From Microcystis aeruginosa NIES-843 (lineage in GTDB: Bacteria; Cyanobacteriota; Cyanobacteriia; Cyanobacteriales; Microcystaceae): a DNA stretch of 32,000 nt. Made by a program: the position numbers and the translations under genes. The stretch lies in the NCBI RefSeq assembly GCF_000010625.1, contig NC_010296.1:1830001-1862000 (forward strand). The letters are read 5' to 3'. The notes under the pieces were generated by a model, which was given only the letters and a program-made list of their open reading frames with translations, searched no databases and had not been told where the DNA came from. Of the stretch, positions 1 through 32,000 are shown one piece after another; positions within the stretch are counted from its first letter, which is position 1, and every line of letters starts with the position of its first letter.

Positions 1-705
1 TGCTTCCTCTACCAGTTGTTTAATGACTGTCTTCCGATGAATTGGTGCATTATCCATAATTAATACTGATGTTATGGTTAGAGAGGGCAACAAATATAAA
101 GATAACCACCCTTCAAAACCTTCGGCATTCAGGCTTCTCGTAAATACCATCGGTGCAATAAAGTCTTTTTTTCCCTTTCTTCTACCAGCGACAAGGTTCT
201 CTCTTTTTCCTCGTTTTCCTTGTCTATCTCCAAAGACTTTCTTCCCTTTTTTTGACCAAGCATAAAAACAGGCTTGAAATTCTTCAAACCCTGACTCATC
301 AATAAATACAAGGCTTTCACTTCCATATATTTTAATCAATTCTCTCAGCACTCTGTAGTATTTCATTCTTTCTTCTCGGTTTCTTTCTCTATAACGAAGT
401 TCCTTCTTTTTTCTGGTAACTTTCATGTTTTTTAAGGCATAGCAAATGGCACTTGGTCTCACTCCAAATTTCTCGGCTCTGTCTCTTAATCTTGCCTCGG
501 GATTTTCTTGGACATCTTTTGACAGTGCTTTCCAGTCCAGCTTTCTCTGACGGTGTTTTACCTTTGTTGCTTCCAGTTTTTCCCTACCTAGCCATCTATA
601 TATCGTCGCTCTTCCTATATTAAATAGAGCGGCGGCTTTGGTTATGCTTCCCCCATTCTCTACATAATCGATTACTTTTTTTCTCAAGTCTAGGCTATAA
701 GACAT
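1..705 (-). CDS. IS630-family DDE transposase, partial (235 codons visible; C-terminus runs off the window edge)
   Basis: My own minus-strand translation from the ATG at 705 gives MSYSLDLRKKVIDYVENGGSITKAAALFNIGRATIYRWL...LVFIDESGFEE...IMDNAPIHRKTVIKQLVEEA. It has an HTH N-terminus plus the FIDESG and MDNAPIH DDE-type motifs. It is missing from the ORF track because it has no stop inside the window. Track ORFs 74..265 and 129..326 are off-frame shadows. Confidence 0.85.
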   Translation of the reverse strand, partial: MSYSLDLRKKVIDYVENGGSITKAAALFNIGRATIYRWLGREKLEATKVKHRQRKLDWKALSKDVQENPEARLRDRAEKFGVRPSAICYALKNMKVTRKKKELRYRERNREERMKYYRVLRELIKIYGSESLVFIDESGFEEFQACFYAWSKKGKKVFGDRQGKRGKRENLVAGRRKGKKDFIAPMVFTRSLNAEGFEGWLSLYLLPSLTITSVLIMDNAPIHRKTVIKQLVEEA

Positions 706-780
706 TTTTCTGTATGGGTTGCTCGTTTCTCTTGATTTTACCTTATTTTTCCCTCGTCTCACACTTATTTGAAATGACTA
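1..780 (-). mobile_element. IS630-family insertion sequence (partial; inner end near 780)
   Basis: The transposase ORF is followed by about 75 bp of non-coding end. ParE/RelE homology of the interrupted host gene begins abruptly at 782. A TA dinucleotide sits at the junction (779..782). Confidence 0.65.
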
Positions 781-781
781 T

Positions 782-949
782 AACCCTAATCTGGGAACAG
801 CCCATACTATCGAAGGGATGCGCCGTTATCTCATTCGCCGTTTTCCTTACATCATCTTTTATGTAGAATTTGAAGCATCTATTTGGGTAGTTGCGATCGC
901 ACATGGAAAACGTAAACCTGATTACTGGAAAAAGCGAAATTTAGAATAA
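782..949 (+). pseudogene. RelE/ParE-family toxin, C-terminal remnant truncated by the IS630 element
   Basis: The frame ending at TAA 947..949 reads NPNLGTAHTIEGMRRYLIRRFPYIIFYVEFEASIWVVAIAHGKRKPDYWKKRNLE, a typical ParE/RelE C-terminal pattern (FPY-I-Y...I-I..I.HG.R.P.YW). No N-terminus is present. Confidence 0.6.
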
Positions 950-1304
950 TCGAGATACTCAAAACTAAACTAAAACCATCCCAATCCATCGAAAAAGAAA
1001 CCACAAAAGCCAGCTAAATTGCTTCTAAAATACCATAAATGCCCCCTTCATTCAGTCAGTTGAGGGGGTATTTATATCGTATTTTTATGTTATCTTGAGG
1101 GGATTTATACCGCTTTGCGGAAGGCAAAAGTCTTATACCATAAGCCTTTCATGTTCCTAATTTTTACAATCCAAATCAATCATTAATGTTACCAGTATAA
1201 AATAAATAAGAGGGGTTATTCATAATGAGTCCACATCCGTATAACTTTGACAACTTTACTCTTCTGGAATAAACTGGTCAACCAAAGGATGCTGACAGAA
1301 CAAA

Positions 1305-2075
1305 TTAAACCTTTAGCCAAGCAAAAATATCCACTGCTGATATTGACCAACGTTCTAATCCTTTAATCACTGCTAAAGGCTCATTATTTCCTTCAGTTGC
1401 AATATGTACTTTCGGTAATCCTGTTTGAAAAACGGTGACTGACTTGGCTGAAGGATCAATCAACCAACCTAATTCTGTTCCTTGTTGTAAACAGAAAATA
1501 ATCTTTTCCATCCCGGCTCTTCGGTAATTGTTATGCAATGGACGGGGGTTATAAGGGATGGAACCCTTATATAGAAAGGCATTTAGCGATTTTTGTCAAT
1601 TATTTTTGATCTAGAGCGAACTAATCAATTAAGTCTCTTACCAGATAAGGATTTAGTCGATTTATGACCCCCTATCGAACCATACCAAGTAACGAAGAAC
1701 CTCCATCCCTAAGGTAACAGATTGTTCAGGAGACATAATTTCAATAATCCAATCGGGATAACGTAAAAATTGATCGGCCATTTCTCCATCTAGATCTCTT
1801 GGCAAATTCTCCCAACGAATCACCGCAATATCTGGCACAATTGAACGTTCTGCAAAAGTACAACGCAATTCAGGTAGAGCATAAGCTAATTTTTGAGGTT
1901 TAGTCTGTTGATTAATGGCAGAGGCTAACTCAAATTGTAAGATGCTGTGTTTTCCTTTGGCCATAGGTTTTTGAGTGACAATTCCATGATAATATTCCCT
2001 AGCAGGCTTAGTTTCTGGAAGGGCAAGAAATACTTCGAGGGAAAGGGCTTGTTTATCTTCTATTGTGGCAAACAT
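1305..2075 (-). pseudogene. Uma2-family (DUF820) endonuclease split by a 187-bp MITE
   Basis: The N-terminal part is ORF 1662..2075 (PDIAV...IIEIMSPEQS). The C-terminal part is ORF 1305..1538 (MEKIIFCLQQGTELGWLIDP). Removing 1515..1701 plus one 8-bp TSD (195 bp, a multiple of 3) joins the two frames. Confidence 0.8.
1515..1701. mobile_element. MITE-A copy 1 (187 bp, ISL3-like termini)
   Basis: Imperfect terminal inverted repeats are ggctcttcggtaattgttatgcaatggacgggg and ccccctatcgaaccataccaagtaacgaagaacc. A perfect 8-bp target duplication TCCATCCC lies at 1507..1514 and 1702..1709. Homologous copies are at 10695..10881 and 16801..17127. Confidence 0.85.
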
Positions 2076-2151
2076 TGATTGATTTCTCCGCTCTTGAGTT
2101 GTTTTTATTAATTAGCTGGTTATAATTAAATTAAAAATGGATTTTAGGTTC

Positions 2152-2219
2152 GATCCCCCCTGCCCCCCTTGATAAGGGGGGTGCCGATAGGCGGGGGGAT
2201 CCCCCCTTAATAAGGGGGG
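2152..2219. repeat. Cluster of C6/G6 palindromic hairpins between the two Uma2 genes
   Basis: CCCCCCTTgatAAGGGGGG lies at 2163..2181 and CCCCCCTTaatAAGGGGGG at 2201..2219. An outer pair GATCCCCCC (2152..2160) and GGGGGGATC (2193..2201) encloses the first hairpin. Confidence 0.6.
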
Positions 2220-2326
2220 TGTCTGATAATTTTTAACGCCTACCTACTTATAAGCTCCTGACTCCTTACTCTCAGGTAAGTTTTTGATTTTTACCATAAG
2301 TCCAATCTAAAAATACGGGTTTTTCT

Positions 2327-2947
2327 TTAAGCTCTAGCACGAAAAATTTGATTAGCAGTGAGGTTTAACTCTGGAAAAACCCCTGAAATAAGACGTTGAT
2401 CCTGTTTAAATAAATTACCTTGATATTCTCCATCGATTAATTGATAGATAGAAATGGTGGGTTCTTTGGGGCTGCCGATATATCGGGCCGAACCTTTGGC
2501 TAAATAATCGATAATCCAATATTCGGCAATTCCTAATTGTTCGTAGTCGTCGAATTTTTTCAGATAATCATCTCGCCAATTGGAACTGACAATTTCAATA
2601 ATTAATTTAGCTGATGTTGCCAGAGAAATTGAGGAAGCGGTTTCCCAATAGAGATCATTAACTAGATTTTCTCTGTCTAAGACAATAATATCGGGTAGAT
2701 AACCTGTATGGGGGCGAAGGGGTTTTACTGCCGCAGTATTAGGGATAAAATAGGGCAATTGCTGCCGATTTATCTCTAAGAATAGGGTTCCAGAAACAAA
2801 TCCGCCAATTTCTTCGTGTTTTCCGATCGGTCGCATCATGGCCAATAATTTTCCTGCGATTAATTCGTATTGTTGTCCATCATCGGGATATTGATTAATA
2901 TAGTCATCAAAAGTCAACAATTGGGGGATGGTTTGGGTTGTGGTCAT
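2327..2947 (-). CDS. Uma2-family (DUF820) endonuclease, intact
   Basis: 206-aa ORF with YELIAGKL, PDIIVLD, IIEIVSSNWRDDYLKKFDDYEQLGIAEYWIIDY, the PD-(D/E)xK-like Uma2 pattern. Confidence 0.85.
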   Translation of the reverse strand: MTTTQTIPQLLTFDDYINQYPDDGQQYELIAGKLLAMMRPIGKHEEIGGFVSGTLFLEINRQQLPYFIPNTAAVKPLRPHTGYLPDIIVLDRENLVNDLYWETASSISLATSAKLIIEIVSSNWRDDYLKKFDDYEQLGIAEYWIIDYLAKGSARYIGSPKEPTISIYQLIDGEYQGNLFKQDQRLISGVFPELNLTANQIFRARA

Positions 2948-2995
2948 GGCAGTTAGGGTAAATAAGAGAGATGATTTTTCTAGATTCTAACTCGA

Positions 2996-4522
2996 TTAAC
3001 GACGTTGCCACCAAGTCAATCCAGCTAGGGTAAATCCTACTAAAGGCATCACTACCATCGCTATCCAAAAAATAGCGTTAGCTTGCAGGGGATTTAAATT
3101 GATTCTTCTATTTTCTGGTTCCTTAGCCCGGATAGATAAGGTGGCTGTTTCACCACTGGCTAACCACTGCACAGAATTTAAAAATATATCTCCGTTTAAC
3201 TGTTGTTCAAACAGTCCATCGCTGGCAAAGCTGGCATTACCAATCACGATTAATTTACCTTTTTTTCCCGTCAGAGCAACTCCTAGATCAAAGGGGCCGG
3301 CTAAATCTTTTTCAGGGTTAAACTGGAGATTCTGATCATTTAAATCACTCTCAGCCCACATTTTATCATTAGTAATCATTAAAGATATGGCTTCGATTCC
3401 TTCCACGGGAACGGTAGCGATGGGACGAGCAAAGGGAAAGATAGAAATACCGTTAGCAAAATCGCGAGTAATGGGATGATTACCGTAATTGGTAATAATG
3501 GGACTAGCTGGTCCTAGTCCGATGATTTCCCCGGCACCGGAAGCATCAATAATAATCCGATTATCTAGTTTCACACCCCAAGCGGTTAATAAGGGTTCTA
3601 ATCCGGTTTCGGTTTGGGGGTCAATCATTAATAAAATTTTGCCCCCTTGCTCAAGATAGTTTTTTAAAGCGGTGACTTCCTGGGGAAATATTTTTCTTTT
3701 GGGACTGGCAATAATAATGACATCGGCATTACTGGGAATGGTGGAACGTTCTACTAGATTAAGTGGTTTTACTTGATAACCTTTTGCTTCTAAACTATTG
3801 ACTGCTTGTCCTAAACCCCCTTGAGGTTCTTTGAGGGCATTTTCTCCATGACCTTGCAGAAAGTAAGCGGTTAAAGTGCGATTAGTTTTAGCGGTTTCGA
3901 TGGCGTTACTCAGTTTCGCTTCGGTGAGATTTTCCTGTTCACTAATAGTTTTCAGGGGTTGTTTTTTTTCACCATACTGTAGATAGACTCTGGACAGATT
4001 ATCATTAGCTAGTTTTTTAAATTCTTGAGCGATATTGGGTTTTTTCTCCGGGTTAACTATCTCGTACTGAAATTGGGGATTTTTGCGTTGATAATTGGCT
4101 AAAAGTTCCTGTTCGTTGCCACTGATTCCCCGGGTTGAAAAAATCCAGACTTTGACTGGTTTTGACAGATTGGTTAATAGTCTTTCGGTTTGGGGGGATA
4201 AACTAAAGATTTGGTTTTCGGTTAAATCAACTCGATAGGGATAACGGAGGGCGAGAAAGTTAATTAAACCGATAACACCGAGGACAATAATAGTAGTAAT
4301 GAGGGTTTGAGTGCCGGTGCGGGTACTTCTTTTTTGCCAAAAGTCTTTGGAAGTGATTACTAATAACAACAGCCACCCTAGAAACAGAATAGCCCCGGCA
4401 ATTAATAACCCCAGAGAGAGGGATGACCATTGACCGGAGATTAACCCCACGGTTAGGCCGGCACTACCCAGAAATAGGGCGGGTATATAGAGAAATTTAC
4501 TGTATTTTTGCCAGTATCTCAT
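2996..4522 (-). CDS. GldG-like auxiliary component of an ABC transport system (ABC_transp_aux type)
   Basis: 508-aa ORF with N- and C-terminal TM helices flanking a large periplasmic domain. It lies directly downstream of an ABC-2 permease and ATPase. Confidence 0.75.
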   Translation of the reverse strand: MRYWQKYSKFLYIPALFLGSAGLTVGLISGQWSSLSLGLLIAGAILFLGWLLLLVITSKDFWQKRSTRTGTQTLITTIIVLGVIGLINFLALRYPYRVDLTENQIFSLSPQTERLLTNLSKPVKVWIFSTRGISGNEQELLANYQRKNPQFQYEIVNPEKKPNIAQEFKKLANDNLSRVYLQYGEKKQPLKTISEQENLTEAKLSNAIETAKTNRTLTAYFLQGHGENALKEPQGGLGQAVNSLEAKGYQVKPLNLVERSTIPSNADVIIIASPKRKIFPQEVTALKNYLEQGGKILLMIDPQTETGLEPLLTAWGVKLDNRIIIDASGAGEIIGLGPASPIITNYGNHPITRDFANGISIFPFARPIATVPVEGIEAISLMITNDKMWAESDLNDQNLQFNPEKDLAGPFDLGVALTGKKGKLIVIGNASFASDGLFEQQLNGDIFLNSVQWLASGETATLSIRAKEPENRRINLNPLQANAIFWIAMVVMPLVGFTLAGLTWWQRR

Positions 4523-4524
4523 AG

Positions 4525-5355
4525 TTAGTTTCTTTGATAACGGTCCGCTTCGATCGCTTGAGTAGTTAGGAAGATTCCCAGCAGAATATAACTGAGGAGG
4601 ATGACTAAACTACTACTGTCAAAAATTCCCCGCACGAAATTGTTAAAGGGTTGATACCAAGATAGATGGGAGAGCAATTCTTTTAGGAAAAATCCGATCT
4701 GTTCTCCCACTTCTCCTCCGATGCGATCTCGAAAGAAGGTTTCGACATTGTTAGCAATGACATCCAGTATCCAGATAAATAAGATGGTGATAAAGGTGAT
4801 GATGTAAGCAAGGATAGAACTATTGGTGAGGGAAGAAATAAACATTCCGATGGCTAGGATGGCCGCTGCCAGTAAAATTAATCCTAGATGAGCCAGTAAA
4901 ATACTGGCTATATTCACCGGGGGAACTGCGCTACTAAAAACCACTATTTCGTAAACCCAGAGGGGGGCAATCATCACGGTAAAAAAGGCCAGCACTCCCA
5001 ATAATTTACCGATGGCTATACTCCAATTGGTCAGGGGGGAAGTGGCTAAAAGTTCTAGGGTTCCCTGTTTTTTTTCCTCTGCGTATAATCCCATAGACAG
5101 GGCTGGCAAAATTACCAACAATAAAGAGGATAAAATCATGCCGATGAAAGTGGTCATAAATTCAGATACCACATCTCTGGCTACCAGAAATCCCGATTGT
5201 TCCTGGATACTAATATCGAGAATAATTCCGTAGAGAAGGGAGTTAAAGAAAAATCCTGCTACTAACCAAAATATCCCCATAATGATATAGGCATTGGCGG
5301 CGGTAAAATAGCTTTGAAATTCCTTGCGAAAAATCGCCCAGATATTATTGATCAT
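4525..5355 (-). CDS. ABC-2 type transporter permease (GldF-like)
   Basis: 276-aa polytopic membrane ORF. It overlaps the upstream ATPase gene by 11 nt. Confidence 0.8.
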   Translation of the reverse strand: MINNIWAIFRKEFQSYFTAANAYIIMGIFWLVAGFFFNSLLYGIILDISIQEQSGFLVARDVVSEFMTTFIGMILSSLLLVILPALSMGLYAEEKKQGTLELLATSPLTNWSIAIGKLLGVLAFFTVMIAPLWVYEIVVFSSAVPPVNIASILLAHLGLILLAAAILAIGMFISSLTNSSILAYIITFITILFIWILDVIANNVETFFRDRIGGEVGEQIGFFLKELLSHLSWYQPFNNFVRGIFDSSSLVILLSYILLGIFLTTQAIEADRYQRN

Positions 5356-6286
5356 GCCTCTCCTCTTGCTGGTTACTTTCCCCGCTGCCGATTACTTCCA
5401 GAAATATATCTTCTAGGGTTTTACGGGTGCGACGCATTTCTAATAAGTTATAACCATTGTTGACAACTATTCTAGCAAGTTCTGCCCCTAAGTTTGTTCC
5501 CACTTGACCAACAATTTTGAGCAGGTTATCGCCGACTTTTGCTGCTTGTTCGACTTGGGGTATTTGTTGCAGGATTTCTAGCAGGGAATCCCTATCACCT
5601 TCGATCTCAATTTCATAACTGGAACCGGCAGGGGTAGCGGTAGTAATATTATTGGCCACGATGCGACCCCGATTAATAATTGTCGCTCGATCGCAGGTAA
5701 TACTCACTTCTGGCAAAATATGAGTGGAGAGAATAATTGTATGTTCTCCCGCTAAACTTTTAATCAGATTTCTCACCTCGATAATCTGTTTCGGATCCAA
5801 TCCTACTGTCGGTTCATCTAAAATAATTACCGGTGGATCATGTATGATCGCTTGGGCAATTCCTACACGCTGTTTATAACCTTTGGATAATTTGCGGATA
5901 ATAACTTTTCTTTTTTCTAGTAACTGACATTTACCTAAAACTAAATCTACCCGCGCTTTTCTATCTCCCGATGAGATGCCTTTAATCCGTGCCACAAAAT
6001 CAAGAAAACTTTCCACGGTCATCTCTGGATACAAGGGGGGATTTTCGGGAAGATAACCAATGCGACGACGCACTTCTAAGGATTGTTGATGCACATCGTA
6101 TCCTGCTATCCTTGCTGTTCCCGTTGTGGCAGGAATATAACCAGATAAAATCCTCATAGTCGTGGTTTTTCCGGCTCCATTTGGTCCCAAAAAACCGAGA
6201 ATTTCTCCTTTTTCTACGGTAAAATCTACGTCACTTATTGCCGTGGTAGAACCATAAATTTTACTCAGATGTTCGACTTCAATCAT
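5345..6286 (-). CDS. ABC transporter ATP-binding protein (GldA-like)
   Basis: Walker A GPNGAGKTT, signature LSKGYKQR, Walker B IILDEPTVGLD, H-loop STHIL. Confidence 0.9.
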   Translation of the reverse strand: MIEVEHLSKIYGSTTAISDVDFTVEKGEILGFLGPNGAGKTTTMRILSGYIPATTGTARIAGYDVHQQSLEVRRRIGYLPENPPLYPEMTVESFLDFVARIKGISSGDRKARVDLVLGKCQLLEKRKVIIRKLSKGYKQRVGIAQAIIHDPPVIILDEPTVGLDPKQIIEVRNLIKSLAGEHTIILSTHILPEVSITCDRATIINRGRIVANNITTATPAGSSYEIEIEGDRDSLLEILQQIPQVEQAAKVGDNLLKIVGQVGTNLGAELARIVVNNGYNLLEMRRTRKTLEDIFLEVIGSGESNQQEERHDQ

Positions 6287-6292
6287 AAGCTT

Positions 6293-6355
6293 TATCAGTT
6301 ATCAGTTATCAGTTATCAGTTATCAGTTATCAGTTATCAGTTATCAGTTATCAGT
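6293..6355. repeat. Heptanucleotide tandem repeat (TATCAGT) x9
   Basis: Nine perfect contiguous 7-mers, immediately upstream of the ABC ATPase start codon (6286, minus strand). Confidence 0.95.
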
Positions 6356-6491
6356 CAATAGTGTTAAGTGACAAGTTCGGAGCTTTCTTTTAACTCGACG
6401 GAATCTAAAACCTAATTTGTTAAGCTAGAAGATTTTATGGACTTAGTTTCTAACCTTCTTTTTGGGTAGGAGAATTGCCAGATTCTTTCTT

Positions 6492-6526
6492 TTGCCTCTT
6501 GCCTCTTGCCTCTTGCCTCTTGCCTA
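6492..6526. repeat. Heptanucleotide tandem repeat (TTGCCTC) x4 plus one variant
   Basis: ttgcctc x4 followed by ttgccta. The same TTGCCTN heptamer family recurs, on the opposite strand, at 22991..23025. Confidence 0.9.
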
Positions 6527-6530
6527 CTGC

Positions 6531-7511
6531 TCACTGATAACTGATTTTTCCCAGACTATGATCCCGATTAATTTCTACCACTAGATGCGCTTGTTTGAGC
6601 AGGGGTGGCAGAAATAATTGCGGATGTAAACTTTTCCAAAAATACTTGACAAATTCCTCGATTTCTGATGGGTTCATACCTCCTTTTGTTTCGGCCGCCT
6701 GTCGCCATTGTAAACTGTAACGGTAGTCAAGGGGAAAAAGAATCAGTAAGCGATCGATTTTTGACCAGAGGGGTAGATATTCTCGCAATCTTTGATTATT
6801 ATCCCTGGCGAATTGTCGGTCTTCCTCGCTATTAATCGGATCGGGGGCATGATCAAAGACTGTTTCTTCTACTGGATTCATGCCCACAAACCAACCCTCG
6901 AAAAAAAGAATATCAACTCGTTCCACTTGTTCCGCTGCAATTCTATCTCCTTGTCCTCGATGCAGGGACTTGTCAAAACGCGGGATTAAAATCGGACTTT
7001 CTTGCTGACAAACCTGTTCTAAAACTTTAATTCCTAATGCTATATCATGAGTACCCGGTGGACCACGCCAGCGCAATCTTTCATCCTTTTGACGCAATTT
7101 TATTCGCTCATTATAGGTCTTATAAATATCATCTAAAGAGAGATTATTTACTTTTAAATCAAAATAGGCTAAAATAATCGACATTATGGATGTTAAGGTG
7201 GTCTTTCCCGTGCCTTGAGGGGCCAAAATGCCTTGAATCAACGGTTTTGCGTGGCTGCGTAGCTGTAGCGCCCAGGGAATCCAGAAGCGCCAACAGCTGA
7301 TCAAAATCTGATTTGGCTGATTTATCCCTAACTCCTGACATTTTTGCCAGACTCGCGGCCAGAGAATCATTAGTAGTTCCGCCCTTTCCTGTAGGATGAG
7401 AGGGTTAGTCTGCTGAAAACTTAAGGATTCGATCTCTAGTAATTCTTCTAGATCCGCCTGACTTAAGGGATTTTTGTCGATTAATCCCCGTAAAATCGTC
7501 AAAATCTTCAT
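6531..7511 (-). CDS. D-glycerate 3-kinase-like P-loop kinase (plant/cyanobacterial GLYK type)
   Basis: 326 aa with GILAPQGTGKTTL (P-loop), DDIYKT, RGPPGTHD, IPRFDKS...GDR, FEGWFVG, LQWRQAAE. This is the order of motifs I remember for GLYK/YGR205W-type kinases. Confidence 0.7.
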   Translation of the reverse strand: MKILTILRGLIDKNPLSQADLEELLEIESLSFQQTNPLILQERAELLMILWPRVWQKCQELGINQPNQILISCWRFWIPWALQLRSHAKPLIQGILAPQGTGKTTLTSIMSIILAYFDLKVNNLSLDDIYKTYNERIKLRQKDERLRWRGPPGTHDIALGIKVLEQVCQQESPILIPRFDKSLHRGQGDRIAAEQVERVDILFFEGWFVGMNPVEETVFDHAPDPINSEEDRQFARDNNQRLREYLPLWSKIDRLLILFPLDYRYSLQWRQAAETKGGMNPSEIEEFVKYFWKSLHPQLFLPPLLKQAHLVVEINRDHSLGKISYQ

Positions 7512-7650
7512 AGCTGTTATATCAGAATTAGCAAAAAACTGTCCCGATGATTCAGGAGTAATTCTCTGGGGTTAGCCACCCATACCGGCAGATTAATCCC
7601 GCTCAAGATTTTTTTTGAGAGTGTTTTTTAGGGTTATTTGCCCAAAAATG

Positions 7651-7725
7651 AAGGGTTCGCAGGCAGGCACGGACTCCCATTATATATATAAGTATATGTC
7701 AAGTCCCGTTTTCAGTCAAGAGGTT
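7651..7725 (-). promoter_or_regulatory. Promoter-like leader element, copy A (core only), about 140 nt upstream of the glycerate kinase gene
   Basis: The minus strand reads cTTGACTgaaaacgggacttgacaTATACTtatatatataatgggagtccgtgcctgcctgcgaaccc. That is TTGACT, a 17-nt spacer, then TATACT, followed by the conserved leader shared with the DUF29 units. Confidence 0.5.
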
Positions 7726-7806
7726 TGGTCAAAAATCTCTAGCTTTGTCTCCAGTTTCCCAATCGGTTAGACTAAGAATTATTCACATTACTTAACAAAA
7801 CAGCCG

Positions 7807-8673
7807 ATGAATACAGCTGCTCTGACGATAAAGCAAAATTGGCAATGGCAAGGACATTCGATACACTATGTGCAAGCGGGTACTAGAGTCACGGGAAAAC
7901 CCCCTTTACTATTAGTCCACGGTTTTGGCGCTTCCACCGACCATTGGCGAAAAAATGTGCAAGGTTTAGCCTCAGAATGGGAGGTATGGGCGATCGATCT
8001 GTTAGGATTTGGTAGATCAGCTAAACCGGATATTGTCTATAGTGGCAGTCTTTGGCAGCAACAATTAAACGATTTTATCAAGGAAGTTGTGGGCCAACCG
8101 ACGGTTTTAGCCGGTAATTCTCTGGGGGGTTACGCTTCTCTCTGTGTGGCTGCTAATCATTCCGAGAATGTTCGGGGATTAATTCTCCTCAATAGTGCCG
8201 GTCCCTTTAGCGAGACAGAAAGCAATCGTCAGCCTAATTTAGCACAAAAATTACTGCGATCGATGCTGGTGCAACCCTGGGCCAGTTATCTCTTATTTCT
8301 CTATACCCGTCAACCCAAAACTATCCGCAAAACCCTAGAGAAAGTATATCTCGATCGCAGTGCCATTACCGAGCAGTTAATAGAAGATATCCGTCGTCCT
8401 TCCCTGGATGCGGGAGCAGCCAAAGTTTTTGCTTCTGTGTTTAAATCTCCCCGGGGGGAAAATGTGGATATTCTCCTGCAAAAGTTAAGTTGTCCCCTGT
8501 TGATGTTATGGGGTGAGGGGGACACTTGGATGAATACTAGGGAACGCGGGGCCAAATTCCGTCAATACTATCCTTCTCTCACAGAATATTATCTAACTGC
8601 CGGTCATTGTCCCCACGATGAAATTCCCACAGAGGTTAACCGGTTGATTGGTGATTGGATGAAAAGCTTATAG
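7807..8673 (+). CDS. Alpha/beta-fold hydrolase
   Basis: 288 aa with HGFGAS..HW, the nucleophile elbow GNSLGG, and a C-terminal GHCPHDE. Confidence 0.85.
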   Translation: MNTAALTIKQNWQWQGHSIHYVQAGTRVTGKPPLLLVHGFGASTDHWRKNVQGLASEWEVWAIDLLGFGRSAKPDIVYSGSLWQQQLNDFIKEVVGQPTVLAGNSLGGYASLCVAANHSENVRGLILLNSAGPFSETESNRQPNLAQKLLRSMLVQPWASYLLFLYTRQPKTIRKTLEKVYLDRSAITEQLIEDIRRPSLDAGAAKVFASVFKSPRGENVDILLQKLSCPLLMLWGEGDTWMNTRERGAKFRQYYPSLTEYYLTAGHCPHDEIPTEVNRLIGDWMKSL

Positions 8674-8692
8674 GTAGTTAGGTATCGGTTAT

Positions 8693-8830
8693 CAGGTTTT
8701 TATTTTCTTGACGCTTATCTAACCTAAAAAAAGAGGGTCTGTAGGAAGGCACGGATTCCCATTCTATATATAAGTATCTGTCAAGGGCGGGGATTTGTCA
8801 AGGGGTTTTTTGAAAAAATCTGCCAAAATT
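8693..8830 (-). repeat. Promoter-like leader element, copy B (no DUF29 ORF attached on its downstream side)
   Basis: Near-identical to 9023..9190, 9632..9779, 11264..11431 and 22105..22235. Confidence 0.8.
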
Positions 8831-8835
8831 TGGCC

Positions 8836-9022
8836 GGTAGGGAAGACATTGGCCGGTATTGGTAGAGAAGCAGATGAATGAGCAATTGTAGGAGATAACT
8901 ATCTACTTTATGTCTCTGTTGGTTCCCCAATCTAATACATCTGTCCGTCTTTGTCGCAGTTGTTGGGCCGTTTCTTCTAACCAAGCAAGATAGTCTTGTT
9001 CGTATAAGTCTTTATTTGTCAT
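8836..9022 (-). pseudogene. DUF29 remnant (5' part, internal deletion, 3' truncation)
   Basis: Starts with the same ATG context as 9631 (MTNKDLYEQDYLAWLEETA...). It lacks the segment cattccccagcgcttcgatttcttctccgagatg and reads ctctgttggttccccaatc instead. Confidence 0.8.
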
Positions 9023-9190
9023 ACCCTATCCTCTTTAGCGCCGGTCAGGTATTAGGTTTTTATTTTTTTGACGCTTATCTAACCTAAAAAAAGAGGGTTT
9101 GCAGGCAGGCACGGATTCCCATTATATATATAAGTATCTGTCAAGGGCGGGGATTTGTCAAGGGTTTTTTTGAAAAAATCTGCCAGAATT
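9023..9190 (-). repeat. Promoter-like leader element, copy C (abuts the stop codon of the intact DUF29 gene)
   Basis: Together with copies B and D and the two DUF29 copies, it forms a tandem array of roughly 2.5 units. Confidence 0.8.
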
Positions 9191-9631
9191 TTAGGGGAGA
9201 AAATCGGAATCGAGGATTTGTTCGGGACTATAGGGGCAGCTTTCGGCAAAGATAGCGGCCGGTAATTGGCTTTTTTGTCGGACTCGCTTCACTGCTTTGG
9301 GGTAAATAACGGCGATTCTGGTTAAAAAATAGTTATAAAGGGTTTTTGACTCCAATAAAAGTTCTAATTCCACCCGAAAGTTACCGATTTCGTCCTGCCA
9401 TCCCCGCGCACATCTTTCTCGTTCCTCCGGCCAGTATTGGTAGAGAAGCAGATGAATGAGCAATTGTAGGAGATAACTATCTACTTTATGTCTCTGTTCA
9501 TTCCCCAGCGCTTCGATTTCTTCTCCGAGATGTTCCCAATCTAATACATCTGTCTGTCTTTGTCGCAGTTGTTTGGCCGTTTCTTCTAACCAAGCAAGAT
9601 AGTCTTGTTCGTATAAGTCTTTATTTGTCAT
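9191..9631 (-). CDS. DUF29 domain protein
   Basis: 146 aa: MTNKDLYEQDYLAWLEETAKQLRQRQTDVLDWEHLGEEIEALGNEQRHKVDSYLLQLLIHLLLYQYWPE..., the classic DUF29 pattern. Confidence 0.9.
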   Translation of the reverse strand: MTNKDLYEQDYLAWLEETAKQLRQRQTDVLDWEHLGEEIEALGNEQRHKVDSYLLQLLIHLLLYQYWPEERERCARGWQDEIGNFRVELELLLESKTLYNYFLTRIAVIYPKAVKRVRQKSQLPAAIFAESCPYSPEQILDSDFLP

Positions 9632-9779
9632 ACCCTATCCTCTTTAGCGCCGGTCAGGTATCGGGTTTTTATTTTTTTGAAGCTTATCTAACCTGAAAAA
9701 AGAGGGTTCGCAGGCAGGCACGGATTCCCATTATATATATAAGTATCTGTCAAGTGCGGGGATTTGTCAAGGGTTTTTT
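9632..9779 (-). promoter_or_regulatory. Promoter-like leader element, copy D (upstream of the intact DUF29 gene)
   Basis: The minus strand reads cccTTGACAaatccccgcacttgacaGATACTtatatatataatgggaatccgtgcctgcctgcgaaccctctttttt...ATG. That is TTGACA, a 17-nt spacer, then GATACT. Confidence 0.55.
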
Positions 9780-9947
9780 ATTGAGATTTTGTTAATCATC
9801 TCGAATACCGTGCATCATGGATTAGTAAACGCTCCGAAAGATTGGCAATATTCCAGTTTTCACCGTTATGTTGAAGAAGGAATTTATGATCAGATGTGAG
9901 GAGCTTCAGAAAAGCTGATCTTTGATAGTGATATTGGTATGGAATAA
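9780..9947 (+). pseudogene. REP-associated tyrosine transposase (RAYT, IS200-like) C-terminal fragment with an internal stop
   Basis: IEILLIISNTVHHGLVNAPKDWQYSSFHRYVEEGIYDQM*GASEKLIFDSDIGME*. The TGA at 9897..9899 is TGG (Trp) in the paralogous copy. Confidence 0.7.
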
Positions 9948-9949
9948 AA

Positions 9950-10026
9950 TGTAGAAGTGAAACCCAAAAAATTAAGGTAAGAAATAAAGGCAATGTTGGG
10001 TTTCGTCACCTCAACCCAACCTACAG
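9950..10026. repeat. REP-like hairpin element (left arm truncated)
   Basis: gtgaaacccaaaaaattaaggtaagaaataaaggcaatgttgggtttcgtcacctcaacccaacctaca. Confidence 0.75.
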
Positions 10027-10060
10027 ATCAGCGATCGCACTACAGGATCAGCGATCACCT

Positions 10061-10404
10061 TTATCGAGAAGAAATAGCTACCTGCACATTCGGAGAAAAA
10101 TTCTCGATTTTTCGAGAAGCATTAAGAATTTCAATCCCGATTACATTACCTGCTTGATCATAAGACCTCTTGCAAAAGTCTTAATTCGATCCTTGTACAG
10201 CAACATTTTTGAAGATTATCAACTACTAATAAATAATTAACTGAAAGTCCCTCCCATTATTGTTTCTATCGTTTGTTTTCGGATTTATGCAAGAGGTCTA
10301 TAGTCAAGAATAACCCCCGGACTGATTGCCTCACTTTCTTCTACGGGTGTGTCATGCCAGGTAATTGTTAAAACGTCAACTTCAGCATCATATTTAGCTT
10401 TCAT
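10061..10404 (-). pseudogene. DUF2283 (antitoxin-like) gene interrupted by MITE-B
   Basis: MKAKYDAEVDVLTITWHDTPVEESEAISPGVILDY runs up to the MITE. The rest (DQAGNVIGIEILNASRKIENFSPNVQVAISSR) resumes after it. The intact paralog is 16331..16534. Confidence 0.85.
10163..10299. mobile_element. MITE-B copy 1 (137 bp)
   Basis: Termini are AGACCTCTTGCA and TGCAAGAGGTCT. A 3-bp TSD ATA lies at 10160..10162 and 10300..10302. The uninterrupted site gatcATAgtcaag is seen at about 16430. Confidence 0.9.
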
Positions 10405-10660
10405 TTGATAGCTGCCTATATTTTCTAAGTTTACTGGTAACATATAGTGTAACAATTTTTTGAGGCTCAACTAAGTCATTAATGTAAATTCTCAGAAGAT
10501 AAGTTTTATTGTTAATGGCGACAAACGTACCTTGATAAACTTTGAGTCCATCTTCTTCTAAAATTTGCTCAGGATTATTGAGGATGTCCTGCAATATTTT
10601 TAAAGAGATTTGGCGTTGAATAATTTTTTCTTCGGCATGGTGACTTAAAATAAAGTTCAC
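10394..10660 (-). CDS. DUF4258 domain protein (toxin-like partner of DUF2283)
   Basis: The 88-aa ORF begins (V/M)NFILSHHAEEKIIQRQISLKILQDILNNPEQ... with a GTG start. It overlaps the DUF2283 start by 11 nt. Confidence 0.75.
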   Translation of the reverse strand: MNFILSHHAEEKIIQRQISLKILQDILNNPEQILEEDGLKVYQGTFVAINNKTYLLRIYINDLVEPQKIVTLYVTSKLRKYRQLSNES

Positions 10661-10694
10661 GAGGATTTCGGAGTATTTTTTTGTAAGGGATTAG

Positions 10695-10881
10695 GGTTCT
10701 TCGGTTTGTCTTATGCAATGGACGGGGTTATAAGGAATGAAACCTTTATAGAGACAGACATTGCCGCAATTTTTGTCAATTGTTGGCGATCTGGAGCGAA
10801 CTAATCAATTAAATCTCTTGCCAGATAAGGATTGAGTCGATTTATGCCCCCCTATCGAACCATACCAAGTCCCGAAGAGCC
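10695..10881. mobile_element. MITE-A copy 2 (187 bp)
   Basis: Termini are ggttcttcgg and ccgaagagcc. The flanking duplication is gGGATTAG (10687..10694) and tGGATTAG (10882..10889), matching at 7 of 8 positions. Confidence 0.8.
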
Positions 10882-10916
10882 TGGATTAGCAAAAATTATA
10901 AAGCAAATAATCGCAC

Positions 10917-10989
10917 TGTAGGTCGGTTTGAACGAAGTGAAACCCAAAAAATTAAGGTAAGAAATAAAGGCAATGTTGGGTTTCGTCAC
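10917..10989. repeat. REP-like hairpin element
   Basis: tgtaggtcggtttgaacgaagtgaaaccc...gttgggtttcgtcac. It is followed by a 15-bp RAYT 3'-end scrap (ggtatggaataaaat). Confidence 0.7.
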
Positions 10990-11011
10990 TAATAGTTGGT
11001 ATGGAATAAAA

Positions 11012-11100
11012 TGTAGGTTGGGTTGAACGAAGTGAAACCCAAAAAATTAAGGTAAGAAATAAAGGCAATGTTGGGTTTCGTCACCTCAACCCAACCTACA
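11012..11100. repeat. REP-like hairpin element, full length (89 bp)
   Basis: The arms are gtaggttgggttgaacgaagtgaaacccaa and ttgggtttcgtcacctcaacccaacctac, around a 27-nt loop. Track ORF 11068..11256 (MLGFVTSTQPT...) is an artefact of this element. Confidence 0.8.
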
Positions 11101-11114
11101 AGATCGGCGATCGC

Positions 11115-11263
11115 ACTTTATGTCTCTGTTCGTTCCCCAATGCTTCGATTTCTTCTCCGAGATGTTCCCAATCTAATACATCTGTCTGTCTTTGTCGCAG
11201 TTGTTTGGCCGTTTCTTCTAACCAAGCAGGATAGTCTTGTTCGTATAAGTCTTTAGTTGTCAT
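11115..11263 (-). pseudogene. DUF29 5' fragment (about 49 codons) fused to the REP element
   Basis: MTTKDLYEQDYPAWLEETAKQLRQRQTDVLDWEHLGEEIEALGNEQRHKV, after which homology ends at a HIP1 site. Confidence 0.8.
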
Positions 11264-11431
11264 ACCCTATCCTGTTTAGTGCTGGTCAGGTATTAGGTTT
11301 TTATTTTTTTGACGCTTATCTAACCTAAAAAAAGAGGGTTCGCAGGCAGGCACGGATTCCCATTCTACATATAAGTATCTGTCAAGGGCGGGGATTTGTC
11401 AAGGGTTTTTTTGAAAAAATCTACCAGAATT
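11264..11431 (-). repeat. Promoter-like leader element, copy E
   Basis: Same unit as copies B, C, D and G. Confidence 0.8.
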
Positions 11432-12607
11432 TGGCCGGTAGGATAAGAGATTGTTTCACCTTTGCCTGTGAGCTACAATAAGCAGATGAGCAAGAGGATA
11501 GGATTACAGGAGTTTTGACAATGCGGTTACTACGGGTTCAAGTTCCTGACTTTCGAGTGTTAAAGAATATTGATATTAGTTTCGAGAAAGACTTTTTTCC
11601 CCAGATCTTCCCTATCGGTAGTCAAAATGGCGGTGGCAAAAGTACCCTTCTACAATTAATTTTTATCCTGCTTCATTGTTCTGGTGATCCAGAAAAGATA
11701 GAATATGTGGTAAATGTACTCCATCGATGTCAACTAGAAGATGAGTTAGAGCAGAAAACCCTGGCTATTTTTGAAATTCTAACCGACAATCGGGAAGAAG
11801 TAAAACTAGATTTTTTTATTTGCAGAGATGCTTATGTAAAACAATTTGTATCTGATCTTGACGGTCAATTTGTATATGATTTCGGAGATGTTTATATAAA
11901 ACACTTTGTATCTGATATTGACGGTCAATTCCTATATCTTTGTCAAGCCAAAAACCAGAAGAATGAAGAGATATTTTTGTTGTGTAAATTTAGTCAAGCC
12001 ACCCAAGAAGAATGTCAATTATTCATGAAAGAATTATCCTCAAAAATATTTTTAGCTGCACCTTCAACGCAAGTTTTTATCTTTTTACCCAAAGCTACTA
12101 ACAAGAGTCTTTTTCAGATAAATCAAGGGAATCCAGACTCTAGTAACTATTATTTAGCCATGGCAGATATTAAAAAGAAACTTAGCAACTTATTTACCTA
12201 CGATTTTCTGCCAGTTGAGCTATTGATTAATTACTTTATCATGGCTCGTGATCAAGATTTTGCCCAAGCTATAGAAACTGGTGAATATGGAAATAATTAT
12301 CAACTAAGAAGACAAAAATTAAATTCAATTTTATCCGACAAAGAAATTAATTTAGATAAAGATATATCGAGGATTACCTTTAAATTCAAAGGAGACACAA
12401 ACGGAGAAGAATTATATCCAGAGGATTTGAGTCATGGGGAACTGAAGCGATTAAGTATCTATCTGTGGCTAAAGTATCGTAGGATAAAAGATGCGATTGT
12501 CTTGATGGATGAAATTGAGATTGCTCTCCATCCCGACTGGCAATATAAAATTATTGAGGACTTGCAGGAATGGGAACCTAGCAATCAATATATAGCAATT
12601 CTCTGAC

Positions 12608-13159
12608 TTATGAGGTACAGTAGCAACAGTGAGTAAACCAATTGCGAATATCTTTTTGAGTAACTTCTAACATAGCCAATTCAATCCCTTCTATTAAGTC
12701 TTTGTAAGTTCTCGCCTTCAGTTTTCTTAACGTCGCTTTCACTTTTGACCAAAAGTTTTCAATAGGAGAGAATTCGGGAGAATAAGGAGGTAAATAGATG
12801 AGTCTAGCTTTTTCTTGTTCGATTATTTCTCTGACCATTTCTCCGAGATGAATCTTGGCGTTATCCATGATCAGACAGTCTCCTTCTTTAATTTTTGGCA
12901 GCACTTCCTTGAGAATAAATCCTTCAAATGTTACCGCATCCACTGCACCGTATATGTTGACTGATGCGACAACTTTTTCTAAGCTTATAGCACTAATTAT
13001 TGAAATATTTCTCCCTCTTTTTTGTGGTTTTCTTCCCCGAGCTCTTCGGCCAATTAAGGCTCTAGCATAGAGTCTCAAAAGGGCTAAATTTACCCCCGAT
13101 TCATCGATGAAAATTAGTTTTGATGCCTCAATTTCCCGAACTTCTGACCAGTATTCCAC
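12608..13159 (-). CDS. IS630 transposase orfB (DDE part), needs a -1 shift from orfA
   Basis: ...EYWSEVREIEASKLIFIDESG...IMDNAKIHLG...YLPPYSPEFSPIENFW. Upstream of its first Met, the same frame reads KKKTLHAAEKESDRVQQKRV back to the A9 run. Confidence 0.8.
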   Translation of the reverse strand: MEYWSEVREIEASKLIFIDESGVNLALLRLYARALIGRRARGRKPQKRGRNISIISAISLEKVVASVNIYGAVDAVTFEGFILKEVLPKIKEGDCLIMDNAKIHLGEMVREIIEQEKARLIYLPPYSPEFSPIENFWSKVKATLRKLKARTYKDLIEGIELAMLEVTQKDIRNWFTHCCYCTS

Positions 13160-13557
13160 TCTTTTTTGCTGTACCCTGTCACTTTCTTTTTCCGCCGCGT
13201 GTAGTGTTTTTTTTTGAAACTGTAATTGAGTTTTTGCGTAAGCCGCCCCAGGGTGGCTCTACTGACTTTCACCTGTGTCTTTTCATACAGTAAGTCCGAT
13301 AATTCTTCGAGAGTTGCATCATTGTTAGCTTCGATGATTTCTATTAAAATTATCAGTTGTTCACTATTTAACTTGGTTGGCGGACTTCCCCCTTGCGGAC
13401 GAGGACGGATATCTCCTGTTTCTTTATGTTGCTTCAATAACTTCTGAATAAAGCTTTTAGCCACGTCAAATCTCTGGGCTAGTCCTCGAATGGAAATTTT
13501 TTCTTTCTTCCAGACATCGATAATTTTTTGGCGAAAATCTACGGAATAGGGTCTCAT
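13114..13557 (-). CDS. IS630 transposase orfA (HTH part)
   Basis: MRPYSVDFRQKIIDVWKKEKISIRGLAQRFDVAKSFIQKLLKQHKETGDIRPRPQGG.... The frame changes at an A9 run (T9 on the plus strand, 13207..13215). Confidence 0.8.
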   Translation of the reverse strand: MRPYSVDFRQKIIDVWKKEKISIRGLAQRFDVAKSFIQKLLKQHKETGDIRPRPQGGSPPTKLNSEQLIILIEIIEANNDATLEELSDLLYEKTQVKVSRATLGRLTQKLNYSFKKKHYTRRKKKVTGYSKKEWNTGQKFGKLRHQN

Positions 13558-14066
13558 AGGAAGCTGGTAAGTTCTATTATTTGTCTATTTGCTTTCCATT
13601 GTACCTCATAGCTCCAAGAATTGCTATATCTTAGCCACTCATTCCTATGAACTCTGTCAAGCTTTAACTCCCGCTCATGTTAAAGAGATAGAACCAAAAC
13701 TATTGAAATAAAGATGGAGAAACTAACCCATGAGTCTTAGGGAAACAGAACTTTTAGAACATTGTCAATTTATTCTGGCAAACCGTCAAATTCGTAATAA
13801 ATTTGTCATCCTCTGTGAAGGGGAAATCAAAAAAACTGCCGGCAGGTTATCTCCTCAATCCTATCGAGCTATGGAAGATTTTCCCGATGCTAATTTTTAT
13901 AAAGCCTGTGTTCCTAGGGATTGGAGACAACAGATACCGACTTTTTTTAACTGTGGTGATAGAAATGATGTTTTAAATACTTACTTTAATCTTTTGCGTT
14001 TGCATGAAGATAACCCAGAAGCTTCTTATTTAAATCCCCAGCAACTGTTCGCTATCGTCGATTTAG

Positions 14067-15311
14067 GGCTCTTCTAGGTTCTGTGTGAGCATGGTATAAT
14101 AGTAACACAGAACAGGAGGTGGGTTATGTGGATAAATTTTGATCAACTCCTCGATTTACCAAATGTAACAGTGGTCAATTATCAAAAAATTGCTCAGACA
14201 ATTTTCCTAAAGCTTGCTCTTTTAAATGAAACAATTGAATGTCCGAATTGCCATCAAACCTTAGACAGAATCAATCAGACAGAGTATAATCTAGTCAGAG
14301 ACTTGTCAATATTAGGTAATCCAGTATATTTAGAAGTACCACGCCGTCAGTTTCATTGTCAAAAGTGCCAAAAGTATATCAGCGAAAGACTGAGTTTTAT
14401 GAGATTAAGACAGCATCATACAATTCGCTATGAATCGATGATTTATGAGAGAGTAAAAAATTGTAGTATCGAAGAAATAAGTCGAGAAGAAGGGTTGGGA
14501 TGGGAAGAAGTTGAGTTAATATTTAATCACTGTGCTAAAGAACTAGAAAAGGAAGAGTGGGAAGCACCAGAACGAATAAGCTTAGATGAATTTAGTAACT
14601 TAAAAGGACATAAAGATTTCATAACAACGGTCGTAGATATGGACAAGAAAATTTTACTAGATGTGATTAAAGGACATAAACAAGAAGAATTAATGGAAGC
14701 CTTAAAGGCACGGCCAGTCGCAGTTCGGGAGAAGGTGAAAGAAGTGAGCGTCGATATGTGGTCAGGATTTACAGCAGTGATCAAGGAATTATTTCCCAAT
14801 GCTAAAATCATCTATGACCGTTTTCATGTAATGGCTATCATCAATGACGAGCTTAATAACTTGAGAAAGTTAATGGGGGTGCATGAAAAAGGATTACCTC
14901 ATTTATTATGGAAGAATAAAGAGGACTTAAAGGACGAGCAAAAACAACAACTAGAAGTTATCTTAAAAGAACATCCCTGCTTGGGAATAGCCTGGGAGAT
15001 GAAAGAAGAAATTAGACAAATTTATCAAAGTAGTAAAACGTTCAGAGGTGCTGAGAGAAAATTGGAAAAATGGATAAGAATAGGCGGGATATTATATGAA
15101 AGTAGTGCCAGCATGATCCAGAAGCATTTGCAGGGTATTTGTAATTACTTTGAAAATCATACAACCAACGGATTAATTGAGGGAATGAATACCAAAATAA
15201 AGCTTATTAAAAGAATGAGTTATGGATTTACCAATTTTGAACATCTTCGACTTAAGCTGTTTGCTTGCTTTAATTCATAACAAAAATTAACACACGAAAA
15301 CCAGAAGAGCC
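14067..15311 (+). mobile_element. ISL3-family insertion sequence (about 1.24 kb)
   Basis: Inverted repeats are ggctcttctaggttctgtgtg and cacacgaaaaccagaagagcc. The target duplication (c)gatttag lies at 14059..14066 and 15311..15318, so there is a 1-bp ambiguity in the right boundary. Confidence 0.85.
14126..15280 (+). CDS. ISL3-family transposase
   Basis: 384 aa with an N-terminal zinc-finger pattern CPNCH...CQKC, followed by the DDE_Tnp_ISL3-like region (VSVDMWSGF...IIYDRFHV...GLIEGMNTKIK). Confidence 0.85.
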   Translation: MWINFDQLLDLPNVTVVNYQKIAQTIFLKLALLNETIECPNCHQTLDRINQTEYNLVRDLSILGNPVYLEVPRRQFHCQKCQKYISERLSFMRLRQHHTIRYESMIYERVKNCSIEEISREEGLGWEEVELIFNHCAKELEKEEWEAPERISLDEFSNLKGHKDFITTVVDMDKKILLDVIKGHKQEELMEALKARPVAVREKVKEVSVDMWSGFTAVIKELFPNAKIIYDRFHVMAIINDELNNLRKLMGVHEKGLPHLLWKNKEDLKDEQKQQLEVILKEHPCLGIAWEMKEEIRQIYQSSKTFRGAERKLEKWIRIGGILYESSASMIQKHLQGICNYFENHTTNGLIEGMNTKIKLIKRMSYGFTNFEHLRLKLFACFNS

Positions 15312-15957
15312 GATTTAGACTTACAAAATAAACGTTTAGATGATTCCTATCCATTTAAGGATTTAGAGCAAATTTTTGAGGACTTATATAAAAAATCACT
15401 GATTAAAGTCAATCGGGTTGGACAGCATAGAATTTGGGTGACGGGATTGATTCATAAAGAGTGCTATTTTATTTTTCCCGATACTCATATTCAATCAATT
15501 CTTAGCGAACATTCGGCTGTTTATCAAAATTCCGCTGCTAGGCTAGAAAATATTTATCTTGATATGGCAGATAAAATTAAGGATGATGCCGATTTAAAAA
15601 ATAATTTTTCCAGAGTTAAAGGGAGAATTTCTCATTGTCAAAACCTAGAACTATCGGAAGTGGAGAAATTACAGCTATCTTGGCAAAAACAATATCAAGT
15701 TAGCCACGACAATAGCCAATCGGAATTAGTGCTGGCTCTGTTGACTATCAAAAAAGCGAAGCAATATTGGTTACAAGTTGAACCTCCAGAGGACCATACA
15801 TCACCCCCAGAAAGATATAGAGAACAACTGGCACTACAAATAGGAAGATTTTATGCTCACAATAGCGATAATCCAAGCTGCCATATTTCCCATCTCCTAA
15901 AACTGCTGAAGCTAGAACTCAACCCCAGGGAGCAGGAATAAATTTAATCGCATTATT

Positions 15958-16048
15958 TGACCTAAAAAAAGAGGGTTTGTAGGAAGGTACGGATTCCCAT
16001 TCTATATATAAGTATCTGTCAAGGGCGGGGATTTGTCAAGGGTTTTTT
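15958..16048 (-). repeat. Promoter-like leader element, copy F (5'-UTR side truncated)
   Basis: cctaaaaaaagagggtttgtaggaaggtacggattcccattctatatataagtatctgtcaagggcggggatttgtcaaggg. Confidence 0.8.
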
Positions 16049-16216
16049 ATTGAGATTTTGTTAATCATCTCGAATACCGTGCATCATGGATTAGTAAACG
16101 CTCCGAAAGATTGGCAATATTCCAGTTTTCACCGTTATGTTGAAGAAGGAATTTATGATCAGATGTGGGGAGCTTCAGAAAAGCTGATCTTTGATAGTGA
16201 TATTGGTATGGAATAA
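16049..16216 (+). pseudogene. RAYT C-terminal fragment (no internal stop in this copy)
   Basis: ...HHGLVNAPKDWQYSSFHRYVEEGIYDQMWGASEKLIFDSDIGME*. Only about 55 codons remain and there is no N-terminal catalytic part. Confidence 0.7.
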
Positions 16217-16218
16217 AA

Positions 16219-16294
16219 TGTAGAAGTGAAACCCAAAAAATTCAGGTAAGAAATAAAGGTAATGTTGGGTTTCGTCACCTCAACCCAACTTACA
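16219..16294. repeat. REP-like hairpin element
   Basis: Paralog of 9950..10026. Track ORF 16262..16501 (MLGFVTSTQLT...) is an artefact of this element. Confidence 0.75.
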
Positions 16295-16330
16295 AGATCA
16301 GCGATCGCACTACAGGATCAGCGATCACCT

Positions 16331-16534
16331 TTATCGAGAAGAAATAGCTACCTGCACATTCGGAGAAAAATTCTCGATTTTTCGAGAAGCATTAAGAATT
16401 TCAATCCCGATTACATTACCTGCTTGATCATAGTCAAGAATAACCCCCGGACTGATTGCCTCACTTTCTTCTACGGGTGTGTCATGCCAGGTAATTGTTA
16501 AAACGTCAACTTCAGCATCATATTTAGCTTTCAT
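16331..16534 (-). CDS. DUF2283 domain protein (antitoxin-like), intact copy
   Basis: MKAKYDAEVDVLTITWHDTPVEESEAISPGVILDYDQAGNVIGIEILNASRKI.... Confidence 0.8.
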   Translation of the reverse strand: MKAKYDAEVDVLTITWHDTPVEESEAISPGVILDYDQAGNVIGIEILNASRKIENFSPNVQVAISSR

Positions 16535-16790
16535 TTGATAGCTGCCTATATTTTCTAAGTTTACTGGTTACATATAGTGTAACAATTTTTTGAGGCTCAA
16601 CTAAGTCATTAATGTAAATTCTCAGAAGATAAGTTTTATTGTTAATGGCGACAAACGTACCTTGATAAACTTTGAGTCCATCTTCTTCTAAAATTTGCTC
16701 AGGATTATTAAGGATGTCCTGCAATATTTTTAAAGAGATTTGGCGTTGAATAATTTTTTCTTCGGCATGGTGACTTAAAATAAAGTTCAC
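16524..16790 (-). CDS. DUF4258 domain protein (toxin-like), second copy
   Basis: Identical protein to 10394..10660. I place the start at GTG 16790. The track extension to 16853 reads into MITE-A. Confidence 0.7.
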   Translation of the reverse strand: MNFILSHHAEEKIIQRQISLKILQDILNNPEQILEEDGLKVYQGTFVAINNKTYLLRIYINDLVEPQKIVTLYVTSKLRKYRQLSNES

Positions 16791-16800
16791 GAGGATTTCG

Positions 16801-17127
16801 GGTTCTTCGGTTTGTCTTATACAATGGACGGGGTTATAAGAGACCTCTTGCAAAAGTCTTAAGTCGATCCTTGTACAGCAACATTTTTGAAGATTATCAA
16901 CTACTAATAAATAATTAACTGAAAGTCCCTCCTATTATTGTTTCTATCGTTTGTTTTCGGATTTATGCAAGAGGTCTAAGGAATGAAACCTTTATAGAGA
17001 CAGACATTGCCGCAATTTTTGTCAATTGTTGGCGATCTGGAGCGAACTAATCAATTAAATCTCTTGCCAGATAAGGATTGAGTCGATTTATGCCCCCCTA
17101 TCGAACCATACCAAGTCCGGAAGAGCC
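16801..17127. mobile_element. MITE-A copy 3, carrying a nested MITE-B
   Basis: Same termini as copies 1 and 2. No matching target duplication is present (left flank aggatttcg, right flank ataaatttc). Confidence 0.8.
16841..16977. mobile_element. MITE-B copy 2 (137 bp), nested inside MITE-A
   Basis: Termini are AGACCTCTTGCA and TGCAAGAGGTCT. A 3-bp TSD AAG lies at 16838..16840 and 16978..16980. The empty site ggttatAAGgaatg is seen in MITE-A copy 2. Confidence 0.9.
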
Positions 17128-17352
17128 ATAAATTTCTTGAGCATCTGCTAGGGAATATTCAATTTCATCTTCTTCTTTGAAAAATTGCTCTAATGAAAAT
17201 TTTTGCCAGTCTTCATCTTGCCAATTAGTATATTCTGAAATGTTGTTTGGCTCAGGGGAAATTAATCGGGTAAAGTTGGCAATTTTTTCAACAATGTCAT
17301 CAGGTAATCGGTCAATCTGTTGGTGAAGTTCTTCACGAATTGTAGCAGACAT
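17098..17352 (-). CDS. Small acidic hypothetical protein (antitoxin-like), with its native C-terminus replaced by MITE-A sequence
   Basis: MSATIREELHQQIDRLPDDIVEKIANFTRLI...EIEYSLADAQEIY is host sequence, down to 17128. The last 9 codons and the stop (GSSGLGMVR*) come from the MITE end. Confidence 0.45.
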   Translation of the reverse strand: MSATIREELHQQIDRLPDDIVEKIANFTRLISPEPNNISEYTNWQDEDWQKFSLEQFFKEEDEIEYSLADAQEIYGSSGLGMVR

Positions 17353-17490
17353 AAGTTAAATTATTTGATTAAGGTGTAGAATTGATGGTATTGATTATAA
17401 CTCAGATATTGGGTGGTAATTTGGGAAAAAAGTAATGTTGGGTTTCCTTACCTCAACTTAACCTACAAGATCGCTTCTCCTCCTCTCCAA

Positions 17491-17587
17491 AAGCGATCGC
17501 CCCTCCCCATCATCAAAAAGCGATCGCCCTTTGCGTTCCTATCCCAAGCAATGGCAGTTTTAAAGTTTAATCCACAAGATGACAGCG
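17491..17587 (+). repeat. 97-bp junction repeat, left copy
   Basis: Base-for-base identical to 19648..19744. It contains two HIP1 sites and the core caatggcagttttaaagtttaatccacaagatgacagcg. Confidence 0.9.
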
Positions 17588-17659
17588 AATAACAATCAAT
17601 TTGGTGTGTTACATTTATAATATAGATATTTCAAGTAAAAATCATTTCACCAACAGATC

Positions 17660-17893
17660 ATGCTTAATTCTATTAACGCATTATTTGACGGAAAGGTCTT
17701 TCATCCAGAGCAACCCGTTACATTGAAGGCTAATACTCGTGTCCGCATTATTGTTGATAACTTATCGGATGAAAATAATGAACTCACTTCTTTTTTAGAG
17801 ACAGCAGAATCATTACAACTAGACGGCCCCTCTGATTGGTCAGAAAATCTAGATAAATATTTATATGGTGAAGAAAAAGAGCATGAACCCTGA
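17660..17893 (+). CDS. Antitoxin-family protein (DUF104/AF2212-like VapB-type partner of the PIN toxin)
   Basis: MLNSINALFDGKVFHPEQPVTLKANTRVRIIV...LQLDGPSDWSENLDKYLYG. Its stop overlaps the PIN gene start. Confidence 0.65.
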   Translation: MLNSINALFDGKVFHPEQPVTLKANTRVRIIVDNLSDENNELTSFLETAESLQLDGPSDWSENLDKYLYGEEKEHEP

Positions 17894-18162
17894 GAAATTT
17901 CTCGATACAAGTTATGCGATCGCTTTATCTTCATCTACGGACGATTATCATCATAAAGCACTTGCCATTGCCCAACAATTAAAAACTTCAAAAACACCTT
18001 TAGTTACAACCAGAGCCATTATTTTAGAGATTGGCAATGCTTTATCTAAACAAAAATATCGCTCTAAGTCAATTAAATTATTGTCCTCATTAGAAAAGGA
18101 CAGAACAGTGACAGTTATTCCCTTATCGGAAATTCTTTATCAAAAAGCTTTTCAACTATATT

Positions 18163-19380
18163 AGACCTCTTGCATAATTTTTTTATGGTATAATATAAGG
18201 TTTTGCTTTTTTCTCAATTCTTAGATTGAAGTGGAAAAAAGAATAAAATGTGATCTTAGGTCAGGAAATCATCTATAATTTTGCTATGTTTATTAGCAAA
18301 ATTATGGATTATCAAAACTTATCAGATGAACAATTCAAACGCCGTTTCGGTGTGTACAAACAAACATATAGAAAGATGGTAGAATCAGTAAAAAGTGTTG
18401 AAGCCGACTCTAATTCACCATCTAAAAGGGGACCGAAACCTAAACTATCTATAGAAGAACAAGTTTTAGTAACGTTAGAATATTGGCGAGAATATAGAAC
18501 ATATTTTCACATTGGTACAAGCTGGGAACTATCAGAATCAACTATATGTCGGATTGTAAATAAGACGGAAAAAATGCTTTTACAATCGGGAAACTTCCGT
18601 TTAAAAGGAAAAAAAGCTTTACTCAATCAAGCAGAGATACCGGTCATAACGGTAATGGATGTAACGGAAACTCCCATTGAACGCCCCCAAAAGAAACAGA
18701 AAGATTTTTTTTCGGGTAAAAGAGGTTATCATACTTTAAAATCCCAATTAGTAGCTGATCAAAATACAGAGGAAATTATCTGTGTCTTCTGTGGGAAAGG
18801 TAGAGGTCATGATTTTAGTTTATTTAAAAAAAGTCGAGTTCGTTTTCATCCTTTAACTACCAGCATAGAAGACAGTGGTTATCAGGGAATAGCTGCATAC
18901 CATAGTAATAGTTATACACCGAAAAAGAAATCGAAAAATAGAAAATTAACAGAGTTAGAAAAAGAGTATAACAAGGCTTTAGCTAAAGAAAGGATTATCA
19001 TTGAACATATAAATAGGAAACTCAAAATCTTTAAAATCTTATCCTGTAAATATCGGAATCGTCGTCGAAGATATAGTTTAAGAGTTAACTTGTTGGCGGC
19101 TATTTATAACTGTGAGTTAGGGATAGGTATAGCAGCTTCTTAAAAGTTGCCTAAAGATTAATCAAGTCAAGGAGAATTTATTCTCAATTATAAAAATTGA
19201 GATAGTTTGTGCCGCTTAAATAAAGAGGTTTTGATAACCAAATTAAAGCAGCTCTAAAGAGTTTTGAGTTAAAAGTTAAACTTCAAGTTTTCATTCAGGA
19301 CGAATGTACTGATTAACTAATTTTTTGGGGAAAATTAGTTAACCCATCATTATAACATATAATTAATTTGCAAGAGTTCT
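18163..19380 (+). mobile_element. IS5-superfamily (DDE_Tnp_4/Harbinger-like) insertion sequence, 1218 bp
   Basis: Termini are agacctcttgca and tgcaagagttct. A 3-bp TSD ATT lies at 18160..18162 and 19381..19383. The termini are shared with MITE-B. Confidence 0.9.
18304..19143 (+). CDS. DDE_Tnp_4-type transposase
   Basis: MDYQNLSDEQFKRRFGVYKQTYRKMV... (HTH_Tnp_4-like) is followed by VMDVTETPIERP...GKRGYHTLKSQLV...EDSGYQG...ERIIIEHINRKLKIFKIL. The start is chosen at the third in-frame start codon (18304) of track ORF 18250..19143, whose first codon is a GTG. Confidence 0.8.
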   Translation: MDYQNLSDEQFKRRFGVYKQTYRKMVESVKSVEADSNSPSKRGPKPKLSIEEQVLVTLEYWREYRTYFHIGTSWELSESTICRIVNKTEKMLLQSGNFRLKGKKALLNQAEIPVITVMDVTETPIERPQKKQKDFFSGKRGYHTLKSQLVADQNTEEIICVFCGKGRGHDFSLFKKSRVRFHPLTTSIEDSGYQGIAAYHSNSYTPKKKSKNRKLTELEKEYNKALAKERIIIEHINRKLKIFKILSCKYRNRRRRYSLRVNLLAAIYNCELGIGIAAS

Positions 19381-19531
19381 ATTGTCAAAGAAACGATAAA
19401 AATTGGGGAATTGTTGACTGTATTTCTTTTATTGTAATGGAAGAGCGTAGAATAACGGAAGCATTAACAACGGATATTCATTTTCAGCAAGCTGGTTTTC
19501 GAGCTTTGTTGAGAGATTAATCTCAGGGCAG

Positions 19532-19676
19532 GCGATCGCCCCTTCTCATCCCAAAAAAAACGATCGCCCCTCCTCATTCTCAAAAAGCGATCGCTATTCC
19601 CCAAAAATTGCTCCTCCCAACAGCGATCGCCCCTCCCCATCATCAAAAAGCGATCGCCCCTCCCCATCATCAAAAA
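19532..19676. repeat. Tandem array of five HIP1-led 26-35-bp units
   Basis: The units are of the form GCGATCGCCCCT(C/T)C..CAT...CAAAAA. The last two (19623..19649 and 19650..19676) are identical. This array explains the spurious ORF 19464..19823. Confidence 0.85.
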
Positions 19677-19744
19677 GCGATCGCCCTTTGCGTTCCTATC
19701 CCAAGCAATGGCAGTTTTAAAGTTTAATCCACAAGATGACAGCG
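19648..19744 (+). repeat. 97-bp junction repeat, right copy
   Basis: Identical to 17491..17587. The two copies bracket the vapBC-like module and its IS. Confidence 0.9.
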
Positions 19745-19802
19745 CTCGCACTTTCAAACGCCAAATAGACCGCCCCTTACCCTTGAATAAAAAAGATAAA
19801 CA

Positions 19803-19900
19803 GTGATCGCACTCAAAAGCCAAAATAATCGCATTTTTAAAGTTTAATCAACAAGATGACAGCGATCACATTAATAAACATCTCAAAAATCAGATAATTA
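19803..19900 (+). repeat. Junction repeat variant containing the ttttaaagtttaatcaacaagatgacagcg core
   Basis: Its flanks gatcgcactcaaaagccaaaataatcgca and aatcagataatta recur contiguously at 21222..21264, without the central ~54 bp. Confidence 0.75.
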
Positions 19901-19917
19901 CGGTACATAACGTTAAA

Positions 19918-20715
19918 TTACCTGCCAGGACATACAAATACACTTACATACCCAGGAGTATCTTGTAATGTAGTTTGCAAAGTAAAAATATCTTGGCCCA
20001 GTGTTGAATCACCTAATTTTTTTAAATCGTCTGCTATGTCTCTTTCCCTTTTAATATCATTTCTCCGAATGACATAACCATTAACTCTATACCCAGATTT
20101 AGCATTAATTGAATCGGGTAATTCTCTAACCCTAATTTTACCCTCTGCGCCTTCTAATAGTATTTGTTTTGCTATTTTATTGGCTTGCAATTCCGTTATC
20201 TTATCTAAAGAAGATGAGCACCAAAAAACATCAATATCCCATTTTCCCCATTTATCTGACCGCTGTTTGCTCCCAGAAACTGTCGGTTTTGTACCTTCGG
20301 TATAGCTACTGTTTTTTTCTGCATTTAATGTTTTTTCGACATCTTGACGAACTTGTGGTTCACCCCTTTTTTCTAGTACTTTTAACAGAGAACTTCTTAA
20401 TGGGTCGTCTACCATTACTACTATAAAGGTTTTTGCAACTTCTTGTTTTTGTGCATTTTTTTCTTCAACGGACTTAAGAACAAGATCATAGATTTTAAAG
20501 TTAAAATTTTGCGTACTTTCTCTTTCTTCTCTCTGTTCTTTTGATTCTGATATCTTACTTTCTATTTCCCTAAACCTTGCTTCTGTATCCTTAAACTTAG
20601 CTTCTGTCTTAGCATTTTGGTCAGATACATTGTAAGTTAATATTCCTACTATTATCGCTGTAAATGCCGATAACAATGGCACAACAATATCCTTAATAGC
20701 TTCTCTTGTATTCAT
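19918..20715 (-). CDS. Hypothetical membrane-anchored protein (N-terminal TM helix, charged coiled-coil-like segment, unknown C-terminal domain)
   Basis: 265-aa ORF. The TM helix is IVVPLLSAFTAIIVGILTY and the K/E-rich segment spans aa 30-130. The C-terminal ~100 aa run WDIDVFWCSSS...ANKIAKQILLEGAEGKIRVRELPDS...GYVIRRND...DIADDLKKLG...TPGYVSVFVCPG. The locus is visibly AT-rich. Confidence 0.5.
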   Translation of the reverse strand: MNTREAIKDIVVPLLSAFTAIIVGILTYNVSDQNAKTEAKFKDTEARFREIESKISESKEQREERESTQNFNFKIYDLVLKSVEEKNAQKQEVAKTFIVVMVDDPLRSSLLKVLEKRGEPQVRQDVEKTLNAEKNSSYTEGTKPTVSGSKQRSDKWGKWDIDVFWCSSSLDKITELQANKIAKQILLEGAEGKIRVRELPDSINAKSGYRVNGYVIRRNDIKRERDIADDLKKLGDSTLGQDIFTLQTTLQDTPGYVSVFVCPGR

Positions 20716-20991
20716 GGGATTTACAATCTGCCTAATAATTTAATTAAAATTTTAGTCTCTTTGGGTGTAATTTCTCGCAATAAGCGGCAGCTTTATCGAA
20801 AATGTTAGGGTAGGAGAATGAGGGAGTATACACCTAAAAATGCGATCACTGATATTGTAGAGACATGATAACTAAGTTTTTGGCTAATTGTCAAGTTACC
20901 GCGCCCACTTTCTCTGACAAAGTTTGATCGCCGAACTTTATCACCTCAATCCAAGCAACAGATCGGCGATCTAGCCAGATTCTCAATAGGA

Positions 20992-21165
20992 TTACTTTAA
21001 CTCAATTTCCCCTGGTCGCCAAGTCTTATCAAACCAAGGATCGAGCGGGCCATAAAGTCGAAGAATCGTGTTCCAACCCGTTTCAGGAATCGTCTGCACC
21101 CAATTATTTTCCTTATGATTAAAAGCAAAAAAGCGCGTTAAGTAACTATCTTTTAAGTCAAGACG
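20992..21165 (-). pseudogene. C-terminal remnant of a DUF1214-like protein
   Basis: The minus strand reads LDLKDSYLTRFFAFNHKENNWVQTIPETGWNTILRLYGPLDPWFDKTWRPGEIELK* (stop at 20992..20994). No upstream part is present. Confidence 0.5.
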
Positions 21166-21221
21166 GCAATTAGCGATCGCCGCTCCTGATCAAAAAGCGA
21201 TCACACCATGAGAAGAAAACC

Positions 21222-21264
21222 TGATCGCACTAAAGGCCAAAATAATCGCAAATCAGATAATTAT
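21222..21264 (+). repeat. Junction repeat, short form (lacks the ~54-bp core)
   Basis: gatcgcactaaaggccaaaataatcgcaaatcagataatta, to be compared with 19803..19900. Confidence 0.7.
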
Positions 21265-21287
21265 TGTTAAGAAAACAATTTGGTCCG

Positions 21288-21626
21288 TTACATTTTATTA
21301 GCGTATCCTACAGGATCACCGACTATACTAACTGGTTGCTTGTCGAGAGCAATTTCAAATAAAAATTCAGGGGCCAAGTCTGCTCCGTTTGGCCATTCTA
21401 TTGTCCGACTATTTACATATACTTTTTGAAATAAACTTTTATCTTTTAAGGGTTCAAAGATTTCTCCATACAATTCTTGTTCTAAATCTACAATCCCTTC
21501 TATTCCATTATTAAAGGTTAGCTTTAATTGATACTTATCCAGATATTCCACACAGATAACGTGAAGAAATAGCTCTTTTTTAGGGAAGGGGATCGATTCT
21601 GTTAAGAGGTTTTCTTTGACGCGCAT
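21288..21626 (-). CDS. DUF2442 domain protein
   Basis: ...YLDKYQLKLTFNNGIEGIVDLEQELYGEIFEPLKDKSLFQKVYVNSRTIEWPNGADLAPEFLFE. The start is uncertain. I took the Met at 21626, which overlaps the upstream gene. Confidence 0.7.
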   Translation of the reverse strand: MRVKENLLTESIPFPKKELFLHVICVEYLDKYQLKLTFNNGIEGIVDLEQELYGEIFEPLKDKSLFQKVYVNSRTIEWPNGADLAPEFLFEIALDKQPVSIVGDPVGYANKM

Positions 21627-21837
21627 TTTCCCAGTTCTCCAATAGTTCAGATTGGTGTAGATCAAGCCACTCCCATATTAGATTTAGTCCTCTTTTGGGC
21701 ATTTGACCACAAACTTCACCTGTGTGAATCATTATAACTGCTTCATAATCTTGATACTCGGCATGGATATGAGGCGGATTGTGATCGTTATAGTTCATGG
21801 TGATTTTTATTCCATAGAAGCTTGATAGAGTGGGCAT
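21580..21837 (-). CDS. DUF4160 domain protein
   Basis: MPTLSSFYGIKITMNYNDHNPPHIHAEYQDYEAVIMIHTGEV.... This is the usual upstream partner of DUF2442. Confidence 0.8.
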   Translation of the reverse strand: MPTLSSFYGIKITMNYNDHNPPHIHAEYQDYEAVIMIHTGEVCGQMPKRGLNLIWEWLDLHQSELLENWENARQRKPLNRIDPLP

Positions 21838-21889
21838 GAGTAAGAATAGTAATAAAGGTTGCTTTCTAAAAGTTTTCCCCCTATTGTAA

Positions 21890-21955
21890 GCGATCGCCCT
21901 CGGCGTTCCAGCAATGACAATTTTAAAGTTTAATCAACAAAATAACAGCGATTAC
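21890..21955 (+). repeat. Junction repeat variant
   Basis: gcgatcgccctcggcgttccagcaatgacaattttaaagtttaatcaacaaaataacagcgattac. Confidence 0.7.
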
Positions 21956-22001
21956 ATTGAGCCTAGTCATAATGAAATTTACAACTAATAATAATAATTT
22001 T

Positions 22002-22104
22002 TGTCTCTGTTGGTTCCCCAATCCAATACATCTGTCTGTCTTTGTCGCAGTTGTTTGGCCGTTTCTTCTAACCAAGCAAGATAGTCTTGTTCGTATAAGT
22101 CTTT
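22002..22104 (-). pseudogene. DUF29 remnant lacking its start codon
   Basis: It carries the same ctctgttggttccccaatc deletion variant as 8836..9022. A second deletion removes ATG plus the leader (gtctttagcgctgg). Confidence 0.75.
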
Positions 22105-22235
22105 AGCGCTGGTCAGGTATTAGGTTTTTATTTTCTTGACGCTTATCTAACCTAAAAAAAGAGGGTTTGCAGGCAGGCACGGATTCCCATTATATATACG
22201 AGTATATGTCAAGTGCGGGGATTTGTCAAGGGTTT
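22105..22235 (-). repeat. Promoter-like leader element, copy G (begins about 25 nt after the znuC-like stop)
   Basis: Same unit as copies B-E. Confidence 0.8.
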
Positions 22236-22259
22236 TGACAGTAGAAAGGGAGAAAACTT

Positions 22260-22955
22260 TTAACAATACACTTGCTCTAACATAGCGGTAGTGAGAGATT
22301 TTTGGCCGTGATAATAGAGACGACGATTGAGACAACCGATCGATTTAACATAGGTAGATAGGGTTCCCAGATCATGGGAAATAATTAAAATGGTCATCCA
22401 CTCATTCAATTCTTGCAACAGGGAAAAAATACTAGCACGCATTTGGGGATCGACACTGGCAGTGGGTTCATCTAAAATCAAGAGACGGGGTTCTACTGCT
22501 AAAGCGCGAGCGATATAAACCCGTTGGCGCTGTCCCCCCGAAAGTTCAGCAATCGACCTTTTTTTCAACGCTAACATTCCCACACTATCTAAAGCTTTAT
22601 CTACCCTTAACTCATCTTTTTTACTATAGCCTTGCCAGAGTTTTTTGCTGCTCAATCTCCCCATTTTCACCACCTCACCCACAGTGATGGGAAATGAGCG
22701 ATCACATTCGACAAACTGCGGCACATAACCGACTAATTCCCGACCTTTTTGGACACTTTGCCCCAAAATACTGACTTCTCCCCGCCAAGGTTTAATTAAT
22801 CCCAGTAAAACCTTAAGGAGGGTAGTTTTTCCTCCTCCATTCGGGCCGATAATTCCCAGAAAATCCAGTTCTTCAATGGTTAAATTAATATCTTCGAGGA
22901 TCGGTTCCTGTTCGTAGCCGGCCCAGAGATGATTAATGGTAATGATCGTTGACAT
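22260..22955 (-). CDS. znuC: Metal (Zn/Mn) ABC transporter ATP-binding protein
   Basis: MSTIITINHLWAGY..., Walker A GPNGGGKTT, signature LSGGQRQR, Walker B LILDEPTASVD. I use the Met at 22955 rather than the track start at 23003, which lies in a heptamer repeat. Confidence 0.75.
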   Translation of the reverse strand: MSTIITINHLWAGYEQEPILEDINLTIEELDFLGIIGPNGGGKTTLLKVLLGLIKPWRGEVSILGQSVQKGRELVGYVPQFVECDRSFPITVGEVVKMGRLSSKKLWQGYSKKDELRVDKALDSVGMLALKKRSIAELSGGQRQRVYIARALAVEPRLLILDEPTASVDPQMRASIFSLLQELNEWMTILIISHDLGTLSTYVKSIGCLNRRLYYHGQKSLTTAMLEQVYC

Positions 22956-22990
22956 ATACAATAGGGCAAAATTAACTTCTTGGTTAGGAT

Positions 22991-23025
22991 AGGCAAAAGG
23001 CAATAGGCAATAGGCAAGAGGTAGT
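22991..23025. repeat. Heptanucleotide tandem repeat (AGGCAAT-like x5; TTGCCTN on the minus strand)
   Basis: aggcaaa aggcaat aggcaat aggcaag aggtagt, located between the znuA-like stop and the znuC-like start. Confidence 0.85.
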
Positions 23026-23068
23026 TAGATATGTGCAATTAATTGTGTCTAGCTACATATACAAGCAA

Positions 23069-24016
23069 TTACTGATTTAAAACTGTGGCCATTTTTTGGG
23101 AAACTTGTCGCAGGTTTTCACTCCAATTTTCATCAAAGGCACTGATAGGGATTACCTGTCCCCCAATTTCCCTAGCAATAGTTTCGGCACTTTTCTGACT
23201 AAATTCTGGTTGAGTAAAAATAACTTTTATATTCTCTTTTTTGGCCTGTTTGATTAGTTGACTTAACTGGGCAGCACTGGGTTCATTACCGTCGATTTCG
23301 ATCGCAATCATCTCTAAACCGTAATCTTGGGCAAAATAGCCCCATTCGGGATGAAATACCATAAATTTTTTGTTTTTAATCCCTGCCAAGTTTTGCCGAA
23401 TTTCTTGATCTAATGCGTCTAATTCCTGACTGAATTTTTCAAAGTTAGCCCGATAGATGGCTTCCTGACCGGGATCGAGTTGTGCTAGGGTTTGATAAAT
23501 AGTCTCTGCTTGTGCTTTGACTCGTTTTGGTGATAACCAAATATGGGGATCTAGGGTGTTTTTTCCAGCTTGCTCTGTTTTTGCCTTGGCATGATCCTGA
23601 TCGTGATTATGATCATGGTCATGATCGTGATTATGTTCTGCTGTCAAAGGGATTTTATCTACTCCTTGACTGGTATCGACGATTAACATCTGTTGGTTAA
23701 CACTGTTTAAGCGATCTTTCCAGGCATCTTCTAAGGATACACCAATTTTAAAATAGGCTTGCGATCGGGCTGTGGTTTTTAATTGTTCGGGTTTTGGTTC
23801 ATAGGTGTGGGGATCTGTCCCGGGTTGAATCATGGCATTAACACTGACTCTATCACCGCCGATACGTTTGACAAAATATTCCTGCGGTACGATACTCACT
23901 GTCACCTGTAAGGGTGTCTTTGCTTCCTCTTCCTTGACCGAGGGACCACTACAAGCTGTTAAGCTGGCTATAGTCAGGGTTAAAGCGATCGCTGTTAACT
24001 GGAATTTTTTACCCAT
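23069..24016 (-). CDS. znuA: Metal ABC transporter substrate-binding lipoprotein with a His/Asp-rich loop (ZnuA-like)
   Basis: Lipobox LTAC, His-rich loop EHNHDHDHDHNHDQDH, and the cluster-9 SBP pattern (DPHIWLSP, FHPEWGYF). Confidence 0.8.
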   Translation of the reverse strand: MGKKFQLTAIALTLTIASLTACSGPSVKEEEAKTPLQVTVSIVPQEYFVKRIGGDRVSVNAMIQPGTDPHTYEPKPEQLKTTARSQAYFKIGVSLEDAWKDRLNSVNQQMLIVDTSQGVDKIPLTAEHNHDHDHDHNHDQDHAKAKTEQAGKNTLDPHIWLSPKRVKAQAETIYQTLAQLDPGQEAIYRANFEKFSQELDALDQEIRQNLAGIKNKKFMVFHPEWGYFAQDYGLEMIAIEIDGNEPSAAQLSQLIKQAKKENIKVIFTQPEFSQKSAETIAREIGGQVIPISAFDENWSENLRQVSQKMATVLNQ

Positions 24017-24031
24017 CGGATTAACTGAGTC

Positions 24032-24080
24032 TGATTATGATTCTGATCTTATCACAGTCGGTGAGAATCGTTATCATTCT
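24032..24080. promoter_or_regulatory. Candidate Zur/Fur-type operator(s) upstream of the znuA-like gene
   Basis: tgattatgattctgatcttatca (24032..24054) is AT-rich and Fur-box-like. AGAATcgttatcATTCT (24064..24080) is a 5-7-5 inverted repeat. Both lie 15-65 nt upstream of the ATG at 24016. Confidence 0.35.
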
Positions 24081-24163
24081 GAAAATATTTCGGTATAGAT
24101 GTACTGGTTTTTCGTCCTTCGATCTTTCGCTCCCAATTAAAAATTTTCTCTTGCTAACTAACG

Positions 24164-24218
24164 CTTGACATGATATTATATAGATAATGGAAAATCCGTG
24201 CGCCTGCGACCCCCCTCT
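24164..24218 (+). repeat. Promoter-like leader element, degenerate copy H in opposite orientation (pointing toward mfd)
   Basis: acgcTTGACAtgatattatatagataatggaaaatccgtgcgcctgcgacccccctct aligns with the minus-strand form of the other copies. Confidence 0.5.
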
Positions 24219-24615
24219 GGTCAAGTCAAGTAAAGCCCAAAAAAATTAACCCCAAAAAGTAGTGGGTAAACTGGAAACTGATACTCGTTAAGACTGCACC
24301 GGAGTGCCGGAGTTGGGAGAGGAAGCCTGAGCATTTGTACTAGAACTCCCAATAGGCAGTATAAATTCAGGAGAGCTTAACTAGAGCTTGCTGAATAAAT
24401 CTAAAAACCTTGTTGGGTAAGACTTTTAGACTTTTTGGGAAATCAAAAAGTACCGGACATGGGAGTGATCGGGGGGAAAATTCAGGGACTTTTTCCCTGA
24501 AAATTAGGTAATTGACCCCCTCAAAATCGGTAAAACCCTACACCCCACACCCTACCCCCACGAAAAACTTTTTGCCGCAAACCCTAACCAAAAACCGAGT
24601 GCCGATCACTAAAAA

Positions 24616-27600
24616 ATGACTTTTGCCTCCGTTATTCGCAACATTGAAAAATCGCCATTAACTGCCGAACTTATCCAAAAACTGGAGAAAAACGGCAATT
24701 TAACCCTAACCGGCCTTGCCCGCTTACCGAAAGGATTAATCGGCACAGCTTTCGCCCGTTGTCAAGGAAAAAATCTTTTAATTATCTGTGCCAATCTGGA
24801 GGAAGCGGCACGTTGGGCGGCACAATTAGAAGCGATGACGTGGAAAGGTGTTTTCTTTTATCCCACCTCGGAAGCTTGCCCCTACGAGAGATTTAATCGG
24901 GAATCCGAGATGATTTGGGGGCAGATGCAGGTATTATCGGCAATCAGTCATCAAGAGGCCGGAATTGCGATCGTTACCACCGAAAAGGCCCTGCAGCCCC
25001 ATTTACCCCCTAGAGAGGTTTTCGAGCAGTATAGCGATAATTTTGCGGTAGGAAGGGTTATAGAAGCCAAAAACCTCGATCTAACCCTAGCTAGATTAGG
25101 ATATGAACGGGTTTCACTGGTAGAAACCGAAGGGCAATGGAGTCGTCGCGGCGATATCGTTGATATTTTCCCAGTTTCGGCCGAATTACCGGTCAGGTTA
25201 GAATTTTTCGGCGATGAATTGGAAAAATTGCGAGAATTTGACCCTGCCACCCAAAGATCCCTCGATTCTATCCCCAATCTGCTTCTTACTCCCACTAGCT
25301 TCGCGGCGATGATTGCCCCTTCTCTTCCCCCCACAGTGGCCGATTATTTGGAGGCTGAAGAGCGAGAAAAATTGGCTAATGGCATTTATCCAGAGGGAAT
25401 TGAGCGATTTTTAGGCTTGTCCTTCCGTCAACCTGCCTCTTTATTGGATTATCTCCCCGAAAATACTCTTATTGCCTTTGATGAACTGGAAAGCTGTCAA
25501 GCTAGAAGCGATCGCTGGATAGAATATATTGGGGAACGCTGGCAAGAGATAGAACCAGCTTTACCGCAAATTCACCGTTCTTTTGGCGAATCTCTGCAAA
25601 TATCGGTTAAATTTCCCCATCTCTACCTCTCAGAAATAGACGATCACCTCTCCGAAAATAGTCTTAATCTCTCCAGTCGTCCGATTCCCACCAATCCGGG
25701 GCAATTCGCCAAACTAGCGGAAATTTTACGGGGAAAAAGAGAGATTTATAGCGGTATTAAAGTAAATAAGTACGCTACATGGTTAATATCTGCCCAACCC
25801 TCCCGTACAGTCTCGTTATTACAGGAACACGACTGTCCAGCCCAATTTATCCCCAATCCCCTCGATTTTGGGGCGATCGAGCGCTTAATCATTCAAAACA
25901 CCGCTACAGCCCTAAAATACTCAGGATTAGCTGAATTAGAAGGTTTTATCCTCCCCACCTATCGCATAGTCGTCGTTAGCGATCGAGAGTTCTTCGGGCA
26001 ACATCTTTTAAATACTGCTGGTTACGTCCGCAAACGTCGGCAAGCAGCCTCGGTACAGGTGGACGTGAACAAACTCCGTCCCCTCGACTTTGTAGTACAT
26101 AAACACCATGGCATCGGACAGTTTATCAAACTAGAAAAGCAGGAAAGCACAATTAGCGGAGTAGTGCAAGGTCGAGATTATCTAGTTATTAAGTATGCTG
26201 ATGGATTATTGCGGGTTCCTGCCGATTCTGTTGATAATCTCTCCCGTTATCGTCATACAGGTAATCAAGAGCCTGAATTACATAAAATCTCTGGCAAAGC
26301 GTGGGAAGCAACGAAAGCCCGCGTCAGGAAGTCGGTTAAGAAGTTAGCGGTTGATTTAATCAATATTTACGCCCAACGCGCCCAAAAATCGGGTTTTGCC
26401 TATCCGATGGATAATCCCTGGCAGCGGGAGTTAGAGGATTCTTTTCCCTACCAACCCACTGCTGATCAACTGAAAGCAATACAGGATGTGAAACGGGATT
26501 TAGAAAGCGATCGCCCGATGGATCGCTTAGTCTGTGGTGATGTGGGTTTTGGTAAGACAGAAGTGGCCATTCGTGCTATTTTTAAAGCTGTCACCACGGG
26601 TCATAAACAGGTGGCTTTATTAGCACCAACAACGATTTTAACCCAACAACATTATCACACCCTAAAAGAACGTTTTGCTCCCTATCCCATTAATGTGGGT
26701 TTATTAAATCGTTTTCGCACCAATTCCGAGAAAAAAGATATCGTCCAGCGCTTGAAAACGGGGGAATTGGATATAGTAGTGGGGACGCAGTTGTTATTGA
26801 GTAAAGCGGTGGAGTTTAAAGATTTAGGATTATTGGTAATTGATGAAGAACAGCGTTTTGGGGTCAATCAAAAGGAAAAAATTAAGGCTTTTAAAAGTAA
26901 TATTGATGTGTTAACCTTGACGGCAACACCGATTCCCCGGACTCTTTATATGTCCCTTTCTGGGGTGCGAGAAATGAGTTTAATTACCACACCTCCTCCC
27001 TCTCGTCGTCCCATCCAAACCCACCTTTCTAGTTATAATTCTGATGTGATTAGAACGGCAATTCGCAATGAATTGGATCGGGGGGGACAGATTTTTTATG
27101 TAGTACCAAGAATCGAGGGAATTGAAGAAAAAGCGGCAGCAATTCAAGGGATGATTCCGGGTGCTAGAATTGCCATCGGCCACGGTCGTATGGATGAGGC
27201 TGAATTAGAGACCACCATGTTAGCTTTTAATAATGGGGAAGCGGATATCTTAGTCTGTACGACTATTGTAGAGTCGGGGTTAGATATTCCCAGAGTTAAC
27301 ACGATTATCATTGAAGATGCCCAAAAATTCGGTTTAGCGCAACTCTATCAACTGCGGGGACGGGTGGGGCGATCGGGAGTACAAGCGCACGCTTGGTTAC
27401 TTTATCCGGCCAAGGCAGAACTAACAGAAACCGCTCGGGAAAGATTAAAGGCAATTCAAGAATTTACCCAGTTAGGATCGGGGTATCAATTAGCAACTAG
27501 GGATCTGGAAATTCGCGGTGCGGGTAACTTATTAGGTGCGGAACAATCGGGACAAATGGAAGCGATCGGTTTTGATCTATATATGGAAATGTTACAGGAA

Positions 27601-28098
27601 GCTTTGCGAGAAATTCAAGGTCAAGAAATTCCTCAAGTGGAGGATACCCAAATCGATCTGAAATTGACGGCATTTATTCCTAACGATTATATATCCGATC
27701 CGGAGCAGAAAATGGATGTCTATCGGGCGATCGCTACTGCCAATTCTCAGAAAAATTTAGGACAAATTGCCGCCGATTTAGTCGATAGATATGGGGCAAT
27801 TCCTTCCCCAGTGGCACAATTATTTAAGGTAATCGAGTTAAAACATCTGGCTAAATCCCTCGGTTTTTCGCGCATTAAACCCGATGGAAAACAGCATATT
27901 ATCCTCGAAACTCCTATGGAGGAACCAGCGTGGAAATTATTACAAGAACACCTACCCCAACATATACAATCACGCTTTGTTTATAGTCCCAAACAGGTGA
28001 CGGTTAGGGGTTTAGGATTGGTAAAACCACCACAGCAGTTAGATAGTTTATTGGACTGGTTGGCTAAGTGTAAAGATGGTTTACCGATGGGGAATTAG
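24616..28098 (+). CDS. mfd: Transcription-repair coupling factor
   Basis: 1160 aa with a UvrB-like N-terminus, a CarD/RNAP-interacting region ([13 protein letters not shown]), superfamily-2 helicase motifs ([26 protein letters not shown]) and a TRCF C-terminal domain. Confidence 0.95.
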
Positions 28099-28220
28099 AC
28101 TAAATCCTGTTTAAAAGGTATAGGAGAGCGGGAGGTGGGGAGTGGGGAGCAGGGGAGAAGATAATAAATAAGAGTAATCTCCTGAATTCAGAATCCTGAC
28201 TCCTATACTCTGTTATAAAA

Positions 28221-28244
28221 AGCACCTCATAGATATGAGGTGCT
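28221..28244 (-). terminator. Intrinsic terminator hairpin downstream of tRNA-Ser; possibly also serves convergent mfd
   Basis: AGCACCTCATagatATGAGGTGCT has a 10-bp perfect stem. On the minus strand it is followed by TTTTTAT, on the plus strand only by TTTGGGG. Confidence 0.7.
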
Positions 28245-28251
28245 TTGGGGA

Positions 28252-28338
28252 CGGAGAGAGAGGGATTCGAACCCTCGTTAAAGTTACCCCTAAACAGCAT
28301 TTCCAGTGCTGCGCCTTCAACCGCTCGGCCATCTCTCC
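28252..28338 (-). tRNA. tRNA-Ser (anticodon GGA), 87 nt, long variable arm, no encoded CCA
   Basis: The reverse complement is GGAGAGATGGCCGAGCGGTTGAAGGCGCAGCACTGGAAATGCTGTTTAGGGGTAACTTTAACGAGGGTTCGAATCCCTCTCTCTCCG. The acceptor stem is GGAGAGA/TCTCTCC. The anticodon stem is CAGCA/TGCTG with loop CTGGAAA. The T arm is GAGGG-TTCGAAT-CCCTC. Confidence 0.9.
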
Positions 28339-28444
28339 AATTGAGGTCACGATCATCAATCCTACAGCAAATGCTGCCGATCTGTCAAATTATTTTTTGA
28401 TGGGAAACGCTGTAACCTGTCTGGGGGTCCCACTGCAAGACTTT

Positions 28445-29542
28445 TCAAGCATACCCTAGATATTGATTTAAGATTGCGGCCGTAGCTAGACCAGTTTTTT
28501 GCCAACTAAACTCATCGGCCCGTTTTTTGCCTAGATGACTTAATTTTGAGTGTAATTGTCGATCTTGAGCGATAATTTTCAGGGCATCGGCTAGGGCCTC
28601 GACTCGATAGGGATCGATTAAAATTGCCGCTGTTGCCGTGACTTCGGGCAAAGATGACAAATTTGAGGTAATGACGGGTGTACCGCAGGCCATAGCCTCT
28701 AAAACGGGCAATCCGAAGCCTTCCCAGAGACTGGGGAAGACTAAAGCAGTGGCTTGACTGATAACTTTGGGTAGGTGATCGTAGGGGATATAGTCGAGAA
28801 ATTTAATGCGATCGCTGACGGCTAATTCTTGCGCTTGTTGTTGTAAATTGGGGGTATAACGGCGATCAAAGCTGCCGGCAATCCAAAGACGATAATCGCT
28901 TAAATCTGGGGGCAGTTGGGCAAAAGCGGCGATTAAACGCGGTAAATTTTTATAGGGATTGGGACGACCGAGATAGAGAAAATAGGGATGCTCTGGCTTA
29001 TTATCTTGAATAGGGCGAAAGTGATGATGATCGTAGGCTAGGGGAATAGAAGTAATTTTATCGGCGGGAATTTGATAATATTCAGTGATATCTTTGGCCG
29101 TTGCCTGAGAGTTACAGATAATATGTTTTGCCTGTTGTAATACCTGCGGCACATAATAACGGAAATAGTGAGTTAAGGGGGAAGTAAAACTGGGAAACCG
29201 CAGGGGAATTAAATCGTGGACCATGACGACAAAGCGACAGGGAGAATTTATCGGCGCTTCTGGAAGGGGAGAAAAGAGTAAATTGGCCTTTAATTGTCGG
29301 TAAATTGACGATAACCGAAACTGAGTCCAGAGTAAGCGTTTTAAATGACCTTTCGCTCCTCGATCGGGGGCGAGACCCTTGGGGATAGAATAACAGTTAA
29401 AGTCGGGATAACTATTAGCTGTTAGTAGGGTTGGTTCTAAATTTTTCAGGTAGGGTAAGAGGTTAAGAATGTAGGTACTGATTCCTGTGGGTTGGGGAAA
29501 AAGTACCGAGAGATTAATTAATAACTTATGCTGTGTATTCAC
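28445..29542 (-). CDS. Glycosyltransferase family 4 (GT-B, Glycos_transf_1)
   Basis: 365 aa with a GTG start and C-terminal motifs FPSLWEGFGLPVLEAMACGTPVITSN. The start overlaps the upstream TPR gene stop by 1 nt (TAGTG). Confidence 0.85.
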   Translation of the reverse strand: MNTQHKLLINLSVLFPQPTGISTYILNLLPYLKNLEPTLLTANSYPDFNCYSIPKGLAPDRGAKGHLKRLLWTQFRLSSIYRQLKANLLFSPLPEAPINSPCRFVVMVHDLIPLRFPSFTSPLTHYFRYYVPQVLQQAKHIICNSQATAKDITEYYQIPADKITSIPLAYDHHHFRPIQDNKPEHPYFLYLGRPNPYKNLPRLIAAFAQLPPDLSDYRLWIAGSFDRRYTPNLQQQAQELAVSDRIKFLDYIPYDHLPKVISQATALVFPSLWEGFGLPVLEAMACGTPVITSNLSSLPEVTATAAILIDPYRVEALADALKIIAQDRQLHSKLSHLGKKRADEFSWQKTGLATAAILNQYLGYA

Positions 29543-31371
29543 TAATTACCCTGTTGATATTTGCTGAGAATTTCTGAGATATATTGGTAGCCTTCCAGTC
29601 CAATAGATTTAATCAGGGAGGAACGTTCCAGACTGAAAGTTTGTTCAAAAGCTGCGATATTTTTGCCGCGAATAACCGTTAATAGACTAGCAGCTTGTCG
29701 CCATTCTGCTGCACCGATTTCGTGCAGCCAATACATTCCTAGAGAACCCATATAAATTGCCTGTTCAAAATTCTTATCTTGATAGTAAGCTTCGCCTAAA
29801 TAAGTTAGTAATAAACCTTGCAGATATACATCCCCGTAGTATTTGGCCGATTCCAATCCTTGCAGGAGAATATTAATCGCTTCTTGGGTTCTTTCAAGGA
29901 TAAGATATGCTAGACCTAAACTGCTACAACAAAGGGATTTACTCTGCCAATCTTGGAGACTTTCCGCTAACTTTAATCCCTGCTGTAAATACTCGATCGA
30001 ACTTTGATAAATTTCGGGATCGTATCTCTCTAACTGTTGCGCTTCCTGTACCTGACTATAACCCAAATTAGCTAAAGCGTTAGCCTGTCCTAAACTATTA
30101 CCCTGTTGACGACTTAAAATTAAAGCTCTCTGACTTAAATTAATCGCTTCTGCATAGTTTTTTTGGATAGCATTGAGACGGGATAAATGGTTTAAATTAG
30201 CTATTTCACAAGCATAATCCTGTTGTTGACGGGCAATTTCTAAAGCTTGTTGATGACATTCTCTGGCCTGTGGATAGTCGCCGCGAATGCGATTAGAATA
30301 GGCAATTAAAGTTAAAATTCTCGCCTTTTCTCCCGTGCCTTCCACATAACGCAGAGGAATTGATAAATAGTCTAACGCATCCTTGAGATAACTGCCAGAA
30401 AAGGAGGCAAAAATTCCCCCGTATAAAGGAAAATAATCCCGTTGAGCAAAGGTTCTCAGAATTTGTAAAGCCATCTGAAAACAGCCACGACTATAGAGGG
30501 AATTTTTACTAACTTGCTCGAAACTATTGGTTAACAGCGACCAAATTAAAGCAAAGGTGAGAAAGGTAGAGATGGATAATTTGGCTCCTAATTTTTCGCT
30601 ATAGATGCGCTGATCAAAAAAGTTAATTAGTCCTCTTTGGATATATTGAAAAACAATAGCAGTTTCTACCCAATCGGTTAAAGTTAAATCCTGAGTGAGA
30701 GGATGAAAAGCTTGTTGATTAGCTAAACTTTCTAAGACTCGTTTTAACCAAGAGGGATTAACTTTACTTGCCCAAATTTGCCAAGGAGTCACTCGCTCAT
30801 TGTCATTAGTAAAACCAAGATTGCGATTTTGTTCGTAGAGCCAACTGGTGAGATCATTCGATAAATTTGACCAAGTATTTAACCCCAGATTAATCCCCGT
30901 GGCAATTTGCCATAAATCCGCTTCTCCCCGCTGCTGAGCAACTGTCTGTAAATGCTTGGCTAACTGTTGCAATTGTTCTAGGGTTAAAGCATTATTTTGA
31001 TTGGGATCAATTAAATTTACTAAAGTCAGTAAACGATCCTCTCGATCGATTTTCACAAGATTATCGATCGCCGCTGCAGTGAGAGAATTTTGCTGATTGG
31101 TTTTTTGATATTTTTCCCATTCACTTTCGATCGTTTCCAAGGCCCGCAAAACCCTAGTGGCTTTAATTTTTGTTTCTAACTGTGAGCGAGTAACGATTAT
31201 TTTTTCGGTTAAACAACGCTCAAAAATTTCTCCTGTGCCATTTTTTACTCCCTCGGACAAAAGGTTATAAACCTGTGACTTAGCCCTAATTTTTCCTTCC
31301 AAAGTTAGATTGACAATGCGATCAATTAGTGCATTATAAGTTTCGTTGAAGTTATCTCTATTGTCTGTCAT
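29542..31371 (-). CDS. Tetratricopeptide-repeat protein with an uncharacterised ~370-aa N-terminal region
   Basis: The 609-aa ORF has recognisable TPR-like helical repeats in its C-terminal ~240 aa (e.g. AEAINLSQRALILSRQQGNSLGQANALANLGYS). Confidence 0.7.
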   Translation of the reverse strand: MTDNRDNFNETYNALIDRIVNLTLEGKIRAKSQVYNLLSEGVKNGTGEIFERCLTEKIIVTRSQLETKIKATRVLRALETIESEWEKYQKTNQQNSLTAAAIDNLVKIDREDRLLTLVNLIDPNQNNALTLEQLQQLAKHLQTVAQQRGEADLWQIATGINLGLNTWSNLSNDLTSWLYEQNRNLGFTNDNERVTPWQIWASKVNPSWLKRVLESLANQQAFHPLTQDLTLTDWVETAIVFQYIQRGLINFFDQRIYSEKLGAKLSISTFLTFALIWSLLTNSFEQVSKNSLYSRGCFQMALQILRTFAQRDYFPLYGGIFASFSGSYLKDALDYLSIPLRYVEGTGEKARILTLIAYSNRIRGDYPQARECHQQALEIARQQQDYACEIANLNHLSRLNAIQKNYAEAINLSQRALILSRQQGNSLGQANALANLGYSQVQEAQQLERYDPEIYQSSIEYLQQGLKLAESLQDWQSKSLCCSSLGLAYLILERTQEAINILLQGLESAKYYGDVYLQGLLLTYLGEAYYQDKNFEQAIYMGSLGMYWLHEIGAAEWRQAASLLTVIRGKNIAAFEQTFSLERSSLIKSIGLEGYQYISEILSKYQQGN

Positions 31372-31381
31372 AGGGGGTTTT

Positions 31382-31493
31382 TCAGTTATCGGTAAACAGT
31401 CATCAGTAATCAGTAATTAGGGAGCGGTAAACAGCAATCAGTAATCAGTGAACCGAAGAACCACATCTGATAACTGATCACTGATCACCGATA
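31382..31493. repeat. Degenerate heptamer repeat tract (CAGTAAT/CAGTTAT/CTGATCA variants)
   Basis: tcagttatcggtaaacagtcatcagtaatcagtaattag...cagcaatcagtaatcagtg...ctgataactgatcactgatcaccgata. Confidence 0.7.
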
Positions 31494-31610
31494 AGGCTGA
31501 TATTTGGGGGAATTGTCTAGAAATCATGACAAAAGTTTTTTAATGGTTGAGCAGGCAAGAGATAAGATAACCTATGTATAGAATTTAACAAAAAATCTGG
31601 TTAACGGACA

Positions 31611-32000
31611 TTGATCAAGTCGATAGCACAGTGTCAAACGAGTTCTTTTCCCGCTCAGGTATGGCAATTAAATCACGGCTTAACCGTAATTCATCAGTAT
31701 TTACCCGTGACTCCTGTGGTGGTGGTGGATGTGTGGGTGAAAGCAGGTGCGATCGCTGAACCCGACCCATGGTTAGGTATGGCCCATTTTCTCGAACACA
31801 TGATCTTTAAGGGGACGAAAAAACTTCCCCCCGGACTCTTTGACTATTTAATCGAAAATTGTGGCGGAATGACCAACGCTGCCACCAGTCACGATTACGC
31901 ACACTTCTATCTCACCACCAGTGTGGACCAAATTGAACATACCTTACCCCATCTGGCCGAAATTCTCCTCCATGCTGAGATTGACGATGAGGAATTCTAT
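31611..32000 (+). CDS. M16 (pitrilysin) family zinc peptidase, N-terminal part (runs off the window)
   Basis: ...LNHGLTVIHQYLPVTPVVVVDVWVKAGAIAEPDPWLGMAHFLEHMIFKGT carries the HxxEH zinc motif. An in-frame stop lies at 31602..31604, so the start is probably TTG 31611 (uncertain). Confidence 0.75.
   Translation, partial: MIKSIAQCQTSSFPAQVWQLNHGLTVIHQYLPVTPVVVVDVWVKAGAIAEPDPWLGMAHFLEHMIFKGTKKLPPGLFDYLIENCGGMTNAATSHDYAHFYLTTSVDQIEHTLPHLAEILLHAEIDDEEFY

What the first reader, a model, noticed from the sequence alone, without database searches (positions are those of the whole stretch)
11521..15941. Two-gene ABC-ATPase plus Toprim-like candidate defence module (PARIS/AbiL/split-OLD architecture), with both genes knocked out by different IS elements
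Deleting the IS630 copy (12593..13626 plus one TA) restores a 384-aa ORF with Walker A GSQNGGGKST, LSHGELKRL, Walker B IVLMDEIE and H-loop LATHS. Deleting the ISL3 copy (14067..15311 plus one TSD copy) restores a 319-aa ORF that starts 18 nt downstream. That ORF carries VILCEGE and AIVDLD, the Glu plus DxD arrangement of Toprim domains. Such domains are partnered with AAA_21-type ATPases in OLD nucleases, PARIS (AriA/AriB, DUF4435), AbiL (RloB) and DUF4276 pairs. The ATPase insert domain and the last ~200 aa of the second protein match nothing I recognise, so this may be an undescribed variant of that architecture. The locus is visibly AT-richer than the flanking core genes and sits in an IS/TA-rich island. 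Two independent insertions in two adjacent genes are compatible with selection against an active (toxic or abortive-infection) system, or simply with high IS load.
Basis: partly seen in the sequence, partly recalled or inferred. Interest (0 to 1): 0.75.

Follow-up and report, generated by a model that had tools for sequence, protein, structure and literature searches.

The report
Broken PARIS-like ATPase–nuclease gene pair
Two adjacent Microcystis genes, each split by a different jumping gene, once encoded an ATPase and a probable nuclease distantly resembling the PARIS anti-phage system; the pair belongs to an unannotated, cyanobacteria-only family that current defence-gene catalogues do not recognise.

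Summary
Removing an IS630-family element (12593-13628) restores a 384-aa ABC ATPase. Removing an ISL3 element (14067-15311 plus a 7-bp duplication) restores a 319-aa ORF starting 18 nt downstream. Other Microcystis contigs carry the uninterrupted sites.

The ATPase is AAA_21/AAA_15 type, and its closest solved relative by sequence is AriA of PARIS. The second protein matches nothing in Pfam, PADLOC or NCBIfam. Several weak signals nevertheless point to the AriB/DUF4435 Toprim nuclease:
- 11 of 74 relatives hit DUF4435 (best E 1.5e-4).
- 3 of 74 hit PADLOC AriB.
- A pLDDT-95 model has AriB as its top PDB match (probability 0.75).
- Five acidic residues, conserved in at least 99% of members, lie in the AriB order.

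Profile-profile comparison stayed non-significant.

The pair is adjacent in 79 of 79 testable genome loci. It is confined to cyanobacteria and absent from the plasmid and viral collections. In filamentous cyanobacteria it usually lies among housekeeping genes, not in defence islands. The ATPase carries a hypervariable, deletable insert. A third independent IS insertion occurs in another Microcystis sample.

Verdict: a new, divergent variant of the PARIS/OLD-like architecture, inactivated here. A defence role is inferred, not shown.

The parts
11313..11412 (+). Upstream copy of a ~100-nt direct repeat that brackets the module
   Evidence: Five + strand copies of the 52-nt core lie at 8753, 9113, 9722, 11354 and 15991, where 0 are expected by chance. 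They are aligned. The same repeat flanks the module in L008 and L009.
11521..12592 (+). 5' part of the ABC ATPase gene (codons 1-357): Walker A, variable insert, ABC signature, Walker B
   Evidence: Pfam AAA_21 6e-16 and AAA_15 1.6e-15. PADLOC PtuA 5e-21 and AriA 9e-19. PDB AriA 2e-9. The ATG at 11521 matches the conserved N-terminus M[KRH]LLRVQVPDFR of homologues.
11820..11937 (+). Two tandem 60-nt (20-aa) copies inside the ATPase variable insert
   Evidence: family D10 (86% identity). The region aligns to the hypervariable insert of homologues.
12593..13628 (-). IS630-family insertion (1034 bp plus a duplicated TA); the junction is ambiguous within TATAT
   Evidence: Inverted repeats (I1). 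ORFs 13114-13557 (HTH_32) and 12608-13159 (DDE_3). The element is absent from L008, L009, L004 and L090.
13629..13711 (+). 3' part of the ABC ATPase gene (H-loop LATHS to the stop codon)
   Evidence: The C-terminus ...ATHSYELCQALTPAHVKEIEPKLLK is conserved in all homologues.
13730..14066 (+). 5' part of the partner gene (codons 1-112): CEG (E30), PDANFY (D53), first Asp of DLD (D111)
14067..15311 (+). ISL3-family insertion; 7-bp target duplication GATTTAG at 14060-14066 and 15312-15318
   Evidence: Transposase 14126-15280 carries DDE_Tnp_ISL3 (8e-60), Zn_ribbon_ISL3 and HTH_Tnp_ISL3. The site is empty in L008, L009, L004 and L090.
15319..15941 (+). 3' part of the partner gene (codons 113-319): D113, HKE(E160)xYF, helical C-terminal domain with R215, K260, W263
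15953..16048 (+). Downstream copy of the ~100-nt direct repeat, starting 12 nt after the partner gene's stop codon

Best explanation
The module is a two-gene operon of the OLD-like/PARIS type, now a double pseudogene.

Gene 1 encodes a Rad50/SMC-like ABC ATPase of 384 aa here and 357-509 aa in relatives. Its two nucleotide-binding lobes are highly conserved. Between them lies a hypervariable helical insert that is sometimes deleted.

Gene 2 encodes a ~315-aa protein. Its N-terminal half is a very divergent DUF4435/AriB-like Toprim metal-dependent nuclease domain. The proposed acidic residues are E30, D53, D111, D113 and E160, with a 15-20-residue loop inserted between the first Glu and Asp. 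Its C-terminal half is helical and specific to this family.

By analogy with PARIS, the ATPase oligomer would hold the nuclease inactive. A phage- or stress-derived trigger sensed through the variable insert would release it. The nuclease would then cut tRNA or another nucleic acid and arrest growth (abortive infection).

What is shown: the ORF repair, the ATPase family, strict gene pairing, restriction to cyanobacteria, and the conservation pattern. What is inferred: the Toprim fold (moderate support), nuclease activity, the sequestration-and-release mechanism, and the antiviral role.

In this genome the system was recently inactivated by two independent IS insertions. The repaired ORFs are otherwise intact, with nucleotide identity of 93-98% to uninterrupted alleles.
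For: ORF repair and empty sites.

ATPase family:
- Pfam AAA_21 and AAA_15.
- PADLOC PtuA and AriA, including a full-length match to the 373-position AriA model.
- The best PDB sequence hits are AriA 8ux9/8v45 at 2e-9, then PtuA and GajA.

Architecture precedent: the best plasmid homologue of the ATPase (27.5% identity over 88% of its length) is followed directly by a 321-aa DUF4435 protein. A Klebsiella ColE1-type plasmid carries the same pair.

Partner protein:
- 11 of 74 relatives hit Pfam DUF4435 (best 1.5e-4); the next most frequent family is hit by only 4.
- Those matches place the DUF4435 N-terminal acidic motif and DxD on residues 48-115.
- PADLOC AriB is hit by 3 of 74 (5.8e-5) and AbiLii by 2 of 74.
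- The AlphaFold model has pLDDT 94.9 and pTM 0.92, with a beta-alpha-beta-alpha-beta-alpha-beta N-terminal half.
- Its top hit among 350,542 PDB chains is AriB 8v46_D (E 0.013, probability 0.75); the next hit has E 0.16 and probability 0.08.
- In 179 full-length members the only acidic residues conserved at 97% or more are E30, D53, D111, D113 and E160. This matches in number and order AriB E26, D30, D88, E90 and E122 (PMC11464382).

Pairing: an ATPase homologue lies directly upstream on the same strand, mostly with a gap of -11 to +18 nt, in 79 of 80 genome loci. The remaining locus is cut by a contig end.

Sensor-like variability: the ATPase insert varies by about 150 aa even between genomes whose partner proteins are 88-91% identical.

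Dispensability or cost: three independent IS insertions (IS630, ISL3, IS200/IS605) occur in near-identical Microcystis alleles.
Against: - The window's own partner protein has no hit at E<=1 in Pfam, PADLOC or NCBIfam.
- The DUF4435 matches of its relatives are below Pfam's gathering score (22 bits against 27).
- hhalign of the family profile against two DUF4435 alignments gives P 0.07-0.27.
- PDB profile searches find nothing.
- The Foldseek match to AriB has a global TM of only 0.29-0.30.
- The first, lower-confidence model (pLDDT 80.7) gave no PDB match.
- Spatial clustering of the five acidic residues could not be checked.
- Context in other cyanobacteria is housekeeping. An 85-91% conserved aminotransferase lies upstream in 44 of 82 loci across Nostoc, Microcoleus, Tychonema and Coleofasciculus.
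- Neighbours include RNA polymerase beta', LeuRS, desaturases and radical SAM enzymes, with only scattered generic PADLOC hits.
- The family is absent from 72,556 plasmids and 2.9 million viral contigs, unlike PARIS, which is often carried by mobile elements.
Confidence: 0.62

Rival explanations
1. It is a vertically inherited, non-defence ATPase-nuclease pair. The two proteins would perform a cellular nucleic-acid task, such as repair or RNA processing under stress, in cyanobacteria. Microcystis can lose it without harm.
For: - Synteny with a highly conserved aminotransferase holds across orders.
- Pair divergence is congruent with taxonomy: 93% within Nostoc, 75-91% within Microcoleus, 59-67% between orders.
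- Neighbours are housekeeping genes.
- There are no plasmid or viral copies.
- Both ATPase lobes are strongly conserved.
Against: - Only 160 of 185,579 species genomes matched the scan pattern, although all 80 retained loci carry cyanobacterial titles except two probably mis-binned MAG contigs (Pedobacter, Caldilinea).
- In Microcystis the pair sits in a TA/IS-rich, low-GC island.
- It is repeatedly disrupted by IS elements.
- The ATPase insert is hypervariable.
- Every characterised relative of the ATPase (AriA, PtuA, GajA) is an immune protein.
Confidence: 0.17
2. The ATPase is a Septu/PARIS-type sensor, but the partner is an effector with a new fold unrelated to Toprim. The CEG/DxD motifs and the weak DUF4435 and AriB hits would then be convergent or chance.
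For: - Profile-profile comparisons are not significant.
- PDB profile searches find nothing.
- The Foldseek TM is 0.29 and E 0.013.
- AAA_15/21 ATPases are known to pair with many effector types (PMC11464382).
Against: - Independent libraries and methods all point to the same small set of Toprim partners: DUF4435, AriB, AbiLii and RloB-like.
- Bona fide DUF4435 proteins also fail to find AriB by profile search, so non-significant profile results are expected in this superfamily.
- Five conserved acidic residues lie in the Toprim order on an alternating beta/alpha scaffold.
Confidence: 0.15
3. The two IS insertions have no selective meaning. They simply reflect the very high IS load of Microcystis in a dispensable island.
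For: - The window carries a third IS (DDE_Tnp_4, 18250-19143), segmental duplications and gene fragments.
- With three IS elements in an island of about 11 kb, finding two in a 2.1-kb target is not statistically unusual (own estimate, p about 0.1).
Against: A third independent insertion, of IS200/IS605 type, hits the partner gene at another site in a 98.6-100% identical allele from another sample. This suggests recurrent loss. This rival concerns only the cause of inactivation and is compatible with the best explanation.
Confidence: 0.5

Closest known systems
PARIS (AriA ABC ATPase + AriB DUF4435/Toprim nuclease; class 4 OLD-like)
   Same: - Two co-directional, tightly spaced genes.
- AAA_15/21 ATPase with inserts between the nucleotide-binding lobes; the ATPase's best PDB sequence hit is AriA.
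- A partner of about 300-320 aa whose best PDB fold hit is AriB.
- Five conserved acidic residues in the same order as AriB E26, D30, D88, E90 and E122.
- A variable presumed sensor region in the ATPase.
   Different: - The partner is not detected by the PADLOC AriB or Pfam DUF4435 models.
- A 15-20-residue loop separates the first Glu from the first Asp.
- The invariant CEG, PDANFY, FFNCG, HKE[AS]YF, R215, K260 and W263 motifs are specific to this family.
- The ATPase is 357-509 aa, and the insert can be missing entirely.
- The family is chromosomal, found only in cyanobacteria, often in conserved housekeeping synteny, and never seen on plasmid or viral contigs.
Short ATP-binding protein + DUF4435 pairs on small plasmids (Acinetobacter pAhaem11616c WP_160124382/WP_160124381; Klebsiella ColE1-type WP_085843020/WP_064147929)
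   Same: - Closest plasmid relative of the ATPase (27.5% identity over 88% of its length).
- Same gene order, near-zero spacer and very similar sizes: 336 + 321 aa and 325 + 325 aa, against 384 + 319 aa here.
   Different: - Their partner proteins are recognised as DUF4435 by Pfam.
- Profile comparison with the cyanobacterial family is not significant.
- They are plasmid-borne in Proteobacteria.
- They are themselves uncharacterised.
AbiL (AbiLi ATPase + AbiLii RloB-type Toprim) and DUF4276 pairs
   Same: - Split ABC ATPase plus small Toprim-like partner.
- 2 of 74 relatives weakly hit PADLOC AbiLii.
- An RloB-like protein is the top BFVD fold hit.
- The CEGE motif resembles the RloB N-terminal motif (from memory).
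   Different: - No Pfam RloB or DUF4276 hit among the 25 families most often matched by the 74 members.
- The hits are weaker than those to DUF4435 and AriB.
Septu / retron Ec78 PtuA
   Same: PtuA models give the ATPase its best PADLOC and NCBIfam scores (5e-21 and 4.9e-17).
   Different: No HNH PtuB partner, reverse transcriptase or ncRNA is present. The partner here is not HNH.
P2 Old / Gabija GajA (class 1 and 2 OLD nucleases)
   Same: An ABC ATPase combined with a Toprim nuclease. GajA is a weak PDB hit of the ATPase.
   Different: In those proteins the two domains are fused in one polypeptide. Here they are two genes, and there is no Toprim_OLD Pfam hit.

Membership tests
PARIS (AriA/AriB) | AAA_15/AAA_21 ABC ATPase with Walker A, ABC signature, Walker B and H-loop | tested here: met
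   Pfam AAA_21 at 59.8 bits (cut-off 27) and AAA_15 at 58.1 bits (cut-off 32.1). PADLOC AriA models at 9e-19, 3e-17 and 8e-13, the last aligning full length. PDB AriA at 2e-9. The motifs can be read directly in the repaired ORF.
PARIS (AriA/AriB) | Adjacent partner gene carrying the DUF4435 (PF14491) Toprim domain | tested here: inconclusive
   The window's protein has no hit at E<=1. Of 74 relatives, 11 hit DUF4435 below the gathering score (best 22 bits against 27, E 1.5e-4). Foldseek's top PDB hit is AriB at probability 0.75 and TM 0.29. hhalign is not significant.
PARIS (AriA/AriB) | Detection of the partner by dedicated AriB models (PADLOC) | tested here: not met
   No PADLOC hit for the window's protein at E<=1. 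Only 3 of 74 relatives hit AriB model PDLC02983, best 5.8e-5.
PARIS (AriA/AriB) | Toprim two-metal acidic set (AriB E26, D30, D88, E90, E122) | tested here: inconclusive
   Exactly five acidic residues are conserved at 97% or more in 179 members: E30, D53, D111, D113 and E160. They lie in the same order on an alternating beta/alpha scaffold. Their clustering in three dimensions could not be inspected.
PARIS (AriA/AriB) | Trigger-dependent release of the nuclease, tRNA cleavage and phage protection | not testable with these tools
   This needs experiments.
OLD family class 1/2 (P2 Old, GajA) | ATPase and Toprim domains in one polypeptide | tested here: not met
   There are two ORFs separated by 18 nt here, mostly by -11 to +18 nt in 79 other loci.
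Septu (PtuA/PtuB) | HNH nuclease PtuB next to PtuA | tested here: not met
   The partner has no HNH hit in Pfam or PADLOC.
AbiL (AbiLi/AbiLii) | Partner with the RloB (PF13707) domain | tested here: not met
   RloB is not among the 25 families most often matched by the 74 members at E<=10. Only 2 of 74 weakly hit PADLOC AbiLii at 1.6e-3.
IS630 family | DDE_3 transposase with an N-terminal HTH, terminal inverted repeats and a TA target duplication | tested here: met
   (I1). The empty site is seen in L008.
ISL3 family | DDE_Tnp_ISL3 transposase, inverted repeats beginning GGCTCTT, and a 7-8-bp target duplication | tested here: met
   The empty site is seen in L008.

The most novel reading that the evidence does not exclude
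This may be a distinct, ancient branch of the OLD-like ABC-ATPase/Toprim systems. It would have been retained vertically at a conserved chromosomal locus, next to an aminotransferase, since before Nostocales and Oscillatoriales diverged. Its Toprim first motif is split by an inserted loop, its C-terminal domain is new, and the ATPase sensor insert is repeatedly remodelled or deleted. That would make it either an unusually long-lived 'domesticated' abortive-infection system or an ATPase-gated nuclease recruited to a cellular, non-immune role in cyanobacteria.
Probability: 0.25. Interest if true: 0.65.

Novelty: new variant of a known kind. Interest (0 to 1): 0.45.

Why it matters
Cyanobacterial immunity is poorly charted, and bloom-forming Microcystis is under heavy phage pressure. 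This family comprises 554 clusters at 90% identity and was found in 160 species genomes. All named members are annotated 'hypothetical'. Pfam, NCBIfam and PADLOC do not recognise the effector, so defence censuses of cyanobacteria miss the system.

If it is a PARIS-like system, it extends that architecture to a new phylum-specific clade with a very divergent Toprim domain. It also offers natural long-insert and short-insert ATPase variants for studying trigger sensing.

Its conserved housekeeping synteny and absence from mobile elements contrast with classical PARIS. That raises the question of how long an abortive-infection module can be kept vertically. The recurrent IS knock-outs in Microcystis hint at a fitness cost.

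Tried and rejected
- Direct family scans of the partner protein in Pfam, PADLOC and NCBIfam gave nothing.
- PDB sequence-profile searches with the 28- and 74-sequence alignments gave only noise.
- The first AlphaFold model (28 sequences, pLDDT 80.7, poor around residues 20-50) gave no PDB fold match. Its top BFVD hit was only an RloB-like protein at E 0.085.
- hhalign and hmmsearch against DUF4435 alignments built from the plasmid partners and 120 relatives were not significant, even after removing the 33-49 loop.
- As a control, the DUF4435 alignment itself does not find AriB in the PDB by profile search. These negatives therefore carry little weight.
- My first guess at which members carry the DUF4435 signal (those with EGxTD) was wrong.
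- The deep profile search of 1.84 billion representatives found only 165 proteins, with no bridge to other families among the 150 best matches listed.
- Plasmid and viral-contig searches for the partner were empty.
- I looked for tandem repeats to explain the long ATPase form in M. wesenbergii and found none. The extra roughly 110 aa is a unique helical insert.
- Rfam found only a tRNA at 28252-28338.
- I rejected the TTG start at 11515 in favour of the ATG at 11521, which matches the homologues' N-termini.

Full report
**1. Observation**

The ORF list and sequence show a + strand ORF from 11515/11521 that ends at 12606, inside an element with 40-nt imperfect terminal inverted repeats (12587-12626 and 13593-13632, I1). 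A second + strand ORF (13730-14077) ends inside another element bounded by GGCTCTTCTAGGTTCTGTGTG and its near-perfect inverse.

Joining 11521-12592 to 13629-13711 gives a 384-aa protein. Joining 13730-14066 to 15319-15941 gives a 319-aa protein. The spacer between them is 18 nt.

The first element encodes HTH_32 and DDE_3 ORFs on the minus strand and has a TA target, so it belongs to the IS630 family. The second encodes a complete ISL3 transposase and is flanked by a 7-bp duplication, GATTTAG.

Uninterrupted copies of the locus, with exactly the predicted junctions, occur in:
- Microcystis aeruginosa W13-11 (L008),
- M. wesenbergii (L009),
- several Logan contigs (L004-L007).

These are 93-98% identical in nucleotide sequence. 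An intact 319-aa allele (P0001, 97% identical) represents a cluster of 430 sequences. The window therefore comes from a Microcystis genome and the knock-outs are recent.

The module (GC 0.34-0.365) lies in a low-GC stretch from 10 to 22 kb (GC 0.32-0.38, against 0.41-0.46 in the flanks). That stretch contains DUF29, DUF4258/DUF2283, PIN and DUF2442 genes, another IS and segmental duplications. It sits between an alpha/beta hydrolase gene and the znuA/znuC-mfd region.

**2. Gene 1**

The repaired protein passes Pfam's thresholds for AAA_21 and AAA_15. In PADLOC it scores best on PtuA (5e-21) and AriA (9e-19), including a full-length alignment to a 373-position AriA model. Its closest solved relatives by sequence are AriA of PARIS (8ux9/8v45, 2e-9), then PtuA and GajA.

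An alignment of 14 orthologues shows an N lobe (residues 1-115) and a C lobe (the last ~240 residues) that are very well conserved. Between them is an insert ranging from almost nothing (357 aa, Rivularia) to about 150 helical residues (489-509 aa in Nostoc, Anabaena azotica and M. vaginatus).

Both forms occur within single genera. Microcoleus has 392-aa and 505-aa versions. Microcystis has 384-aa and 493-aa versions. In related genomes the ATPase diverges faster than its partner. For example, between a Microcoleus and a Tychonema genome the ATPase is 70% identical, the partner 88% and the neighbouring aminotransferase 97%.

In the window's allele the remnant of the insert contains a 60-nt tandem duplication (D10).

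**3. Gene 2**

The protein has no hit at E<=1 in Pfam, PADLOC or NCBIfam. It nevertheless belongs to a well-defined family:
- 554 clusters at E<=1e-3 in the 5.8-billion-protein set. All named members are 'hypothetical protein' from cyanobacteria and none carries a Pfam domain.
- Only 165 representatives among 1.84 billion proteins in a full HMMER profile search, with no bridge to other families among the 150 best matches listed.

Evidence on its fold comes from several independent but individually weak sources.

(a) Pfam scan of relatives. I scanned 74 diverse members one by one. DUF4435 (PF14491) was hit by 11 of them, with a best E of 1.5e-4. The next most frequent family was hit by only 4. 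The matches align DUF4435 profile positions 7-64 to residues 48-115, covering the PDANFY and DLD motifs. They score 22 bits against a gathering score of 27.

(b) PADLOC scan of the same 74. The recurrent hits were AriB (3 members, best 5.8e-5) and AbiLii (2 members). One member hit ATPase-Toprim_I-B.

(c) Structure prediction. An AlphaFold model built on the 74-sequence alignment is confident (pLDDT 94.9, pTM 0.92). Its N-terminal half alternates strands and helices:
- beta 26-29, ending in CEG;
- beta 71-74, FFNCG;
- beta 106-110, followed by DLD;
- beta 151-153, followed by HKE.

Its C-terminal half is helical.

(d) Fold search. The top Foldseek hit among 350,542 PDB chains is AriB (8v46_D; E 0.013, probability 0.75, TM 0.29-0.30). 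The second hit has E 0.16 and probability 0.08. The earlier, poorer model had an RloB-like phage protein as its top BFVD hit.

(e) Conserved acidic residues. In 179 full-length members, the only acidic residues conserved at 97% or more are E30, D53, D111, D113 and E160. AriB's Toprim metal site is formed by E26, D30, D88, E90 and E122 (PMC11464382), which is the same number in the same order.

My reading is that the DUF4435 motif 'hhhEGxxDxxF[YW]' has been split in this family by a variable, low-confidence loop (residues 32-50). This leaves CEG (E30) on one side and PDANFY (D53) on the other. This reading is an inference.

Against the assignment:
- hhalign between the family and two DUF4435 alignments was not significant (P 0.07-0.27).
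- hmmsearch was not significant in either direction.
- PDB profile searches found nothing.

As a control, a genuine DUF4435 alignment also fails to find AriB in the PDB. Sequence profiles are evidently weak across this superfamily, so these negatives count for little.

**4. Pairing and precedent**

In 79 of 80 genome loci retrieved from 185,579 species genomes, an ATPase orthologue (E about 1e-110 to 1e-130) lies immediately upstream on the same strand, mostly with a gap of -11 to +18 nt. The single exception is truncated by a contig end. Rivularia PCC 7116 and Coleofasciculus show the same arrangement in annotated form.

The best plasmid relative of the ATPase is on a 6.9-kb Acinetobacter plasmid. 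It is followed by a 321-aa protein annotated as DUF4435. A Klebsiella ColE1-type plasmid carries an equivalent pair. The architecture 'short AAA_21 ATPase plus a DUF4435 protein of about 320 aa' therefore exists elsewhere with the same sizes and order.

**5. Distribution and context**

The genome scan matched 160 species genomes. All 80 retained loci carry cyanobacterial titles except two probably mis-binned MAG contigs. The taxa include Microcystis, Nostoc, Anabaena, Dolichospermum, Rivularia, Microcoleus, Tychonema, Argonema, Coleofasciculus, Leptolyngbyaceae and Pseudanabaenales.

The partner protein is absent from 72,556 plasmids and from 2.9 million viral contigs.

Flanking genes are mostly housekeeping. 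A 411-aa class I/II aminotransferase lies upstream on the same strand in 44 of 82 loci, spanning Nostoc, Nostocales HT-58-2, Coleofasciculus, Microcoleus and Tychonema. It is 85-91% identical between orders.

In 31 dereplicated loci, the commonest families among the two genes on either side are aminotransferase, methyltransferases, Uma2, fatty-acid desaturase, radical SAM, RNA polymerase beta', SBP_bac_5 and LeuRS. PADLOC hits among these neighbours are few and mostly generic.

Divergence of the pair follows taxonomy. This pattern looks like long vertical retention at one locus with many losses. Microcystis is the exception, because there the pair sits in the TA/IS-rich island.

**6. Inactivation**

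The window carries two IS insertions. In addition, a metagenomic Microcystis contig (L090) is 98.6-100% identical in nucleotide sequence and has both of those sites empty. It carries a different insertion after codon 139 of the partner gene, encoding an IS200/IS605-type Y1 transposase.

That makes three independent IS hits in a 2.1-kb module across near-identical alleles. This fits either a cost of carrying the system or simply Microcystis's IS load. Within the window alone the clustering is not statistically remarkable.

**7. Interpretation**

The most economical reading is a very divergent, cyanobacteria-specific member of the OLD-like 'ABC ATPase plus Toprim' systems, closest to PARIS (class 4, split genes; PMC10568477; PMC11464382).

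By analogy, the ATPase oligomer would sequester the nuclease and release it when its variable insert senses a trigger, causing abortive infection.

- Shown: the ATPase family, strict pairing, the conservation pattern and the IS knock-outs.
- Moderately supported: the Toprim/DUF4435 relationship.
- Inferred only: nuclease activity, the mechanism and the antiviral role.

It cannot be filed as PARIS proper, because the AriB and DUF4435 models do not detect the partner and the genomic lifestyle differs.

I rate it a new variant of a known kind. Interest is moderate: it fills a blind spot in cyanobacterial defence annotation, and its vertical, housekeeping-like context is unusual. The architecture itself is already a recognised theme.

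Noticed in passing
window 8753-8804, 9113-9164, 9722-9773, 11354-11405, 15991-16042 (repeat core); full unit about 100 nt: A ~100-nt repeat (...CCTAAAAAAAGAGGGTT.GCAGGCAGGCACGGATTCCCATTCTATATATAAGTATCTGTCAAGGGCGGGGATTTGTCAAGGGTTTTTT) occurs five times, always on the + strand, where 0 are expected by chance. It punctuates the island like cassette boundaries. Two copies bracket the ATPase-nuclease module directly, and the same repeat flanks the module in L008 and L009. No Rfam family matches it. Its function (recombination site, terminator or MITE remnant) is unknown.
   Followed up: partly
L008 4503-4718, compared with window 15834-16048: In M. aeruginosa W13-11, the last ~115 nt of the partner gene plus the repeat also occur upstream of the module (96% identity). 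This looks like the junction of a former tandem duplication or a circular cassette (3' end of gene 2 - repeat - gene 1). It hints that the module moves or duplicates by recombination between the flanking repeats.
   Followed up: no
window 9483-10881 compared with 11115-11432 and 15953-17127: Large segmental duplications at 95-100% identity surround the module. They include two copies of a DUF4258/DUF2283 pair (10394-10660 and 16331-16853) and a 5' fragment of a DUF29 gene (11096-11263) beside a complete one (9191-9631).
   Followed up: partly
L090 1025-1556 (ENA metagenome ERZ27268111), equivalent to window position 15402/15403: A third, independent insertion into the partner gene, after codon 139. 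It encodes an IS200/IS605-type Y1 transposase (HUH motif HVHFLV). The allele is 98.6-100% identical to the window and lacks both of the window's IS elements.
   Followed up: yes
L009 4849-5239 compared with window 11869-11932; orthologues in L001-L087: The ATPase exists in long (about 490-509 aa) and short (357-401 aa) forms, differing by a helical insert between the two nucleotide-binding lobes. Both forms occur within Microcystis and within Microcoleus. The window's short form carries a 20-aa tandem duplication in place of the insert.
   Followed up: yes
L020, L072 (partner ORF 290 and 268 aa); L028, L060 (ATPase ORF 112 and 239 aa): A few orthologous loci in Nostoc, Microcoleus and an uncultured-bacterium MAG contig (L028) appear truncated or frameshifted in one of the two genes. 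This suggests occasional decay outside Microcystis as well.
   Followed up: no
window 12608-13557 (-): The IS630-family transposase is split into two overlapping ORFs (HTH_32, 147 aa; DDE_3, 183 aa). This is either a programmed frameshift, as in some IS630 members, or a defective copy.
   Followed up: no
window 1662-2947 (-), 17865-18164 (+), 18250-19143 (+), 28252-28338 (-): Other conflict or mobile features in the window: two Uma2-family genes, a PIN-domain gene and a DDE_Tnp_4 transposase. A tRNA gene lies between mfd and a glycosyltransferase gene.
   Followed up: no
L065 (Pedobacter MAG, 2.1-kb contig); L083 (Caldilinea MAG): The only non-cyanobacterial records carrying the pair are short or MAG contigs. 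The L065 and L083 partner-protein matches are 48% and 46% identical to the Microcystis (query) protein, within the range of the cyanobacterial loci. This is most likely binning contamination rather than true presence outside the phylum.
   Followed up: no
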